Part shown: positions 1 through 64,000 of the stretch, piece after piece
Layout of the letters: every line of letters begins with the position of its first letter
How positions within the stretch are numbered: position 1 is the stretch's first letter
Assembly: GCA_965221425.1 (NCBI GenBank)
Contig: OZ244889.1
Location: 251,012-315,011 of the forward strand
DNA: 64,000 bases
Source of the DNA: Candidatus Poribacteria bacterium
Lineage (GTDB): Bacteria; Poribacteria; WGA-4E; WGA-3G
Reading direction: 5' to 3'
Notes under the pieces: model-generated
Database searches by the model: none
Told to the model about the DNA's origin: nothing
Seen by the model: only the letters and a program-made list of their open reading frames with translations
Program-made: the position numbers and the translations under genes

Positions 1-665
1 TCAACATCAATGTCGAGAACCATTGTTCGTACCCGTGCCTCAACATAACGTACAGGGGATTGCACTAAGGTACAGGCAGAATAAATTTCATGATAACTCG
101 TATCACTTATACAACCGCCCCCTGTTGCCTTACTTGCGCGCCATGCAAACGCTGGATTTGGATGGTTAGCAGTAAAATCAGTTGATCTTAATCCCATTCC
201 AGTACTTCGCCCGTAATAGGTTTTGCCGATTTCGGGCAGTAGTGCAATTGCCGCCTGCATTCCAGCGGTATAGAGGTAGTTATGCACTACTGTATAAGGC
301 ACTTCGTTTTGATTAACTGCCTCCATAATTTTATCTGCTTCTTCAAGAGAGGTAGCCATCGGTTTTTCGGAGATAATCGCTACTCCCGCACTTGCAGATT
401 CTATCACCTGCTCCGCGTGCAGTGAATGTGGTGTCGCGATTACCACCGCATCAATATCGGTTTTTGCTAACATCTCCCGATAATCTGTATATCGGTTTTG
501 TGCTGGCACATTAAATTGATCGCCAACGTTCTGCAAGTTTTCTGGGACGACATCTGCAAGGGCAGTAATCTTGACGGTTTCTTCAAGGGCAAGGTAGGCA
601 CGCGCGTGTGTTTTTTGGACGATTCCGCCACAGCCAATAAGTCCTAAACGAATCGGTTTTTTCAT
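1..665 (-). CDS. Gfo/Idh/MocA family oxidoreductase (3' end outside window)
   Basis: Manual translation from ATG at 665: MKKPIRLGLIGCGGIVQKTHARAY... Rossmann motif, then 'IATPHSLH' and 'SEKPMA' motifs. Confidence 0.85.
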   Translation of the reverse strand, partial: MKKPIRLGLIGCGGIVQKTHARAYLALEETVKITALADVVPENLQNVGDQFNVPAQNRYTDYREMLAKTDIDAVVIATPHSLHAEQVIESASAGVAIISEKPMATSLEEADKIMEAVNQNEVPYTVVHNYLYTAGMQAAIALLPEIGKTYYGRSTGMGLRSTDFTANHPNPAFAWRASKATGGGCISDTSYHEIYSACTLVQSPVRYVEARVRTMVLDIDV

Positions 666-741
666 AACATTTCTCCTTTTTTAGAGTTTACCATATTTCG
701 TTTTTATGTCAAACAATTTTGTCACACCTGTTTTGAAAATA

Positions 742-750
742 TGCTATAAT
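742..750 (+). promoter_or_regulatory. Extended -10 promoter element (TGcTATAAT) upstream of S10 peptidase
   Basis: TGCTATAAT about 34 bp upstream of the ATG at 784. Confidence 0.45.
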
Positions 751-783
751 AGCCGCATATATCTAACAGCAAAGGAATTGCAC

Positions 784-2280
784 ATGAGTCAAGAGGAAAA
801 AAAGGATTCTGAAGAGAGTACGTCTGAGGAAAAAGACAAGTCAATCCCGGAAGATAAACTCTCTGTTACACATCATAGCGTTGCGATTAATGGTAAAGAA
901 CTCAACTATACGGCGACAACAGGCACGCTTGTTTTGAAAGCGGAAGACGAAAAAGAGGGTGAGAAACCGAAAGCGTCTATCTTCTTCATCGCGTATACTT
1001 TAGACGATGTAGAGGACGCATCTGAACGTCCAATAACGTTTTCCTTCAACGGTGGTCCTGGTTCGTCATCGGTTTGGTTGCATTTAGGCGTGTTAGGACC
1101 GCGGCGTGTCAAACCGGATGAAGATGGCAATCCACCGCAACCGCCATATCAGCTTACAAATAACGAGTTTTCCATTTTGGATAAGACTGATCTGGTATTT
1201 ATTGACCCTGTGAGTACCGGTTTCAGTCGGGCTGTACCCGGAGAAGAAGCGAAACAGTTCCACGGGTTCCAGCGGGATATTGAATCGGTCGGTGATTTTA
1301 TTTTACTCTATTTGGGGCGCTACAAACGGTGGCGTTCACCCAAGTTTCTCATCGGTGAAAGTTATGGAACAACACGTGCGTGTGGGTTGTCTGGCTATCT
1401 TCAAGATAGACACGGCACTTATCTCAATGGTATTATGCTTGTTTCTGTCGTACTAAACTTCCAGACAATTCGGTTTGCGGCTGGGAACGATTTGCCTTAT
1501 ATCCTCTTTCTGCCGACCTATACTGCCACAGCTTTTTGGCACAACAAACTCAGCGATCTGGAAACTTCAAAAAAGGATAGTCTTGAAAAGATTTTAGATG
1601 AAGTCCGAGAGTTCGCAATCGGCGATTACACTGTTGCTTTGATGCAGGGTTCAGCCCTATCGGATCGCAGAAGGCAAGCGATTGTTAAGAAATTGGCAAT
1701 GTATACTGGATTGACCACTGAATACATTGAAAAAACCGATTTACGAGTAAAAATTAACCGGTTTTGTAAAGAGTTGCTCCGAGAGGAAGGGCAAACGGTA
1801 GGGCGTTTTGATAGCCGCTTTAAAGGCATTGACCGCGATTCAGCTGGTGAGAACTATGAATATGACCCAAGTTCGGCAGTTATTCAAGGTGCTTATACTG
1901 CAACGCTAAACGACTATGTGCGGAGTGACCTTGAGTTTGAGAGCGATCTGCCTTATGAAATTCTAAGCAGACGCGTACATCCGTGGGACTACGGCGGACA
2001 TCAGAACGAATACGTTAATGTTGCAGATACGCTTCGCAAGGCGATGACGACTAATCCCTCCTTGAAAGTTTATGTTGCAAGTGGATATTACGATTTGGCT
2101 ACGCCGTTCTTGGCGACAGAATACACGTTTACACATCTCGGTTTGGACAAATCGTTGCAGGATAACATCACGATGGCTTATTATGGTGCGGGACACATGA
2201 TGTATATTGACATGGACGAATTGGAAAAGATGAAAAAAGATATGGATGCATACCTTGATGCTACACTTTCCGATTTATAG
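784..2280 (+). CDS. Peptidase S10 serine carboxypeptidase
   Basis: FNGGPGSSS, GESYG nucleophile motif, AGHMMY catalytic His; start MSQEEK after AAGGA. Confidence 0.9.
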   Translation: MSQEEKKDSEESTSEEKDKSIPEDKLSVTHHSVAINGKELNYTATTGTLVLKAEDEKEGEKPKASIFFIAYTLDDVEDASERPITFSFNGGPGSSSVWLHLGVLGPRRVKPDEDGNPPQPPYQLTNNEFSILDKTDLVFIDPVSTGFSRAVPGEEAKQFHGFQRDIESVGDFILLYLGRYKRWRSPKFLIGESYGTTRACGLSGYLQDRHGTYLNGIMLVSVVLNFQTIRFAAGNDLPYILFLPTYTATAFWHNKLSDLETSKKDSLEKILDEVREFAIGDYTVALMQGSALSDRRRQAIVKKLAMYTGLTTEYIEKTDLRVKINRFCKELLREEGQTVGRFDSRFKGIDRDSAGENYEYDPSSAVIQGAYTATLNDYVRSDLEFESDLPYEILSRRVHPWDYGGHQNEYVNVADTLRKAMTTNPSLKVYVASGYYDLATPFLATEYTFTHLGLDKSLQDNITMAYYGAGHMMYIDMDELEKMKKDMDAYLDATLSDL

Positions 2281-2303
2281 ATGCTGTCCACGATGAGGAA
2301 TTA

Positions 2304-2459
2304 TAGTGAACTTTGAAATTATTGGGACACTCTGATAAACTTGTTTCGGAAACATAATGGACAGTAGAAGTTGAGCATCAACCTGTTAGTTTGTGCTTAT
2401 GAGTCTGCAAACTAAAAGTTTGCGCTACAGAAGTGTCCCATTAATTATAGATTTTACTA
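2304..2459. mobile_element. MITE-like family A element (TAGT...ACTA ends, TA flanks, internal GTAG-REP hairpin)
   Basis: Imperfect TIR TAGTGAACTTTGAAATTATTGGGACAC / GTGTCCCATTAATTATAGATTTTACTA; related ends recur at 16426, 19923, 36566, 47812. Confidence 0.7.
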
Positions 2460-2472
2460 TACGAAAGCAGGT

Positions 2473-3519
2473 ATGAGTTACCAAAGAGACTTTGAAGAGA
2501 GACTAAACATAGCAGTCGTTGGTGTTGGGTCGCATGCATATCGGAATGTTTTGCCAACGATGACATTTCTCCCGATCCGGTTAAAAGCATTTTGTGATGT
2601 GAATATTGAACGTGCCAAACGGACTGCTGAACAGTACGGCGTGAAGGCGTGTTATGAAAACATGGCAGAGATGTTTCGGAACGAGGAATTAGATGCAGTA
2701 TTTCTGTGTGTGCCACCACGTCTCCATCCAGAATTGACCTGTGAGGCGTTAGATGCAGGTGTCCATGTCTGGTTAGAAAAACCACCGGGAATGTTTGCCA
2801 GTGAAGTTGAGGAGATGATTCGCCACCGAAAAGACCGCGTTGTTGTTGTCGGGTTTAAGAAGGCGTTCATGCCTGCTACACAGAAAATCATTGAAATATT
2901 TGGGACAGAAGAGTACGGACCTCTACGGACCCTATTGGGTATCTATCCGATGACTATTCCAAGTGATGGCAAACGTGTGCTGCGTGAGAGTGAGCATACG
3001 AATTGGCTGCAAAATGGGGTTCATCCGTTATCGTTGCTGTTGGCAGTGGGTGGGAAGGTATCATCTGTGACAGTGCATCAAGGTAAGCGCGGTGGAGGCG
3101 TGTGTATCTTAGAATTTGCCAGCGGCGCGCTTGGTAATTTCCACCTTGCAGACGGCGCGAGGCACGGTCAACCCTCCGAGCTTTACCAATTCTTTGGTGA
3201 TGGATGCCACGCAGAAATTCGGAACGGGATACGTGTTTTATTACAACGCGGTATGCAGTTCAACTACAGCGGCAGCACAAGTTTTGTATCAGAAGATTTT
3301 GAGAGTGGTGCCATTGTTTGGGAGCCGCAAAACAGTCTCGGCACGCTTGAAAACAAGGGGCTTTTCGTACAAGGTTTTTACCAAGAGATGCGATATTTCT
3401 GCGATTGTATTCTGGAGGGGAAACCTGCTGAGCAGGGTTCGCTTGAGTTTGCATTAGAGGTCATGAAGGTGTATGAGGCGGGACTTCGTTCTGAAGGTGA
3501 AACCGTCACTGTTTTGTAA
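2473..3519 (+). CDS. Gfo/Idh/MocA family oxidoreductase
   Basis: VVGVGSHA Rossmann motif, LEKPP motif. Confidence 0.9.
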
Positions 3520-3558
3520 GAGATCAAATTGTTAATATCCATCTACAAGAGGAGGCTA

Positions 3559-4038
3559 ATGGTTGCAGTATCGCTTAGACCAATCACGCAAACAAATTTT
3601 AATGAGTGTATTTCTCTAAAGGTCGCTGATAATCAAAAGAAATTTGTTGCCAGCAATGTGCTTTCTCTTGCCGAAGCGTTTGTCAATCCGACATATCATC
3701 CTTTCGGCATCTATGACTCAAAAGCTCATTACCAAGCGAATCCATCTATGATAGGATTCACAATGTATGAACTTACCGATGCTGTCGGTTTCATCTTACG
3801 CTTGATGATAGATGAAAAGTTTCAAAGGAAGGGTTATGGTAGGGCAGCTATGCTTGAAGTGATAAGAAGATTGAAATTACATCCAGAAGTTGAACGGATT
3901 GCGACCAGTCATGTCAGGGAAAATGAGGCTGCCGCGCGACTCTATGAAGGTTTGGGATTTGTTGATTGGGAACATGAATTAAGAGGTGAAGGGTATTCTG
4001 GCGAAAGATACCTGATTCTTCAAGAAGATAGTAGTTAA
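3559..4038 (+). CDS. GNAT N-acetyltransferase (spermidine/spermine acetyltransferase-like)
   Basis: FQRKGYGRAA acetyl-CoA motif, NEAAARLYEGLGF; GGAGG RBS before ATG 3559. Confidence 0.85.
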   Translation: MVAVSLRPITQTNFNECISLKVADNQKKFVASNVLSLAEAFVNPTYHPFGIYDSKAHYQANPSMIGFTMYELTDAVGFILRLMIDEKFQRKGYGRAAMLEVIRRLKLHPEVERIATSHVRENEAAARLYEGLGFVDWEHELRGEGYSGERYLILQEDSS

Positions 4039-4042
4039 TCAG

Positions 4043-5074
4043 ATGGAGAGAATAGTGGAATATAGAAGACTTGGCAAAAGCGGTCTGAAGGTCTCCGAAA
4101 TCTGTTTAGGCACAATGACATTTGGTCACGGTGCAGATGAAACAGAATCCGAACGCATGGTACATCTCGCGTGGGATGCAGGCGTGAACTTTTTTGATAC
4201 TGCGAATTCTTATGGTGGTGGAGAGTCGGAAGTATTGCTCGGTAAGGCACTTAAAGGCAGACGCAGGGATGCGATTGTAGCCACTAAGTTCTTCAATCCA
4301 ATGGGTTCCGGTCCGAACGATTCTGGAATGTCCCGCGTGCATATCATGCAGGCGATTGACGACAGCCTTAAACGATTGCAGATGGAATATGTGGACATCT
4401 ATTATATCCATCACGTTGATGCGCAGACACCTTTGGAAGAGATGCTACGCGCGTTGGACGACCTTGTTCGCCAAGGGAAGGTACGTTACACGGCATGCAG
4501 TAACTACCAAGCTTGGCGGTTATCTGAAGCGTTATGTCTTAGTGATTCGCTTAACTTAGCGCAGTTTGTATGCTATCAACCGCAATATAGTCTCGTTGTG
4601 CGTGATATAGAGCAGGAGTTGGTACCACTCTGTGAATATAAAGGGTTAGGAATTGTTGTGTGGAGTCCATTAGCAGGTGGATTTCTTTCTGGCAAATACA
4701 AACCCGGTGAACGCACGCAAACAGGATCGCGATCAGCAGAAGGTTGGGCGTTTCCGCAACGTTATTTTGCCGCAAACGCAGATGAGACGTTACAAACTCT
4801 CTTTGAGGTTGCAGAACAATTAGGACACAGTCCCGCACAGCTAGCACTTCGCTGGGTACTTGAACAACGAGCGATGACCTCTGTGATTGTCGGGGCACGA
4901 CACGCTGCACATTTGCAGGACAATCTTGGTGCCGCTGGTTGGAAGTTAGAAAGAGAAGCACTTCAAAGACTAAACGAAGTTTCCCATTTGCCAGACCGAT
5001 ATCCAGAAGCGATGGAAAAGAATATGCATGAACGTCGGGATAATGCGGTTAATATGCCACTTAAGTTGTCTTGA
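4043..5074 (+). CDS. Aldo/keto reductase
   Basis: LGKSGLKVSEICLGTMTFG, FFDTANSY, WSPLAGG. Confidence 0.93.
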   Translation: MERIVEYRRLGKSGLKVSEICLGTMTFGHGADETESERMVHLAWDAGVNFFDTANSYGGGESEVLLGKALKGRRRDAIVATKFFNPMGSGPNDSGMSRVHIMQAIDDSLKRLQMEYVDIYYIHHVDAQTPLEEMLRALDDLVRQGKVRYTACSNYQAWRLSEALCLSDSLNLAQFVCYQPQYSLVVRDIEQELVPLCEYKGLGIVVWSPLAGGFLSGKYKPGERTQTGSRSAEGWAFPQRYFAANADETLQTLFEVAEQLGHSPAQLALRWVLEQRAMTSVIVGARHAAHLQDNLGAAGWKLEREALQRLNEVSHLPDRYPEAMEKNMHERRDNAVNMPLKLS

Positions 5075-5125
5075 AGCGAATCGAATAAGATATTTATATA
5101 TTTTCCTGATAAGGAGGAGATCAAC

Positions 5126-5842
5126 ATGTCAAAAATTGCCGTGATTGCAGGTGTAGGCCCAGGTTTAGGCGCTGCGATTGCCCGAAAATTCGCGAATGAA
5201 GGATGCAACCTTGCTTTGTTGTCGCGTTCATCCGCATACAGTATCAATTTATCAAACAAATTGGAAGCAACAGGCGTATCAGTTATCCCCATTCCAACAG
5301 ATATAACGGATGCTAAGCAAGTTGCCGCGAGTTTTAGTCAGATTCGTGACGAATTAGGGGATCCAGATATCTTGGTAAACCACGCAGGAAATGCGGCATG
5401 GGGTAACCTGGCAGAATTGACACCTGATGCATTCGAAAACGCATGGCGCGTTTGCACACTTGGTGCTTTTCTGTGTGTTAAACAGGCAGTGCCAGGAATG
5501 ATTAAAAAGGGTAGCGGGACAATTCTCTTTTCCGGTGCGACATCCGCAGTGCGTGGCAGAGCAGGCGCAATCGCATTTAGCAGTGCGAAATTTGCAATGC
5601 GTGGTTTAGCATCTTCACTTGCCCGTGAAGTTGGACCAAACGGTATCCACGTAGCGCACGTTATTATTGATGGTGTGATTGACACACCGGGTATTAGAGA
5701 CCGGTATCAGTTGGAAGAAGATGAACCGTTGCTTGCACCTGACTCTATTGCCGATACTTATTGGGCACTTGTGCAACAAGAACGTAGTGCGTGGAGTTTT
5801 GAGGTGGATGTGCGACCTCATAATGAGGAATTTTTTACATAA
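5126..5842 (+). CDS. Short-chain dehydrogenase/reductase
   Basis: IAGVGPGLG, SGATSAVRG, FSSAKFA, HVAHVIIDG. Confidence 0.9.
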   Translation: MSKIAVIAGVGPGLGAAIARKFANEGCNLALLSRSSAYSINLSNKLEATGVSVIPIPTDITDAKQVAASFSQIRDELGDPDILVNHAGNAAWGNLAELTPDAFENAWRVCTLGAFLCVKQAVPGMIKKGSGTILFSGATSAVRGRAGAIAFSSAKFAMRGLASSLAREVGPNGIHVAHVIIDGVIDTPGIRDRYQLEEDEPLLAPDSIADTYWALVQQERSAWSFEVDVRPHNEEFFT

Positions 5843-5858
5843 GTAAGAGTGTATACTA

Positions 5859-6405
5859 TAACCTAAGTTGCCACCTATTTGCGAATGCTCTTGTAGGAGG
5901 GATTTCTAACCCCGATTTATAACAGAAAACGTAAGAATCAGCGGAAATGTCTTGTTTTTTTTTAGTAAAATCCGTAATTATTTGCACACCATGGTAGGTT
6001 CGGTTTCTAACCGCTCCATAGGCGTCAATTTAGCGGACCTTCACCCTGGTAGATGCGGTTTCCAACCGCATCGGGCTTATATGAGTTGCGGACAACAAGC
6101 GGTAAAGTTCTTTAGGGGAGCACTTTGTAAGCGCTATATATCGGCGTTGAAAACCCGCTGAATACCATACGTGTATTCAGCGTTAATTCACTCTCCCAAG
6201 AGCATATTGGGATAATACGGAGCGGTTGGAAACCGCTCCTACCGTGTAGTAGATACTCACAAATGCAGATTCATTTCTTAAATTGACGCCTATGGTTCGG
6301 TTTCTAACCGAACCTACCGGGCATGTGTAAACATATTTTTGGATTTCACTATAATAAAAAGCAGTGTCTGCTATCTCGAAATCTTGTAAGTAGCAACTTG
6401 AGTTA
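5859..6405. mobile_element. Three-level nested element: family B (5859-6405) > family A-type (5963-6351) > family C (6017-6294), with REP hairpins
   Basis: TAACCTAAGTTGCCAC/GTAGCAACTTGAGTTA; TAGTAAAATCC/GGATTTCACTA; perfect CCATAGGCGTCAATTTA/TAAATTGACGCCTATGG inverted repeats. Confidence 0.8.
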
Positions 6406-6431
6406 TTATAGTTTATAAAAAGGAGATTAAC

Positions 6432-7535
6432 ATGCTGAGAACGATTATAACTTTTTTCATTTTACTTATCGGTATCATGCTCTCTTTTTCGGACACGATG
6501 GCTGAAACGAATTGGACTGTCTTACGAGAAGACGATTTCATCCGTAATGATGGGGTTCAAGGGATGTTGCATGATGTGCATTTTTGGGATAATCAAAACG
6601 GTTTAGTGGTTGGAGATAGAGGTTTGATACTTGTGACAGAAGATGGTGGGAAAACTTGGAGCAAAAAAGAGATCAATATGCGTCCTCCTGGGGCACCTAC
6701 AGGACAGACACCTGGGCGACCCGCTGGTGCTGGGGGTGGTCCTCCGCCAGGCTTCAGAGGCGGTGGTTCTCCTACGCTCTATAATATCTATTTTGTCAAT
6801 GAAAAGGTAGGTTACATTACGGGGGCAAGAGGGACTATTTTAAAAACTGTTGATAGTGGAAAAACATGGAACCGAAAAATAGCAAGAAGCGCGGCTGCAG
6901 GGCAAAGTAATAACCCGCGTAGAGGTGGAATACGTGCAAACTTAATGGGAATTCAGATAATCAGTGAAACGGTCGGTTTCATCGTGGGTTCAGAGAACAC
7001 TATCCTCAAAACTACCGATGGCGGTGAAACATGGGTGGGCAGCTCAGAACGTGCACGTGTAGGGGAGACGCGGAATAACTTGGAAAATATCTGGTTTGTT
7101 TCACCAACTACAGGTTGGATTATTGGGTCTTATGGAACGCTCCTGCATACCACCGATGGCGGTGAAACATGGGAAAAGCAGAATGCTGGTTTCGATAACA
7201 ACTTGTTCGGTATCCATTTTTTCGATGAAAAGACTGGATGGATTTGTGGGCAAGAGGGATTAATTCTTCACACAAGCGATGGCGGCAAAACATGGAAGCA
7301 GCAGAAAACTGATTCTTATGATAATCTCCATGATATTATGTTTGTGGATAATATGATAGGTTGGACAGTTGGAGATTATAATGCTGTTTTACATACCGTA
7401 GATGGCGGTAAAAAGTGGAGTGCTTCAAAAGCTGGCGGGAGCGGCGGAACTCTCAAAGGTGTCCATGCTACAGATAAAGATCACTGCTGGACAGTTGATG
7501 ACTGGGGTGTGATTTCAACATATAAAACGAAATAG
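6432..7535 (+). CDS. Secreted YCF48-like / BNR-repeat beta-propeller protein
   Basis: Signal peptide; repeated G..G.IL.T.DGGKTW motifs. Confidence 0.85.
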   Translation: MLRTIITFFILLIGIMLSFSDTMAETNWTVLREDDFIRNDGVQGMLHDVHFWDNQNGLVVGDRGLILVTEDGGKTWSKKEINMRPPGAPTGQTPGRPAGAGGGPPPGFRGGGSPTLYNIYFVNEKVGYITGARGTILKTVDSGKTWNRKIARSAAAGQSNNPRRGGIRANLMGIQIISETVGFIVGSENTILKTTDGGETWVGSSERARVGETRNNLENIWFVSPTTGWIIGSYGTLLHTTDGGETWEKQNAGFDNNLFGIHFFDEKTGWICGQEGLILHTSDGGKTWKQQKTDSYDNLHDIMFVDNMIGWTVGDYNAVLHTVDGGKKWSASKAGGSGGTLKGVHATDKDHCWTVDDWGVISTYKTK

Positions 7536-7595
7536 TTTGCGGTGAGGTTACCTTGCCTAATCTTTCTTTTTTAAACACTTCTAATGGAGGAATGA

Positions 7596-8807
7596 ATGTC
7601 AGAACAGAAAAGCCATAAAGTTACAATGCTCGGCACAGGACTCATCGGCATGTTTTACACGATGACGCTTCATAATCAGCGCGGTGCAGACCGCGTTCAT
7701 GCTGTTTACTCTCGGCGCGAGGAACGCGCAACCGAATTTGCCAAAGAGTGGGATATTCCTAACGCAACAACCGACTTGGCAGAAGCTATCAATCATCCTG
7801 AGACAGATACTGTTGTCATTGGATTACCGAACAACTTACATCTGAAAGCAGTTGAACTTGCAGCAGAAGCAGGTAAGGCAATCCTTTGCACGAAACCGCT
7901 TGGACGCACCGCTGAAGAAGCAAAAGCGATGTTAGATATCGTTGAAGACGCTGGTGTGTTTGGTGGTTACCTGGAAGACTTGGTATACCCGCCTAAAACG
8001 CTCAAGGCGTTAGAATCCGTTGAAAACGGTGCGCTTGGAAAGATTTTATGGGTGCGTTCTCGTGAAACACACCCTGGTCCCCATAGCGATTGGTTTTGGG
8101 ATTTGGAACAGGCAGGTGGTGGCGCAATCGTTGATATGGGATGCCATTGCATTGAGATCATCCGAAATTTCGTTGGGAAGAACAACAAACCGCTTGAGGT
8201 AATGTGTTGGGCAGACACGCTTGTGCATCCGATTGATGCTGAGGACCACGGCATCGCGCTGATACGATTTGAAAGCGGTGCGATGGGTCAGTTCGAGGTT
8301 GGTTGGGCATTCCGCGGTGGTATGGATTTGCGTGATGAAGTTTCCGGTAGCGAAGGCACAATCTGGCTCAATCATTGGCTTCGAACAGGTTTTGAGATGT
8401 TTACGGCTGTCGGACAAGGAGGTTATGTCGCTGAAAAAGCCGAAAGCGATACAGGTTGGCTCTTTCCTGTCGGTGATGAGGTGGCTGAACTCGGTTACCG
8501 GGATATGTTCCTCGATATGTTCAACGCAATGGACGAAGGCAGGGAACCGCTGGAAACCTTTTATGATGGCTATGTCGTGAACGCTATCATTGATGCCTGT
8601 TATAAATCTGCAAAAACAAAGCAGTGGGAAGCGGTTGAGCTTTCAGACTGGCGTGGTGAAGCGGAAACTGATGACGCACAAGCAGGAAAGTCAGACGCGG
8701 ATGAACGATATGCCCATCTCAAAGATGAGCGGATGCCGGATGGTAGAATGAAACGCATTTTCAGAGACCGCGAGACAGGCGAAATTATTGAGCGAGTAGA
8801 GGATTGA
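7596..8807 (+). CDS. Gfo/Idh/MocA family oxidoreductase
   Basis: [25 protein letters not shown]. Confidence 0.9.
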
Positions 8808-8828
8808 AATTAAAGATTCGGAAAGGCA

Positions 8829-9677
8829 ATGATGGACATAAGTTGGCTTGAATACTGTGCCACAGACGAACAACTCAAAACGTTCAACGATACCGGTTAC
8901 CTCGTTGTTGAGGATGCTATAAGTCCTGAGATGGTAGATGTGTTAGAGGTAGTAGCAGATCGAATTGATGCCGAAGAACGTGCTAAAACTGGACTGGCAC
9001 CGCATAAATTGCTGTCAAAGTTCCGCACAGTCATTGAAGATGATATATTGCTGGAACTGCTTGATAACAAGAAGGTTTTTCCACTGCTTTGGGATATCTT
9101 AGGGTGGAATATCCAACTTTATATTTCACACCTCATTATGTATCCGCCAGAGCCTCCCGAAACACAACGTATCAATAAAGGTGCAGGTTGGCATCAGGAC
9201 GGTGGCAGACCTATTCCAGAGATGGAACGTCCGCATCCACGCCTTTCACTCAAAGTGAGTTATTGGCTAAGTGATGTTATACATCGGGATAACGGTGCGA
9301 TGCGCCTTATTCCGGGGAGCCACAAACTTGACACCTTACCTCCACGGAGTAATCCTGATGATGACCCGGAAGGTGCAATAGACCTGCTTGTTAAGCGAGG
9401 AACAGCAGTGCTTTTTGATCGGCGGATGTGGCATTCACGGGGTTGGAATTTCTCCGATGTGACGCGGAAAGTCCTGTTTATGGGTTATAGTTATCGTTGG
9501 CTGCGCGGTTTAGATTACAACCTGATGCCACCTGAGATTCTCGAAAAATGCGATCCAATTCGGCGGCAGTTGTTAGGGGACGGTGTGAATATTAAAGGGT
9601 GGTGGCAACCCACAGATGCGGATGTGCCGTTGAAGACATGGATTGCAGAGCATCGTGGGGAGAAATTTGTGAGGTAG
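8829..9677 (+). CDS. Phytanoyl-CoA dioxygenase (PhyH) family Fe(II)/2OG dioxygenase
   Basis: WHQD and distal WH facial triad, NGAMRLIPGSH. Confidence 0.9.
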   Translation: MMDISWLEYCATDEQLKTFNDTGYLVVEDAISPEMVDVLEVVADRIDAEERAKTGLAPHKLLSKFRTVIEDDILLELLDNKKVFPLLWDILGWNIQLYISHLIMYPPEPPETQRINKGAGWHQDGGRPIPEMERPHPRLSLKVSYWLSDVIHRDNGAMRLIPGSHKLDTLPPRSNPDDDPEGAIDLLVKRGTAVLFDRRMWHSRGWNFSDVTRKVLFMGYSYRWLRGLDYNLMPPEILEKCDPIRRQLLGDGVNIKGWWQPTDADVPLKTWIAEHRGEKFVR

Positions 9678-9716
9678 GCAGCGGTGAGCTGCCAGCATCG
9701 AAATGCTCTACCTTTT

Positions 9717-9742
9717 GGTAGGCGAGGTTTCCTAACCTCGCC
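9717..9742. repeat. GTAG-type REP hairpin GGTAGGCGAGGTTTCCTAACCTCGCC
   Basis: Same hairpin recurs at about 11436, 12408, 20031, 25283, 53406. Confidence 0.75.
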
Positions 9743-9748
9743 AATTCA

Positions 9749-10228
9749 CTAAGTGTACTTTGGAGTCTCATCGAGAAATAGTGAAAAAGACCACGTTTCA
9801 AAGCCAAATTCACGATAGAAATCAAGAGTCGGCTGCCAATGCTTGTTTGCAGAATATGTGGTGAAGCGATGGATACCGTGGGTTCTACCCGATTGCAGGA
9901 TAGCAGCTACGAGTCCAGAACCAATGCCTTGTCCGCGACTATCGGGAGTGACATATAAATCATGCAAAACCAGATAGTTCTCGCCGCGAGGAAAGATGCA
10001 AAGATGCTCCGAAGATACCTCACCGATGGCAAATCCCACGATACTATCATCTTTATCTGTTGCGAGGATGAAATGAGGTCCAAGGCGGCATAGCAAATCG
10101 TCAGTTGTGTCGGCGACAAGTCCGCGAGTTGTGGCTTCGGATACCCAATCGCGGTACAGCGCAGCCACTTTATCCAAATCATTCTTGGTTGCGTTCCGAA
10201 ATATGTACTTTTCGGAGAATTCTTTCAT
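9749..10228 (-). CDS. GNAT N-acetyltransferase
   Basis: LYVTPDSRGQGIGSGLV, FYREFGF. Confidence 0.88.
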   Translation of the reverse strand: MKEFSEKYIFRNATKNDLDKVAALYRDWVSEATTRGLVADTTDDLLCRLGPHFILATDKDDSIVGFAIGEVSSEHLCIFPRGENYLVLHDLYVTPDSRGQGIGSGLVAAILQSGRTHGIHRFTTYSANKHWQPTLDFYREFGFETWSFSLFLDETPKYT

Positions 10229-10300
10229 CTAAATCGCCTATATCAGGGTACTTGAAAAAGTTTGGCAGGGCACAAGACCCTGCACTACAACCCAAAAACA

Positions 10301-11368
10301 TTACGCCAACGTATCCTCCCTATCCGTCAACCACGCTAAATCAAACTTCGCAAACGACAACGTTTCATACGCGCCCCGTTCTCCGCGCTCATAGAGACAA
10401 CATACATTCATGTCTGAATCAACACAGAGATCAGAATAAGCAGCGGGACCTTCATGCAAGATTTTGCCATCGTTCCAACTGCGGCATTCATCGTAACTAA
10501 TACGCACCGTCAACTTTTCGCGTCCTGTGCTTGCAGGATTGGAGAACAGCACTCGGTTTTTATCGTGTGTATTTGCATCTGTATAACGGACTAAACTGGC
10601 TTGACAAATGGGTTCAATTAGGTCATCGTCGTAACCGAATTCGGTGAATGTATCGCCGCCGTCAGAACTCCAAGCATAAGCGCGCCGTTTCGGTGCTACA
10701 TAGTTTCTGCAGTTGAAATAGAGATCGCCGTTTACGGTTTCAACAACAACTGATTCATTTGTGCCGGGCTGCGCTTCACCGGCAATACGCCACGTTTCAC
10801 CATGGTCATCACTGACAATTAGATGTGAATACCCCATCTCGGCATAATTCCGGCTTTGTCCAAGCACATGATCGCACGGAATCACCAACCTGCCGCTTGC
10901 CAATTGAATGCCGTGACACGGGCCTGTAGCATACCATGTCCATGTGTCCAATTTTGTCCCTGATGTGATTTCTTTAGGGTCTGCCCAAGTTTCACCGTCG
11001 TCAGTGCTTGACGTTACCCAAACGGTACGCGGTGCTTCCCCTGCAATAATTTTGCCTTCTCCGCCATCGGCGAAGTTTTTGCAGAAAAGTAGCCAGATGG
11101 TACCTGTATCACGGTCAACCACTGGCGCAGGGTTACCATCCGTATCCGCTCCTGTGGAGACTGCAACTTGCATCGGTTGCCATGTGTCTCCATTATCAAA
11201 ACTTCGTTTCAGCACAATATCTATGTCACCAGAATCACCACCACCTTTTCGTCTGCCTTCACAGAACGCTAACAGCGTTCCCTCATTTGAAACAGCGAGT
11301 GCTGGAATACGAAACGTATTATATCCTTCATTTCCTGCTATAAAAAGCGGATTTTCAGTTTTGTACAT
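10301..11368 (-). CDS. Exo-alpha-sialidase (GH33), no signal peptide
   Basis: FRIP motif and multiple Asp-boxes (SFDNGDTW, STDDGETW, SDDHGETW, SSDGGDTF), AAYS. Confidence 0.9.
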   Translation of the reverse strand: MYKTENPLFIAGNEGYNTFRIPALAVSNEGTLLAFCEGRRKGGGDSGDIDIVLKRSFDNGDTWQPMQVAVSTGADTDGNPAPVVDRDTGTIWLLFCKNFADGGEGKIIAGEAPRTVWVTSSTDDGETWADPKEITSGTKLDTWTWYATGPCHGIQLASGRLVIPCDHVLGQSRNYAEMGYSHLIVSDDHGETWRIAGEAQPGTNESVVVETVNGDLYFNCRNYVAPKRRAYAWSSDGGDTFTEFGYDDDLIEPICQASLVRYTDANTHDKNRVLFSNPASTGREKLTVRISYDECRSWNDGKILHEGPAAYSDLCVDSDMNVCCLYERGERGAYETLSFAKFDLAWLTDREDTLA

Positions 11369-11397
11369 CTATAGACCTCAATTCAGTTGTATAAATA

Positions 11398-11496
11398 TGG
11401 TGAAAAATACAAATAATTATACACTTACCTTCCACGGTAGGCGAGGTTTCCTAACCTCGCTGGTGCAGAGTGCATAAAAAATTCTAAAATCTACTA
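11398..11496. mobile_element. Degenerate family A-type element with REP hairpin
   Basis: TGGTGAAAA...AAATCTACTA ends around GGTAGGCGAGGTTTCCTAACCTCGC. Confidence 0.5.
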
Positions 11497-11557
11497 TAAT
11501 ATCCGAGTAGTTCAACTAACAGAAGCGAATAAGGTGGACCATAGTCCACCCTATCGG

Positions 11558-12277
11558 TTATTTGACGGTTTTCAGTTGTCCCCAAGTTGTCGCCAATTTT
11601 CCAAGCGGTTCAACAGGTGCAGGATCATCAAGCACTAATTCACCCACCTCCTTTTGATGGTCAGAGATCCGAAGCCCATCAACGACACAATTCGTTGGAA
11701 ATTTTGGATCAGGCGGAGAGGCGTTGTTAATTTCGAAGGTTTCTGCAAAGACGGTAGGTCCCTTATTAAAACCTGCTTCACCTGCAAGTTTGCCATCTAA
11801 ATAGAGTTTCAAACCATCGGGCCCCCACGTTCCTGCCATGTGGTGATGTTCGCCCTTCTTCCAGTTGAGTGCTGCACTGGTTGCGTTATGCCATGAATTT
11901 GCGCTTTTAATCCGCATCTGTGCGACTCCACCATTGTTGAACTGTAGAAATACTGCGTCAGTGCCGCGTTTGTAAGTCATGAACATAAAAAGTTCGCCCG
12001 TGACAGTACTGGTATCCATTCCCATTGTCACCCATAATTCAACTGTGCCTTCATCAAGGTTGACAAAACGATCTTCTACGGGAAAGTGGATAACATCACC
12101 AACTTCTTCACTGACAAACCCGTTGCCAAATTTACCGGGGACAAAACTGCCTCCATCAACAGTGCCTCCCTCTTTTTCGACCTCTGCTTTGCTTTCCAGC
12201 GCAGAAAAGAACGTTTCTTTTGCTGTAGCAACAGAAAAACAGAACAATGTAATTGTTATAACACATAACGTTTTCAT
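11558..12277 (-). CDS. Secreted LamG-like jellyroll domain protein with C-terminal PVEPLGKLATTWGQLK tail
   Basis: Signal peptide from MKTLCV, GTVELW, HHHMAGTW, LYLDG; GGAG RBS. Confidence 0.85.
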   Translation of the reverse strand: MKTLCVITITLFCFSVATAKETFFSALESKAEVEKEGGTVDGGSFVPGKFGNGFVSEEVGDVIHFPVEDRFVNLDEGTVELWVTMGMDTSTVTGELFMFMTYKRGTDAVFLQFNNGGVAQMRIKSANSWHNATSAALNWKKGEHHHMAGTWGPDGLKLYLDGKLAGEAGFNKGPTVFAETFEINNASPPDPKFPTNCVVDGLRISDHQKEVGELVLDDPAPVEPLGKLATTWGQLKTVK

Positions 12278-12333
12278 GGAATATTCTCCTTTTAATATCA
12301 TGGAAGCCAATACTACTCCCAAATTTGAACTTA

Positions 12334-12570
12334 TACCATTTCTGATAATCTCTCTCTCTTTGTAGCACAAACTGTATGAAGATTAAAAAATAAATTGGGT
12401 AATTTTGCGAGGTTAGGAAACCTCGCCAGCAGAGATGTACACTTGCTGCTGGCAAGGTTTCCTAACCTTGCCAATTACCGAAATATTTATTTAAACTTCA
12501 TTTAGTTTGTGTCTTCCAACACCGCAATTCATGAAATTCAGTGATGAGAAATTATTTTTTAGAAATGGTA
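12334..12570. mobile_element. Family F element (TACCATTTCT TIR, TTA flanks) containing family D element (12376-12501)
   Basis: TACCATTTCT/AGAAATGGTA with TTA on both sides; ATGAAGATTAA...TTAAACTTCAT inserted in loop of GCACAAAC-TGTTA-GTTTGTG hairpin. Confidence 0.75.
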
Positions 12571-12689
12571 TTACATATTTAATCTATAAAACAATAGATG
12601 TCAACAATCTAATTTATTCACATTATACCAGTTTGCAGACTTTTAAAGTAGTTTCTCTTGCAATGTTAAAAAAAGAAATTTGAACGTGC

Positions 12690-13487
12690 TTATTTGGGTT
12701 TTGAACATATCGCATATACATAAGGCGATGTTAACTGTTGATTTGGTACACGGAGTGCTGCCAGAAAATTACCGACTACAATATCTGTTAGATTTACACA
12801 TTTGCATAATACTTCATGTCCCCATTTACCGATGACTGCACGCCACGGTGAATAATCAACTACGCTCAACTTTAACGGACCGCCTGTGTATCCAAATTCT
12901 ATGACATGAAATCCGGCATTTTGTAACAACTCTGCAAGTGTTGTTGGTGGAATCACTCTGTGTGTGGCAAGAAGTTTTGGACTCGCAATTCGGGCTATGG
13001 GTGTATACATGCCCCGTAGGTTTGGGGTTGTTGTGAGCATTGTCCCGCCGGGTTTGAGCAGGTTGGACATTTCTGCCAAAACTGCTTGCGGCGAGGTGAA
13101 ATGTTCAATCAACCCCATTGAATAGACAAAATCAAACTCGGCTGTATGCGTTTGTGTATAGGTAAAGATATCCTCACAGAGGATTGTGCCTTCTACGCCA
13201 GCAAGGGCGAGATTACGTTGTGCAAGTCGACACCCTAATTCCGAAAAATCTATTCCGTAGCATTCAGCTTCATAATTTTTTGCGAGATATGGCAACCACA
13301 GCGAATCGGCACATCCGAGCTCAATCAGTGTCGGGTGTTTGAAGTTTGCAAGGGTACGTTGAAACAACTTCGCAAGTTGACGGTTTGCCACATAAGCCCG
13401 TCTTAGGTGACGAACTTTATGTTGTTGTCCGTCCCAAAGTGCTGTCCAATAAGATTCATCGGTTAGTGGAGAAGCATTTGAGTTCAT
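12690..13487 (-). CDS. Class I SAM-dependent methyltransferase
   Basis: IELGCADS, YGIDFS, FDFVYSMGLIEHF, LKPGG. Confidence 0.88.
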   Translation of the reverse strand: MNSNASPLTDESYWTALWDGQQHKVRHLRRAYVANRQLAKLFQRTLANFKHPTLIELGCADSLWLPYLAKNYEAECYGIDFSELGCRLAQRNLALAGVEGTILCEDIFTYTQTHTAEFDFVYSMGLIEHFTSPQAVLAEMSNLLKPGGTMLTTTPNLRGMYTPIARIASPKLLATHRVIPPTTLAELLQNAGFHVIEFGYTGGPLKLSVVDYSPWRAVIGKWGHEVLCKCVNLTDIVVGNFLAALRVPNQQLTSPYVYAICSKPK

Positions 13488-13488
13488 T

Positions 13489-14979
13489 TTAACCTTCCTC
13501 GGGCAAAACGGCGTTGTGCTCAATAATAGGACAGAGATCGCACAGTTGGTCAGCACAGTAATTTTTGTAAAGTCGTATCATGCCTTGTTGAATTTTGGCA
13601 GTAGGACTAATTAAACGCATCGGTTGCGCTTCAGTAAAGATTTGTCTGTCTACCTGACGAATAATACTGTTTTCCTGCAATTTAGTATAGTCGCTGTAAA
13701 GTCTCAGAATAGCGTTCTGTAATTTCCTACTTTCTGATTCTACTGCCCAAATATACGCAACAGGCAGAATTTTGTTGACCATAATGTCTAAAGCCCTTGA
13801 TTCTCCGATTAGTTTTGCTTTTTGAGTTCTACCCTTCCCAAAGTTGGCGTGTGTTTCCCAATAACCGATAGGATCAAGCATCAGAAGGTTAAGAAGTTCA
13901 ATCCTGATAGTTCGTAACAGTTTAGGTGTATTTACAGTTGCTGCCTTTTCACATGTAGGCAGGAAGTACATCATCAGGCTTCCTCGGCAGTGATAGATTA
14001 ACTGGCTCATTGCTGCAATACGTCGTGTAGGATAGTTATACGGACGGATTTTACCAAACCGCCATTGTGATACGTTCATGCGGTCTGGACACTCAGCGTG
14101 TGCCGAAGCTTCCCATAGTGTCTCTAATGCCACAATGAATGGATCGTTTGTGTCGTTACCAGGCAATGGTTTTTCTGATTGCGATGGCAACAGACCTGCC
14201 ATACCAAATAGGATAGCTTGAATTTCGTGTTCGGACTTATGATCGAAATCAGAAAAAGGCACGCGTTGTGCCAACTCGCGTAAGGGTTTACTGTTTTGTG
14301 AGTATCCCAACGCTTCCATAACCCCTTCATAGAGAATTTGCTCAAAATTAAGCCGTGTTCTTAAAAGGCGTACAGCATCCGCTTTTTCTAAAAAACGTTC
14401 CGTCCCCAACGATTCAAAAGTATTTTTGAGGTTTTCTATGTTTAATCGGTTTCCTGATACTCGGCAAAAATTAGTTGCGTCAGCTTCTGTCTGAACCGTT
14501 TCGTCAAATAGGTCTCCGATGGGAGCGTCAATCCATTTGAGAAGTTCCAATGTTGGAATTCGTCTGCCGTTCTGTAGTCGTGTCCGGAGATTGAAGTCGT
14601 CATTAAAGAAAACCACGTGGAGAACGACACGGTTATATCTTGAGTTCAGATGATGTTTATGTGCGTACCATTCCGAAGATTTGACATGGATTTCGACATC
14701 ACCGACCTGCAATTTGCCATTAATTTCAAGCTCAGCATGCATAAAATCGGGGCCTTCTTCACGGTTCAAGACACCGAGTTTTAACACGCGAATTTCTCTG
14801 CCATCAATTGATATCAGATTCGCGTTGAAGAAACGTTGCCCATTCCATAATTTTTGCACAAAATCTTCTTCAACTTTATCAAAATCTGGTTCGTAAACCT
14901 GATCGACTTCCCTGAATTCTTTTGACAGTAATTCACTTTTAGGATCGTCAGATTCATGAGTTTGACTGTATTCACTCAT
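13489..14979 (-). CDS. DUF2851 family protein
   Basis: EGPDF, GDVEIH, W..H.H, LHVV, RPYNYPTRRIA, C-terminal C...C..C. Confidence 0.82.
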   Translation of the reverse strand: MSEYSQTHESDDPKSELLSKEFREVDQVYEPDFDKVEEDFVQKLWNGQRFFNANLISIDGREIRVLKLGVLNREEGPDFMHAELEINGKLQVGDVEIHVKSSEWYAHKHHLNSRYNRVVLHVVFFNDDFNLRTRLQNGRRIPTLELLKWIDAPIGDLFDETVQTEADATNFCRVSGNRLNIENLKNTFESLGTERFLEKADAVRLLRTRLNFEQILYEGVMEALGYSQNSKPLRELAQRVPFSDFDHKSEHEIQAILFGMAGLLPSQSEKPLPGNDTNDPFIVALETLWEASAHAECPDRMNVSQWRFGKIRPYNYPTRRIAAMSQLIYHCRGSLMMYFLPTCEKAATVNTPKLLRTIRIELLNLLMLDPIGYWETHANFGKGRTQKAKLIGESRALDIMVNKILPVAYIWAVESESRKLQNAILRLYSDYTKLQENSIIRQVDRQIFTEAQPMRLISPTAKIQQGMIRLYKNYCADQLCDLCPIIEHNAVLPEEG

Positions 14980-15005
14980 ATCCTGTCTATTCCATGAACA
15001 GCTTT

Positions 15006-15641
15006 TTATGCCTGTTTTGCCTGCTGAATTTCTTGCATAAGATTTTGTGTCGCTGTGAGCGGGTCTGGCTGTGCACACACAGCAGAAATAACAGCGATTC
15101 CGTGCGCACCTGCTCTGATTACCGCTGCCGTGGTTTGCAACGTGATTCCGCCAATAGCAATCACCGGACACTTCGCGATTTCACACATTCGACGTAACCG
15201 TTCTAACCCTTTAGGTGTTTCCGCGTCCGGTTTTGAAGAAGTCTGATAGATGGGGCCAAACCCGATATAGTCTGCACCTTCTGAAATAGCCTCAAGTATT
15301 TTCTCTTCAGTTCGTGCCGATGCGCCGATAATGGTTTTTGAAGAAAGGATTCCCTTCCCGATAACGACAGGCATATCATCTTGCCCAAAATGTGTTCCCG
15401 CAGCGTCAACAGCCAACGCAATATCTGCTCTGTCATTTACAATCAACGGCACCTCGTGCTGCGCGCATACTATCTGCATCTGCCTTGCTATTTCTACCAG
15501 TTCGCGTGTCGTTCCGTTTTTATGTCGGAATTGGATGGTATCTGCACCACCCTGAATCGCAAGTTCTGCCAATTGCGGATGTGTAAATCGAGACTGCAAC
15601 GTTGTATCTGTAATGACGTGGAGAACTCCGATGTTTTTCAT
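15006..15641 (-). CDS. thiE: Thiamine-phosphate synthase
   Basis: IQFRHK, IVNDRAD, HFGQDD, GPIYQTSSKPD, AIGGI. Confidence 0.93.
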   Translation of the reverse strand: MKNIGVLHVITDTTLQSRFTHPQLAELAIQGGADTIQFRHKNGTTRELVEIARQMQIVCAQHEVPLIVNDRADIALAVDAAGTHFGQDDMPVVIGKGILSSKTIIGASARTEEKILEAISEGADYIGFGPIYQTSSKPDAETPKGLERLRRMCEIAKCPVIAIGGITLQTTAAVIRAGAHGIAVISAVCAQPDPLTATQNLMQEIQQAKQA

Positions 15642-15753
15642 GTTGGCATTCTGTTGAAAATGTGGTAAGTTAATTGGAACGTCATATCTTGAGCAACGAC
15701 GTAAATAAAATCAAAATGTCCATTATTAGTATATCACATAAAGGAGATAGTTT

Positions 15754-16389
15754 GTGAATAATTTATTATTTCAATCTGGAGATAAGGTGCTTTTCATCGG
15801 AGATAGTATTACGGATTGTGGCAGGAGGGGCGATCACGCTCCTTTAGGGCATGGGTATGTCCGCAAAATAACTGAACTGATTACCGCGAAGTACCCTGAA
15901 CGCGATATTGCTTACGTCAACAAAGGTATTGGTGGGGATATTGTTGAGGGGTTAGAAAACCGTTGGGATACCGATGTCATTGATGAAAAACCGGATTGGC
16001 TTTCAGTGAAAATTGGTATCAACAATGCGAGTCGTCAGCTTGGAGAAGGCATCTCAAATGAAGTCTATCTACCAGATTGGGAAGCGTGCTATCGGAGAAT
16101 CCTCACACGTGTAAAAAATGAGTTGGATGCGCCGCTTTTCCTGTTTGAGATTTTTTATATTGAAGAGGATGTTGAAAATCCGCGTCCATTAGCAGTAGAT
16201 GCTTATAACGCAAGTATCCATAAACTTGCTGACGAGTTTGATGCGCGATTAATTCAGACGAATGATGCGTTTGATAATGCAGTTGCCGCGAGACCGGGTG
16301 CGTTGTGGACAACACAAGATGGCGTGCATCCCAATGCAGAAGGGCATACTTTAATGGCGTTGGAATTCTTGAAACAGGCGGGTTGGTAG
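15754..16389 (+). CDS. SGNH/GDSL hydrolase
   Basis: FIGDSITD, NKGIGG, IGINN, DGVHP. Confidence 0.92.
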   Translation: MNNLLFQSGDKVLFIGDSITDCGRRGDHAPLGHGYVRKITELITAKYPERDIAYVNKGIGGDIVEGLENRWDTDVIDEKPDWLSVKIGINNASRQLGEGISNEVYLPDWEACYRRILTRVKNELDAPLFLFEIFYIEEDVENPRPLAVDAYNASIHKLADEFDARLIQTNDAFDNAVAARPGALWTTQDGVHPNAEGHTLMALEFLKQAGW

Positions 16390-16425
16390 TTCGTCGGACC
16401 ACTCACACGCTAACAGGGTTATTTA

Positions 16426-16577
16426 TAGTAAAACCTATAATTAATGGGACACTTCTGTAGCATAAACTTTTAGTTTGTGCAGATGCGGACACAAACTAAA
16501 AGTTTGTGCTACAAAACCCCCGGTAGGTTCGGTTTCCTAACCTCGCCAAAGGACCCAATTTATTTTCTAATCTTCAT
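16426..16577. mobile_element. Chimeric element: family A left end, paired REP hairpins, family D right end
   Basis: TAGTAAAACCTATAATTAATGGGACAC start; ends TAATCTTCAT; hybrid hairpin GGTTCGGTTTCCTAACCTCGCC. Confidence 0.6.
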
Positions 16578-16729
16578 CTGGATCGAAAGTTTGAACACTT
16601 TAAATATGATGCAACCTATCAATATTCAATAGATAACAACTTGAGTTGTATAAAAAATCATTTTATGCAACCTTTTTATCTTCGGTACGCGTTATTAACT
16701 TACAAAGACATTTTATTCTGAGGAGACAC

Positions 16730-19700
16730 ATGATGACAAATGATTTTGTACTAATCCAGCGCACCTTAGATGGTGACCAAAAAGCGTTTACCGAACTCGT
16801 AAACAAATACCAGAAATGGGTACACTCCCTTGTATGGCGAAAGATTGGTGATTTTCACATTGCAGAAGAGATTACACAGGATATCTTCCTAAAAGCTTAT
16901 AAAAAGTTATCTACCCTGAAACCTCCGCAACATTTTCCAGGGTGGTTATATGTCATCGCCTCGCGACACTGTATTGCCTGGCACCGAAAAAAGCAGCAAT
17001 CAACTAAATCTCTGGACGCTATGCCGACTGCGGAACTTGAGGAATTGTGCTATACGCGTTATGAGGTAGAACAGGGAAAAACAGTCTCAATTGAGCGCCA
17101 GCGTGAAATTGTCAAACGTCTTCTTCAGAAACTCCCAGAGAGCGAGCGTACCGTCGTAACGCTGCACTATTTAGCAGAGATGTCTTGCGAAGAAATTAGT
17201 CAATTCTTGGGCGTTTCGCAGAACACCGTTAAAAGTCGGCTCCACCGCGCCCGCAAGCGATTAGAGAAACAAGAACACCTACTCCATGATGCCTCAGGTG
17301 CCTTTCAATTGCCACCAACCCTTACCGACAACATCATGCGTGAAATTGCACGCATTAAATCGACGCCTACTACCGTAAACAAGCCTTGGATGCCGTGGGG
17401 ACTCTCATTCGCATCGGCATTTTTGGTTATCTTAATGATGGGGATGGGGCCTCGTGCGCTATCGCGTTTCCAAAAACCCTACAGTTTAGGTGTGGCACCG
17501 GAGATGAAAATAGAATTGGTTGACACACCTATTGTCCTTGAATTGGAACGCAAATCCGACGCGCTGACCCAAATTGGGAGATTGGATAGAATTGGTAGAA
17601 ACGGTGAAACTGAATTCCAAGCGGAATCACTGCTTTTCGCAGCTGCGCAAGCAGAAGATACCGACCTTCCAGCAGCAAAACCCGAATGGATTCAGACAAA
17701 GGGACCGGCAGGTGTTGGTGGTTCAGGCGCAAAACTTTTTCTTACGTCCGACCAAACTCTCTACGCGATTACAAAAACAGAGCTTTATAAACTCACAGAG
17801 AAAGCAGACATGTGGACACTTGTCAGTTCCAGTGATCCGAATCAGGTATTTGATGGAGTGATGGCGGAACGCGATGACACCCTTTACCTCCTTACTTCCA
17901 ATGAAATCTTAGCCTCAATTGATGACGGTAAGACATGGGATAACCTTGGCAGACGCCCCGAAGGCACTGCCGTTGCATTGGTTCCCACGGATACGGCGAT
18001 GTACCTCGTTCTCAAAACAGATGTCTTTCGTCTTCGTTTTGAGAATGTGGGTCATGCGTGGGAACTTATAGGAGATTCCTTGCGTGCCTTACAAGGCGAC
18101 GACGTCCCGGAGGCTGTCAATCCCAAAACCCGTCCTAATCGTGATGCTGCAGACAATCCCAATTTTCGTCCCAGAACCGGCCCTTTGGATGTACTCGCCA
18201 TGAGCAACATGGCTTTCCGCATTTGGGACGCACTTGCCATTGACAACACACTGTTTATTGGAACAAGCAAGGGGCTTTTCCGATTTACCGATGACTGGGA
18301 AAAACTACCGGTGCCCACAACACAAGGGATCAAATCGTTGGCAGCCGCAGAAGATAGGCTTTATGCAGGCACAATCATTGGACATCGGATCCCTATGGCC
18401 GGGCAGGTACCTATGGAGATAGGACCCCCTCGCGGGGGCGTATTCTCTTCCACTGACCTTGGCGATACCTGGACCGATATTACGCCAAAGACCCGCAGAC
18501 ATTCAATAGGCACTGTTGAAGTTGTTACAGTCGGAGACACGCTGATATTGTCTGGTCTCGGTTTACGCTCTCAAGACGGTGGTGAAACATGGATGGCTCC
18601 TGAAGAGGAAAGAAGGGCATTTAGCGTCTCACCTACTGTCGCTTTAGATAAAAGCAAATTATACCGCACCGACGTCATTGGAATAAGTCGTTCAACTGAT
18701 GGCGGTGATTCGTGGCATCCATTTATGACCGGAATAGTCAATTCCCACGTTCGAAAGCTGATTAAAATCAAAGATGTTCTCCTCGCGCAAACACCTACAG
18801 AAATGCTTAAATCCACAGATGGCGGAGAGTCATGGGAATCTGTTGACTTAATTAGTACTAACAAAAAAACACCACTTTTTCTTCAAAAAACGCGAATGAA
18901 AGTAGCAGCAGCCAATGGCGTACTTTATGCAACCAATAGTCAACCTGATGGTATCACACTCTTACGCCTCTCTGATGACGGTGATGTGTTCCTACCCGTT
19001 GAAGGTGTTCCAGATTTTGCAATAGACACCTTACAAACGGAATTGGAAAAAAAGTTAAAGATCGAATCTGATAAAGCAAAAGAACAGTTTAAGAAGGAAT
19101 GGGAGAAAAAGCGTGAGGAGCTAATAAAAGACAATCCTAACGTTGACATTGACAAAGAGATGAAACAGTTTAGGGCTGAACAGATGAAAATGCGTAAGAC
19201 AGCATCGGGGGGAAATATTATGACGGTAGGGAACAATCCTGATCTTGAGAAAGCAATGGAGCAGCGGTTTGCTATTGCTACACAAAACAAAATCGCTGAA
19301 GAACAGAGGAAGAATGGTACGTTTACAGTTGCTGACGATACCGTCTTCATGGTATACAGGCATAAACTGTTCAGATGGAGGTACGGCGAAACGGCGTGGC
19401 ACGACACAGGTTTGGATTTAGAAGATCAAGAAGGCTTCACGCTTGCTGCTTCTGGGAACACCTTCTATGTCGGTAAACAGGAGGGAGAGCTTTTCTTATC
19501 ACAAGATGGTGGAGACACTTGGCGTGATGTCACTGCAAACCTGCCATTTCATGGATTTATTAAGGAAATACTGTTCGCGGGTTCCACTGTCTATATTTCA
19601 ACAGATATAGGTATCATGAGTTCACGCGATGGCGAAAAATGGCAAACATGGCACGACCTCACCGATGTTGATGGGAATGTAATTTTCATTGACCGAATTG

Positions 19701-19891
19701 CAGTTGATGGCGAAACTGCTTACGGTGTATGTGATAGCGGTATCTATCAAGCAGATAAGCAGACAAACACATGGAAACAGATTATCCCAAAATTGCCATA
19801 CACGGCAACCTCCTTTGCCATTGATGGTAATACGTTTTACATCGGTACAAGGCAGAACGGGGTGTTCCGCTTCCAGCGCGCGAATCGGTAG
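16730..19891 (+). CDS. ECF sigma-70 factor fused via a TM helix to a large BNR/beta-propeller domain
   Basis: AEEITQDIFLKAY, FPGWLY, MSCEEISQFLG...TVKSRLHRAR; TM near residue 225; repeated S.DGG..W motifs; AGGAG RBS. Confidence 0.88.
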   Translation: MMTNDFVLIQRTLDGDQKAFTELVNKYQKWVHSLVWRKIGDFHIAEEITQDIFLKAYKKLSTLKPPQHFPGWLYVIASRHCIAWHRKKQQSTKSLDAMPTAELEELCYTRYEVEQGKTVSIERQREIVKRLLQKLPESERTVVTLHYLAEMSCEEISQFLGVSQNTVKSRLHRARKRLEKQEHLLHDASGAFQLPPTLTDNIMREIARIKSTPTTVNKPWMPWGLSFASAFLVILMMGMGPRALSRFQKPYSLGVAPEMKIELVDTPIVLELERKSDALTQIGRLDRIGRNGETEFQAESLLFAAAQAEDTDLPAAKPEWIQTKGPAGVGGSGAKLFLTSDQTLYAITKTELYKLTEKADMWTLVSSSDPNQVFDGVMAERDDTLYLLTSNEILASIDDGKTWDNLGRRPEGTAVALVPTDTAMYLVLKTDVFRLRFENVGHAWELIGDSLRALQGDDVPEAVNPKTRPNRDAADNPNFRPRTGPLDVLAMSNMAFRIWDALAIDNTLFIGTSKGLFRFTDDWEKLPVPTTQGIKSLAAAEDRLYAGTIIGHRIPMAGQVPMEIGPPRGGVFSSTDLGDTWTDITPKTRRHSIGTVEVVTVGDTLILSGLGLRSQDGGETWMAPEEERRAFSVSPTVALDKSKLYRTDVIGISRSTDGGDSWHPFMTGIVNSHVRKLIKIKDVLLAQTPTEMLKSTDGGESWESVDLISTNKKTPLFLQKTRMKVAAANGVLYATNSQPDGITLLRLSDDGDVFLPVEGVPDFAIDTLQTELEKKLKIESDKAKEQFKKEWEKKREELIKDNPNVDIDKEMKQFRAEQMKMRKTASGGNIMTVGNNPDLEKAMEQRFAIATQNKIAEEQRKNGTFTVADDTVFMVYRHKLFRWRYGETAWHDTGLDLEDQEGFTLAASGNTFYVGKQEGELFLSQDGGDTWRDVTANLPFHGFIKEILFAGSTVYISTDIGIMSSRDGEKWQTWHDLTDVDGNVIFIDRIAVDGETAYGVCDSGIYQADKQTNTWKQIIPKLPYTATSFAIDGNTFYIGTRQNGVFRFQRANR

Positions 19892-19922
19892 TCTTATCCA
19901 CTTTTCCGAATTGTTTCAGCAA

Positions 19923-20264
19923 TAGTAGAGACTATAATTAATGGGGCACTTCTGTAGCGCAAACTGTCCGAAAATTAATTTATTTATTCGGTAATTTTCG
20001 GTCCGCACGGAGCATGGATACCTTACTGCTGGCGAGGTTTCCGAACCTCGCCACATTTTTATTTTCTTATAGTAAAATCCACAATCACCTTTACGCTGGC
20101 AAGGTTAGGAAACCTTGCCAGCGAGAGCGTGTGTAGGAATTGTTGTTGATTGGAATGTGAACATATTTTCGGATTTTACTATAATGGGACACTACAACTT
20201 CTACTGTCCATCATGTTTCCATAACAGATAGATCGAAGTGTCCCAATAATTTCAAAGTTCACTC
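19923..20264. mobile_element. Family A element with nested A-type element (20070-20181) and another insert in the REP loop
   Basis: Right part is the reverse complement of 2304-2375; TAGTAAAATCC/GGATTTTACTA nested pair. Confidence 0.7.
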
Positions 20265-21466
20265 TAAAACTGATCAACTGTATATGCATCTAACAACTTT
20301 TCGTCGATATCTACACCAAAACCTGGCGCATCATTGAGCGTGAAAAAACCTTTACGCGGAGAGGGGCGGAAACGTTGATAAAGTTCATTTTCAACACCAT
20401 TTCGAGAAGGACCAAACGTTTCCGCCATGCACGGCATCGGTAAACAGGCGGTCAGGTGCAATCCCCACGGTGTACCTGCTTGATGAAGCCATGTTGGCAC
20501 GCCAAGCTCTGCCGCTTCGCGTGCAATACGCAGGCATTCTGTAAAACCGCCTGCCCAACTCACATCTGGCTGAATCATATCTGCTGCCTTCCATCGCAAA
20601 AGTTCACGAAATCCGTATCGGGTGAATTCGTGTTCACCTGAAACAATCCACGGCGGATCAATCTCTTGCACTAACTGCGCCATGCCAGCATAATCATCAA
20701 GTGGTACCGGTTCCTCAATCCATTTGAGGTTAGCGTCCTTAGCTGCGTCAGCAAAACGGAGGGTATAATCCACATCCCAACGGAGATAGATATCCGTCAT
20801 CAGGTCCACATCTGATCCGATAGCATCGCGTGCGGCGTATATCATCTCAAGGTTTTGTGCAAAGCCATCTTCACCTTCCGCGAGTCCGTTTTTGAGTGGA
20901 ATTTTGCATGCAGTAAACCCGTTTTCTGCATAATAACCGACATCTGCACCGGTAGCATACGCGGGGATATGAAGGCGTGGATTATCCGTGAAAAGACTAT
21001 AGATAGGTGCATCTACTATCTTGCCACACAAATCAACAAGGGCAAGCTCTATCCCACTTAGCGCGTAGATCACGAGCCCGCGTCTACCATAAATTGAGGT
21101 GATGTGGTAGAGATGTTCCCAAATTTCTTCCACATCAAGCGGATCGCGTCCGATGACGAAGTGTTGAAGATGTTTGTCAATAATCATCGCACCTGCAAGT
21201 CCACCCCCACCAAGCCCGTATCCTTTTAATCCTTTATCGGTTGTGATTTGAACGATTAACGCGCCTGCTTGTGCTGCGAAAGGACCACGCCAATCGACAT
21301 GAACATTTTTGGTGGTTTGCCCAGGCATATCGCCCTTCGCAAAACCGAGGGTTGGCATTGCGCGCGGGTTTAGATTGACATGCCATGTGCGGATGCCTGC
21401 TACAGTGTGGCGAGTTTTGGCACGTGTTTTCCATTGTGTGGAGAGAGTGTTTTCGTTGATTTGCAT
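20264..21466 (-). CDS. Enolase/mandelate racemase superfamily, L-rhamnonate dehydratase-like
   Basis: YGRRGL, IPAYATG, D-E-E metal ligands (MTD, IEEP, SGEHE), IQPDVSWAGG. Confidence 0.82.
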   Translation of the reverse strand: MQINENTLSTQWKTRAKTRHTVAGIRTWHVNLNPRAMPTLGFAKGDMPGQTTKNVHVDWRGPFAAQAGALIVQITTDKGLKGYGLGGGGLAGAMIIDKHLQHFVIGRDPLDVEEIWEHLYHITSIYGRRGLVIYALSGIELALVDLCGKIVDAPIYSLFTDNPRLHIPAYATGADVGYYAENGFTACKIPLKNGLAEGEDGFAQNLEMIYAARDAIGSDVDLMTDIYLRWDVDYTLRFADAAKDANLKWIEEPVPLDDYAGMAQLVQEIDPPWIVSGEHEFTRYGFRELLRWKAADMIQPDVSWAGGFTECLRIAREAAELGVPTWLHQAGTPWGLHLTACLPMPCMAETFGPSRNGVENELYQRFRPSPRKGFFTLNDAPGFGVDIDEKLLDAYTVDQF

Positions 21467-21537
21467 GGTATAATTCCTATGAAATAAAAATCGGGCGGAC
21501 AAAGCCCACCTACATGAGAGTTAAGAGCGGCATAATA

Positions 21538-23505
21538 TTAACGCGGCAAGGCATGATAACCTATGCCGCTGAAAAATCCAACCACCATCCAGATACCTAC
21601 CATCACATATTCACCAAAAATTAATCCGAATGTAATAGGACGGATCCGCCGATATACCATAGGACCGCCAAATTTGAGTGTAATGTATTTGATGAGCCAA
21701 CCGATAAAAATAGAAGACCACAAGTGAAATGCAGGATAGGTAGCACCTAAAAGATAACCTATCGGATGCAATGACCACCAGACAAAACTTTGACGCATCC
21801 ATAACATAAAACCTGTAAAACCTGCACCTGCAATCATGCTGTAGACCTCAAGCCAATTTGTTTCAACCGGCGATTGGATGAGTCGGTTCATTCGGTTGAA
21901 ATAGCCGCGCGGGGCACCGATAAAGGACCTACCTTGTAAAAACAGCGCGCCTTTGTCATAAACAAGCGTCAACGATGCATAAACGGATACAAGAATAGCG
22001 ATAACAATTGAAATACCGAGTATCGGTCCGATTCGGCGGCGGACAAGTTGAACTTCATCGGCTGCTTTGAAACTATGCAGAAAGTTCGGCATCATGAACT
22101 CTCCCCAATCTCGCAGAAAAGTACGCTGAAAACTGAGTACAGCCAAGCTTTTTTGTCCCATTGCCCCCGATCCGAGCGTAAAATTGATGTAATCTGCTGG
22201 AAAAAAAGGAGCTTGCACGAGCAACAGCCCACCGTTTACCACCATCCATGATAGGACAATTGAAGTGACAAAGATTGAGAGGAGTGTGACAATCGCAACC
22301 CAAGTAGTTATACCCGCAATCACAAAGAACACGACAAGGGTAACAAAACCGAGAAGAAATCCGAGCAGTGCCAAGCGATAGGGGAGCGGTTCATCAGAAT
22401 CGTCTATCAAACGTCTATCTCCCGCTATATTCGTTTGTTTGTTGTACAACCCAAACGTTTTCCTAAAAATTGATGCGATATGTTCCCGTCCACCCCAAAA
22501 AACAGCAGGCACAAAGATAAGGTAACCACCCATCACTTGACGACTACAACTCACCCACGGACCGATTCCGAAACCTGTTGCATTCATAATAATATATTGC
22601 AGTTTGAAAAACAGAAAGAAAAACCACAGACTAAACGACACTTCAAGCGTTAACAGCGCAGCTACCCCGATAACTGAAAAATAGATGGCGATGTTCATCG
22701 CTGGCCACATGCCAAGCGCATGCCACGGCTTTTCTGTAAAGGCGCGATGGATATTATAAATCAGTGGGATTTGAGGAACGTTTGGAAAATGTGCGTGCAG
22801 TCCGTTGAGAAAATGTATTAGCACCGGCAGTGCCATGCCCACCCATAATAGTTTGTTTTTGAAAAATGCGTTGAGAAGTGTTCCATGTTCCGGTTCTGCT
22901 GCAAGTTGCACTGGAATTTGGACTAAAGGAAATGAAAACCGCTCGCGTTCTATCCACTGCTTGCGGAGGATCGTGGCGAGGCAGATTGTTGTGAAATAGA
23001 AAACAAGGACAAAAAGTCCCCAAATAAGGAGCGGTTTGACCCAAGGTGACCACGGAACGTTTCCACCCGGCGAAAGTCCTTCGTAGAAATCTGTTACAGC
23101 TTGTGTGTCTGTAACGACTAACCACTCTGGGATGTGTGGTTGGAGTGTCTCTGCCCAATCGTTTTCGGGAGTTGTGAAGTAACGTAGCGCAACAAGGCAG
23201 GGTAGCAGGAACTGCAGCAGTCCCATTGAAGGGATGCCGACAGCAACGATTAGCATCATCCAAATAACTGTTAATTCGAGGGCGGAAAAGGAAAAACGGC
23301 TGCTTCGTGTCAAAAAACGTAGCGGAAGATTGACAACAAACACAAGAAGGAGCAGCCCAAAGATTGAGCCAACAGGGAGGTGATTGCCCGCAATTCTTGA
23401 ATTCTCTAAAAAATAATTGTTGTAGGGGGTGATTGCACATATTCCCCCTACTAAAAGTAGACCTACAAGGATAGCAGAGAATCTGATTTTTAGGCGGCGA
23501 GGCAT
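21538..23505 (-). CDS. Polytopic membrane protein, DUF6785/DUF6784-type (OPT-transporter-related)
   Basis: Many TM helices; LRKQWIERERFSFPLVQIP and WWSLHPIGY motifs. Confidence 0.7.
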   Translation of the reverse strand: MPRRLKIRFSAILVGLLLVGGICAITPYNNYFLENSRIAGNHLPVGSIFGLLLLVFVVNLPLRFLTRSSRFSFSALELTVIWMMLIVAVGIPSMGLLQFLLPCLVALRYFTTPENDWAETLQPHIPEWLVVTDTQAVTDFYEGLSPGGNVPWSPWVKPLLIWGLFVLVFYFTTICLATILRKQWIERERFSFPLVQIPVQLAAEPEHGTLLNAFFKNKLLWVGMALPVLIHFLNGLHAHFPNVPQIPLIYNIHRAFTEKPWHALGMWPAMNIAIYFSVIGVAALLTLEVSFSLWFFFLFFKLQYIIMNATGFGIGPWVSCSRQVMGGYLIFVPAVFWGGREHIASIFRKTFGLYNKQTNIAGDRRLIDDSDEPLPYRLALLGFLLGFVTLVVFFVIAGITTWVAIVTLLSIFVTSIVLSWMVVNGGLLLVQAPFFPADYINFTLGSGAMGQKSLAVLSFQRTFLRDWGEFMMPNFLHSFKAADEVQLVRRRIGPILGISIVIAILVSVYASLTLVYDKGALFLQGRSFIGAPRGYFNRMNRLIQSPVETNWLEVYSMIAGAGFTGFMLWMRQSFVWWSLHPIGYLLGATYPAFHLWSSIFIGWLIKYITLKFGGPMVYRRIRPITFGLIFGEYVMVGIWMVVGFFSGIGYHALPR

Positions 23506-23624
23506 ATATTAAGTTTCCAACGATGGATATTCAGTTCAAACCTTTCATAACGATTGAACCGCAAGGCGCGGTGTGAAGCAGATTCTTCTCACCACGTTGC
23601 ACACCTGCCATCTAATTATTTTTC

Positions 23625-25085
23625 CTAATCTCCATCAGCCTCATCTCTAAGAACGGGGTTATAGAGACAGAGTTCTGCGTCTACAATTCTACCATCAGGT
23701 AACGTATATTGATTCGGGGTACCGCCGCCCCAAGGTGCTGTCCAATCTTTGCTGCGTTCTTTATCACTATCTTTCTTTTGTTGCACAGCTTCCCAAAAGA
23801 ATCCGCCCATGAGTTGTTCATGTAGGGATGTTTCCACTTCACGATGTTCAGGATGTCCAGCAAGATTCTCAAATTCGCCTGGATCATTTTCTAAATCAAA
23901 CAAGATGGATTCATCTTCGGGGAAGGCGACATATTTATAGCGAGGTGTTCTCAACATACGCATCGGGCCGGTTGTTTGGTTAGCCCAATATTCACTAATT
24001 GCGGTGTTTCGCCAACCATCCGAATTTCCAGTCATCAGATTTGATAAGTCTGAACCGTCCAGGTCATCGGGTATCGGTATACCTGCTCTTGCACATAGGG
24101 TTGGAAAAAGGTCATTCAATTCAACGGGAGAATTCACATGTTTACCGTGTGTCTCTTCTGTTCGCGGATCATATATTATTAGTGGCACTCTTGCTGCAGC
24201 TTCATAATAGCTGGATTTCCACCATTGCCCGTGCTCGCCTGCCATTTCACCGTGGTCGGTGGTATAAACGATAATTGTGTTTTCTAACAGACCGTCACGT
24301 TCCAAAATTGTTAGCAAATCACCGACACATTCATCCAGAAATTCGCAGCAGGCATAGTAAGCCGCGCGTGCTTTCCGCGTCTCTTCCTCTGTAATGGCTG
24401 CTGTGTTGAAAGTCTTTCGTAATCCCTTTGCATAACGGTGCGTATCCTCCAAGTGCCCCGGTGGAATATTCGGCATGTCCACATTATCGGGATAGTATTT
24501 GTCAAGAAGCCGTTTTGGTGCGGTAAGCGGAAAGTGCGGGCGACTATAGCTTGCAAGGAGAAACCAAGGTTGATCATCAGGTTGAGACCTTAAGTATTCA
24601 ATCGTTTCTTCGTTGACCACGCGTTCTTGCAGAAGACTCGATGGAATTTCTGTTACCCCAGCATCCTTTGTGCGATTCTTGTTCCCACGGAGTGGATCAC
24701 GTTGATGTCCGGCACGTCCACGTAGATCACCGTAGGGACGCGATTGGAATCCGTTGTGCTGTTCTTTGCCACCAAAGTGCATTTTACCAACAAGTGCGGT
24801 CGCGTAGCCGTGTTCTGCAAAATGTGCTGGCATTGTAAGGTGTTCAGGGTACAGAATTGAACCGTTAGTCCAAGCGGAGCAACGATGTGCGTATTTTCCT
24901 GTTAACATACACATCCGCGAGGGGGTGCAAAGCGGGAATTGGCAGTATGCCGCATCAAAGTAATTTCCCGTTTCTGCAAGCCGATCCAGATTCGGCGTTT
25001 GCACAATATCGTTGCCTTCACACCCGATAGCATGAGGGCTGTGTTCATCGCTTTGGAGAAATAGGATATTCGGTTTTTGAGCCAT
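23625..25085 (-). CDS. Sulfatase (choline-sulfatase-like)
   Basis: PNILFLQSDEH, CTPSR formylglycine motif, GKMH, RPHFP, TDHGEM. Confidence 0.92.
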   Translation of the reverse strand: MAQKPNILFLQSDEHSPHAIGCEGNDIVQTPNLDRLAETGNYFDAAYCQFPLCTPSRMCMLTGKYAHRCSAWTNGSILYPEHLTMPAHFAEHGYATALVGKMHFGGKEQHNGFQSRPYGDLRGRAGHQRDPLRGNKNRTKDAGVTEIPSSLLQERVVNEETIEYLRSQPDDQPWFLLASYSRPHFPLTAPKRLLDKYYPDNVDMPNIPPGHLEDTHRYAKGLRKTFNTAAITEEETRKARAAYYACCEFLDECVGDLLTILERDGLLENTIIVYTTDHGEMAGEHGQWWKSSYYEAAARVPLIIYDPRTEETHGKHVNSPVELNDLFPTLCARAGIPIPDDLDGSDLSNLMTGNSDGWRNTAISEYWANQTTGPMRMLRTPRYKYVAFPEDESILFDLENDPGEFENLAGHPEHREVETSLHEQLMGGFFWEAVQQKKDSDKERSKDWTAPWGGGTPNQYTLPDGRIVDAELCLYNPVLRDEADGD

Positions 25086-25127
25086 GCTGTAATAGTCTCC
25101 TTTTTTATTCTTCGTATTGTTTTAATA

Positions 25128-25734
25128 TAGTGACATTTAGAATTGAAAGGAACATTTTGTAGCACAACCTGTATGAAGTTTAAGTTATTAATTCGGTAAT
25201 TTGGCGAGGTTAGGAAGAAATCAACGGTATGAATGCCATTTAGGCATTCCCCGCCTCGCCAGCAGAGATGTACACCTGCTGCTGGCGAGGTTTCCTAACC
25301 TCGCTAAATTCCCCAATTTATTTATTAATCTTCATTTAGGTTGTGCAGAAACGGAACACCTTATGTGTCAATTTAAGGGATAAACCCGCTGTAGTAGTGT
25401 CTTTAGTCCCGTGAATCAACGCCAAATACGCGTTTGGTATTTGTCGGGGACGATATGTGTATCCCAACGACATATTTTCTACATATCGTCCCTACGGGAC
25501 TAAAGAACTGGGGTATCGTTTTTTATAAACATATCGTCCGTACGGGACTAAAGAGGACTAATCTCTATAATCATGCGTATTTAGAGGTGTTCACAATAAC
25601 ACAGATTTTTTCTTAAATTGACACCTATGGGTTGTGCAGAAACGGAACACAACCTAACAGGTTATGCTACAGTGTCTACGGTAGTTTCGGTTTTCTGACT
25701 GATCCTAATGTCCAATTAATTCTAAAGTTTACTA
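25128..25734. mobile_element. Composite nest: family A host containing D (25173-25335, with 36-bp E at 25217-25252) and C (25360-25629, with E-like insert 25413-25445)
   Basis: Matching terminal inverted repeats; 21-bp direct repeat GGTTGTGCAGAAACGGAACAC flanks C. Confidence 0.8.
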
Positions 25735-25748
25735 TATTAGTCTCTGTT

Positions 25749-26012
25749 TCAATAAGTAAGTTCACCGTGCATGTGGAAATCAACTCCGAAGGGCAACGCG
25801 ATGTCCGATTCTTTTTTGGCGAAATGCTGCGAAAAATCGACGAGTGTGAATCCAACGAGCTGTTTTGTTTTTGGGTGAAATCGTAGAATTAAATCATCCA
25901 CGTATTCAACATAATCGGTATGCTCGGGTTGACCTCGCGTCACATACAGTACATCAGCTTCCTGATCATAAACAATTTTTAATTCATCTTTTTTGTTATT
26001 CATCTCATGCAC
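25749..26012 (-). CDS. DUF2283 domain protein
   Basis: YDQEADVLYV...LILRF....LVGFTL pattern. Confidence 0.8.
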   Translation of the reverse strand: MHEMNNKKDELKIVYDQEADVLYVTRGQPEHTDYVEYVDDLILRFHPKTKQLVGFTLVDFSQHFAKKESDIALPFGVDFHMHGELTY

Positions 26013-26125
26013 TTTTCTAATTGGACGTCTTGATGCTTTAGTTTACACGAATTCTCAACGATATTCAAGTAGAATCTGGGTAAAGTTTTCTCTACAATGA
26101 AATGCAAAAACCGATAGTCAATTTC

Positions 26126-28180
26126 TTAATGTGGCGGTTCTGCTTTTCGCTTACCGACACCCATTTGAATAGCAGGCAGAATGGTATCAGAGATATTGAC
26201 AGTATAGTCAAAGATTGTCCAACCAGAAGCGCCCAAGAAGCGCGCAAGGTGAATCTGTCCAATCACAGCATCGGGTGTAAGGAGGGAATTAGATGCAGTT
26301 GCGCCAATGCCCGGATAAATCGCTACTCCTTTCGGCATGAGGGCAAGCTGCTTTTCTAACAGATCAGTGAAATATTTGGAATCTTCAGTATAGTTCATCG
26401 GGCAAACGAAGTCAACATAACCTGCTTTTGCCCATGCAATCCAATCCTGACCGATAGAGGTAACACAGTCAGGATAGGCACCGAAAACTGCGGTTGAAAT
26501 TTTTATATCCGGCTTTATCTGACGGGTGCGTTTGTGGATTAAGCGGACTAATCGGGTTATCTGTTGCGCGCGCCATTCAATATACGCTTTCGCGTGCTGT
26601 CCAGTTCTTGGCAACACAGATGCGGGCCACTCCTGAATATGCTGCCTTGTTGCAAGCATGAATCTTTTATGGCACTCATCACAATAGCAAGCTCGACTTC
26701 CCGGATAACGGATATAATCGAGATGGATACCGTCAACATCGTAGTTTCGCACAATTTCCGTGACAGCCTTCAATTCCAACAGCACGTTTTCTGGATTTGA
26801 AGGACAAAGCCAATTGATCGTGTCGCCTGTTGATGAGATTTGCGTCCGTCCATCCGTCTGCATTTTATCCACAAATTCTTTCGGTGCACCTTCCAAATTC
26901 CATGTTATTTTCCATACATGAACTTCCAAATTGTGCTTATGCGCTGCCTTAACACATTGCGCAATTTGGTCTCCATATTTTGCAAACTTTGCACTCTGGG
27001 GCAACACGCTGCTATCATAATGCGCTAAACCGCCCCATGCCATATTCGGAAAGATCATGTTAATGCCAGCAGCAGCCAACTCATTAGCAGAACGGTCCCA
27101 ATCGCCGGGATATGCTCCCAGTCCAGAATGATTCCACAATGCACGTCCTTCGGTTTCATCGGTTAAATGGGATAAAAAATATGCTTTTGAAAGGGCATCT
27201 CGACTCTCCCGCGCTGCGGTCATTGCTTTGTAATACTCCTTACGTGCGTATTCTGTTTGTGCTTGCGTGGTCAAGGTCTTTCCCGTTTGTAAGGCTTGTT
27301 GTGCTTCAGAAATTTCGCCATATCCTACAAATTTTGTTAAGGTATCAAGATTTTTTATGTGCCCGACAGTTGTCATCGCTTCCAATTCACGTTTTGCCAT
27401 TGCACGTTGAAAATCAGGAACGAGATGACCGAGAAGTGCTGCGAGAAGTTGCGTTTTGGTTCGGATATCGTCTGGCAGGAAAACGTGACTGAAAAATACA
27501 CCTGCTTCACCTATAAAAAACGCGGGATATTCAGTCGATTCACCTGCTGCATTGTACCAATGTCCAATAATCTTTGTTTGTGGACTTGTGGGTTCTGCGA
27601 CCGTTATGTTCCACGATGCCTGCCGTACAGACTTCGGGATACCTAATACGTCGGACGTATTAAATTGGATAGAAGCGAACTGTCCAGGGGTTTCTTGGCG
27701 CATCCATTTTATACTTCGTAAATTCAGAAGTGATGCTACCTCATCCGCGAGGTTATAGGTTACAAACAGTTTGCCGCCGCGTGTGACAAAACTTTTCAGG
27801 AGAGAGGCAGTTTTAGTTGAAATTTTTGGATTGAGCGGAAGGATAATCAACCGATACGGATTAGAAGATGTGTCTTGTAAGCGAGGAATAGTCGCGGCAG
27901 CTGTTTCTTCCAATTGGTCTGCAGAAAAACCGATGCTTTTCAACATGCGGACAAAACGCCTGCTAACAGAACGTGCATAGTTCACATCACCTTCTGCTAT
28001 GCCAGACGCTGTTGATGGTAACAGGATGGCTATATCTGCTTGTTGTGCAGCGACCTCAGTTAGCGCGCTTGTCCATCCAACAAGAACGAACACAAGGATA
28101 ATAATATTCGTAGAAAAGGGTTTGAACTGTCTCTTTTCTTGATGAAAGACCTGAAAAAACATAACCGGTTCCCTTAGCAA
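26126..28180 (-). CDS. Glycosyl hydrolase-like family 10 (GHL10/YddW-like) protein with N-terminal glutamine-amidotransferase-like domain
   Basis: EGRALW, LEVHVW, WLCPSNP, YDVDGIHLDYIRYP, GQDW, PMNY; exact start uncertain. Confidence 0.82.
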   Translation of the reverse strand: MLREPVMFFQVFHQEKRQFKPFSTNIIILVFVLVGWTSALTEVAAQQADIAILLPSTASGIAEGDVNYARSVSRRFVRMLKSIGFSADQLEETAAATIPRLQDTSSNPYRLIILPLNPKISTKTASLLKSFVTRGGKLFVTYNLADEVASLLNLRSIKWMRQETPGQFASIQFNTSDVLGIPKSVRQASWNITVAEPTSPQTKIIGHWYNAAGESTEYPAFFIGEAGVFFSHVFLPDDIRTKTQLLAALLGHLVPDFQRAMAKRELEAMTTVGHIKNLDTLTKFVGYGEISEAQQALQTGKTLTTQAQTEYARKEYYKAMTAARESRDALSKAYFLSHLTDETEGRALWNHSGLGAYPGDWDRSANELAAAGINMIFPNMAWGGLAHYDSSVLPQSAKFAKYGDQIAQCVKAAHKHNLEVHVWKITWNLEGAPKEFVDKMQTDGRTQISSTGDTINWLCPSNPENVLLELKAVTEIVRNYDVDGIHLDYIRYPGSRACYCDECHKRFMLATRQHIQEWPASVLPRTGQHAKAYIEWRAQQITRLVRLIHKRTRQIKPDIKISTAVFGAYPDCVTSIGQDWIAWAKAGYVDFVCPMNYTEDSKYFTDLLEKQLALMPKGVAIYPGIGATASNSLLTPDAVIGQIHLARFLGASGWTIFDYTVNISDTILPAIQMGVGKRKAEPPH

Positions 28181-28215
28181 ATGGTTTGCCGGTTTCCTAT
28201 ATTCCTATGTGTTGC

Positions 28216-29664
28216 CTAACGTTCTTTAGTTGCCAAATATCTATCGGATTGATCTGCACTATTTTCGCTGATTTGCTCTGTGTTCCGTAAAAACTTCTCA
28301 ATACCATGGGCGATAGCAGCTGCTACTTTTTGTTGATACACATCCGATGTGAGTTTCTTACCCTCTGTTGGATTCGTTACAAACCCTGTTTCAACAAGGA
28401 TAGCGGGGACACTCGTGCCGATAAGCACAACAAAACGTGCATGTTTAACACCACGGTCTGCTGCCCCTGTTGATGCAATCAATTCCTGCTGCACGTGTGC
28501 TGCTAATCTACGGCTATCCTCACTTTTGCTTTCTACTATTAACCCTTTTAATAGCGTTTCCAGTTCTTGGATACTATAGCCGGAATTTGCATTTTCTCTG
28601 GCAGCGATGATTTCAGCGTTTTTATCTGTACTCGTTACATCCAAATAGTAGGTTTCAATACCGTTGGCTTTCGGGTTTTCACTTGCATTTGCATGAATAC
28701 TCAGAAACAGATCCGCCTTGTGCCTCGTAGCAAACGCTGTGCGCTCCTTCAACGGGATAAAACGGTCAGTCTCTCGCGTAAGCAGGACTGTATAACCTTT
28801 TGCACTTAAAATCGCACCGATTTTCTTTGAAAGACTAAGCACAATAGGTTTTTCTATGATACCTCCATCGCTGCCTCCGCCTGGGTCTTTTCCACCGTGC
28901 CCAGCGTCTATCACAATTGTTTTAGCAGTTAATCCGAATTCACGTGTCAGGGATCCGGGGGTTAACGTTTCTGGCTCAGCGGCAGGCGGCTCCGGTTCGG
29001 GTTTGGCTTGCGGTTTCGGTTCAACCTTCGGTTGAGAAGGAGTTTCATCGGGTATCTTTTTGGGATTCTGTGGTGTTTTCAGTTCCTTTAGTTCTTCAGA
29101 TGCTGTTGCCACTATTTCTTTTTTTGCTGCAGATTCAATAATTTCAACGTAGAGTGTTTCGGCACGTGTTTTGTAGCCATGTTCTGCATAAGTGCGCCCT
29201 AATTCTAACTGCGCTTCTGCTGCAATATTTGTCTCAGCATATCGGTTCGTAACAATCTGGTAGTGATGCGCTGCGCGAGCGGAATCACCTATCAACGTGT
29301 AGCAGCGGGCAATCCAATAGTGTGCCTGGGGTAAGTGTTCTGAATCGGGATAGGTGTAAATTAGCCTTCGAAATGCTGCGATGGCACGTTGCGGTGCCGC
29401 TGAATCGCCTGCTTTAATGCACCATACCCAGCTGGAAGCGATAGTATACTGCGCATCATCCGCAGTTTCACTTTCTGCATCCAGGCGAATGACGTTTTCA
29501 AGTTCTGAAATTAAGTTGTGCCATTCATCAAGGGTCGCGTATTTTTCTCCGCTTGTGTACTCGTAATGTTGAACCGCTAACTCATTATAACTTGACATAG
29601 TAGCGCAGCCTGAAAACAGGACTGCTAATAATAGAATTACTATCCAGATAGAACACGATTTCAT
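28216..29664 (-). CDS. Lipoprotein TPR-domain N-acetylmuramoyl-L-alanine amidase (Amidase_3)
   Basis: Lipobox FSGC; TPRs; IVIDAGHGGKDPG, FLSIHANA, ILVETGF. Confidence 0.9.
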   Translation of the reverse strand: MKSCSIWIVILLLAVLFSGCATMSSYNELAVQHYEYTSGEKYATLDEWHNLISELENVIRLDAESETADDAQYTIASSWVWCIKAGDSAAPQRAIAAFRRLIYTYPDSEHLPQAHYWIARCYTLIGDSARAAHHYQIVTNRYAETNIAAEAQLELGRTYAEHGYKTRAETLYVEIIESAAKKEIVATASEELKELKTPQNPKKIPDETPSQPKVEPKPQAKPEPEPPAAEPETLTPGSLTREFGLTAKTIVIDAGHGGKDPGGGSDGGIIEKPIVLSLSKKIGAILSAKGYTVLLTRETDRFIPLKERTAFATRHKADLFLSIHANASENPKANGIETYYLDVTSTDKNAEIIAARENANSGYSIQELETLLKGLIVESKSEDSRRLAAHVQQELIASTGAADRGVKHARFVVLIGTSVPAILVETGFVTNPTEGKKLTSDVYQQKVAAAIAHGIEKFLRNTEQISENSADQSDRYLATKER

Positions 29665-29953
29665 GCATTTTACTCCTGCGCTGATTTATTATGGCGTAAC
29701 CTGAAGGTTCACCTTGTGATGTACGGAAATATGATTTTTCTTTTTTGCATTTTTAGCATGATATAAAACGGAAATTTTGTAGTTTTCGTTACTAAAAATA
29801 CAGTATGGTCAGATGTGGACTTTACGACCAATTCAATGTGACGTGCTAATTGGGCCGAATTACAAGAGAGTGTGAACTTTTTGGCATTACTTACTTTGTT
29901 TTTTGTGGAAGGGTTTTCTAAACCTATAACTGGCCAATTTAGGTGTGGCATTA

Positions 29954-30148
29954 TAGTAAAATCGGAAAATATGTGGACATTTCAATGAACAACAATCCGC
30001 ACACCATAACGCTGGTAAGGCGGGGAATCATGGCGAATACCATACGGGGAATCATGGCGAATGCGCCAAATCAACGGTATGAATCATGGAGCATGCCACA
30101 CGCGCATGCTGCTTTAGGCATTCCCGTATGGCATTCGCCATAATTCAT
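29954..30148. mobile_element. A-type left end followed by multiply nested E hairpin units
   Basis: TAGTAAAATCGGAAAATATG...; GGGGAATCATGGCGAAT and CAAATCAACGGTATGAAT motifs. Confidence 0.65.
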
Positions 30149-30255
30149 AAAACATCAAAAAGCAAATCTTTTTCTCTCAAATAACGGGGTTGGACCCACA
30201 ACTAAAGCAGTGGGATTGATAAGGAAGTCGCTTCAGCATAGCAGCGTTCCTCCAC

Positions 30256-31056
30256 TCAATACCCTAAATTCCGCAGATATTCTCTATTTACTACCGCAGC
30301 TTCGGCTGGTGGGCGCGGTGGATATGGGCGATCAAGTTCGACAGAAACCCATCCATCGTAACCGACAGATTCAAGACCTTCAAGCACCGCTTTGACATCA
30401 AGCCCAAGGTTGCCTGCACCGAGTTCTGCAAAACGCGCCTTCTCACCAAAACGTTGTGTCCGATAATCCCATGTTTCTGGATCGTCTGCATGGCAATCTT
30501 TGAGATGGACATGTCCAATCCGATTACGCAAAAGGTCGCTTTCAAAAACCTGCATCGGATCACTACCCGCGGCAAGCATGTGTCCTGTATCAAACAGCAG
30601 CCAAAGACTCGGTGCTGCCGATAAGAGACGTTTTGCATCATCAACCGTCTCAATTAACGTGCCGAGATGTGCGTGGTGAAAACCTTTGATATGGTGTGCA
30701 TCGCAGAAAGCGAGAATATCGTCTAATGTTCGGGCAGCGTTTTCGATATCTGCATCGCTTGGATTTGCACCACCCCATTCCCCACGACGTAGTGCAGGGA
30801 CTTCGGCAGCGTTGTTGCCAAGCGTGATGTTAAACCGTATTCTATCAAGGCCCGCGCCACCAGCGTTGACGATATGGAGTCCTAAACTTCGTGCTAACGT
30901 TGCCATTTCAACAAGGCTTTCTGCTCCTTCAATTGGAACACTTTCGACTCCTTCCCAATCAGCATTGGCAACTTCGCGCAATACTTTTTCTGGATTTTCT
31001 CGCTGTTCTCCACCAAACTGTATGAGATGGCATGCGAATCTTAATTTGCTCATCAA
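30256..31056 (-). CDS. Sugar phosphate isomerase/epimerase (xylose-isomerase-like TIM barrel, IolE-like)
   Basis: HHAHLGT, FDTGH, HVHLKD, ELGAG, WVSVELD. Confidence 0.85.
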   Translation of the reverse strand: MMSKLRFACHLIQFGGEQRENPEKVLREVANADWEGVESVPIEGAESLVEMATLARSLGLHIVNAGGAGLDRIRFNITLGNNAAEVPALRRGEWGGANPSDADIENAARTLDDILAFCDAHHIKGFHHAHLGTLIETVDDAKRLLSAAPSLWLLFDTGHMLAAGSDPMQVFESDLLRNRIGHVHLKDCHADDPETWDYRTQRFGEKARFAELGAGNLGLDVKAVLEGLESVGYDGWVSVELDRPYPPRPPAEAAVVNREYLRNLGY

Positions 31057-31065
31057 TATGTCTCC

Positions 31066-31743
31066 TTACTTATTATTGTTGAGTGTTGTTAAAGATAACC
31101 TTTGATCTGGGTTATGATACAACCATATTTCCATGTTTTTCTTAACTGCAGTCCACTCACTGTCCAACATTGAATACCATGCAGTATCTCTGTTTCGACC
31201 CTTTATAATCATGTGCTGTCTGAAAATGCCTTCAAACTTGAAACCGAGCCGCAATGCCGCTGACCGAGAACGTTCATTTAGGGAATCGCATTTCCATTCA
31301 ACTTTGCGATATTTAAGTTTATCAAAAGCCTCACAGAGCATTAGATATATTGCCTCTGTATTTACGTTTGATCTTTGAGAATGTAGCGAATACCAAATAT
31401 GTCCGAGTTCCAATCGATGCATATCTGAAACGATATTCAGAAAACTTACCATTCCTACTCGTTGCTTCGATTTAAGATGATGAACTGCAAAGAAAATTGG
31501 ATTATCTGACTCCGCACAATCCTCAAGCCATTTTTGCATACTATATTTGTTTTTAAAGGGACCATAACTCATATAGGTCCAAAGCTGCTCCTTCATCTCT
31601 GATCCGTGGGAGCATTCATAAAGTTCCACAACATCGGTTTGTGGGTTGACTGGCGATAATGTAATGAATTTACCTGTGTAGTCTGTTTTTTGAGGCACAC
31701 CAACATGAACAATATTTCCAGCTTGGAGAGACGATTGTGTCAT
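31066..31743 (-). CDS. GNAT acetyltransferase, RimJ/RimL-like
   Basis: ELGHIW, YRKVEWKCDSLNERS, RLGFKFEG, RNRDTAWYS. Confidence 0.9.
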   Translation of the reverse strand: MTQSSLQAGNIVHVGVPQKTDYTGKFITLSPVNPQTDVVELYECSHGSEMKEQLWTYMSYGPFKNKYSMQKWLEDCAESDNPIFFAVHHLKSKQRVGMVSFLNIVSDMHRLELGHIWYSLHSQRSNVNTEAIYLMLCEAFDKLKYRKVEWKCDSLNERSRSAALRLGFKFEGIFRQHMIIKGRNRDTAWYSMLDSEWTAVKKNMEIWLYHNPDQRLSLTTLNNNK

Positions 31744-31800
31744 AGCAATCCTTTTTATGTTAGTTTTTTTACGAGCGGTGTTTTATATTTTTGTTAGTAC

Positions 31801-32667
31801 TCAGGGGGCAGGTCGTCTCGCTGTTTCATTGAAGTAAGTTGCATTCGGATCGTCAATCCAATCGCCAACCCATCCGAGTTCCTTTAGTCCACTTTGAACA
31901 ATCGGCAATGTCCCGCGTAATTCCTTCACTGGTGCCCAATCACGCCAGTTCCGGTCAGCTGGTGGGTCGAGAAAGTCTCCAATGCCACCCACCGCCCGTT
32001 GAATTGATGGATATATCATTGCGCCCAGTTGTGTCTGTTTAGCTGCTTCAACCACCCATTTTTCGTAGGGAAACGGGTATCTCTCAGCGACGCAGCACAC
32101 TTTGCAGAGGTACTCAATGACATTTCCAACCGCAACAAATGCCGTTTCCACCTTATTTCGAGCTGCCATAGCCAAGGGACCGCGCTGCGAGAAATAATAC
32201 TTACCGAACATCCACTTTAACTTGCGCTCCGCGACCGCTGGCGGATACACGCAATAATGACGCTTCAACTCTTCAGCAGTATTTGAACAACCATAGAGAA
32301 CTTTTGAGCTGGCAATGACCCACATCATTTCATCTGGCCACGTCTCCAACCACGTCCGCAGGTCACTTTCATCATAAAACGACCAGTGTGCTTCAAAATC
32401 ACCCCGATCAACGAAGAGTTGCATACTTTGCTCATAAGTCTCCCGATCTTCATCGGAGAGGCACCGTTTATCGCCAATGATACACAGGTCAAGGTCAGAC
32501 CATTCATCGGTGAAACCAGCAGCACGACTCCCAATCAGCATGAGGACAGCACGTTTACCCATGCGTTGGCAAAAACCTACAGCTCGATCAACAAACTGTT
32601 GATCTTCTGAACTGAAACAGATGTCTTCGTTTATTCGGGCACCTCTCGGATCGGAAATATTTTTCAT
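31801..32667 (-). CDS. Nucleotidyltransferase-fold protein (DUF4037-like)
   Basis: IGSRAAGFTDEWSDLD Pol-beta motif, PYEKW motif. Confidence 0.7.
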   Translation of the reverse strand: MKNISDPRGARINEDICFSSEDQQFVDRAVGFCQRMGKRAVLMLIGSRAAGFTDEWSDLDLCIIGDKRCLSDEDRETYEQSMQLFVDRGDFEAHWSFYDESDLRTWLETWPDEMMWVIASSKVLYGCSNTAEELKRHYCVYPPAVAERKLKWMFGKYYFSQRGPLAMAARNKVETAFVAVGNVIEYLCKVCCVAERYPFPYEKWVVEAAKQTQLGAMIYPSIQRAVGGIGDFLDPPADRNWRDWAPVKELRGTLPIVQSGLKELGWVGDWIDDPNATYFNETARRPAP

Positions 32668-32668
32668 T

Positions 32669-33859
32669 TTAATTTTGCGGTAGAGTTGCCAAAGCTGCCT
32701 CAATCTTGCTGATCGCTTTTTTCTCGGCATCCAAAGCTGCTTTGACGGCCTTCACTGCTTCTTGCCTCGTGGATTTCGTAAAACTTTTGTTTTCTCTGCA
32801 GATGTTTATCAGTTTCACGATGGCTTTAATTTCTTGATCATAAAATCCTGCCGCATCGGATAGGGCTTGACTTGATAGTTTTGGAAAGTGATCGACGATT
32901 TCACGGAGATATGCTGCAGCATTCTCTCGCATTTCCCACAATATCCAAGCTGAATGCTCTATAAACCCGATATCTACATCGCCATTCTCCAATGCCTGCT
33001 GCCAAAGTTGATATGCGGAAAATCCGATGGCATCAATTTTGTAAGGTGCATCTTCCAAATCAAATCGAGTACCGTGTGCAAAAGCGACAGCGTTTTTGAG
33101 TGATTTAACCTCTAATGCCATCCGATCATAAGGCTTCTTTTTTCCAAGCACTATAACACAATACCAACCAACAGGATCTGTATATCCGAACTGATCGTAA
33201 GGAACGGTATACTCAGTCTTGTAGTGCTGATGGCGAACGGTGTATGTTTGCTGGGTTTCATCGTAGCCAACGAGTGATGCCCATCCATAAGCACTCACAC
33301 CATTATCCCGTTGCGCAACTGTCATTGGTTGCCACGCAATCGCTGGTATGCCTCGGTCAATACTTGCCTTGACTTTTTCCCATGTCTGATCTTTGATATT
33401 TTGAAGTTCTTTCGGAGTTGGGGCGGACTGTTTCCCCTTGAGTATGACTTGAAATTCCTGAAATTCATAACCGATGTTTGCAATCATTTCCCAGAGCAGC
33501 CACCAATCAATGTTGGCTTGTTGCCAGACCACACCGTCACCTATCTTCATACTGAAACTGAAGGCGTGTCCGAATGTACCAGTCAGACGTGGGATTGACC
33601 ACTCCTCTCCAGCAGCTTTAAGCATCGGATGTAATGTCCCGATAAAAGTGCTATCGCCTTCTACCGGTTTAACTCCTTTAAGGACCTTTTTTGGGAACAC
33701 TTTTTCTTTATGAAAAGAACCGTTGCGTTGTGCCTTAGCGGGATCCGCTGATCCAAGAGTGAGCAACACAGTGAGACTCAATAAGATAAAGAAAACTCTT
33801 CTTAAAACTGAAAGCCTAAAATCCATTTCTGCTGGGCGGGACAGGAATTTGATCTGCAT
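32669..33859 (-). CDS. Secreted hypothetical protein (BtrH/papain-like fold possible)
   Basis: N-terminal hydrophobic signal; SIDRGIPAI and LVGYD motifs. Confidence 0.6.
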   Translation of the reverse strand: MQIKFLSRPAEMDFRLSVLRRVFFILLSLTVLLTLGSADPAKAQRNGSFHKEKVFPKKVLKGVKPVEGDSTFIGTLHPMLKAAGEEWSIPRLTGTFGHAFSFSMKIGDGVVWQQANIDWWLLWEMIANIGYEFQEFQVILKGKQSAPTPKELQNIKDQTWEKVKASIDRGIPAIAWQPMTVAQRDNGVSAYGWASLVGYDETQQTYTVRHQHYKTEYTVPYDQFGYTDPVGWYCVIVLGKKKPYDRMALEVKSLKNAVAFAHGTRFDLEDAPYKIDAIGFSAYQLWQQALENGDVDIGFIEHSAWILWEMRENAAAYLREIVDHFPKLSSQALSDAAGFYDQEIKAIVKLINICRENKSFTKSTRQEAVKAVKAALDAEKKAISKIEAALATLPQN

Positions 33860-33916
33860 AATCTGTTTAACAATAGACTATTAATTCTTAGCTTGGATGA
33901 AAAACCAATTGAGTTT

Positions 33917-34642
33917 CTACTTGAATATGTGACGCCAGTGGTGGAATAATCCGTAATCAGTGGCGGATGCTAACAGATCAGGCGCAATAACCTGTTTAAG
34001 ATTATCTGGAATAAACATACTTGTGTTTTTGCGGTTCTCATGAAAAATGCGACTTTGCGCTGCACGAATCGCATTATGTTGTTCCTGAACGGATAACTGA
34101 GACTCAACAAATCCTTCAATCCATAATCCACGATAGGTTAATGCGTTGACAGGTATAAAACGGACATCCTCCACTACGTTTGTAGCGGATTCACAAGTCA
34201 AAGGATCCCACAGGAGAAGGCTAAGCACTTGAGTATCGGTTGTAAAACCAACCTTGGAAAATGCCCGCTGGCTTGCATGGTTATTGACACGGATTGATGC
34301 CTTCGCCCAACGTACTCCGAGATGAGAACCATAAATTAACGCCTCCTCAATCAGAGAGGTACCTATACCCTTTCCGCGACTGGTGGCACGAACAATGATA
34401 GTATCTATTTCCCATCGCGGTATCGGTTTAGATACCAAAAAAGCAGCAAGGAAACCTGCCACTTTGCCAGCCTCAACTGCAACAAAGACCTGATGATCAG
34501 GTGATGAGATATGATCCGTGAACACATCAAAGAGAAGCGAATCTCCCCACACTTCCTGTAATATTAGGTGAATTGCTTCCGCGTCATCTGGACACGCAAA
34601 TCTGACATCTGACATACCTTTTCTTTTGCTTAATGTTTCCAT
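33917..34642 (-). CDS. GNAT N-acetyltransferase
   Basis: SRGKGIGTSL, NHASQRAFSKVGF. Confidence 0.85.
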   Translation of the reverse strand: METLSKRKGMSDVRFACPDDAEAIHLILQEVWGDSLLFDVFTDHISSPDHQVFVAVEAGKVAGFLAAFLVSKPIPRWEIDTIIVRATSRGKGIGTSLIEEALIYGSHLGVRWAKASIRVNNHASQRAFSKVGFTTDTQVLSLLLWDPLTCESATNVVEDVRFIPVNALTYRGLWIEGFVESQLSVQEQHNAIRAAQSRIFHENRKNTSMFIPDNLKQVIAPDLLASATDYGLFHHWRHIFK

Positions 34643-34668
34643 AGTTAGAATTAGACAGCATCCGTTTG

Positions 34669-35382
34669 TTAGGTACAGTGAAGCTTCCTAAGTTCAGGGT
34701 TTAAACGAAATCCTTTCTCACGTTTTTGAGCCATGTCTTCCCAAGTAGCATCACATTCAATAAAGTGTCTCAAAACTTCCTTCGCACTACGTACAACCGG
34801 TGATCCGTGACCGAAACACATAAGATCAAACTCAAAATGTAGCAGCATTCTAAGGGAAAACCGTGCTTTGTTGATATCCACCAGATATTCAGGCGCATTT
34901 ATTCCAACCTTTCCATCTGGAATACCCTTGTCTTTTCTACCGCCACTGAGCAGATCACCAAAGATGAATGCACCTCCGTGAGCTCTTAAGTAGAAACTAA
35001 CCTCCTCACCATGACGGACATCTGGAACACGCACGACCTCAACAAGATCCCAAAGCACATCTCTGTCAGCGAATGTCCTATCAAAGGCAAATTCAGCTTC
35101 TTGCACCTGATTTTCATGGAGCAAGACCTCGCATCCCCATTTATGTTTGAATTCAGTCAAGCATCTTTCATGATAGGTACAAGTCAGCATTAAATGTGTT
35201 GGACCTCCAAGTTTATTAAGCCATTGAATCTCACTTTCTGAGAGTGGAAGCGGATCTATCAACGCTCGGATACTCTTACTCTCATCATGCACAAAAAAAC
35301 TATTCCAATTATATGCTTGATTCCGCGATGCACCGTGAATTTCTGCCCAAGTAAACAGATTGGCAGCCAGTTTAGTCAACAT
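34669..35382 (-). CDS. Metallo-beta-lactamase-fold protein
   Basis: LIDP, LTCTYHER, FGDL, CFGHG; ATG overlaps end of upstream LamG frame. Confidence 0.7.
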   Translation of the reverse strand: MLTKLAANLFTWAEIHGASRNQAYNWNSFFVHDESKSIRALIDPLPLSESEIQWLNKLGGPTHLMLTCTYHERCLTEFKHKWGCEVLLHENQVQEAEFAFDRTFADRDVLWDLVEVVRVPDVRHGEEVSFYLRAHGGAFIFGDLLSGGRKDKGIPDGKVGINAPEYLVDINKARFSLRMLLHFEFDLMCFGHGSPVVRSAKEVLRHFIECDATWEDMAQKREKGFRLNPELRKLHCT

Positions 35383-36142
35383 CCCTATCACCTTTGAGCA
35401 GCCCCCAAGTTGTTGCAGCTTTATCTAACGGTGATACGCTCAAAACCTGATTCATATCTTGCTGAATCTCAGCTTCAGTCAGTACACGGTTATAGATGAC
35501 AAATTCATCAAGCATTCCCTTATAGGGCCACGCACCGTCTAACCGATTGCCGAACCAATGCTCTTTTTGAGAAGTCGGAATTTCGCCTTCCAGTTTATGG
35601 GTTTGATCAAGTTTGCCATTAATATAAAACCGAAGTTCTTTATTAAACTCATAAACCGCTGCAACATGCGACCATTTATTGAGCGGAATACTGCTTTTTG
35701 CACTGTTCCATGTTCGTCCACCGGCGCCACCGCTTCCAATCTATACTGAAGGTTTACCTTGATGGATACTCAGATAATAGGTGTGGGGATCCGCTTGTCC
35801 GCGCACATTGCGATAATCACCGATACTTTGTGGATATACCCATACTTCCATCGTTAAACTCTTGGTAATCGCCAGACTATTTGACGCTTTGACCGCAACG
35901 ACTCCCTGCTGAACTTGTTCATTAAAAAACACCGCGGATTTAATCTTTCCATTTTGCATCCACTTGACATCACCTTCAAGCGTGCCATCATTTCCCTTGC
36001 CGCTTAGGTCTTCAACATCTTTGTCTTTCCCCTCATCGAACGAGAGATAAAGCACCATTGCGTTATCCTTAATCGCACTACTTACAAGAGGTAATGTAAA
36101 AATGAATGTTACACTCAGCAGATAGAAAGCTATTCTTATCAT
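35372..36142 (-). pseudogene. LamG domain protein interrupted by one in-frame TAG (35741-35743)
   Basis: Frame continues ...GKPSV*IGSGGAGGRTWNSAKSSIPLNKWSHVAAVY...YKGMLDEFVIYNRVLTEAEIQQDMNQVLSVSPLDKAATTWGLLKGDRDVD*. Confidence 0.85.
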
Positions 36143-36209
36143 TTCTAAACTCCGTTTCAAAATACTTAAACAGATGTCTTATAAACAGCGTATTCACAAT
36201 AAAAATTGA

Positions 36210-36530
36210 CTACTTCCAATCGTCGTCTGGTGGGTAAATGTTGTAACTTCCACCCCCAGCGCCTTTAAAATCGTTTTCAGCGAACCAATCTTTGACGGTA
36301 TCCCGCCACTTAATGAAGTGCGGGGTTTGTAGATGAGCTTTGAATGCATCTTCGTCTACATAAACCTCATAAAGCCAAATCCGATTTGGATCATTACCGT
36401 CCTGAATTACATCAAATCTCAGACAACCGGGTTCATCACGAACAGAACCTCTTGCATCGTCTAACATTGCTTCTATGAATTCTTCTCTGTGACCTTCCTT
36501 AATCTGAATCGGTGCAATAATTACATACAT
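36210..36530 (-). CDS. Antibiotic biosynthesis monooxygenase (ABM)/LsrG-like protein
   Basis: EPGCLRFDV, LYEVY, AHLQTPHF; AAGGA RBS; longer ORF start lies in a repeat. Confidence 0.88.
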   Translation of the reverse strand: MYVIIAPIQIKEGHREEFIEAMLDDARGSVRDEPGCLRFDVIQDGNDPNRIWLYEVYVDEDAFKAHLQTPHFIKWRDTVKDWFAENDFKGAGGGSYNIYPPDDDWK

Positions 36531-36565
36531 AATCTTTTCCTTTTTCATACACATTAGATGTAATA

Positions 36566-36672
36566 TAGTAAAACCTATAATTAATGGGACACTTCTGTAG
36601 TACAACACCCTCGGTAGGTTCGGTTTCCTAACCGAACCGAACATAATGTCCAATTAATTCTAAAGTCTACTA
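36566..36672. mobile_element. Minimal family A element
   Basis: TAGTAAAACCTATAATTAATGGGACA / TGTCCAATTAATTCTAAAGTCTACTA, TA on both flanks, internal GGTAGGTTCGGTTTCCTAACCGAACC. Confidence 0.75.
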
Positions 36673-36759
36673 TATAAGCGAGACAATTTCCTTCTGGGCC
36701 CCAAATTTAGTTTTATTATGCCATAATTTGAAGTAGTTGTCAATTGCATCATTCGGAGG

Positions 36760-36976
36760 GGGTATGTAAAGTTGGTCAGTTGTCTGAATCTCGGATTATG
36801 ACTATGATGCTGACAGATTTTTCTGCCAGCAAAAGGGCATCGTTTGTCTATAGGACATCGGAACGCTGATTCGAGTAAAACACTTCATCGGACAGTGTGT
36901 TAAAATCCGTGCAATCGGTGAAATCCGCGATAATCCGCGATTCTGACAAAAAAGGTGACAAAAACTTTACACACCC
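36760..36976. repeat. Nested inverted-repeat element with 9-bp AATCCGCGA-like repeats
   Basis: GGGTATGTAAAGTT/AACTTTACACACCC outer IR; TTGTCTGAATCTCGGATTAT/ATAATCCGCGATTCTGACAA inner IR. Confidence 0.6.
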
Positions 36977-37003
36977 TTTACACGACCACCATCAATTCAG
37001 ATA

Positions 37004-38821
37004 CTAAATACGGAAAATTTCGCCTAACTTTCCACCGAGAACACGCCCCACACCGAGTAAACATGCAATTAAAATTAACATCCCGACAACGCCAAGTGCG
37101 CTTGCGATATATGGACCTTGTCCAACACGTTGGGAAAGCGAATAAATCGCTTTTGTAATGGGGTAGTGTTGATTTTGCGTCGCTAAGATCAGGCTTTCAC
37201 TTACCTCAAGCATAGAGAAGGAGAAAACCAAAATCGCACCTGCAAGGATATTCGCAAATACCAAAGGTAACGTGATTTTATAGAGGGTTCGAACTGGCGT
37301 TGCTCCCATGTTCTGTGAAGCTTCTTCATAGGATATACTGGTCTGTTGGAAACCGGCATATATTGAACGTAACATATACGGTAAACGCCGTACAGCGTAA
37401 CCAACAATTAGCAGAAAAGTCGGGTTTTTTCTCGGATCAATAACAGCAATAAGTCCGTCTGGCAGATTCCGTAGGAGAGATGAAGTGCCTGAGAAACTCC
37501 CCATATATCCAAACGCAATTGCAACTCCAGGGAGTGCCAAGGATAACATAGCAAGCGCATCTAACAAATTATGGAACGGAATGCGTTTACGGGTGAGAAG
37601 ATATGCAATTGCAACGCCAACAATCAGTGCGATTAACGTGCTGAAGATGCTGTATTTCAGACTGTTGAAAATGCTCGGCAATGTATCGGAATGCGTGAAC
37701 GTCTCAACATAGTGAGCAAAAGTGAACGATTTCGGTAGCACTGTCAAGTTCCATTGACTCGCATCCGGTGTTAAGGACACCAAAATGACGCTGATGTGTG
37801 GTAGTAATGCCATAAATGTCAATCCACCGATAAACAGATAGATGATGCATCGCATGCCCCACTTTGCGTCCACTTCACGTGAAGTCACGTGTCCACGTCC
37901 AAGCATTTCATAGTGCTTGCTGCCGGTCCACCGTTTAGAGGCGTAAAAAGCGAGTGCCGTTAGGACAATAATTAATACGACCAGCGCATAACCCATCGGA
38001 TTTACGTTCAACTCATTTACTTGCCTAAAAATCCTGACTGCAATTACTTCGTTATAATTAAAAATCAGTGGTGTGCCAAGATCAGTGAATGCCCAGATAA
38101 AGACGAGGATTGCACCAGCGAAATAACCGGGCATCATTAAAGGTAATGTGATTCGCCTGAATATCTGAAACCGTGATGCCCCAAGGTTTTCTGCGGCTTC
38201 CTCCAAGCTCGGATCAACATTTGACAGTGCAGCAACAATGTTTAGATACATTATTGGGTAAAGGTGCAAAGTTGACAATAGAACTACGCCCCAAAAACCC
38301 CCCGCAAACCAGTCAATAGGTTCAGTTTTAGTTATATCAATCAGATTAAGTTTGTCGAGAAGCATATTTATGCTACCGTATTGTCCGAAAAACTTTTGCA
38401 TGCCGAGAGCACCAACGAAAGGTGGCATTATCATCGGAATCAGGATGACAGATCGCAATAGATTCCGGGCTGGATACCGGTAGCGTGTCAAGAAATATGC
38501 AAGCGGAAGGCTTATAATACTTGTCATCAGTGTAACCATCACACCGATCTTGAAACTATTGATAACCAATTTCCGGATGTTCGGATCGGTTATCATCAGT
38601 TTGAAATATGTTAGGTCGAACCTGTTATTAATCCAGAATGCTTCTTTAAAGACATAGAGAAGGGGATAGATGAGGAATATGACAAAAAATAGTGTTATCA
38701 GTCCGAGGATTAGCGTGATGGATGGCGTTAAATCGTATTTTCGCCTAATTTTTTCAATTAAGGTCAGTTTTAGGTGTGGGTTATCTTTTGCCTCTTGGCG
38801 ATTGAACATCTTTTTCTCCAA
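37004..38821 (-). CDS. Fe3+/thiamine-type ABC transporter permease (FbpB-like)
   Basis: Two EAA motifs (LEEAAENLGA, YEEASQNMGA), multiple TM helices. Confidence 0.88.
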   Translation of the reverse strand: MEKKMFNRQEAKDNPHLKLTLIEKIRRKYDLTPSITLILGLITLFFVIFLIYPLLYVFKEAFWINNRFDLTYFKLMITDPNIRKLVINSFKIGVMVTLMTSIISLPLAYFLTRYRYPARNLLRSVILIPMIMPPFVGALGMQKFFGQYGSINMLLDKLNLIDITKTEPIDWFAGGFWGVVLLSTLHLYPIMYLNIVAALSNVDPSLEEAAENLGASRFQIFRRITLPLMMPGYFAGAILVFIWAFTDLGTPLIFNYNEVIAVRIFRQVNELNVNPMGYALVVLIIVLTALAFYASKRWTGSKHYEMLGRGHVTSREVDAKWGMRCIIYLFIGGLTFMALLPHISVILVSLTPDASQWNLTVLPKSFTFAHYVETFTHSDTLPSIFNSLKYSIFSTLIALIVGVAIAYLLTRKRIPFHNLLDALAMLSLALPGVAIAFGYMGSFSGTSSLLRNLPDGLIAVIDPRKNPTFLLIVGYAVRRLPYMLRSIYAGFQQTSISYEEASQNMGATPVRTLYKITLPLVFANILAGAILVFSFSMLEVSESLILATQNQHYPITKAIYSLSQRVGQGPYIASALGVVGMLILIACLLGVGRVLGGKLGEIFRI

Positions 38822-38912
38822 ACATTACAATGAGCAGTCCGTATTACAATGCTTTTAAATTATACCCTGTATTGCGTTGAATTGCATCTTTTTTTATTGT
38901 ATTGATCTAATT

Positions 38913-39372
38913 TAACCAAAGTTGCTACTTCTGTAGCACAATCTGTATGAAGTTTAAGTAAATATTTCGGTAATTGGCGAGGTTAGGAAGAAATCAAGAA
39001 ATCAACGGTATGAATCATGGCGAATGCCATACGCGCATTCGTCTTTAGTCATTCCCCGGGTATGAATCATGGCGAATACGCCAAATCAACGGTATGAATG
39101 CGCTTGGCAGCATGCGCGTGTGGCATGCTGCATGATTCCCCGTGTGGTATTCGCCATGATTCCCCGCCTTGCCAGCAGCAGGTGTATATCTCTGCTGGCG
39201 AGGTTTCCTAACCTCGCTAAATTACCCAATTTATTTTTTAATCTTCATTTAGATTGTGCATATTAGTCCGCAAACTAACAGTTTGCGCTACAAATATTGG
39301 CTAATTATCAGCATATTTTCATTTAAGACGGTGTTCCCGTGTCTAAAAACTTATAAGTAGCAACTTGGGTTA
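38913..39372. mobile_element. Family B element > REP hairpin > family D (38947-39248) > multiply nested E units (38990-39165)
   Basis: TTAACCAAAGTTGCTACTT/AAGTAGCAACTTGGGTTAA, with TAATTTA repeated at both junctions. Confidence 0.8.
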
Positions 39373-39413
39373 ATTTAGAAAGGTCAATGCCCAATGCAAC
39401 CTTCCAAATAAAA

Positions 39414-39442
39414 TTGATTTGCAGAAAATATACATTTATAGT
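39414..39442 (+). promoter_or_regulatory. Candidate sigma70 promoter for the BMC gene
   Basis: TTGATT-17 bp-TATAGT. Confidence 0.4.
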
Positions 39443-39549
39443 ATCATATAAACGTGCATATTTTATCATTAAAGGTACTGCATTCGTCTTTTGGGCAAAT
39501 AGGAGTAGTGCCTTGCATTTTATTTTTAGACTGATAAGGAGCAAATAAT

Positions 39550-39849
39550 ATGAGCAATGAAGCATTAGGAATGGTTGAAACACGTGGGTTGGTCGGTGCA
39601 ATTGAAGCTGCCGATACAATGGTCAAAGCCGCAAACGTCAAATTAATAGGAAAAGAACAGGTCGGCGGCGGTTTTGTAACCGTCATGGTCCGCGGGGATG
39701 TCGGCGCAGTACAGGCTGCTACAGATGCAGGCGCAGAAGCGGCCAAAACGGTCGGTGAATTGGTATCAGTACACGTCATTCCGCGTCCACATTCGGATGT
39801 TGAAACGATTCTTGCTGGAAAAGCTGCAGCTGCCGATTCGGATGAATAA
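39550..39849 (+). CDS. Bacterial microcompartment hexameric shell protein (EutM/PduA-like)
   Basis: [26 protein letters not shown]...[10 protein letters not shown]...HVIPRPH. Confidence 0.95.
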
Positions 39850-39922
39850 ATTCGGTGTTTGTGTTGGACACGGCGCGATATGAAGATCGCGCCTACGAGA
39901 ATGGGTAAGTAACCTATACTTA

Positions 39923-40027
39923 AACCATTATATAATGTCTCTCTTTTGTAGCATAAACTTCCAGTTTGTGCCGCATTCTGCTTTATTTCTAACAACCGGT
40001 AATGAGACAAAATTAATAGAAATGGTA
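39923..40027. mobile_element. Family F element (copy without D insert)
   Basis: AACCATT...AGAAATGGTA with TTA flanks; CTCTTTTGTAGCATAAAC matches 12354-12372. Confidence 0.6.
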
Positions 40028-40154
40028 TTACGGTGTCCAATCAACACATAACCGTGGCGATGCATGGATTTCTGAACACGAATCGGTGTTTATGTTATAA
40101 ATACTGATTTACTTTAGTTTAAGTGCGTGCCTACTTGAGATATTGGAGGGTTGA

Positions 40155-41582
40155 ATGGCACAAATTGATGAGAAACAGATTGAAGAGATTGTTTCACAAG
40201 TATTAACAACACTGCAGAAAGATGGAACGGTAACTGTGCCTTCTCCTGTAACATCTGGGGCGAGTTCTTCGCGGTCAGGTGTTTTCGGAACTGTTGAGGA
40301 GGCTATCGGCGCAGCGAAAACAGCACAAGAAGCACTCGTTAAGCTTGGATTTGCCAAAAGACGCGAAATTATTGAGGCGATAAAACAGGTCTCACTTGAA
40401 AACGCAAAACGACTCGCGGAATTGGCTGTTCAAGATACAAAAATGGGCACCGTGGAACACAAGGTGATGAAAAATGAAGGGGCTGTGAACTTGTCGCCCG
40501 GTATGGAAGACCTTGTGTCGGAGTCTATGTCCGGCGATGATGGCACGCTTTTGATTGAATATGTTCCGTTTGGTATTATAAATTCGATTACCCCCACCAC
40601 TAATCCGACTTCTACAGTGATTAACCATGCGATTATCATGATTGCTGCGGGGAATGCCGTTGTATTTAGTCCGCATCCGAATGCAAGTGAATGTACGGAA
40701 GAGACGATGCATGTCATTAACGAAGGAATTGTAAAAGCGGGCGGCCCTGCGAATTTACTCACCTCCGTTGCGAATGCTACACTGCGGACAGCAAAGCAAA
40801 TTATGGATCATTCCGACATCGCGATGGTCGTTGCGACTGGCGGGGCAAGTGTTGTACGTGCAGCATTAACAAGTGGCAAAAAAGCAATCGCTGCAGGACC
40901 TGGCAATCCTCCCGCGATCATTGACGAAACGGCTGATATTCCAAAAGCAGCAAGGGATGTAATTGCAGGAACAAGTTTTGACAATAACCTCCTCTGTATT
41001 GGTGAAAAAGCGCTTTTTGTTGTTGAATCTGTTGCAAATGAAACGATCCAAGAATTGACAAAGAACGGTGGACATCTACTCAATGCAAGTCAGCGCGAGG
41101 CACTTGAAGCGGTTGTCACGGAGAACGGAGAATCAAACAAGGAATACATCGGTAAAGACGCAAAGGTCATATTAGAAGCAGCAGGTATTTCAGCACCCGC
41201 GCAAACCGTTGCTATTGTGGTGGAAGTGCCAGCTGACCACGATTTTGTTATCAATGAATACCTGATGCCGATTCTGCCTGTCGTTCGGGTGCGCGATTTT
41301 GACGAGGCACTTAAAGGTGCGCTCGCAGCAGATGGCGGCAGAGGACACACCGCGATGCTACACACCAATAACACCGCGCGCATCACACAATACCACAAGG
41401 TAATGAATTGTAGTGTTGTTGTTGTGAATGCCCCCTCTTATGCATGTTGTGGATTGGAAGGTGAAGGCTTTTTAGCGATGACTATTGCTGGGCCGACTGG
41501 TGAAGGATATACCCGCCCTCGTACATTTACACGTCAAAGACGGTTAACCCTTGCTAACAACTTATCTGCACATACATTGTGA
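40155..41582 (+). CDS. CoA-acylating aldehyde dehydrogenase (EutE/PduP-like) with N-terminal encapsulation peptide
   Basis: TPTTNP, ATGG, AGPGNPP, FDNNLLCIGEK, TGEG; N-terminal helix IEEIVSQVLTTL. Confidence 0.92.
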   Translation: MAQIDEKQIEEIVSQVLTTLQKDGTVTVPSPVTSGASSSRSGVFGTVEEAIGAAKTAQEALVKLGFAKRREIIEAIKQVSLENAKRLAELAVQDTKMGTVEHKVMKNEGAVNLSPGMEDLVSESMSGDDGTLLIEYVPFGIINSITPTTNPTSTVINHAIIMIAAGNAVVFSPHPNASECTEETMHVINEGIVKAGGPANLLTSVANATLRTAKQIMDHSDIAMVVATGGASVVRAALTSGKKAIAAGPGNPPAIIDETADIPKAARDVIAGTSFDNNLLCIGEKALFVVESVANETIQELTKNGGHLLNASQREALEAVVTENGESNKEYIGKDAKVILEAAGISAPAQTVAIVVEVPADHDFVINEYLMPILPVVRVRDFDEALKGALAADGGRGHTAMLHTNNTARITQYHKVMNCSVVVVNAPSYACCGLEGEGFLAMTIAGPTGEGYTRPRTFTRQRRLTLANNLSAHTL

Positions 41583-41860
41583 AAGAAATAAGTTTTTTGC
41601 GGCCAGTTTGTGTCGTTTATTTTATAATCAAGGCAAACATTGGTAACCACCATCAATACATCCAGTTCCCAGAATGGAAAGAAAAGCAGAAGCAAGTCCT
41701 CAAGCGCGACGGCTACTTGTGCGTCTGCGGATCACGCGCCGACAACGTCGACCATAAACGGTATCACCACGTCGGCAACGAACCGCTATACGAATTAGTC
41801 GCCCTTTGCGAATATTGCCACAAAGACCTGCATGAACGAAGAACAGACTATATAAACTAA
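41579..41860 (+). CDS. Small HNH endonuclease-like protein, possibly a truncated remnant
   Basis: EW......VLKRDGYLC.C....VDH..Y...LVALCEYCH pattern; poor N-terminus. Confidence 0.55.
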   Translation: MKEISFLRPVCVVYFIIKANIGNHHQYIQFPEWKEKQKQVLKRDGYLCVCGSRADNVDHKRYHHVGNEPLYELVALCEYCHKDLHERRTDYIN

Positions 41861-41876
41861 CAAAGAGGAATCATTA

Positions 41877-42344
41877 ATGGAATTAGAACCACGTTCAAGT
41901 ATTTATGATGGTGAACAAACTGAAATAAATTATCCAACTCAACGAGTTATAAAAAATGCTATTCTCAACCTTGATTTTACGTCTGGGGCACTAACGAATC
42001 AAGAAATAGCAGAACAATTAGCAACACAGTTCTGTTTATCAGAGAAACAGAGAAACGCAACACGTCCAGGATCCCGAAACGTGCGCACTTGGAATAGTCT
42101 GGTTAATGGTGTAATCCAAGATTTAGCAAGTAACAATGAAATAGTTCGTCCAATGCGAGCGACAAATATTACGCCAGATGCATTGAATAGTCTGGTAAAA
42201 AGGTTTCTCGTAGCACTCAGATATGAAACTAATGATGTAGAGGTTCGCGATAAAGACAATGATAATATTAACCTCCTGATCCAAATAGACACCAAAACTC
42301 AAGAAAACGAAGGTAAAACGTTTATTATTGATGTTACACCATAA
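41877..42344 (+). CDS. Mrr N-terminal-like winged-helix protein
   Basis: YPT...AIL...EIAEQLATQFCLSEKQR...WNSLV...L...I.RP.R pattern. Confidence 0.55.
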   Translation: MELEPRSSIYDGEQTEINYPTQRVIKNAILNLDFTSGALTNQEIAEQLATQFCLSEKQRNATRPGSRNVRTWNSLVNGVIQDLASNNEIVRPMRATNITPDALNSLVKRFLVALRYETNDVEVRDKDNDNINLLIQIDTKTQENEGKTFIIDVTP

Positions 42345-42482
42345 CATTCCAAATGAAGATATATTACACATCAATAAGCAGTTTTATACAAAACCGTTAA
42401 TCAGTTTCACATTCTTCGCGCAAAGCGTCATTAAATCGCACATGCACAATTATACACAAAGTTAAATAATAAAGATATTTAA

Positions 42483-42842
42483 ATGAAGAGATTTTGGGAA
42501 AAATGGTTTATAAGCGCATCAAGCGGTTGTTTGGGTAGACTGTCAATTTTTATACTCGTTGGTGTGATTGGCATATTTGGTATTAAGTTTATATTTCCTA
42601 GTGATGACAGTTGGACAAAATTGATTTTCCCAGTATACTGTTTTTGCTTAGTTTTAATGAGTTATGTATTCGGTGATCTGCACACAATATTGAATTGGTT
42701 AAGCAAAAGAAAAGATACGGACCTCAAAATAAAAGAAGCAAGTATTCAGGAGTTAGAACTGAAAAAAGAAATACTTGAATTAGAACAGAAGCAGATAAAC
42801 AGTAGCTCATCCACAGGAAAAGATACAACCGAAGAAAGTTAA
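42483..42842 (+). CDS. Hypothetical 2-TM membrane protein with coiled-coil tail
   Basis: Two hydrophobic segments, then ELELKKEILELE; AT-rich. Confidence 0.6.
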   Translation: MKRFWEKWFISASSGCLGRLSIFILVGVIGIFGIKFIFPSDDSWTKLIFPVYCFCLVLMSYVFGDLHTILNWLSKRKDTDLKIKEASIQELELKKEILELEQKQINSSSSTGKDTTEES

Positions 42843-43276
42843 TGGTGTTAATCCTATTTATTCAGATTTTGAGTATAATTCCATCATTAGCAGCAGCGAA
42901 ATGGATAAAAGACGTAAATGCTGGAAAAGTGTCCCGCCACAACATTAGCCTTGGTTTCTTAATTGCTTTTTACGGTATGTTATTCACAGCATACTTAGGT
43001 TGGAAAACGAATTTTTTTAAGATACATATATCAATAATATTTTGTCTAACTATGGCAAGTATATTTCTAATAACTGCTATAGAAGCAAATTCATCTTCTT
43101 CCGACTACTCGCTTGAAGAGTCAAAGGTATGGCTAAAGTGGTTATTATCTCTTTTAGTTATAACATATCTGATTGTGTTATGTTTTGAGTATCCAAAAAC
43201 GAAAAAGGAATTGGAAATGATAATAATACCAACAGCAACTTTCGTTATTGCGAGATATATTATACGGGATAAATAA
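42842..43276 (+). CDS. Hypothetical multi-TM membrane protein
   Basis: Highly hydrophobic; TAATG overlap with upstream gene. Confidence 0.6.
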   Translation: MVLILFIQILSIIPSLAAAKWIKDVNAGKVSRHNISLGFLIAFYGMLFTAYLGWKTNFFKIHISIIFCLTMASIFLITAIEANSSSSDYSLEESKVWLKWLLSLLVITYLIVLCFEYPKTKKELEMIIIPTATFVIARYIIRDK

Positions 43277-43304
43277 ATAATGGATGAAGTAAGGTTCTAT
43301 TTAT

Positions 43305-43997
43305 ATGAGCGATCAATTGGAACATTCAGATAGCAAAAATGCCAGAATCCTTGAGTTATATAAATTTCATTCTCTACAAGCAACTGAAGTGAGTAATAGA
43401 CGTGCAACGACGAATCGCTTTTTTATATTACTCTTGTCTGGTATCGCAGTAGTTTACACAACACTTTTCCAAATAGATGATAAGACTCAATTACTTCCAT
43501 TTATTACTACAGGTAATCTGAAATATTTACCTTTGACTTTTGGGATCATCGGATTAACGTTATCTTGGGTTTGGCTAATATCTATTGAATCTAATCTTCG
43601 TTATAACACACGGAAATATAAAGTATTGAAGCATATGGAGAGACATTTAGACTACGAATATTTCATAAATGAATGGGCACTTCTTGGGATAAATAAAATA
43701 AATAAGACTTATAGAAGTCTTGCGTTAATCGAGATTGTAACTCCTCTAATATTTATCATTATATTTACGATACTCTATTTATTTAGTCTATCGCATTTAT
43801 CACTACCTACTAATGCAATGTATTTATTCTTCCCTCAATATATGCCACTCTTTCAACCTGATAAGAGTCATTATCTCCTGCCTATTATATTGACGGGTAT
43901 TGCTATATTACCTTGGTTCTTTTACATTCAGAATATTTATTGTTATTATCAGAAAAGCGGTTCTGTAACCAAGGATTCCGTAAAGGCGTTTTTGTGA
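43305..43997 (+). CDS. Membrane protein resembling RipA/Rip1-like octameric membrane proteins
   Basis: LELYK.....A.EVSNRRATTNRFF...W...I......N..KY.VL..ME..L....F..EW pattern. Confidence 0.6.
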   Translation: MSDQLEHSDSKNARILELYKFHSLQATEVSNRRATTNRFFILLLSGIAVVYTTLFQIDDKTQLLPFITTGNLKYLPLTFGIIGLTLSWVWLISIESNLRYNTRKYKVLKHMERHLDYEYFINEWALLGINKINKTYRSLALIEIVTPLIFIIIFTILYLFSLSHLSLPTNAMYLFFPQYMPLFQPDKSHYLLPIILTGIAILPWFFYIQNIYCYYQKSGSVTKDSVKAFL

Positions 43998-44041
43998 ACA
44001 AACCTATCCGCATGGAAGAGGAATGAACAAAGGAGATCAAG

Positions 44042-44347
44042 ATGGCAGAAAGAGCACCTGGTTTTGAAAACTACACCCCATCTCGTTTAGAATGGCTGGC
44101 ACTCATGTTAAATTCACACATGTCGTATGTGGATGCCACCCTTGTGAAAAATGCCGATATAAATAGGATATATATTCCAAAGCATGATGGAAAGACACTA
44201 AAAATAATTGTCAGTCACCCTAAAGACATAAGTTCTGAACTATTAGAAAAGATCATAAACGAGATGGTAGAATACACTGAAGGTATTGCTAAAGTCTATA
44301 AATGGGCTTCATGGCTTGAGATTGAAGTGGAACGTCATTCAGAGTAA
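44042..44347 (+). CDS. Hypothetical protein
   Basis: 101-aa ORF with AAGGAG RBS. Confidence 0.65.
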   Translation: MAERAPGFENYTPSRLEWLALMLNSHMSYVDATLVKNADINRIYIPKHDGKTLKIIVSHPKDISSELLEKIINEMVEYTEGIAKVYKWASWLEIEVERHSE

Positions 44348-44388
44348 ATAATCACTCACACTCCACTGAAATCCTTGCTCCTGTCAAA

Positions 44389-44469
44389 CGTAAATACTAT
44401 ATTGATGACCAATCCGAAATATCAGATGCAGATTTTGACACACTGACGCACTAACTTGAGAAACTTGAA
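44389..44469 (+). repeat. Degenerate duplicate of ligA 5' coding segment (45546-45626)
   Basis: CGTAAATACTATATTGATGACCAATCCGAAATATCAGATGCAGATTTTGAC matches ligA with one mismatch over about 51 bp, then diverges with an in-frame stop. Confidence 0.9.
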
Positions 44470-44484
44470 GATGGAGGGAGAATT

Positions 44485-44883
44485 ATGAGTCGATGGAAAT
44501 ACCTATTCTTGATAATAATCTGTTTATCATTCACAAGCTGCACCGCGCTATTAACAAAACAAGAGTATGTGCCGATTGATCAAAAAATATCGGAAAAGCC
44601 CGTATTCTATGGTGTTGTTTATTCTATTCCAGAAAGAGCAAAAATTTATAAGATTGTTCTTCTCGGTACGGGTAGGGTTCAAAATTACGAGATTTCTGTC
44701 CGTGATAAAAAGAATAAGTGGAAACCGGTGAAACAGATAAAAAGAGCTATTGAGTTTCCGTTTGAAATTACACTTTCGGTTGAGACAGATGCTATCAAAA
44801 TATCTCACTATTCTGTAGTTGGAAGAGGGCGTCTTGACTCGATTCAGCTTTACACATTGGTTGATAAATATCCTACAAAATAA
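44485..44883 (+). CDS. Putative lipoprotein
   Basis: Lipobox FTSC after hydrophobic stretch; GGAG RBS. Confidence 0.7.
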   Translation: MSRWKYLFLIIICLSFTSCTALLTKQEYVPIDQKISEKPVFYGVVYSIPERAKIYKIVLLGTGRVQNYEISVRDKKNKWKPVKQIKRAIEFPFEITLSVETDAIKISHYSVVGRGRLDSIQLYTLVDKYPTK

Positions 44884-44985
44884 GGTCTTCCAAATCAAAA
44901 CGCATGTAGATTTTTACAAAACTTAATTCGCTGGTGCTGTCAAGTTTAATTCAGATTTCATTAGTCCTTTTCCTAACATTACAAT

Positions 44986-45009
44986 GGCGGAGTTGCTCCG
45001 CCTTTTTTT
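44986..45009 (+). terminator. Rho-independent terminator
   Basis: GGCGGAG-TTG-CTCCGCC followed by T7. Confidence 0.8.
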
Positions 45010-45041
45010 ATGTAATCTGTCCGTAAAATGAGACGTTTATA

Positions 45042-45470
45042 TAGTAAACCCATAATGCTTATATATTGTGGTAGGTGCGGTTTCCTAACCGCCCCGTGTC
45101 TGGATAAATGGTGCGGTTAGAAACCGCACCATAGGTGTCAATTTAAGGGGTAAATCTATTTGGCAGTGTCTTCAGTCCCGTAGGGACGATATGTTTATAG
45201 ATATGAAATGTATATATATCTTTAGTCCCGTAGGGACGATATGTGTATCCCAACGACATATTTTTTACATATCGTCCCTACGGGACTAAAGAGGCGTTGT
45301 TCAATGTTTTTCTATAAACATATCGTCCCTACGGGACTAAGATGTGGACAGTTCCAATCGTCATGCCTATTCAGAAGGGCTTTTAGAACAAGAAATATTT
45401 TCTTAAATTGACGCCTATGGTGCGGTTAGAAATCGCACCTACCAGGGTGTCCATATATTTTAGATTACGA
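45042..45470. mobile_element. A-type host with family C element (45130-45419) carrying GTCCCGTAGGGAC hairpin pairs
   Basis: CATAGGTGTCAATTTAAG/CTTAAATTGACGCCTATG flanked by 19-bp direct repeat GTGCGGTTAGAAA(C/T)CGCAC. Confidence 0.8.
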
Positions 45471-45473
45471 TAA

Positions 45474-47811
<2,338 letters not shown>

Positions 47812-47833
<22 letters not shown>

Positions 47834-48245
47834 GACACTTCTGTAGCGCAATCTGTTAGATTACGTTCTCACAGGCACAATCTAAATGAAGTTTAAATAA
47901 ATATTTCGGTAATTTGCGAGGTTAGGAAGAAATCAACGGTATGAATGCGCGTATGGCATTCCCCGCCTTGCCAGCAGCAGGTGTGTATCTCTGCTGGCGA
48001 GGTTTCCTAACCTCGCAAATTACATATCGTCCCTACCAAATCAACGCTATGAATGCGCCAAATCAACGGTGTGAATGCCATTGGGCGAATACGCCAAATC
48101 AACGGTATGAATGCGCGTATGGCATTCCCCGTATGGTATTCGCCATGATTCCCCGTATGGCATTCAGCGGGACTAAAGAGCATTTCTCATATTTGAAAAT
48201 CACTAAATGACACATAAGGTTCAGTTAGGAAATCGAACCTACCAC
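47812..48245. mobile_element. Composite: A left end, D left part (from 47886) with E (47929-47964), C-type hairpin with triple-nested E (48037-48168)
   Basis: Direct sequence comparison with other copies in the window. Confidence 0.75.
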
Positions 48246-48251
48246 TGGTAA

Positions 48252-49121
48252 TCAACAAGGAAGATGGAGAAAAGTTATTACCTGTTTCGTGCTCGGAATT
48301 CGCCGTGAATGTTCAAAAATCTTGCCGTTTGCACTTTCCGACTTACCTTCATTCATTCGCGATTCTTTTGGTTTGCACCAGTAATTTAGCGGCACTTCAC
48401 CTATTAACTCACCAACGCTTACCCTGTTATTAAACTGAGACGCGAATGCCTTCGGATGAAGCGGTTGCCCACTCACCAGATAACAGTTCCTGTTCTCGCG
48501 GAACCCATCAGAATAGGCGAAGTAACGAATAACACCCTCCTCCGAAAACACAATCGCGCAAACAAATTTGGACAACCTTGTGTAATGAATCCCCGTGCTT
48601 GTTAAAGACGTGCCGTACTGTGAAGCAAGCGCAGCAATCGCTGGCAACCCCACTTGTGCATGTGAAGATGAATCCGCCGAAAAGATAGGCGTAGGCATTA
48701 GCAATTCAGCAGCAAATTGATTCGCTCGCTGTTCACTTTGTAGATATGCCTGTTTATTAGGCTTTCCCTGTTCGGCATCCTCAGGCTGCTCTGTCATCAC
48801 AGCATTTAAGCGTTCATCCAGTGAACAAGAACCGACGGAATCGCGCTCTAACAGGTAATGCCCGATTTCATGCGCGATGGTAAAATTCCGCCGAGACTCT
48901 GATCGAATCTGCGCGTTGATAAGAATACCCCACGCATCTCCGACTCGCATCAGACAACCGTCACAAGTATTGGGCAGTTCACGTTCCCAGATTACGATAC
49001 CGAGTTGTGTCGCGATGTGCCTTGGGTCTATCGGAAAATCTTGGACTTTAAGATCGCGAAGGATACCCCACGCTGCTGCAGCAGGGCTGCCCTTCGCATA
49101 TTGCAACCGGTTATTCAGCAT
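48252..49121 (-). CDS. ImmA/IrrE family metallo-endopeptidase (CapP-like)
   Basis: RRNFTIAHEIGH, EQRANQFAAELLMP, YGTSLTS. Confidence 0.9.
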   Translation of the reverse strand: MLNNRLQYAKGSPAAAAWGILRDLKVQDFPIDPRHIATQLGIVIWERELPNTCDGCLMRVGDAWGILINAQIRSESRRNFTIAHEIGHYLLERDSVGSCSLDERLNAVMTEQPEDAEQGKPNKQAYLQSEQRANQFAAELLMPTPIFSADSSSHAQVGLPAIAALASQYGTSLTSTGIHYTRLSKFVCAIVFSEEGVIRYFAYSDGFRENRNCYLVSGQPLHPKAFASQFNNRVSVGELIGEVPLNYWCKPKESRMNEGKSESANGKIFEHSRRIPSTKQVITFLHLPC

Positions 49122-49476
49122 CAACGAAACTTTCACTTGATGTTGCTTGCTCTTGTGCCTTGAGAAATTTATACATCTCAACGAGCGTTTCTTTATTTTT
49201 TTCTGTAAGCGTCATCATTCCCCTCAGCATTACACTTACCGCTGGATCCGCCAATAAGTCTTCAAAACCCAGATCCTTTTTACCAAGCAGGTAATCTGTT
49301 GACACCTTCAGGGCATCAGACAGACTGGAAAGCGTTTTAAAAGAGGGTTTTCGGCTACCCGACTCAAATTGAGAAATAGCCGCAGGCGTTAGATTCGCTT
49401 CTTTTGCTAATTCAGTTTGTGTCATTTTAAGTTCACGTCGACGTTGTTTTATCCGGGAGGTAACTTTTTCACTCAT
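49111..49476 (-). CDS. XRE-family helix-turn-helix regulator
   Basis: RIKQRRRELKMTQTELA...AISQFESGSRKPS...STDYLLG. Confidence 0.93.
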   Translation of the reverse strand: MSEKVTSRIKQRRRELKMTQTELAKEANLTPAAISQFESGSRKPSFKTLSSLSDALKVSTDYLLGKKDLGFEDLLADPAVSVMLRGMMTLTEKNKETLVEMYKFLKAQEQATSSESFVDAE

Positions 49477-49553
49477 AAGTAATTCCTTTCATTCGTAAAG
49501 AAAAAGCATAAATTTCTAAATAATAAACGAAGTCCAATAAAAGCGTGAAATAT

Positions 49554-49582
49554 AGTTTAACATAAAACTTAATTAAATGCAA
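49554..49582 (-). promoter_or_regulatory. Candidate promoter for XRE-ImmA
   Basis: Minus strand TTGCAT-17 bp-TAAACT with TG extension. Confidence 0.5.
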
Positions 49583-49641
49583 ACTTTTTTTACCATAATT
49601 TTCAAAACGAAATTAATGAGTTATTTTTGTGTGGTAAATAC

Positions 49642-49690
49642 AAAATCAATTTGATTTTTTCTGTCAATATGTAGTATACTTATAGTATAC
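49642..49690 (+). promoter_or_regulatory. Candidate divergent promoter overlapped by two palindromes (possible operators)
   Basis: TTGATT-18 bp-TATACT; AAAATCAA-T-TTGATTTT and GTATACT-TAT-AGTATAC palindromes. Confidence 0.45.
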
Positions 49691-49797
49691 AATTATCGGA
49701 AGTTCATAGGTTGGGTAGAGCGTAAGCGAAACTTATAGATAGTTTATACCGAAAACTGACAAACGAGGTGGGATGTATTTACGCAAAGGAGTAATTT

Positions 49798-50130
49798 ATG
49801 AGTGATCGAAATAGAAATGTGAGAGTAACTTATCCAGATAGCACAGATGAAATATTAGAAATGGATGTTGTTCAAGGAGTGGAAGTATGTTTGAAGCTGC
49901 CATTTTCCGAACTACGACACTATTTAAAAGATGGCACAGTTAAAATCCAGCAAAATGTTTTTGCTCTACCAGGGTACCGTAAATTTATACGTAGTAAAGT
50001 TGCCCGGATTTCCCCTAAGGATGGTGAGTTTCCAAACAATGACGTGTCGTCAAATGACAGTAAAACATTAAACGTTGTAATGAGATGGGTACCCGGAAAA
50101 GACGATGAGTCACTGGACAATGAAGAATAA
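49798..50130 (+). CDS. Hypothetical protein
   Basis: 110-aa ORF with AAGGAG RBS. Confidence 0.65.
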   Translation: MSDRNRNVRVTYPDSTDEILEMDVVQGVEVCLKLPFSELRHYLKDGTVKIQQNVFALPGYRKFIRSKVARISPKDGEFPNNDVSSNDSKTLNVVMRWVPGKDDESLDNEE

Positions 50131-50211
50131 TTTTGGAGGAAATTTTCTAAATATTAGCACCTTATAACCCAATGAGGATTTTTCATGGAAATGGTATTTT
50201 GGAGTTGCTAG

Positions 50212-51186
50212 ATGAAATTAACAAGATACATGGATTTAAAAAAATATAAGGATTTAATATCTACACAAACGCTATTTTTCCCTCGGTGTGATAAATTTGA
50301 GGATAAGTTTGAAGGTTCTTTGGGTTTTGTTTCTCCTGACAAATTGATAGAACAACGAATACAAAAATTAGAACAAATAACCAGTATGCCTCAACAGGGA
50401 AAAACTTTGGCAATTGAATTCTTAGAAGCTTTTGAGCCGTTATTTTATAATCATTTCTTGCGAGATTTTACTTTTGTGAGCTGCTGGCATAAGAATGCTA
50501 AAGAATCATCTCTTATGTGGAAAGTGTATGCACAAAAGGGAATACAAAAGGGGATAATGGTTAAATCTGATTTATCTTCATTGAAAAATGCTTTGGGGAT
50601 CAGTGTTGACACGTATCAAAATTGTGATATATTTTGGCAAGATCATAGCCTTGATAAATCGGATGGGTATGAAATTTCACTAAAGGTTGATAAGGTTAAA
50701 TATCTTCCACTGGGCACTGAAATCCAAGCTATTGGTTTAGATCGATATTTCCATAAACAACCTGAGTACGCATCTGAAAAGGAATTGAGGGTTGTCCTTC
50801 AACTTCAGTTGGGACTTCATCAAAGACCAAACTTTCCATATCTATTCAATAATGTTCCCTTCATCCATAATCACGTGGAAATGAATGATTTAATCCTAGA
50901 ATTTTGGGAGGATATTGAGCGGACCCATGCCAAACATGCTTCAATATTGAATAGCATTTTGTCAGAACCTGGAGTACGTTGTCGTGTGGATGTTAATTCT
51001 TTGATAAAAGAAGTCGTTGTTAGTCCTTTTGGAAATGGAGGTGTGGATGTGTCAGAAATAGAATCTTTGAATCGTAAATTTAAGGTGAATGCTAAAGTTA
51101 AAAAATCTGCAATAAAAACTACTCCATCTCCAACTAAATTTCGTATAGGTCTTGGGGACGGAAAGAGTATTGAGTTCGAAATCTGA
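50212..51186 (+). CDS. DUF2971-like protein
   Basis: RYMD..K...L...LFF....FEDKFEG, VSCWH...ES..MW..Y, K...Y..EKELR. Confidence 0.7.
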   Translation: MKLTRYMDLKKYKDLISTQTLFFPRCDKFEDKFEGSLGFVSPDKLIEQRIQKLEQITSMPQQGKTLAIEFLEAFEPLFYNHFLRDFTFVSCWHKNAKESSLMWKVYAQKGIQKGIMVKSDLSSLKNALGISVDTYQNCDIFWQDHSLDKSDGYEISLKVDKVKYLPLGTEIQAIGLDRYFHKQPEYASEKELRVVLQLQLGLHQRPNFPYLFNNVPFIHNHVEMNDLILEFWEDIERTHAKHASILNSILSEPGVRCRVDVNSLIKEVVVSPFGNGGVDVSEIESLNRKFKVNAKVKKSAIKTTPSPTKFRIGLGDGKSIEFEI

Positions 51187-51197
51187 GGTTTAATTTA

Positions 51198-52922
51198 ATG
51201 AACAAACTCTACTTCGGCGACAACCTACAAATCCTACGCGAAATGGATGACGAACGCGTCCACCTAATCTGCACCGACCCACCTTTCAACAGCGGACGCG
51301 ACTACAACGCCTTTATCGGTGATTCCCTTGCACAAAAGAAAGCATTTACTGACACGTGGACATGGGACACCGCCGCACAAGACGCACGTGCCGACATTGA
51401 ATCGCGTGCCATTTCCAGCGACACATACAAAGCATTGGATACCTGCCTTAAGGGATACGACATGGTGCTGCAGAACACTGTATCTGGCAGTCAAGGTGGG
51501 ATGCGTGCATACCTTGCTTTTATGGGGCCCCGCCTTGTCGAAATGCACCGTATACTCACGAAAAAAGGTAGTGTCTATCTGCACTGCGATCCGACAGCAA
51601 GCCATTACCTAAAAGGCGTTATGGATGCGATCTTTGGCGTAGATAATTTCAGGAATGAGGTTATCTGGCAACGCACTAATGCACATAACGATGGCAAGCA
51701 ATACGGCAGGGTTCACGACACAATATTATTCTATAGCAAAAGTAGCAAAGTCGTATGGAATCCTGTCTATACAGAACACGATCCTGAGTACGTAAAGCAG
51801 CAGTATCGGCATGAAGATGAAAGAGGTCTTTACCGAATCGTCACCTTGAATGCACCAGGGATTACACAAGAAGGGGACTCTGGCAAGCCGTGGCGCGGTG
51901 TCAACCCAAGTGACGTAGGCAGGCACTGGAGTGCCCCACGCAGAGAGGCGTGGCCAGAAGGGGTTGTACCTCCTGAAAATTATGAATCTCTCTCGGTTCA
52001 CGAAAAATTAGAAGTATTAGATGCAAATGGATTAATTTATTGGCCGCCGAGAGGTAAGGTCCCAGGGTTCAAGCGGTACTTATCTACATCAAAAGGAGCC
52101 AGAGTCCACGATGTTATCACAGATATAAATCCACTTGCGAGCGCTGCTAAGGAACGCCTCGGTTATCCCACACAAAAACCACTTGCCCTCTATGAACGCA
52201 TGATAAAAGCCTCCAGCAACGAAGGCGAAATCGTGATGGATCCGTTCTGTGGATGTGGCACAACGATTGACGCCGCACACACTCTCAACCGATATTGGAT
52301 CGGTATTGACATAACAATCCTCGCATTGGACCCGATGCGCGAACGGTTGGCAGACCGACACGGATTAGAGCCTTCTGTTGACTATCAAATTGAAGGGTAT
52401 CCCACAAACATGCAGGAAGTCCGAAAGTTGTTAAAAGAAGGGGACAAACGCAAATATCACGATTTCTCGAATTGGGCAGTAACACGGCTTGGATTGAAAC
52501 CGACAAAAGACGCGGGCGATGGTGGTCTTGATGGTGTCGGGCATCTAACGTTATGGGACCCGCAACAGATGAAAGAGTCAGATTCACGTATTCTCGCCGA
52601 AGTCAAAGCTGGCAAACCTACGATAACGCAAGTACGTGCGTTCTGTCATGTCATGGATCAACACAAAGCAGAAGTCGGCATTTTTATCACTATTGAACCT
52701 GTCACTGCGAAAATGCGGCAAGAGGCACAGAATATGGGCACTTTTGAGCATAACAACAAAACCTACCCCCGCCTTCAGTTCTGGCAAATAGACGATGCGT
52801 ATTTTGAGAACCCGGATATAATCAACACTCTTGTCCGATTACCAGATGCATGGCGTATCCGTCCAACCCAAAAGTCAGAACGCCACTTTGACACCCAGCA
52901 GCTGCAATTACTACGTGGATAA
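51198..52922 (+). CDS. Beta-class N6/N4 DNA methyltransferase fused to C-terminal Mrr-like PD-(D/E)xK nuclease domain
   Basis: DPPF, YPTQKP, DPFCGCGTT; C-terminal DGGLDG...EVKAG. Confidence 0.88.
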   Translation: MNKLYFGDNLQILREMDDERVHLICTDPPFNSGRDYNAFIGDSLAQKKAFTDTWTWDTAAQDARADIESRAISSDTYKALDTCLKGYDMVLQNTVSGSQGGMRAYLAFMGPRLVEMHRILTKKGSVYLHCDPTASHYLKGVMDAIFGVDNFRNEVIWQRTNAHNDGKQYGRVHDTILFYSKSSKVVWNPVYTEHDPEYVKQQYRHEDERGLYRIVTLNAPGITQEGDSGKPWRGVNPSDVGRHWSAPRREAWPEGVVPPENYESLSVHEKLEVLDANGLIYWPPRGKVPGFKRYLSTSKGARVHDVITDINPLASAAKERLGYPTQKPLALYERMIKASSNEGEIVMDPFCGCGTTIDAAHTLNRYWIGIDITILALDPMRERLADRHGLEPSVDYQIEGYPTNMQEVRKLLKEGDKRKYHDFSNWAVTRLGLKPTKDAGDGGLDGVGHLTLWDPQQMKESDSRILAEVKAGKPTITQVRAFCHVMDQHKAEVGIFITIEPVTAKMRQEAQNMGTFEHNNKTYPRLQFWQIDDAYFENPDIINTLVRLPDAWRIRPTQKSERHFDTQQLQLLRG

Positions 52923-52956
52923 TCTTATAGTCAGGACGGACGCATTCTTCCCTTGA

Positions 52957-53118
52957 ATGAAGATTAAGAAAATATTTTGGTAATTGGCAAGGTTAGGAAA
53001 CCTTGCCAGCAGCAGGTGTACATCTCTGCTGGTGAGGCGGGGAATGCCATACGCGCATTCATACCGTTGATTTCTTCCTAACCTCGCCAAATTACCCAAT
53101 TAATAACTTAAACTTCAT
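52957..53118. mobile_element. Family D element with reverse-oriented 36-bp E unit (53039-53074)
   Basis: ATGAAGATTAA/TTAAACTTCAT TIR. Confidence 0.75.
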
Positions 53119-53142
53119 TAGGAGCGGTATGTGATCCAGCAC

Positions 53143-53214
53143 ACATAGCACTCCGCTGGAGTGCGAGAACTTGACAATCTGGCATTCTATAAACATAGCA
53201 CTCCGCTGGAGTGC
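53143..53214 (+). repeat. Direct repeat pair of REP-like hairpin ACATAGCACTCCGCTGGAGTGC
   Basis: Two identical 22-bp copies; same architecture as the ACATATCGTCCCTACGGGAC repeats. Confidence 0.7.
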
Positions 53215-53326
53215 TGCAATATATTTGGGATCAAAATTTGGATAGCCCTAATATATCGTGTTGGATTTCTTTAAATCATTGAGCCAAATTCACTTTATTG
53301 AAGTATTCTCAAACTCACGTTAAAGA

Positions 53327-53487
53327 AGCATGCGCCTGTGGCATGCTCCATGATTCATACCGTTGATTTCTTCCTAACCTTGCCACATTACCGATACATG
53401 ACAATGGCGAGGTTAGGAAACCTCGCCAGCAAGAGCGTGTCGGAATTGTTGTTCATTGAAATGTGAGCATATTTTAGGATTGGACTA
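53327..53487. mobile_element. Partial E unit, REP hairpins and A-type right end
   Basis: Right end is the reverse complement of the 29954 end and similar to 20130-20181. Confidence 0.6.
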
Positions 53488-53509
53488 TAATTTCTAACTG
53501 ATTTTATTA

Positions 53510-53538
53510 TTGACAATAATTTTAAAATTTGTTACACT
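53510..53538 (+). promoter_or_regulatory. Sigma70 promoter for the giant-protein operon
   Basis: TTGACA-17 bp-TACACT, 35 bp upstream of the ATG. Confidence 0.7.
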
Positions 53539-53573
53539 AAAAACAAGCGAAACAAAAGAAATCGGGGAATTAT

Positions 53574-56500
53574 ATGAAAATTCGAAATTATATTATAGTC
53601 TATTTATTAGTTTTTCTGGGCTGCGTCTCATTCGGTTATGCAGCAGAAGGTGGTAAAAAATTAGGGTTGTCGGAGGCTGCAATCCAAATTCGCGATGAGA
53701 TATCTATTCGCAACATTCGGAAAGATATCGCACGTTTATCAAGTCTGGAAAGCCGCGTGACTGGCTATCCGCAAGCAGCAAACGGCAGTAAATATATTTT
53801 TGACCGTTTTGTTGATATGGGGTTAAAGAATGTTGAAAGTCGTGAATTTACTGTCACAGTCCCCGTTGATCACGGTAATAGTGCTATTGATATCCTATCC
53901 GGTGATGGCACGGTGCTACACACATTCTCACTCAAACCGTTGTGGCCGAACCTTGTCCGAACATCCCTGCTTACCGATGGCGTTAAACATACCGTTGAAG
54001 CTGGCGAAACCCTTGAAGAAATTGCAGAAAACTATGCGGTTTCCCTAACAGCCATTGCTGAAAATCCACACAACCAATATTTACCCACGCCTCTTGTGGA
54101 GGGGAACACGGTTTTCGTTCCAACTGGCGGTCTTACCGGTCCCCTATTTTACGGAGACGATGCCCAGCTTGCAGATTTCAACGGAAGTAAAGTCGGCGGC
54201 TTTTGGTACAGACTCCAAGAAGGTGATACACTGGCTTCACTGGCAAGACGTTATCGCGTTACAAAAGCGAGTATAACCGATGATGTGCTCAACGGGCATC
54301 TGCAGAAAGCCTCCGATGGCATTGATAACAATGAAGATGGCGTTATTGATGAATACGGTGAAATTCCGCTTTTATCGGAAATTCTCGGATGGGCAACAGA
54401 TGGCATTGACAATAATGCTGATGGTTGGACAGACGAAATTCCTGGTGATGCCTCCGATGGCATTGATAACAACAAAGACGGGCAGATTGACGAAACCGGT
54501 GAATTCATCGCAGCAAGCGAAGCTGATATTTTTATCCCGAAAGGCGCAATCGTTCTTACAGAATTTAACTCTGGCACCCGATGGATTAACGCTGCGATGC
54601 TTGGTGCATCTGCAGTTGTTTTTATAGAACCGGAAACAACAATTCGCGGTGAAGCAGAAAACAAATTCCTCACTGTGCCAGCAAACATCCCCCGATTTTG
54701 GATTTCTCATACAGATGCTGCCCAATTAAAAGGATTCCTTGATACAGGTGAAGAGGTCAATGTTCGCTTGCGCGGTAAAATGACTTGGGAACGGCGCGTT
54801 GGTCAAAATATTCGTGGCTTCTTAGAAGGCGGTGATCCTGTCCTACGCGATGAATTGGTCGTTGTCACCGCATACTACGATTCTATGTCTGTTGTTCCAG
54901 CAATCGCTCCCGGTGCTGACCCAACCTGTGGGATTGCTGTTCTCATGGAACTTGCACGTTTGTTCGGACAACCAGAATACCGTCCCGGTCGTTCTGTTCT
55001 ATTTGTTGCCGTTGATGCACATTTCCAAGGCTTAGCTGGGATGCGTGCGTTTATGGAAGGTATTGGACAAGATATTGTTGGCTCAGCAACCGATTCCCCA
55101 GGGACACCCACTTTGCACGGATTGAGGCGTGGATTATCTAATGATATTATCGAATTTGAGGAATTAGGACGCAAACTGTTGCTCTCCATTGATCGCAGTA
55201 TTTTGGTGGACTTAGATGCAGATTTCTACCACGGCGTTCACGGTGTAAAGGAAGACCTTAAATCACTTGCAACAACGTTGACGGGGCTTTCTACAACACG
55301 TTCTCAAATTGATTGGTTACACAGAGCACAACGCGATTTCTCAGAACGCCAGAAAAAACAGGCGGATCGCAACCGCAAACGCGAGAAACAGGGATTCACA
55401 GAGGAAGAAAAATCGAGACTAAATGCTAACCTTGTCCGCTTTGAAAAAGAAGCACTGCAAACTACGCATTTTCTCCGCCAGATCGTTGAACGACTTGCAC
55501 AGATTCAGAAATCCGCCCTGAAAACGAGTAAGGATTCCCAGCAAGAACTCATTGAAACCATTGCTCTGCCCATTGCACGGTTGGACACATGGGCAGTGGA
55601 TAGACTGATGCGAGATCTTGACTCAGGTGAGATAGCTGATCAATACGGCACGCATCCGAATGCATCATATCTGTTCCCTGTCAAGAACGGCTCCGATTAT
55701 GAAGTGCCAACGCCTGATGATCTGCCGCCAGAATTGTCCGCTGACATTGAACAGTTGAACAAGACCCTTGCCAATTGGGAGATGAGCGACTCACGGAAGT
55801 TTGCTTTAATGTGGACACCTGATAAGGTCCTTGATCGTCATTTAGATCTGCCGACTCTCAGAAAAGCGCGCGCTGCGCGAAAGACCCTCGCAAATACTAC
55901 TGAGTCCAAGGAAGATGCAATATCACGAGAGCGGGGACTTTTAGAAAAAATAAAGGAAAATCTCAAGGACACTGCTTCCATTGAAAGTCAAATTAAAGAT
56001 GCCATTACAAAATTGAGCAGTGATCGTGAGCATGATCTTCCACATGAAGTATTAACGCAATATCTAACTGAAGAATCACAAGAACGGATAAACAGAATTG
56101 ATGATCAACTCCGGCAACGTTTGACTGAAGCAGTCTCAGCGTCTGTCGCAGGCGAAGGCGGAGACGGTTCGTCCGCATCTATCCTAATTGAAGATTTGAC
56201 ACGCGATAAACAAGGTATATTTGAAATTGCGCTGCGGAATGCCCGTTTAGAACAGGCACGCATCCAGTATCTTCTTGATTTCCATGAAACCCTCACCCGT
56301 GAGTTTCTTGATGAAGAGCTATTGATTCTGAACAGTTATCTATCAGATGATGAAGTTGAACAGGTAAAAGAGGCACGCAAACATGTTGCAGCGTATCTGG
56401 TTGAGTCTGAAATCTTGCAGTCGGTCAAACAGAACGCAGCTTCGGATGTGATCGCCCTTGAAAATCTAATCAAGCAGCTCCCATCATTAACAAGGGATAT

Positions 56501-59500
56501 AGACGCACAAACAAAGGTGCTTCTCCGTGATAACATGCTCACCTTGAGGAATGCGCGATTCCGAAACATTCAAAGCAGGGTTGAGAAGATGTCACGCATA
56601 AGCGAAATAGAATATAATCGCAAGCTCACACAGATTGAAGCTGCAGTCGCGCTACAAGACCTTTTCAATCGGTATTATACATCGCTTTTCTGTAGCATAG
56701 ACCTTTCCTCTCAATCGAATCAATTCGGTGTATTTAACAAAGGTTGGTTTTATGACCAACAACCGGAATTTGTGTTACGGCGTGAGTTCGCGAGTATCGG
56801 CAATAAACTTGCATCCTATGCTGCGGATGCCGATTTTGGAGTCCGCGTGAGAAAGTTGTGGCGGGCAACGGACGATCAAATTCGCCAAGCAGTGATGGCA
56901 CGTCAGTGGTCAGTAGCAAGCCAAATCTCCGATAAAGCTGACCTTGAAGGGAAAACGCTTGAAACACTTCTCAGCGCACATTATGGGAAGCTCACAGGTT
57001 TAGGTGGGGTGAGTCGACTCATGAGGATGCAGTTTGAACAGTGGCGAAACCGAGGTGAACCGTCTGAGGATATGCTCAAAGATATGGACTATATCCGCAA
57101 GGAAGTTGAGCGGTTTATCCGAAACGATGTGCGTAACGCAAAGAAAAACCGAAAAAACAGCATCCGCATGCGCGAACAGTTAGACGCCATGCTCAGACTC
57201 CGACACGAAAACCCCGATACATTCACAGAAGATGAGATAGAGGATATCAAAACATTAATTTCAATTGTCGGACTGGGCGGCGGTTCCAACTTTGTCAATG
57301 CCATCTCTGCAAGTGGTGGAAAAACATGGAAAACCTACATTCCGGGGAAAATCGCCTTTGACAGTGAAGTGGCAACGCTTGTAGGCAAAACAGGTATCGC
57401 CTTTGCAACGATTGAAGATGCGCGCGTCCTTACCGACACACCACTTGACACGATTGATCGTGTTGACCTGCGTGAAGATGGCAATCTACATCAACAAGCA
57501 AAAACATTAGCATCTCTACTGATACAGGCACTACGGGACCCACAGATGCCTACTGCAGCACGCGTTGGGAACTTCTACTGTAACCTTTTCGGTGATGTGG
57601 TTGAATTTGATGCGCGCGAATCTGCGTTACCCAATAAACCCGTGCCATACCCGATTGTAACGCTTCGTCGTAGACATAAAACCATGATGGGGGTCCGCGG
57701 TGATCTGTTTGCCATGGGAGATAATAAAGGCAATTTTGAAGTTGCAGGCTTGGCAATGGAAGGCAGGGCAACGCGCAGGCTTGGTGGTGCACAGGAAGTT
57801 GAGGCATACATCCTTGACCCCGATTCTGGGGATATTGTCTACGCTCCCGATTTGGGAAATTACGGTGCTAAATTGCTACCGAATAAAGTGCCGATTAACA
57901 CACGGCGACGCGGATGCCGAGTTGTTACCTTCCCGTGTGTATCCACAACTATCTATGACTTGGTTGACCAACGCTATCTCCGCACCTTACGCGAATTAGA
58001 GGTATATGATGCGCTGTCCGATAGCCCACCTGAAAAATTCGGTGTGTCTAAACCGTGGCAACAGGAGGGTGTTTCTGCCGCTGAACCTATCGCACTTGTC
58101 TATAGCGAACCGCAAAGCCGTATAAAAATCGGAATGGCGTACGGGCAAATCGGTAAACGTCTACTCCTGATTAAAGCGACCAAAAGTGGTATGAAAAACC
58201 CAACGCTTTACACTGGCGAAGGGTTTGTTGTGCGAGAAAACGGCAGTATCCGTCTTACGCCTTATGTGGTTGTGCGCGATATGTGGTGGCTTGATGAAAA
58301 CCGATCTCGCCTTTACAAACGGTTCGGTATTTCAAGTGATCGACTCGACAAACTACACCAATTTGCAAATGAATATCTCTCACGAGCAGAAACGGCGCTT
58401 TTCCAAAACGATTATCAACAAGCACTCAAGTTGGCGCGCGCTGCATGGGGATACGAATCACGCGCATATCCAGATGTTAAAAGAACAGGCAACGATGTCG
58501 TTAACGGTATTATGTTCTATCTTGCGCTTCTGATGCCGTTTGCTTACTTTATGGAACGACTCATCTTCGGTTTCCCGAACATTCACAAACAGATTTTAGC
58601 CACTTTCGGTATTTTCCTCCTCGTCTTTTACTTCTTAAGTCAAGTGCATCCAGCGTTCCAAATAACAACAACACCTATAATAATTTTAATAGCCTTCGTT
58701 GTGCTTGCGTTGACGGTGCTTGTCATCAGTATTATTGTTAGGAAATTTGAGGAACAACTTGAAAAGATTCGTCAACAAGGCAATAAGGTGTATAAGGCGG
58801 ATGTCGGTAGGTTAAGCGCAAGTGCTGCAGCATTTAGTCTCGGTATCTCCAATATGCGGAAACGGAAAGGACGGACCATTCTGACCTGCGCAACACTTGT
58901 TATCCTTACGTTCACTGTTATTTCGTTTACATCGGTGCGGACATTTATGCGTCCGAATCGAACCAGTTTGCCACAGGTTACACCGCGTTATACTGGCTTG
59001 CTCATCCGAGACCAGTATTGGCGCCCGCTTGAAGAACCTGTCCTTAACTCAATTCTGAACGACATGCAGAAGACGCAAGTTACTGTAGACGATTTAGAAC
59101 GACTTCTGGAACAGAAAAACCTACTCCTGGCTAAGCGAGGCCAAACACCGCTGGATATACCTGCAGCAATAGCAGGATTACAGGAAAATGGGTTTATCAC
59201 AAACATTGATGAGGAACCAGTTCTTGCCGTTCGAAATGTTGTTGCCCCACGCGCATGGTATCAGTCTTCAGGAACAGGCGACCAATCTTTTGTTCAATTG
59301 ACGCGAAGTCCAAACCCGCAAGACCCAGTACCGCCGACACATCCACTCACAGGTGAAGCGTTGCGTTTCGCCGCAAACATGCTTGTCGGCATGAGTGAGA
59401 CAGAGCCTGCAGTCACCGGTATTGATCGCTACCTCCAATACGGAAAATGGTTTAACCGTGCTGATGCCGACAGTTGGCCAACCGAGTGGCCTTACGCTAT

Positions 59501-60860
59501 CATTCTGCCGAAAGGGATGGCAGATCTCCTGAAACTAACCGAAAGTGATATGGGGAAAGCCACAATCTCTGTATACGGTGCTGATTTCACCGTCGTCGGT
59601 GTTTTGGGAATAGGATTCAAGGATTTGACCGATAACGATGGCGAAGAAATGACACCTGTTGACTATCAATTAATGCAACAGCAACAAAGTCGCGGTGGCA
59701 CAGGCGATGAAACGCTTGAAGGGGAATTACAAAAATATCTCCATCTCACGCCAGATAGCATTGCCGTTTTACCTTATGAAGTTGTGATGAACCAAGGTGG
59801 AACGCTGAGAAGCGTTGCAGTCAACATGGAACCTCAAGAAGACGATCCGAAACTATTAGGCGCAATTGATAAACTTGATCTCATCATGGCGCCACTGATG
59901 AACCGCATTGCGCTTGACTTCTTTGTTGGTCGTGACAAAGATACCTACCTTTATAGCAGTATCGGTATGACAAGTTTTAGCGGGATGGGTAACCTGTTCG
60001 TGCCAATCCTGATTGCTGCGTTGATTGTTTTGAATACGATGCTCGGTGCGGTTTATGAACGTGTGCGTGAAATCAGTATCTACAGTTCCGTAGGACTTGC
60101 TCCTATTCATATCGCTTTCCTCTTCCTTGCCGAAGCGTGCGTATATGCGATTGTTGGGGCTGTTTTGGGTTATCTGATGGGACAAGTGATCGCAACAACG
60201 TTGGTGCATTTCGGTTGGCTTGCTGGCTTAACGCTCAACTATTCTTCAATGTCTACAGTTGTAGCAACGGTTGTTGTGATGATTGTAGTGCTGCTTAGCA
60301 CGCTGTACCCTGCTATTAAAGCCTCGCGCATGGCAGTGCCAGATATTGAACGGAAATGGAAATTGCCTGAACCTGAAGGCGATGTGTGGCATTTCAATCT
60401 GCCTTTTACCGTTTTAGCAGAAGAAGCACTCGGTTTGAACGTCTTTATGCGCGATTATTTTGATGCACATGCTGATGAGTCTGCCAGCGATTTCTACACG
60501 GATAATGTTACTTTCAGCACAAAACCCGAAGAGGATTCTTACGAGATCGGGATGATGGTCTGGTTAGCACCTTACGATTTGGGCGTAAGTCAATCTATCC
60601 AGTTTATCACCTCGCCCGTTGGCGGAGAAGAGGAAGACTTATACAAAATCACGTTAGATGTGAACCGCGAAAGTGGTGAGATCGCTTCTTGGAAACGGGT
60701 TAATCGTCGTTTTCTCAATCTGTTGCGAAAGCAGCTGCTGATATGGCGAACCTTCAGCGTTGATGTTCGCTCAGAATTCCATGAACGTGGCAGAACCGAA
60801 AGCACGGATACGGAGGAAGGCGCTGCACGATTAGATCCCGTCGTAGCACCAGCTGATTAA
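53574..60860 (+). CDS. 2428-aa membrane protein: signal peptide, 2 LysM-like repeats, DGIDNNxDG repeats, degenerate M28 peptidase, helical insert, FtsX/MacB-like permease C-terminus
   Basis: HTVEAGETLEEIA and YRLQEGDTLASLARRY; AYYDS/GADP/ELAR; NMRKRKGRT and ERVREISIYSSVGLAP...FLAEA FtsX motifs. Confidence 0.8.
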   Translation: MKIRNYIIVYLLVFLGCVSFGYAAEGGKKLGLSEAAIQIRDEISIRNIRKDIARLSSLESRVTGYPQAANGSKYIFDRFVDMGLKNVESREFTVTVPVDHGNSAIDILSGDGTVLHTFSLKPLWPNLVRTSLLTDGVKHTVEAGETLEEIAENYAVSLTAIAENPHNQYLPTPLVEGNTVFVPTGGLTGPLFYGDDAQLADFNGSKVGGFWYRLQEGDTLASLARRYRVTKASITDDVLNGHLQKASDGIDNNEDGVIDEYGEIPLLSEILGWATDGIDNNADGWTDEIPGDASDGIDNNKDGQIDETGEFIAASEADIFIPKGAIVLTEFNSGTRWINAAMLGASAVVFIEPETTIRGEAENKFLTVPANIPRFWISHTDAAQLKGFLDTGEEVNVRLRGKMTWERRVGQNIRGFLEGGDPVLRDELVVVTAYYDSMSVVPAIAPGADPTCGIAVLMELARLFGQPEYRPGRSVLFVAVDAHFQGLAGMRAFMEGIGQDIVGSATDSPGTPTLHGLRRGLSNDIIEFEELGRKLLLSIDRSILVDLDADFYHGVHGVKEDLKSLATTLTGLSTTRSQIDWLHRAQRDFSERQKKQADRNRKREKQGFTEEEKSRLNANLVRFEKEALQTTHFLRQIVERLAQIQKSALKTSKDSQQELIETIALPIARLDTWAVDRLMRDLDSGEIADQYGTHPNASYLFPVKNGSDYEVPTPDDLPPELSADIEQLNKTLANWEMSDSRKFALMWTPDKVLDRHLDLPTLRKARAARKTLANTTESKEDAISRERGLLEKIKENLKDTASIESQIKDAITKLSSDREHDLPHEVLTQYLTEESQERINRIDDQLRQRLTEAVSASVAGEGGDGSSASILIEDLTRDKQGIFEIALRNARLEQARIQYLLDFHETLTREFLDEELLILNSYLSDDEVEQVKEARKHVAAYLVESEILQSVKQNAASDVIALENLIKQLPSLTRDIDAQTKVLLRDNMLTLRNARFRNIQSRVEKMSRISEIEYNRKLTQIEAAVALQDLFNRYYTSLFCSIDLSSQSNQFGVFNKGWFYDQQPEFVLRREFASIGNKLASYAADADFGVRVRKLWRATDDQIRQAVMARQWSVASQISDKADLEGKTLETLLSAHYGKLTGLGGVSRLMRMQFEQWRNRGEPSEDMLKDMDYIRKEVERFIRNDVRNAKKNRKNSIRMREQLDAMLRLRHENPDTFTEDEIEDIKTLISIVGLGGGSNFVNAISASGGKTWKTYIPGKIAFDSEVATLVGKTGIAFATIEDARVLTDTPLDTIDRVDLREDGNLHQQAKTLASLLIQALRDPQMPTAARVGNFYCNLFGDVVEFDARESALPNKPVPYPIVTLRRRHKTMMGVRGDLFAMGDNKGNFEVAGLAMEGRATRRLGGAQEVEAYILDPDSGDIVYAPDLGNYGAKLLPNKVPINTRRRGCRVVTFPCVSTTIYDLVDQRYLRTLRELEVYDALSDSPPEKFGVSKPWQQEGVSAAEPIALVYSEPQSRIKIGMAYGQIGKRLLLIKATKSGMKNPTLYTGEGFVVRENGSIRLTPYVVVRDMWWLDENRSRLYKRFGISSDRLDKLHQFANEYLSRAETALFQNDYQQALKLARAAWGYESRAYPDVKRTGNDVVNGIMFYLALLMPFAYFMERLIFGFPNIHKQILATFGIFLLVFYFLSQVHPAFQITTTPIIILIAFVVLALTVLVISIIVRKFEEQLEKIRQQGNKVYKADVGRLSASAAAFSLGISNMRKRKGRTILTCATLVILTFTVISFTSVRTFMRPNRTSLPQVTPRYTGLLIRDQYWRPLEEPVLNSILNDMQKTQVTVDDLERLLEQKNLLLAKRGQTPLDIPAAIAGLQENGFITNIDEEPVLAVRNVVAPRAWYQSSGTGDQSFVQLTRSPNPQDPVPPTHPLTGEALRFAANMLVGMSETEPAVTGIDRYLQYGKWFNRADADSWPTEWPYAIILPKGMADLLKLTESDMGKATISVYGADFTVVGVLGIGFKDLTDNDGEEMTPVDYQLMQQQQSRGGTGDETLEGELQKYLHLTPDSIAVLPYEVVMNQGGTLRSVAVNMEPQEDDPKLLGAIDKLDLIMAPLMNRIALDFFVGRDKDTYLYSSIGMTSFSGMGNLFVPILIAALIVLNTMLGAVYERVREISIYSSVGLAPIHIAFLFLAEACVYAIVGAVLGYLMGQVIATTLVHFGWLAGLTLNYSSMSTVVATVVVMIVVLLSTLYPAIKASRMAVPDIERKWKLPEPEGDVWHFNLPFTVLAEEALGLNVFMRDYFDAHADESASDFYTDNVTFSTKPEEDSYEIGMMVWLAPYDLGVSQSIQFITSPVGGEEEDLYKITLDVNRESGEIASWKRVNRRFLNLLRKQLLIWRTFSVDVRSEFHERGRTESTDTEEGAARLDPVVAPAD

Positions 60861-60887
60861 GTTAATGGAATCTAACTAAACAAGGAA

Positions 60888-61085
60888 TTGTATATGGAAA
60901 AATTAGCAAGTGTTATCATCATCATTGGGACTGTCTTCTGGTTCATCAGCGTTCTGTTCTTAGGAGGGCGTTGGCAGTGGCAGATGTTGGCAGCACTTAT
61001 ATTAACTATCGGCATTTTCATCGCGCATTTTTGGGAAGAGCTCAGCGAAGGAAAGAACAAAAATACACCGAAAGATGATAATTGA
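60888..61085 (+). CDS. Small 2-TM membrane protein
   Basis: Two hydrophobic helices; AAGGA RBS; within the operon. Confidence 0.65.
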   Translation: MYMEKLASVIIIIGTVFWFISVLFLGGRWQWQMLAALILTIGIFIAHFWEELSEGKNKNTPKDDN

Positions 61086-61196
61086 ATAGTATTCGGTTCT
61101 TAGTATCTGTGGCATGCACATTAATTTGCCACAGCAAAGTTATTTACTGATTGCTGACAACTGAAAACCGAATGTTAACATAAAGGAGAACATTAA

Positions 61197-63185
61197 TTGG
61201 CGAGAGAGAGAATCTCACAAGCAGATGAATGGCAAACGTGGGCACAACGCTACGACATAGAAGGCGGCATCCGAACCTTTGAATCAGGGTTGACCGGCAA
61301 AGTGTTCTTCGGCGCACTCTTTGTTGGATTGCTCATGATGCCCGGTTCCATCTATCTGAGTTATGTATCTGGTCAATCCGGTGCAGCGGCTGCCCCTTGG
61401 GTTGCAGTTATCCTGTTTACTGAATTAGCCCGACGTTCCTTCACCACGGCACGTCGTCAAGAACTCTATATGCTGCTGAGCCTCACAGGCGCAGCAGTCG
61501 GCAGCGGTATGCAGTATCGGAGTTTTATCTGGTATGCATATTTTGTAAACACACCGCAAGCCATCTCTTATGAAATTGCTGATAAAATCCCCGCATGGGT
61601 CGTACCCGCAGGTGATTCGGCAGGAGTGTTGACGCGGAGTCTGCTACATCCCGATTGGTTGCTGCCTATAGGTGTCTACCTCGCGGGGAAGTTTCTTGGC
61701 ACGTTGCGGGTTGTCAGCGGTCAGTATATTCTCTTTAGACTGACGGCAGACCTTGAACGTCTCCCCTATCCGATGGCACCGATTACTGCACAAGGTGCAA
61801 CTGCTTTAGCAGAGACTACCGGTAAACAGGAAACATGGCGATGGCAAGTATTTTCTATCGGGTCTATGGCGGGCTTAATATGGGGATTCATCTATATCGG
61901 TATTCCTGCGCTTACTGGCGTGATGATGAGTCAGCCGATACAAATACTAAAAATACCGTGGATAGACTTTACGCAAAGCATTGAGGGATTCGCGCCGACA
62001 GGAGTCTTTGCGCTCCGAACAGACTTCGGACAGATGCTCTTCGGATTCGTCTTGCCGTTCCCTGTGGTGATGTCGGAGTTTGTCACCGCGATGCTATCGC
62101 AATTTGTTCTCAACCCGCATATCCTTTACAGAAACGAGATATTGCATCAATGGGAACCTGGGCTTGATGTACGTGCAACCGGACTTTTCAACGATCTCGA
62201 TTTCTGGCGGAGTTACGGCATAGGTAAAACGTTTAGCCTTGGTCTTGTTGGCATGGCAGCCTCTGTGCCAATGCTTTTCAAACTTCGCAGCACCCAGAAA
62301 AAGGCGGGACAACGGGGTTCACTTGCTACGCCACCGAACCGTGGTGATTTTCCATTATGGCTTATGGGGATACTATGGCTTATCGGGATGGGCGGATTTG
62401 TCTGGCTTATCCATTGGATGGTGCCAAATTTCCCACTGAGTTTCCTACTTGGGTTCGCGTTCTTGTATACGCCGATTAATTCATATATCACCGCACGGAC
62501 TTTCGGGGTACTCGGACGGGATCTGTTTGAAATACCTTATTTGCATGAGATTACCTTTATTCTCAGTCGGTACGAGGAAATTGATATCTGGTTTGCCCCG
62601 CTACCTGACGAAGATTACGGAGCAGGCACACAAGGGTGGCGCGTGCTTGAATTGACAGGAACAACTTTTACATCAAACCTCGCTGCGACACTACTGATTA
62701 TGCCTATCTTAATTATCAGTGGAATTGTGGTACAGCACTTTATTTGGCAGATTGCCCCGATACCGAGCGCGCAATATCCGTTTGTTCAGATGATGTGGCC
62801 GATTAACGCAACAAATGAATGTCTTATGAAAACATCACTGCGCGATGGGAATAGTGAGATCATACAAGCCATTCGGGGTGATTATGTTGCTGCGGGATTT
62901 ACCTCCAGCCTCGCTATCTATGGGCTACTTTGGGTGTTTAAATACCCATCCATGTGGTTTTATGGTATCATCGGTGGAATTGGGGCTGACCCAGGCAGCA
63001 TGGTTGCACGGTTGCTTGGTGCGATCATCGGTAGATTCTATATGATTAAGCGGTTCGGTTTGAAACGTTGGTTTATGTTCAATCCGGTGTTGGCAGCAGG
63101 CTTTGCTTGTGGCGTAGGTTTGGTCGGGATGGGTACTGTCGCAGTTGCCCTTGTCTCTAAAGCGGTTATTGTTAAACCGTTTTAG
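61197..63185 (+). CDS. OPT-like oligopeptide transporter / polytopic membrane protein
   Basis: Many TMs; DLERLPYPMAPI motif; TTG start after AAGGAG. Confidence 0.72.
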   Translation: MARERISQADEWQTWAQRYDIEGGIRTFESGLTGKVFFGALFVGLLMMPGSIYLSYVSGQSGAAAAPWVAVILFTELARRSFTTARRQELYMLLSLTGAAVGSGMQYRSFIWYAYFVNTPQAISYEIADKIPAWVVPAGDSAGVLTRSLLHPDWLLPIGVYLAGKFLGTLRVVSGQYILFRLTADLERLPYPMAPITAQGATALAETTGKQETWRWQVFSIGSMAGLIWGFIYIGIPALTGVMMSQPIQILKIPWIDFTQSIEGFAPTGVFALRTDFGQMLFGFVLPFPVVMSEFVTAMLSQFVLNPHILYRNEILHQWEPGLDVRATGLFNDLDFWRSYGIGKTFSLGLVGMAASVPMLFKLRSTQKKAGQRGSLATPPNRGDFPLWLMGILWLIGMGGFVWLIHWMVPNFPLSFLLGFAFLYTPINSYITARTFGVLGRDLFEIPYLHEITFILSRYEEIDIWFAPLPDEDYGAGTQGWRVLELTGTTFTSNLAATLLIMPILIISGIVVQHFIWQIAPIPSAQYPFVQMMWPINATNECLMKTSLRDGNSEIIQAIRGDYVAAGFTSSLAIYGLLWVFKYPSMWFYGIIGGIGADPGSMVARLLGAIIGRFYMIKRFGLKRWFMFNPVLAAGFACGVGLVGMGTVAVALVSKAVIVKPF

Positions 63186-63214
63186 GCAAAGTTCTTGTCT
63201 GGTGGAAAAGAGAT

Positions 63215-64000
63215 ATGGACTGGAATCTTTTTGGTTGGGCAGGGATTCAGTTAGAGATTCCGACAACTTGGGAAATCAGCGGCATCAGCGGCGATGAGAA
63301 GAATGGCTACCTCCGGTTAGATGACGCTGAGATGCCTCGCTTAGAACTCAAATGGGCAAAGACACGGAAGAAGAAACCTGACCTACACAAAACACTCGAC
63401 GAATACTTCAAGTTAGTTCGTAAAAACTACAAACGCGGTGGTAACGTCTCATTTCGTAGGAACGTTGACCTAATCAAAGATGAGGATTTCCTAAAAGGGC
63501 ACACTGTCCTTGGGTTCAGTTGGAAAGGAGGCATCCGCGCAAACGGGTTGATTGTGCATAGTCCTGATACTAAACGGATTACCATTGTCCAAGTCATGGG
63601 GAGGCTTAAAGAGAATTGGCGACCTACGGTGCTCCGCATCTTTCAATCTATTTCGGACCAAGAAGACCTAAAGCACACCGTTTGGAGTGCTTATGGCCTT
63701 AGGCTTGCTGTTCCGAAAAACTACAAGTTGGAAAAGCAGAAACTGCTCAGCGGGTATCTGTTGTTTACATTTGCCAGAGGGAAAAGTCGTAAAATTAGCG
63801 TTGAACGTTACGGGCCTGCGGAGGTATTATTAAACGAATTTTCGGCAGAACCGAATCAATTGGAAACATGGTTTCGAACAAGATACGCAAAAGCGATTCG
63901 GGGTTATGGGTTTGAAGTAACACCGCATGAAGAGCACGGAGACGAACACATCAATTTTGTCGGACAACAGACACGGCTTTACGACAGTATGCCGTTTTCA
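63215..64000 (+). CDS. Conserved hypothetical protein, runs off window
   Basis: Manual translation MDWNLFGWAGIQLEIPTTWEISGISGDEKNGYLRLDDAEMPRLELKW...; second repeat WSAYGLRLAVPKNYKLE. Confidence 0.7.
   Translation, partial: MDWNLFGWAGIQLEIPTTWEISGISGDEKNGYLRLDDAEMPRLELKWAKTRKKKPDLHKTLDEYFKLVRKNYKRGGNVSFRRNVDLIKDEDFLKGHTVLGFSWKGGIRANGLIVHSPDTKRITIVQVMGRLKENWRPTVLRIFQSISDQEDLKHTVWSAYGLRLAVPKNYKLEKQKLLSGYLLFTFARGKSRKISVERYGPAEVLLNEFSAEPNQLETWFRTRYAKAIRGYGFEVTPHEEHGDEHINFVGQQTRLYDSMPFS

Follow-up and report, generated by a model that had tools for sequence, protein, structure and literature searches.

A nested stack between two genes

The window analysed here, a stretch of 64,000 nucleotides (G000:C1:251012-315011), comes from a closed Candidatus Poribacteria genome (G000; 5.24 Mb, 43% G+C). 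The relatives of its ligA gene, at 81-98% identity, all carry titles naming Candidatus Poribacteria, which are sponge symbionts. Near the start of the window, a 589-bp spacer (5843-6431) lies between a short-chain dehydrogenase gene (5126-5842) and a Ycf48-like BNR gene (6432-7535), and contains a 547-base block (5859-6405) in which a sequence-only reading had distinguished three concentric inverted-repeat pairs. The pairs are present, and the outermost, B, occupies exactly the proposed coordinates, but the block comprises at least four concentric layers rather than three. From the outside in, the motif map of the block runs B, A, REP, T, REP, and then continues as the mirror image. Three inverted-repeat diagonals were found in the block, scoring 25, 16 and 16, compared with 12 for the best of 200 dinucleotide shuffles. 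The layers and their parts are the following:

5856-5858 (no strand): left copy of the 3-bp target duplication of B, CTA in G000 and TTA in the relatives G013 and G014, from the alignment of empty, B-only and filled sites
5859-6405: B, a MITE with ends TAACC..GGTTA, a non-autonomous TIR element
5859-5962 (+): left arm of B, starting TAACCTAAGTTGC, delimited by 25 uninterrupted paralogs and the uninterrupted G014 ortholog
5893-5914: B's own GTAG hairpin, inside its left arm
5963-6351 (+): A, probably a MITE of IS630 type, TAGTAAAATCC...GGATTTCACTA (TAGT..ACTA), present in neither the 25 paralogous B copies nor the B of G014
About 5963-5992 and 6319-6351: TIRs of A, aligned to an IS630 element of the congener G042
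5994-6017 (+): GTAG-tagged REP hairpin of A, of which 5997-6017 is copy 1 of the 21-bp duplication of T
5997-6017 and 6294-6314 (+): target duplication of T, a 21-bp hairpin, 19/21 identical as counted by eye
6018-6293 (+): T, a probable IS4-family MITE, ATAGGCGTCAATTTA...TAAATTGACGCCTAT, with putative parents bearing the same ends in congeners
6048-6072 (+): left inner REP of the inverted pair of T, GGTAGATGCGGTTTCCAACCGCATC, from the inverted-repeat search and common to sibling T copies
6073-6215 (no strand): core of T, of which 6073-6156 is low copy (3-9 genomic matches), from the coverage profile and the T alignment
6157-6181: hairpin in the core of T
6173-6215: part of the core common to sibling T copies
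6219-6243 (-): right inner REP of the inverted pair of T, ending CTCCTACC, from the inverted-repeat search
6294-6317 (+): copy 2 of the T duplication (6294-6314) and then the CTAC end of the REP of A
6352-6405 (+): right arm of B, ending GCAACTTGAGTTA, from paralogs and orthologs
6406-6408 (no strand): right copy of the 3-bp target duplication of B, TTA, from the ortholog alignment

The arms GGTAGGTTCGG..CATAGGCGTCAATTTA mimic one long inverted repeat, yet their hairpin loops are co-oriented, because T is flanked by direct copies of the 21-bp hairpin of A. When the 589-bp spacer was compared with G000 by BLAST, 405 matches were returned, with copy number changing in steps from the outer to the inner parts (about 35-45, 60-110, 20-35 and, in the core, 3-9). 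As had been claimed, no transposase is encoded in the window: six-frame searches of the whole genome for the Y1, DDE_3, DDE_Tnp_1, TnpB, IS110 and rve families gave no matches inside it. A tRNA search of the window was likewise negative.

Orthologs, paralogs and the two outer layers

A search for orthologs of the spacer in 31 genomes recovered three states of the same site, namely, empty (G013), filled with B only (G014) and filled with B, A and T (G000), the flanks of G013 and G014 being 97% identical to those of the window. In G013, window position 5860 is joined straight to 6404, and in G014, position 5964 is joined to 6355. The aligned site reads GTGTATA-TTA-TAGTTTA in G013, TTA-[B]-TTA in G014 and CTA-[B with insert]-TTA in G000; from this three-state alignment it follows that B makes a 3-bp duplication. 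In four other relatives with 84-88% identity (G002, G006, G008 and G012), the alignment spans the spacer, leaving 1-26 bases unaligned between the matching flanks. The series from empty through B to B+A+T thus bears out the view that each layer is a distinct non-autonomous element, added through insertion. The block is a genuine stack of small non-coding mobile elements, each inserted in another.

Presence/absence polymorphism across relatives, which the sequence-only reading had called for, is common elsewhere in the window as well. L001 has 17 bp in place of the 431-bp stack at 45041-45471, and at the position of 47812-48248 only about 10-17 bp are found in L002, L003, L006 and L009; in relatives, the orthologous spacers flanking ligA have either a different filling or none. 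Long ligA matches in L001 and L025 were considered as insertions within the gene, a reading that found no support: L001 is colinear across ligA, with an 81-bp repeat upstream. In the window itself, an 81-bp segment (44389-44469) located some 1.1 kb upstream of ligA shares 84-89% identity with the 5' part of the ligA genes of relatives (corresponding to window 45546-45626) and has the appearance of a relic, a small duplication of the gene start.

That the block serves as a regulatory or structural element under selection, such as a terminator, an insulator or a structured RNA, instead of being selfish DNA, is very unlikely. It does have a strong predicted fold as single-stranded DNA (z = -8.7, equalled by 0 of 100 shuffles) and contains four promoter-like and two terminator-like matches (2.1 and 0.7, respectively, in shuffles), but these consensus matches are weak, no Rfam family reached the gathering score in the window, and relatives whose flanks are 97% identical either lack the block or have a different one.

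Paralogs within the genome tell the same story for B. Besides the window copy, there are 25 uninterrupted copies of 158-162 bp (TAACCyAAGTTGC..GCAACTTAGGTTA), and window 5961-6354 is missing from all 25 (support 15 + 10); the window copy is the sole interrupted B. Genome-wide, 52 of the 94 B pairs defined by TIRs have identical 3-bp flanks, A/T-rich yet varied in sequence, compared with 2/94 in a control with the flanks shifted by 5 nt. Elements of the F family, for which ends with TTA flanks had been proposed, behave similarly: identical 3-bp flanks (TTA/TAA) accompany 34 of 56 pairs and only 1/56 in the shifted control. B, A, F and T all have TIRs, a target duplication (TA in the case of A), many copies and no transposase ORF, that is, the features of MITEs. 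For B and F, no long pairs of ends were found among the 164 loci examined, and in five congener genomes no pair of B ends encloses a gene; one of these, G033, contains at least 40 full MITE copies in addition to scattered half-ends. Accordingly, the suggestion that the TIRs could be matched to the ends of autonomous IS holds for A and T, in both cases in congeners, whereas no such match was found for B in these searches.

The A layer has TA on its right side (6352-6353) and TT on its left; since the left flank is TT and the B of G014 reads TTTTTTTGTAAAAAGC at this position, a clean TA target of the window copy is not reconstructable. For A-type termini in general, spanning six TIR subfamilies, TA directly adjoins 249 of the 266 left ends and 263 of the 281 right ones. 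Six other termini-defined copies of the A subfamily to which the window copy belongs read TTA/TAGT..ACTA/TAA (slashes mark the ends of the element). Pairing of the A2 termini yielded just 6 pairs out of 68 termini. Short copies of 88 and 123 bp consist of a TIR, one or more GTAG hairpins and a second TIR.

Long pairs of A1-type ends were absent among the 164 loci examined, and the putative parents of A were found later via a search for DDE_3, which gave matches in 34 of 40 genomes of the genus. Several IS630-family elements of about 0.9 kb in congeners end TATAGTrAA..yTTACTATA. One of them, a 906-bp element of G042 (L175 1048-1953), encodes HTH_Tnp_IS630 and DDE_3 domains and scores 109 bits against NF033545 (cut-off 100); its two unlike ends match the two unlike ends of A at 21/27 and 23/27 bases, as counted on alignment A2. 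The TA flanks, together with ends common to an IS630-transposase element of a congener, mark A as very probably an IS630-type element, and the proposal of an IS630-like system is therefore upheld. In G000 itself, no clearly intact IS630 parent was found; there is one frameshifted copy and one decayed copy, with TAGTAAAG ends.

Bacterial MITEs of the IS630/Tc1-mariner type reportedly include RUP of Streptococcus pneumoniae, with IS630-Spn1. Like these, layer A is bounded by TIRs with TA outside them, lacks an ORF, is represented by dozens to hundreds of termini, and has ends in common with an element that encodes HTH_Tnp_IS630 and DDE_3. Unlike them, A would derive from compact parents of about 0.9 kb, its interior is a GTAG REP hairpin or doublet, and its matching parent is found in another species of the genus, G000 having decayed copies only.

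The T layer, its IS4-family parents and the RAYT gene

Among 82 adjacent pairs of T ends in the genome, 50 are flanked by 21- or 22-bp direct repeats under a strict rule, and 65 T copies have matching 21/22-bp flanks when at least 18/21 or at least 19/22 identities are required. The duplicated sequences vary from copy to copy and include unique DNA, indicating that they come from the target; they fit the pattern GG-N17/18-CC. The junctions CC/ATAGG are nearly invariant, with C at 65/66 and 57/66 positions. Two T loci have orthologous empty sites: T3 (G000 1412524-1412733) is missing in G013 and G014, each of which has a single copy of the duplicated 21-mer, and T1 is missing in G008 and G002, where the empty site again contains one copy of the 21-mer.

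These sites also bear on the idea that the 'empty' paralogs arose by deletion from long palindromes and that the layers reflect palindrome decay. Long palindromes are unstable, and the 777 nested events described below cannot by themselves separate insertion from an amplified deletion variant. However, the orthologous empty sites have exactly one copy of the duplicated sequence, TTA for B and the 21-mers for T at two loci, and the flanks of paired ends are identical far more often than in shifted controls. Decay is already contradicted for B and T, and we consider this explanation hardly credible.

A search for PF01609 across the genus gave matches in 36 of 40 genomes. At 10 of the 23 loci scanned, a gene of about 450 aa lies between T-type ends spaced 1.44-1.49 kb apart, and the flanks of five of these ten match at 19/20, 21/21, 20/22, 21/22 and 22/22 positions; by eye, the elements at L142 and L158 have perfect 19-bp repeats. 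The single ORF at L149 (463 aa) scores 211 bits against NF033592 (IS4 family transposase; cut-off 115) and 89 bits against PF01609 (DDE_Tnp_1). Judging from these shared ends and duplications, T appears to belong to a clade of the IS4 family whose parents are 1.45-kb elements of congeners, none being present in G000: neither an intact IS4-type parent nor a pair of T-type ends 0.76-8 kb apart with a matching duplication was found in that genome. A 6.2-kb pair of T ends in G000 proved false, the two ends belonging to separate elements. The sequence-only reading had postulated an IS5-like system; the third enzyme system that can be identified is instead IS4, which would move the T layer, a layer that reading did not separate. 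Its picture of a self-contained ecosystem likewise did not hold, given that no intact IS4-type parent was found in G000 and that its IS630 copies have suffered frameshifts or decay; the parents reside mostly outside the genome.

Transposase-less cassettes, such as MIC231, are known for the IS231/ISH8-like subgroups of the IS4 family, and the short T derivatives carrying passenger DNA, including the RAYT gene described below, resemble them. The putative parent of T also conforms to the family in matching the NCBIfam IS4 equivalog and Pfam DDE_Tnp_1. A 2008 review of the IS4 family gives duplications of 'about 10 bp' and describes 5'-CAT ends for two subgroups (PMC2266710). The ends of T, C-ATAGG, are similar to the latter, whereas its duplication, 19-22 bp or two helical turns in MITEs and parents alike, departs from the 10 bp stated there, as does its target, GG-N17/18-CC, which is often a REP hairpin.

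The third system proposed in the sequence-only reading, HUH/RAYT-like, adjoins the window. G000 contains one gene matching PF01797 (Y1), at 315342-315818, which starts 331 bp past the last base of the window. It encodes a 158-aa protein with an HVH motif and, by reading, an RYT tyrosine (NF047646, 123 bits; cut-off 80). Inverted GGTAGGTTCGGTTTGTAACCGAACC hairpins, contained in a 44-nt inverted repeat, flank the gene. GTAG-tagged hairpins are present in high copy number, with 270 matches to GGTAGGnnCGGTT on both strands (for example, 5994-6017 and 6048-6072), and the combination with a single-copy Y1 transposase between inverted cognate REPs is that of a REP-RAYT system. By analogy with the literature, the enzyme acting on the REP hairpins is presumably this single RAYT. 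Two TnpB-type ORFs, both full-length, lie outside the window (G000:C1:3717118-3717309, 433 aa, and 3444671-3444874, 382 aa), with no Y1 partner gene in the genome.

The RAYT unit (G000:C1:315176-315950, which would be window 64165-64939) is located between T-type ends, the right one degenerate, within an A-type MITE. In G002, a RAYT with 94% identity resides inside an intact 693-bp T at a non-orthologous locus, and the sole part common to the two loci is the REP-to-REP segment. The flanks of the G002 locus map to G000 at about 5.082 Mb, where there is no RAYT and the spacer is not a clean empty site, other repeats being present. These two are the only ones among the 19 RAYT loci examined in the genus that lie between T-type ends (both intact in G002, the right one degenerate in G000); the remaining loci have ordinary cognate hairpins alongside, including the type that forms the core of the abundant P elements of G000. 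At L098 of G033, a RAYT paralog is flanked by this core hairpin of P, and G000 lacks that RAYT.

We considered whether RAYT itself could move T, which would make T a new kind of TIR-bearing Y1 transposon cutting after CC on both strands of the hairpin. All coding T copies seen in G000 and G002 contain RAYT, the commonest T subfamily (212 bp, 22 copies at no less than 80% length) has the ends and hairpin pair of the RAYT-bearing element minus the gene, and the near-invariance of the CC/ATAGG junctions would fit such cutting. Yet congeners contain many 1.45-kb elements with the same ends and 19-22-bp duplications that encode an IS4-family DDE transposase, only 2 of 19 RAYT loci lie between T-type ends, and IS200/IS605-type enzymes are described as making neither TIRs nor larger duplications (PMC2817692). 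Once IS4-type parents with the same ends and duplications had been found, RAYT was dropped as the transposase of T, and we regard this role as highly improbable.

The T-type ends in G000 and G002, the restriction of the similarity between the two loci to the REP-to-REP segment and the gene-less 212-bp T elements lead us to read RAYT in another way, to which we would give even odds: RAYT and its hairpin pair may be cargo of an IS4-type cassette, moved by the DDE transposase, with REP doublets seeded across the genome as 212-bp T elements with 21-bp duplications. Because T both carries and targets GG-N17-CC hairpins, such a system would feed itself and build stacks. No paper describing a RAYT inside a TIR element was found in the limited literature collection searched.

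REP, BIME and REPIN systems with RAYTs have been described previously (Nunvar 2010, PMC2817692; Bertels & Rainey 2011, PMC3116915; Ton-Hoang 2012, PMC3333891), and with these G000 shares the GTAG-tagged high-copy hairpins, the single RAYT with inverted cognate hairpins and the inverted doublets. It differs in that many of its hairpins reside inside TIR-MITEs, one doublet family apparently spreads as cargo of an IS4-type MITE, and RAYT lies inside that MITE. REP hairpins are also known targets of insertion sequences (Tobes & Pareja 2006, PMC1525189), and T is comparable in being a transposable element that prefers REP hairpins. Here, in contrast, the whole hairpin is duplicated and the elements that hit it are mostly non-autonomous; the insertion sequences mentioned in the abstract of that study come from other genera.

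Build-up of the spacer and of intergenic DNA

The reading we favour, with a probability of roughly 85%, is that the spacer was inflated by one insertion after another of non-coding elements, which rely on transposases encoded at other places. By this account, it grew from an initial length of at most about 30 bp to the present 589 bp. The ortholog series shows the first step, in which B inserted into TTA and duplicated 3 bp. A, with a simple form of about 92 bp comprising two TIRs around one GTAG hairpin, then went into the T/A-rich middle of B; this insertion is directly visible in the comparisons, and an IS630-type enzyme probably carried it out. Finally, the IS4-family T, if this copy behaved like the rest of its family, would have been inserted by cuts on both sides of the GG-N17-CC hairpin of A, the repair of which would leave the whole 21-bp hairpin on each side of T, and would have brought along its own inverted pair of GTAG hairpins. 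The entry of T into A may have preceded or followed the arrival of A at the spacer.

The former order corresponds to a possibility that we rate below even odds, namely, that only two events took place at this site, the insertion of B and then that of a ready-made A+T composite via the ends of A, with the inner nesting having occurred elsewhere. A second locus in G000 (949958-950402) matches window 5962-6171 (90.5%) and 6173-6309 (92.8%), that is, the left end of A with the same T subfamily, and no B+A without T was found among the relatives searched. Against a common composite, the duplicated hairpin at the second locus is GGTGAGGTTTCCTAACCTCACC, that of the window being GGTTCGGTTTCTAACCG..CC, and in another A copy (3654978-3655309) the same hairpin has been hit by a T belonging to a different subfamily, from which it follows that T hits the hairpin of A repeatedly.

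Repeats occupy 20 intervals of the window (5,664 bp, 8.9%) and, when defined by 12-mers occurring at least 10 times, 2,387 regions of the genome (374 kb, 7.1%). Intergenic DNA contains 81.5% of the repeat bases, and 37% of intergenic DNA is repeat, both figures being rough since they derive from a crude ORF gene map and a 12-mer-count mask. Gaps with repeats (1,234 of 3,406) have a median length of 385 bp, compared with 59 bp for gaps without repeats. Spacers would collect elements because insertions in genes are lost. One repeat-like stretch within a gene, 16717-17347 inside a 1081-aa ECF-sigma/BNR fusion ORF, has 14-27 genomic look-alikes and is probably a paralogous coding family rather than a mobile element.

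The sequence-only reading had the same families recurring at other named loci of the window in other orders. The families do recur, but in one order according to the motif map: a shell of A, B or F, a GTAG hairpin, P or T, and finally H or F5. Within the window, a shell inside a shell occurs only once, as B containing A. Genome-wide, 2,762 candidate nested events were recorded as pairs of hits adjacent in one copy and split in another, 777 of them with at least five 'empty' paralogs; these counts are not of independent insertions, amplified composites being indistinguishable from them. The list is at the same time a lower bound, given that the insertion of A in B is itself missing from it, the locus having been broken up into two repeat regions by its low-copy core. 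Most numerous are H modules in the hairpin loop of P (313) and P in the loop of the GTAGCACAA hairpin (104 + 19).

H modules are at least 37 nt long (AAATCAACGGTATGAAT..ATTCCCCG; window 25217-25253, 38990-39166, 47929-47965 and 53038-53074) and sit in the P hairpin loop GGCGAGGTTAGGAA^CCTCGCC and in each other; their left-end motif occurs 404 times in the genome, and no enzyme was identified for them. P elements are palindromic, about 130-160 bp in length (ATGAAG..CTTCAT; window 12376-12505, 25173-25335, 38947-39248 and 47886-48020), and are found in the loop of a GTAGCACAAnCTGT/TAGnTTGTGC hairpin, with 196 copies at 80% length or more. F5 units (..AGTCCCGTAGGGACGATATG..CATATCGTCCCTACGGGACT..; window 25400-25560 and 45175-45345) form arrays nested inside T elements, with 61 copies of at least 80% length. 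Between repeat-filled spacers lie genes for an IrrE-like M78 peptidase (48252-49181) and a DNA methylase with a fused Mrr-like nuclease domain (51198-52922), which may constitute a small defence or mobile island.

Since repeats already account for 37% of intergenic DNA, a good deal of nesting would arise even in the absence of targeting. Of the 65 T duplications, 33 are hairpin-like, compared with 640 of the 3,272 intergenic GG-N17/18-CC sites (binomial p = 2e-8) and 1,010 of all 22,401 such sites; the preference of T for hairpins, about 2.6-fold over the intergenic background, is real. There is no sign of preference for B by A, with one interrupted copy against 25. Thus, the idea that these systems target each other's passengers applies to the hairpin-seekers, T as well as P and H in their hairpin loops, and not to A in B. 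A second cause of stacks would accordingly lie in target choice, T here and P and H elsewhere in the window selecting hairpins supplied by earlier elements.

The stack is ordinary in kind; what is unusual is the apparent two-turn IS4 clade, whose T duplicates 21 bases of its target, and the RAYT as apparent cargo. No paper on MITEs or REPs in Poribacteria was found in the limited literature collection searched. The spacer provides a clean natural time series, empty, with one layer and with several, of intergenic build-up by non-autonomous elements, which, by a rough measure, make up more than one third of the non-coding DNA of this symbiont. An IS4-family clade with a preference for hairpins and with target cuts spaced by two helical turns is relevant to the way in which DDE transposases measure targets. 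REP hairpins and a RAYT gene travelling as passengers of DDE elements complicate the reading of REPIN populations as the outcome of RAYT activity alone and, if this carriage is true, a RAYT present in a single copy and supposed to be sedentary owes its movement to a DDE transposase. Finally, such stacks break short-read assemblies and shift the spacing of genes, possibly also their expression, which matters for metagenome-assembled genomes of sponge symbionts.

Follow-up and report, generated by a model that had tools for sequence, protein, structure and literature searches.

A MITE family with target-site duplications of about 20 bp and its IS4-type parent element in Poribacteria

Here we describe element C, a short element present in three copies in the window, i.e. 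the 64-kb stretch of DNA (64,000 nt; G000:C1:251012-315011) analysed here, which belongs to the genome of a sponge-associated member of the Poribacteria (a single contig of 5,241,742 bp, 43.1% G+C). Copy A, at 25360-25629, is 270 bp long and is enclosed by an exact 21-bp repeat, GGTTGTGCAGAAACGGAACAC, at 25339-25359 and 25630-25650. Copy B occupies 45130-45419 between GTGCGGTTAGAAACCGCAC (45111-45129) and GTGCGGTTAGAAATCGCAC (45420-45438), two 19-mers with 1 mismatch, and copy C occupies 6017-6294 between GTTCGGTTTCTAACCGCTC (5998-6016) and GTTCGGTTTCTAACCGAAC (6295-6313), again 19 bp, with 2 mismatches. A preliminary description of this DNA had placed the three copies and their repeats at these coordinates, and every position was borne out. 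The features, listed without strand, are as follows.

5998-6016: left 19-bp duplication of copy C, a REP hairpin with 2 mismatches; GGTAG stands directly before it
6017-6294: element C copy C, a 278-bp MITE with a differing interior (sequence comparison with copies A and B)
6295-6313: right 19-bp duplication of copy C; CTACC stands directly after it
25339-25359: left 21-bp target-site duplication of copy A, identical to 25630-25650; a paralogous site with one copy lies at G000:C1:4694570
25360-25629: element C copy A, a 270-bp non-coding MITE that has only its 18-20 bp ends in common with the 1487-bp parent IS
25360-25377 and 25612-25629: left end (variant CTTATGTGTCAATTTAAG) and right end (CTTAAATTGACACCTATG) of copy A, from the end-motif search
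25630-25650: right 21-bp duplication of copy A, which with 4 further bases (to 25654) makes the hairpin GGTTGTG-N11-CACAACC
45111-45129: left 19-bp duplication of copy B, a REP hairpin with an 8-bp stem (flank comparison)
45130-45419: element C copy B, a MITE of 290 bp whose ends match the consensus perfectly and which is about 80% identical to copy A over 190 bp
45420-45438: right 19-bp duplication of copy B, with 1 mismatch, followed by CTACC, the outer REP stem

With up to 3 mismatches allowed, the window has six matches to the 18-nt end motif, where shuffles predict 0.14. The left end of copy A, CTTATGTGTCAATTTAAG, carries 2 mismatches and represents a recurrent variant in which CTTATG replaces CATAGG. 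Copies A and B are about 80% alike across 190 bp, whereas copy C, whose interior had already been remarked on as unlike the other two, shares with them only the ends and a short stretch. The duplicated targets have G as first base and C as last base in all three copies. They had also been described as whole or partial stem-loops, which is accurate: both 19-mers, of copies B and C, are complete hairpins with an 8-bp stem, and the 21-mer of copy A is part of the hairpin at 25630-25654. This 25-nt hairpin, GGTTGTG-N11-CACAACC, is a palindromic repeat dispersed over the genome, where it is matched 27 times, the flanks of C insertions counted. An Rfam scan of copy A gave no significant match (best E 0.69).

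Genome-wide, 141 right and 135 left C ends were found at up to 3 mismatches, comprising 89 adjacent left-right pairs (less than 3 kb apart) and 98 ends without a partner. In 49 of the 89 pairs the element is abutted by direct repeats of 18-21 bp that differ at no more than 2 positions (20 bp in 26, 19 bp in 21, 18 bp in one and 21 bp in one), compared with 3.2 direct matches expected per 89 when left and right flanks are paired at random. Tabulated in this way, the C copies bear out over the genome the flanking repeats noted at the three window copies. In 29 cases the repeat is exact, with 20 bp in 16, 19 bp in 12 and 21 bp in one, copy A being the sole 21. A good direct repeat is absent or poor in 40 of the 89 pairs, and the flank-pairing comparison classed the flanks of 38 as unrelated or diverged; the pairs without repeats probably reflect sequence decay, recombination among copies and ends that were wrongly paired within nested arrays. 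Inverted flank matches, considered as the mark of a hairpin intermediate, were dropped, since the 2 observed among the 89 pairs are what chance gives (2.6 expected).

Nearly all of the paired elements (86 of 89) are no longer than 800 bp. Single-linkage clustering of the MITE interiors put 76 of these 86 elements into one cluster and yielded no family division; the 76 members are mosaic, and their match to the IS described below is confined to the 18-20 bp ends. The elements are thus short, non-coding and multi-copy, with inverted ends shared with an IS and with target duplications, the features by which MITEs are recognised. Element C is a non-autonomous MITE family with the 18-bp terminal inverted repeats of a 1.45-1.49 kb IS.

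The parent survives in this genome only in pieces. A 750-bp element with C ends at 3435521-3436270 retains the first 170 transposase codons and is an internally deleted IS; transposase traces were found at 3435537-3436146, together with a C-terminal remnant at 5071781-5072046. Apart from these two remnants, no transposase gene of this clade was found in the genome; with no intact gene of the kind left, the C copies here, roughly 90 or more, are at present stranded. A protein search with the 170-codon fragment gave 32 loci from other genomes (30 bear the title Candidatus Poribacteria), in which identical 18-bp ends bound elements of 1442-1487 bp (hereafter 1.45-1.49 kb). The transposase that had been anticipated between CATAGGYGTCAA ends is therefore found, at full length, in other Poribacteria genomes. 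One example, L010:2847-4333, is a 1487-bp element with a single 447-aa ORF between short terminal inverted repeats. Transposase matches occur in 13 of the 18 genomes of the genus that were searched; G001 has about 40 intact copies, and the genomes nearest to G000 have fragments only.

The transposase scores 207.2 bits on the NCBIfam IS4-family model NF033592, above the cut-off of 115, and also matches PF01609 (73.4 bits, cut-off 23). Residues D119, D191, E324, R320 and K331 of the protein (P0001) are invariant in an alignment (A1) with relatives from Chloroflexota and Firmicutes, and the DDE spacings, 72 and 133, lie within the IS4-family pattern D(60-110)D(100-150)E. Within the Y(2)R(3)E(6)K motif the R, E and K are kept; at the Y position the three poribacterial sequences have A and Herpetosiphon has L, and a Y is found in Chlorohelix and in four Firmicutes sequences. 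An AlphaFold2 model (mean pLDDT 77) has Tn5 transposase chains as its five best Foldseek PDB matches (E 5.7e-11 to 2.9e-9), the best being 1muh_A, at E 5.7e-11 and TM 0.51. The ends, CATAGGCGTCAATTTAAG, have CAT at positions 1-3, AA at 11-12 and TAA at 15-17, which is exactly the signature CAT-------AA--TAA that Table 1 of the IS4 review gives for the IS231 subgroup (PMC2266710). The parent is an IS4-family IS with one DDE transposase, a Tn5-like fold and IS231-type ends.

In plasmid records, the closest relatives with an annotation are a gene of the IS4 family on pHAU01 of Herpetosiphon aurantiacus (34% identity) and a gene of Candidatus Chlorohelix (33%), followed by IS231-like elements of the Bacillus cereus group at 25-28% transposase identity. 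Bacillus is the largest group of plasmid-borne matches, with 700 of the 1736 matching records. Of 8000 candidate proteins scored, 504 count as relatives at E <= 1e-5. In the tree, a Firmicutes IS231-like clade stands apart with support 100 and the poribacterial clade has support 99; the backbone, including L219, lacks resolution, and the long branches of L148 and L223 are suspect.

Full-length copies produce the same long duplications as the MITEs: 19-20 bp repeats with at most 1 mismatch flank the IS in 16 of the 30 loci with both ends, and copies in non-repeat targets (L014, L022, L023, L025 and L026) are among them. The long duplication thus belongs to the enzyme and is shared with the MITEs. 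Furthermore, sister lineages with the ends CATAGGTGTCAACTTAAG or CATAGGTGTCAATTTAAG each have a typical length of their own. Lengths were counted from the conserved CAT...ATG ends, and the 56 loci examined were distributed over the genomes as follows.

G001, 20 loci: 19 bp exact in 9 (six in non-repeat DNA), 20 bp with 1 mismatch in 1, 19 bp with 2 mismatches in 1, none in 7, ends missing in 2
G005, 10 loci: 18 bp exact in 6, with 1-2 mismatches in 3, none in 1
G007, 10 loci: 17 bp exact in 5 (or 19 bp, should the outermost C and G of the IS belong to the target), 18 bp in 1, none in 1, ends missing in 3
G003, 10 loci: 20 bp in 4, 19 bp in 3, none in 1, ends mis-called in 2
G002, 4 loci: 19 bp exact in 2, 19 bp with 2 mismatches in 1, none in 1
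G006, 1 locus: none
G008, 1 locus: 20 bp

Also, the pHAU01 element of Herpetosiphon has exact 19-mer flanks and the Chlorohelix plasmid element exact 20-mer flanks. A metagenome survey of relatives at 30-41% identity covered 78 loci, of which 61 had ends and 47 had at least 21 nt of flank. Exact repeats were present in 7 of these 47 (20 bp in five, 21 bp in one, and 11 bp in one, L219). The direct repeat was absent in 54 of the 61 end-called loci, with a flank below 21 nt in 14; we suspect that the loci without repeats are chimeric short-read contigs, in which the flanks of different copies of a multi-copy IS have been joined. All duplications observed in the poribacterial clade fell within 17-21 bp. 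De Palmenaer, Siguier and Mahillon (2008) give duplications of 7-13 bp across all seven IS4 subgroups, with 10-12 bp for IS231 (PMC2266710). Against this family hallmark of about one helix turn stand the 19-20 bp of element C and the 17-21 bp of its relatives; the duplications had been called unusually long, and they are about twice the IS4-family record.

The 41 duplications with at most 1 mismatch divide into 20 REP hairpins and 21 non-REP sequences. Across the 42 half-sites of the non-REP targets, G occupies +1 in 39 and -1 in 21, T occupies -3 in 28 and G occupies -4 in 29, so that the targets have a two-fold symmetric consensus, roughly GTnG/G...C/CnAC, with N17-18 between the inner G and C (slashes mark the cuts). 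The host REP, GGTAG/GTGCGGTT-loop-AACCGCAC/CTACC, has 19 or 20 nt between the cuts and fits this consensus on both halves. A restrictive pattern finds 300 REP-like 19-20-mers in the genome (19 nt in 146, 20 nt in 154), with GGTAG before 103 and CTACC after 98 of them. Fully 68 of the 300 abut a C end, 31 a left end and 37 a right end, and MITE-REP-MITE tandems with 19-20 bp between the elements occur in six places; the suggestion that REP hairpins are copied as a by-product is upheld by these counts. REPs make up about 0.1% of the genome but receive about half of the insertions. The genome's 13 tandem duplications of 19-21 bp include no REP-REP tandem without an element, the form that excision footprints would take.

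The single Y1 (RAYT-type) transposase gene of the genome (PF01797, 63.5 bits) lies at G000:C1:315405-315731, 394 bp past the window end. It stands between inverted REP copies, GTTCGGTTTGTAACCGAAC upstream at 315285 (274 bp past the window) and GTTCGGTTACAAACCGAAC downstream at 315875, and these two inverted hairpin copies around a RAYT gene identify the repeats as genuine REPs in the RAYT sense.

Comparison with empty sites established the origin of the flanking repeats. For the non-REP insertion at 1400365, one target copy is present in G008 (GCATCTGTTG-GGTAATTGGTTGAGAAACAC-ATAATCATC) and in G002; for that at 5057876, also non-REP, the orthologous sites of G002, G013 and G012 have a single target. 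For copy A, the paralogous empty site at 4694570 has the same left flank, aatcttcattta, and right flank, taacaggttatgctacagtgtct..., with the 21-mer once. In G014, the closest relative in the set (flanks 94-97% identical), the whole repeat-filled spacer is absent at all three window copies, so there is no clean single-hairpin allele for these. The preliminary description had allowed that empty orthologous sites might already hold two hairpin copies; the two orthologous sites and the paralogous one hold one. The flanking repeats are therefore true target-site duplications made by the transposase.

We consider it likely that the whole of these observations is explained by C MITEs and an IS4-type parent whose enzyme sets the duplication length as a ruler and prefers a symmetric G...C target, REPs being doubled as a by-product. 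By analogy with Tn5, a transposase dimer would pair the two ends and join their 3'-OH groups to both target strands. The joins would fall 19-20 bp apart (17-21 across lineages) with a 5' stagger, and gap repair would duplicate the DNA between them. The enzyme favours a symmetric target of about GTnG/G-N17-18-C/CnAC; since REPs match this on both halves, they are hot spots, with each insertion doubling one REP. The stagger of about two helical turns is probably built into the enzyme, as a ruler with about 1 bp of play, the hairpin not being the determinant, and the G/C preference would select the exact phosphates.

Folding of the targets bears on this directly. With the wider REP rule used for this test, 20 targets count as non-REP, and 10 of these have a DNA MFE of -1.3 kcal/mol or weaker, yet their duplications are 19-20 bp long; the mean for REP sites is -10.0. 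The six non-repeat targets of the G001 lineage gave 19 bp in all cases. Moreover, the cuts lie 5 bp inside the stem of the usual REP, GGTAG/G..C/CTACC, and are set 8 bp into the palindrome in the sister-lineage target GTAGGTCG/GGT..ACC/CGACCTAC. Cutting at the base of extruded cruciforms, the mechanism first proposed for this locus, is probably wrong: 21 of 41 targets are non-REP, 10 of 20 are hairpin-less, and the cuts are inside the stem.

A milder form of this idea, structure-dependent targeting, in which the 17-21 bp between the cuts are extruded, unwound or kinked, palindromes are favoured as easily deformed and the looped-out DNA sets the length, we regard as improbable. It would account for the finding that two sister IS lineages each favour a palindromic repeat of their own, cut symmetrically, and that lineage lengths of 17-20 bp track the inner segment of the favoured repeat. 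At REP targets the duplication length equals the REP length, 19 or 20, in 22 of 25 cases classified by eye, so the sequence or structure of the stem helps to pick the cut. Self-complementarity is also weakly raised in non-REP targets, with 59 pairs where 46.0 +/- 6.0 are expected (P 0.023), and their mean MFE is -2.24 against -1.37 kcal/mol for 2000 random 30-mers (P 0.042). However, the ten nearly unfolded targets still gave 19-20 bp and the six G001 targets 19 bp each, the cuts are 5 or 8 bp within stems and not at the cruciform base, and no duplication beyond 17-21 bp is seen in the clade.

That C was moved by some other enzyme, for example the RAYT Y1 transposase or that of an unrelated IS, with its sharing of ends with an IS4-type element a coincidence, is very improbable. 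The genome does lack an intact IS4-type transposase of this clade, and it has its one RAYT gene, flanked by REPs, just past the window end. Against this, a full-length IS with identical 18-bp ends gives the same 19-20 bp in related genomes, and the internally deleted IS with C ends persists at 3435521-3436270. Y1 HUH enzymes are not known to produce a target duplication or to require terminal inverted repeats. We give next to no credence to the view that the repeats do not stem from insertion at all, C lying between pre-existing neighbouring REPs or the hairpins being part of the element: REPs are abundant (the 300 REP-like 19-20-mers) and 38 of 89 pairs have unrelated or diverged flanks, but 49 direct matches stand against 3.2 under random pairing, 21 of the 41 clean duplications are non-REP sequences unlike one another, element-free REP-REP tandems are absent among the 13 tandem duplications, and the single target copies in orthologous and paralogous empty sites already contradict it.

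For an enzyme-set ruler, the Tn5-like chemistry of a dimer and the geometry behind the length are both inferences. In its mechanistic argument, which is based on "one helix turn", the IS4 review has about 10 bp placing the two attacks on opposite sides of the helix (PMC2266710). We infer that about 20 bp would restore the same relation of the attacks one helical turn further. The typical lengths of 17, 18, 19 and 20 bp, however, differ in helical phase by up to about 100 degrees, which a rigid ruler of B-DNA does not easily accommodate, and the target might be deformed or unwound. A bolder version, which we find doubtful, is that a Tn5-type clade has re-spaced its strand-transfer sites by about one extra turn, tunable over 17-20 bp, and that this spacing has co-evolved with the inner length of the host's RAYT-borne REP hairpins, so that the IS hunts and multiplies REPs, the target segment perhaps being unwound or extruded. 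If this were true, it would be the first known case of a DDE transposase that recognises a hairpin-forming repeat as a single unit, and each REP insertion would leave two intact REP cores, i.e. two new targets.

Duplication length is treated as a nearly invariant hallmark of a transposase family, since it reflects how the two active sites are placed on the target DNA. Elements that have a Tn5 fold and IS231 ends but duplicate 17-21 bp, in 1-bp steps between sister lineages, form a natural series on target measuring, with relevance to engineered Tn5 tools, and they offer a route by which an IS can amplify a host REP population. Since one relative is carried by a plasmid of Herpetosiphon aurantiacus DSM 785, a cultured strain, experiments are within reach. 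MITE finders that expect duplications of 2-10 bp, the range stated in a recent MITE survey (PMC11602168), would miss or mis-bound C-type elements. The full-text literature searched contained no report of a duplication of about 20 bp for an IS4-type element, nor an earlier description of a clade of IS4/IS231-type transposons, with its MITEs, whose target duplication is doubled.

Among the closest known systems, IS231 with MIC231, of the Bacillus cereus group, is similar in its end signature, in its single-ORF DDE transposase and in having non-autonomous derivatives that share only the ends. It is also alike in its symmetric target with G first and C last. The IS231 target is GGG-N5-CCC, and the flanks of the Bacillus loci examined here start with GGG. 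The two systems differ in duplication length (10-12 bp for IS231 against 19-20 bp for C and 17-21 bp across the clade) and in transposase sequence, with identities of 25-28% where many pairs within the subgroup exceed 50%, and with a separate tree clade (support 100). Additionally, the Y of YREK is A in Poribacteria, a 16-residue segment of the Firmicutes proteins is absent, and the hosts are Poribacteria, Chloroflexota and soil metagenome organisms instead of Bacillus. Among six Firmicutes control loci, no direct repeat was found at L082, L083 and L084, and no end pair around the transposase gene at the other three, so the figure of 10-12 bp for IS231 rests on Table 1 of the review (PMC2266710).

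Tn5/IS50 provides the best structural match (1muh_A) and shares the DDE and R..E......K motifs. Its duplication of 9 bp (8-9 in Table 1 of PMC2266710) is about 10 bp shorter than those seen here, and its ends start 5'-CT instead of 5'-CA. The ends of the Tn5 duplication are G/C pairs, according to the account of Tobes and Pareja (2006; PMC1525189). Long repeats are treated in the IS4 review for IS1549 and IS1634 only, where they are variable and range over 8-514 bp (PMC2266710). These are likewise IS4-related DDE elements with long direct repeats, and IS1549 had been offered as the parallel for element C; the parallel fails because each lineage here keeps within about 1 bp. Membership of the IS1634 family (IS1549-like) was rejected on this narrow spread and on a score of 27.4 bits for NF033559, against a cut-off of 100. 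In the IS1202 long-duplication subgroup, lengths of 16-28 bp serve as a subgroup character (Harmer and Hall 2023, PMC10132070). By the description given there, that subgroup differs in a transposase modelled on TnsB of Tn7, in 5'-TGT ends and in inverted repeats of 24-26 bp, and no target was found for it. Membership was rejected, as C-type ends are 5'-CAT...ATG-3' and the best fold is Tn5, TnsB (7pik) matching weakly at E 0.06.

IS elements that target REPs are known, among them ISRm22 (IS4 family), ISPpu9/10 and ISPa11, which insert at a fixed position in the REP palindrome (PMC1525189). Those covered in that account split the REP and duplicate 0-6 bp, whereas element C duplicates the whole inner hairpin of 19-20 bp, and each of its insertions consequently leaves two intact REP cores.

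Element C, the MITE family carrying the 18-bp ends of an IS4-family insertion sequence, shares the host genome (G000) with other small elements. Two loci hold an element that is not C:

G000:C1:1484855-1485245, small element with ends CATAAATCAACG...CGTTGATTTATG
G000:C1:4391380-4391776, small element with the same ends

At both, the element is inserted in the GGTTGTG..CACAACC palindromic repeat, the same repeat that received the flagged copy of C, and the 20-bp TGTTCCGTTTCTGCACAACC stands on either side of it. It appears to represent another MITE family, one whose duplication is 20 bp long. About 10 copies of a sister MITE family, with ends CATAGGTGTAAAGTTAAG, lie in G000, for example:

G000:C1:90826-91117, sister MITE
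G000:C1:962183-962599, sister MITE
G000:C1:1298354-1298757, sister MITE

Its duplications are 18-20 bp long, and its targets are partly the GGTTTCGC..CTCTACC|CGACCTAC repeat, which is the preferred target of sister IS lineages in other genomes.

Among relatives of the parent IS of C, a shorter duplication was found in a metagenome contig:

L219, metagenome contig, 1103-2503, relative IS (33% identity) with ends CATAGGCATTAAGCTAAG

The duplication here is exact and 11 bp long (AGGTGTGCCCT), with the GGGGCGAGG..CCTCGCCCC hairpin at its centre; thus, both one-turn (about 10 bp) and two-turn (about 20 bp) duplication states are present among these relatives. Two further metagenome contigs (L202 and L191) have, in place of direct repeats, inverted repeats of at least 64 bp, 78-95% identical, flanking the IS. 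Either a larger palindromic element has the IS in its middle, or these short-read contigs are fold-back chimeras.

The flagged copy itself lies in a 600-bp spacer that is missing in the closest relative (G014), where the bordering genes are about 25 bp apart. The spacer is composed almost entirely of other repeats, noted at window 25204-25305 and 25664-25710, and includes:

58-nt palindrome, ggcgaggttaggaag...cccgcctcgcc
further REP-like hairpins

The interior of the flagged copy has four 25-nt modules (CTTTAGTCCCGTAGGGACGATATGT); in copy B, the second copy named in the note, two of them run forward and the other two in reverse. One of the four is interrupted in the flagged copy (window 25413-25446) by a 34-bp insert, GAATCAACGCCAAATACGCGTTTGGTATTTGTCG, and the split point is the tip of a small hairpin, GTCCCGT|..|GGGAC.

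The sole Y1 (RAYT-type) transposase gene of G000, flanked by two inverted REP hairpins, is found just past the window:

G000:C1:315235-315940, REP-RAYT unit with the C-like stretches around it (L147), 224-929 bp beyond the window end

A degenerate left C end, CATAAGTGTCAATTTGAA, is present at 315235 on one side of the whole unit, and a degenerate stretch resembling the right C end, CTAAATTTGACACTTCTG, near 315920 on the other. The REP-RAYT unit may thus be enclosed in the remains of an ancient copy of C, although no flanking duplication was seen.

In the Bacillus and Clostridium plasmid elements (L082-L087), the left flanks of the IS231-like ends are conserved, with GGGGTAcCgCCA preceding CATGCCCATCAAGCTAAG, and in several of these elements passenger genes separate the left end from the transposase gene. 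The right flank of L083 is the exact reverse complement of its left flank (GGGGTAGCACCA / TGGTGCTACCCC).

Follow-up and report, generated by a model that had tools for sequence, protein, structure and literature searches.

The stretch of DNA analysed here (the window) is 64 kb long and comes from the genome of a sponge symbiont, Candidatus Poribacteria. This genome, designated G000, is 5.24 Mb in size, consists of one contig and was parsed whole. At positions 47812-48248 of the window a 437-bp block of repeats occupies the intergenic space between a nucleotidyltransferase gene and an M78-peptidase-like gene. The whole block is absent from four relatives (L002, L003, L006 and L008; the L-numbered loci are ligA relatives), in which the flanking genes are 10-20 bp apart. 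In L004, L005 and L009 about 400 bp of coding-looking sequence is found in its place. The closest relative, G014 (L001 at this locus), is about 92-97% identical here. The ligA match is ~690 bp longer in L001 (3001-5692) and ~830 bp longer in L021 (3001-5832) than in the other relatives, and has an insertion-like appearance.

The most complex part of the block is a nest of three small repeats, called units below, that are inserted into each other. Base-for-base reading of positions 48037-48168 gives a 36-nt unit within a 60-nt unit, which is itself within a 36-nt unit, and the host of the entire nest is a hairpin of the GTCCCTAC/GGGAC type (Table 1). A recursive-excision script, which repeatedly cuts out the smallest complete unit, arrived at identical levels with identical coordinates. 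The three-level self-nesting of the preliminary description, with restoration of each host on removal of its insert, was thus confirmed base for base by the two procedures. The outer unit, when freed of its insert, is identical to a unit that is present uninterrupted three times in the genome. The middle unit, which is inserted at GCGC^GTATGG of the outer unit's loop, differs by one mismatch from an uninterrupted 60-nt unit. The inner unit represents the second most common exact variant, with 43 copies genome-wide. The intact host hairpin, GTCCCTACGGGAC, is present at 45274 and 45325, where it had been placed earlier, and at three further sites: 25488, 45175 and 45225 (the last two on the minus strand). 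Folding of the whole nest as DNA gives a z score of -1.68, and 15 of 200 shuffled sequences fold equally well. In Logan contigs from four runs the unique flanks end at ~47902 and restart at 48172, and no contig spans the nest. The many 'joints' in these contigs stem from other repeat copies or other strains, and the contigs are silent on both the nest and empty alleles.

Table 1. Units and parts of their host hairpins in the 64-kb window.
Feature	Position	Strand	Remarks
Host REP-type hairpin, 5' half (ACATATCGTCCCTAC)	48022..48036	+	split by the nest
Host hairpin, 5' arm (GTCCCTAC)	48029-48036	+	direct sequence reading
Triple nest, outer level: 36-nt unit, ...TTCAGC tail subfamily	48037..48168	+	halves 48037-48058 (22 nt) and 48155-48168 (14 nt)
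Triple nest, middle level: 60-nt unit	48059..48154	+	halves 48059-48094 (36 nt) and 48131-48154 (24 nt)
Triple nest, inner level: intact 36-nt unit	48095..48130	+	inserted at ACGC^GTATGG, the loop of the middle unit
Host hairpin, 3' arm (GGGAC)	48169-48173	+	
Host REP-type hairpin, 3' half (GGGACTAAAGAG)	48169..48180	+	
Single 36-nt unit, inner-hairpin loop of a MITE-like repeat	47929..47964	+	arms 47909-47928 and 48004-48023
Single 36-nt unit at the same position of another MITE-like repeat	53039..53074	-	
Single 36-nt unit, loop variant ATTTA, at the same MITE-like-repeat position	25217..25252	+	
33-nt variant: GAATCAACG head, different stem, loop GCGTTTG	25413..25445	+	within a GTCCC-type hairpin, its other strand
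Second nest: 56-nt unit in a MITE loop	38990..39165	+	recursive parse

The single copies that had been reported elsewhere in the window (25217, 47929, 53039 in reverse and the 33-bp variant at 25413) are all real, and that at 25217 turned out to be a loop variant. The 35-nt core of the unit is found exactly at 47930, 48096 and 53039 (minus strand), compared to no match in 100 shuffles. For AAATCAACG the count in the window is 11, while shuffled sequences have 1.28 on average. Variants resembling the 33-nt unit are present in L007, G021 and G014. The second nest holds 60-nt units at both the head site (38998-39057) and the loop site (39082-39141) of its 56-nt unit. An Rfam search of the window returned no family at the gathering score.

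The surroundings of these copies are themselves variable. A composite repeat of ~335 bp with four GTCCC-type hairpins lies at 45040-45472; it has at least six other copies in the genome at 95-98% identity, and the orthologous site in G014 measures only 18 bp. G014 lacks the stretch 49603-53500 and has ~760 bp of other repeats in its place; in the window this stretch encodes a 574-aa fusion of a DNA methylase with an Mrr-like nuclease domain (51198-52922). A 2428-aa open reading frame occupies positions 53574-60860.

The recursive parse of the genome found 392 units, of which 339 are simple, 50 contain one insert and three are triple nests; their outermost sites number 332. Counted with the base before the head, most units are 36 nt (n=200), 60 nt (n=112) or 35 nt (n=51) long, and smaller classes measure 56 nt (n=14) and 46 nt (n=8). 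The head AAATCAACGGTAT, a GAAT...ATTC stem foot and a CCCC tail are common to all of them, while the interior is variable; a minor subfamily ends in AGC instead of CCCC. The 241 simple units comprise 43 sequence variants. Changes in the stem are paired, as in GAATGCC/GGCATTC, GAATGAC/GTCATTC, GAATGCT/AGCATTC and GAACGCC/GGCGTTC. At stem position 19/27 the C-G pair is replaced by A-T in 25 copies, and other subfamilies have T-A or C-G swaps elsewhere. A further 13 copies, left unparsed, carry GTAG where the main family has GTAT.

The base 3' of the unit is G in 238 of the 241 simple units, in line with the G that had been noticed after each insert. Folding as DNA pairs this G with the C of CGG in the head, and the foot of the hairpin therefore is CGG...CCG. 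The base 5' of AAATC, previously given as C or G, is one of these two in the majority of the simple units (G in 110 and C in 98), and is T in 25 and A in eight. The tail is not an inverted copy of the head; the unit lacks terminal inverted repeats and no target duplication beyond 1 nt was seen, both as originally proposed. When single units are folded as DNA, the expected hairpin is obtained; the unit with an ATTTA loop stands out with a z score of -4.33, and that with a GCGTATG loop has a z score of -0.84.

Almost all units are intergenic. Open frames of at least 200 codons make up 81% of the genome and contain six of the 392 units. The 17-nt head is present in 404 copies in G000 and in all 24 of the sampled congeners, with 1 to 246 copies each, and was found in none of 16 genomes from other genera of the same order. 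Among viral contigs 21 match the 17-nt head, none of them (0/21) with the hairpin and tail, and these matches are chance hits in coding sequence. Head islands number 515, including 412 with a single head, 50 direct pairs, 33 +- pairs and two -+ pairs. Long palindromic forms with the head on both arms were seen in three copies in G000. A headless perfect palindrome of the hairpin, with GGGG...CCCC arms, lies inside a GTAG-type palindrome in G021, in the stretch compared with window positions 49590-53510. In G023, 13 listed units with the species-specific loop ATCAA are located within ~110 kb (G023:C1:4358268-4464943).

The flanks of the units were clustered with a criterion stricter than single linkage at 8/24 mismatches, which chains nearly everything. 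They fall into 45 context groups, nearly all of them at or beside the tip of a hairpin, and the unit ends are constant throughout. The loop of the inner hairpin of the MITE-like repeat is the largest of the contexts, with 121 units of 43 distinct sequences. It is followed by the loop CGC^GTRTGG, which belongs to the unit itself and to related hairpins (114 units, 33 distinct sequences), and by the unit's own head, AAATCAA^ (33 units, seven distinct sequences). Smaller groups include GTCCC, GGCAC and other small hairpins. At the CGC^GTRTGG loop the units are inserted on that strand in 111 cases and on the opposite strand in none. The ACATATCGTCCCTAC motif of the host hairpin stands uninterrupted ~200 times in the genome.

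The commonest junction over distinct contexts consists of YRC, then C and the unit, then G; the units, their context groups and this junction are the outcome of the genome-wide search that had been suggested along with the preliminary description. The 5' flanks end in CGC, CAC, TAC, GAA, CAA, CCA or TAG, the sole constant being the G on the 3' side, and comparison of the flanks of the 45 groups revealed no conserved target of 4-5 nt on the 5' side. The base before the head follows the context: it is C where a C precedes it, and G or T where an A does. Three kinds of site, namely the MITE loop, the head site and the GTAG in REP hairpins, have G-unit-G in place of a single target base (A or C). 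The junction is that of a clean insertion at some sites, not at all of them. No unit lies in unique DNA, as none of the 392 has both of its 11-nt flanks at two copies or fewer.

The hosts at the loop site are restored when the insert is removed: 17 of 28 become identical to an uninterrupted unit found elsewhere, and eight more differ from one by a single base. At the head site none of 25 hosts is restored exactly. A 96-nt composite, built like positions 48059-48154 from a 60-nt unit with a 36-nt insert, recurs with the same ends in four unrelated contexts. It follows that a whole nest is able to move or be copied in one go, and that the ends of the unit matter and its content does not. Comparison with G014 gave three informative pairs of filled and empty orthologous sites. 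Two MITE loops, at 47929 of the window and at G000 502859, are filled in G000 and empty in this closest relative (L001 at the former locus), and the reverse holds for one orthologous site, which has a unit in G014 but not in G000. The unit thus has discrete ends, fixed insertion points, strict orientation, restorable hosts, filled and empty orthologous sites and a composite that recurs. The preliminary description of a discrete, very small, hairpin-targeting and self-nesting module is supported in this respect, and the module behaves as mobile DNA.

What moves the unit is a separate matter. The HUH/Y1 mobiliser of the IS200/IS605 type that had been put forward is unproven. G000 has one Y1 gene, a RAYT at 315327-315815, just past the end of the window. 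It is flanked in the textbook arrangement by inverted REPs, but these are of another type, GGTAGGTTCGG..., which has ~130 copies. The RAYT with its two flanking REPs (G000 315178-315943) was also found in G002 at 93% identity. A TnpA or RAYT gene flanked by the unit, which had been expected, was found neither at this gene nor among 20 Y1 loci from relatives, none of which has the unit on both sides. Of 40 genomes, 22 have a RAYT homologue. None was found in the closest relative G014, which has 232 heads, or in G001, G023, G010, G013 and G020, and the syntenic RAYT site in G014 is occupied by 317 bp of unrelated sequence. The Y1 Pfam model had no match in G001 (four contigs), G023 (a single contig) and G010, which contain 96, 131 and 109 heads, respectively. 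Heads in the C context number 104 in G014, 83 in G001, 41 in G023, 32 in G010 and 48 in G020, all of them genomes without a RAYT match.

It is nevertheless conceivable, if doubtful, that a Y1 HUH transposase of the IS200/IS605 or RAYT type moves the unit via single-stranded DNA. Such an enzyme would cut on both sides of the single hairpin and paste the unit into exposed hairpin loops. This would agree with unit ends that are asymmetric around one hairpin, with the lack of inverted terminal repeats and of longer duplications, with a hairpin kept by paired stem changes and with the 111:0 orientation. The unit and the RAYT-flanking REPs also have CGGTA(T/G)G directly before the stem in common, and the GTAG variant of the unit points in the same direction. 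Furthermore, relatives have Y1 genes whose REPs are host hairpins of the unit: the GTCCC hairpin is the REP that flanks an IS200-like TnpA gene in G006 and G014, a gene that is absent from G000. More units are found where a RAYT homologue is present, the median number of C-context heads being 43.5 with a homologue (E <= 1e-30) and 13.5 without. These medians were computed by hand for genomes that are related to each other, and the relationship is only a tendency.

Against such an enzyme stand the missing Y1 gene with flanking units, the failure to find Y1 or RAYT genes in the unit-rich G001, G023, G010, G014 and G013, and the 5' flank devoid of a conserved 4-5-nt target. The split of the units between the replichores, 216:176, is a weak bias, read with an uncertain origin and terminus due to the weak GC skew and blurred by hitch-hiking. 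A target like the TTGAT of ISDra2, hinted at by the reverse of ATCAA in the head, was considered and rejected. Insertions at the head site fall at AAATCAA^; read on the opposite strand, this places them 5' of TTGAT and not 3' of it, and thus on the wrong side of the motif.

A different explanation, which we regard as unlikely, is that the unit by itself is not mobile today. Transposing carriers, the IS630-type MITE and the REPs, would have amplified a small number of old insertions, while gene conversion and recombination at the shared head, loop and tail would shuffle units between the copies. Hitch-hiking predicts that unit variants are tied to particular contexts, and this is often the case: the 16/16 units of one head-site context have one and the same loop variant, and the 9/9 units of one loop context have another. 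Both pairs of filled and empty MITE loops show greater divergence in the repeat core beside the unit than in the outer flanks, so that a tract of gene conversion from another filled copy may have brought the unit along. The 46-nt units are 36-nt 5' halves joined to 60-nt 3' halves at the loop site. Two orthologous sites carry different units in G000 and G014, 36 nt versus 60 nt at one and 61 nt versus a larger composite at the other. Together with the context-tied variants and the diverged cores, these joins and exchanges make it clear that hitch-hiking and recombination add to the spread. The absence of units from unique DNA and the occurrence of species-specific loop variants in genomes without Y1 genes also agree with this explanation. 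It does not, however, readily account for exactly the same unit ends in 45 context groups, for one 96-nt composite in four unrelated contexts or for the 17 loop hosts that are restored exactly. Nor does it account for the number of distinct units, 43 at a single position of the MITE and 33 at the loop site, and the heads and tails, at 7-17 nt, are short for conversion.

Slippage or palindrome-templated duplication, with no element involved at all, is very improbable: the sequences are rich in palindromes and some 60-nt units contain flipped hairpin cores, but the same 36- or 60-nt inserts occur in unrelated places and are not copies of neighbouring sequence, tandem head-to-tail copies of the unit are absent from G000, and the levels of the nest at 48037-48168 differ from each other in sequence.

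We therefore favour, with moderate confidence, a description of the unit as a non-coding, non-autonomous, REP-like mobile DNA module that seeks out hairpin tips and that spreads also by hitch-hiking and, probably, gene conversion. The unit would consist of a single-stranded 5' tail of 8-9 nt (N-AAATCAA), followed by a hairpin with a CGG...CCG foot. The hairpin would run through GTAT, a GAAT-type stem, the loop, the return stem and CCCC, and close on the next G. A protein supplied in trans would move the whole unit, presumably by way of a single-stranded hairpin intermediate. Versions of 36, 60 and 96 nt would all move because this protein reads the foot and the two ends and not the interior. 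The unit would integrate into the tip of another DNA hairpin, always in the same orientation and either at a C^G step or beside a G. As its own loop carries such a step (CGC^GTATGG), it would land in itself and nests would build up. Once inside a larger repeat, whether a REP or an IS630-type MITE, it would be copied along and exchanged between copies by gene conversion.

As to the protein, a RAYT-like Y1 HUH enzyme is our best single guess, a tentative one. Somewhat less probable as the mover of the module is a protein of an unrecognised kind, or a DNA-repair activity of the host, which would open hairpin tips and join the hairpin-footed fragment to them. If the mover were of this non-Y1 kind, no smaller mobile DNA with a cargo would be known than the unit (36 nt, with nested passengers of up to 60 nt or more), and 'hairpin-tip integration' would be a target rule common to unrelated elements of these sponge symbionts.

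A unit so small and with a defined target provides a handle on the question of how short palindromic repeats spread in bacteria, which is open for REPs and for the SDRs of cyanobacteria. It offers a clear recognition unit, composed of the hairpin foot and two short ends, and a clear target, namely the C^G of a hairpin tip, used on a single strand. The nests record the order of events and thus have a read-out built into them. Much of what distinguishes the intergenic regions of close relatives within the Poribacteria also consists of these units, and they are points at which short-read assemblies break.

A literature search found no paper on such repeats in Poribacteria. The family had been called possibly undescribed. 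This holds for the family itself, which was not found in the searchable literature and is new, but not for the kind of element, which is known. The depth of self-nesting and the composites that move are unusual. The nearest kind are the REP, BIME and REPIN sequences with their RAYT, a Y1 HUH protein (Bertels & Rainey 2011, PMC3116915; Di Nocera et al. 2013, PMC3733652), and some REP families are described in the latter as sitting regularly inside other palindromes. As far as these descriptions go, the unit resembles a REP in being an imperfect palindrome of 20-40 nt with hundreds of extragenic copies, whose number varies between species, and in having a short conserved tag 5' of the stem, in a genome that also contains a RAYT with REPs of its own. 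Measured against the same descriptions, it differs in its tag, which is GTAT and not GTAG (or CGTC) in all but 13 copies, and in its extra 9-nt head and CCCC tail. The units are mostly single and seem not to be arranged in doublets, they do not flank the RAYT and are present where no RAYT was found, and they insert into their own loop, up to three deep.

The SDRs of the Nostocaceae (Elhai et al. 2008) are very small repeats thought to be mobile, according to papers that cite them (PMC5861425, PMC4390886, PMC2884548), and SDR5 is stated to insert precisely between the third and fourth base of the HIP1 palindrome (PMC4390886). By these descriptions, SDRs and the unit are alike in their very small size, their supposed mobility and their precise insertion at a palindromic site. 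On the same basis, the unit differs in its host phylum, Poribacteria, in its length of 35-36 nt or more and in its target, which is a hairpin tip; HIP1 is rare in G000, with 35 copies. SDRs reportedly measure ~21-27 nt, and we know of no enzyme that acts on them.

With IS200/IS605 elements and their gene-less derivatives the unit shares the lack of inverted terminal repeats and of target duplication, the reliance on hairpins and the oriented insertion. However, it has one hairpin and not distinct left and right ones, it lacks both a conserved 4-5-nt target on its 5' side and a cognate gene, its strand bias is weak, and its size is at most about one third of theirs. Terminal inverted repeats and a TA duplication are found in classical MITEs, among them the IS630-type MITE in which many of the units reside, but not in the 36-nt unit. 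Like these MITEs, the unit is nevertheless non-autonomous, intergenic and amplified and, in this genome, is also found at hairpin tips.
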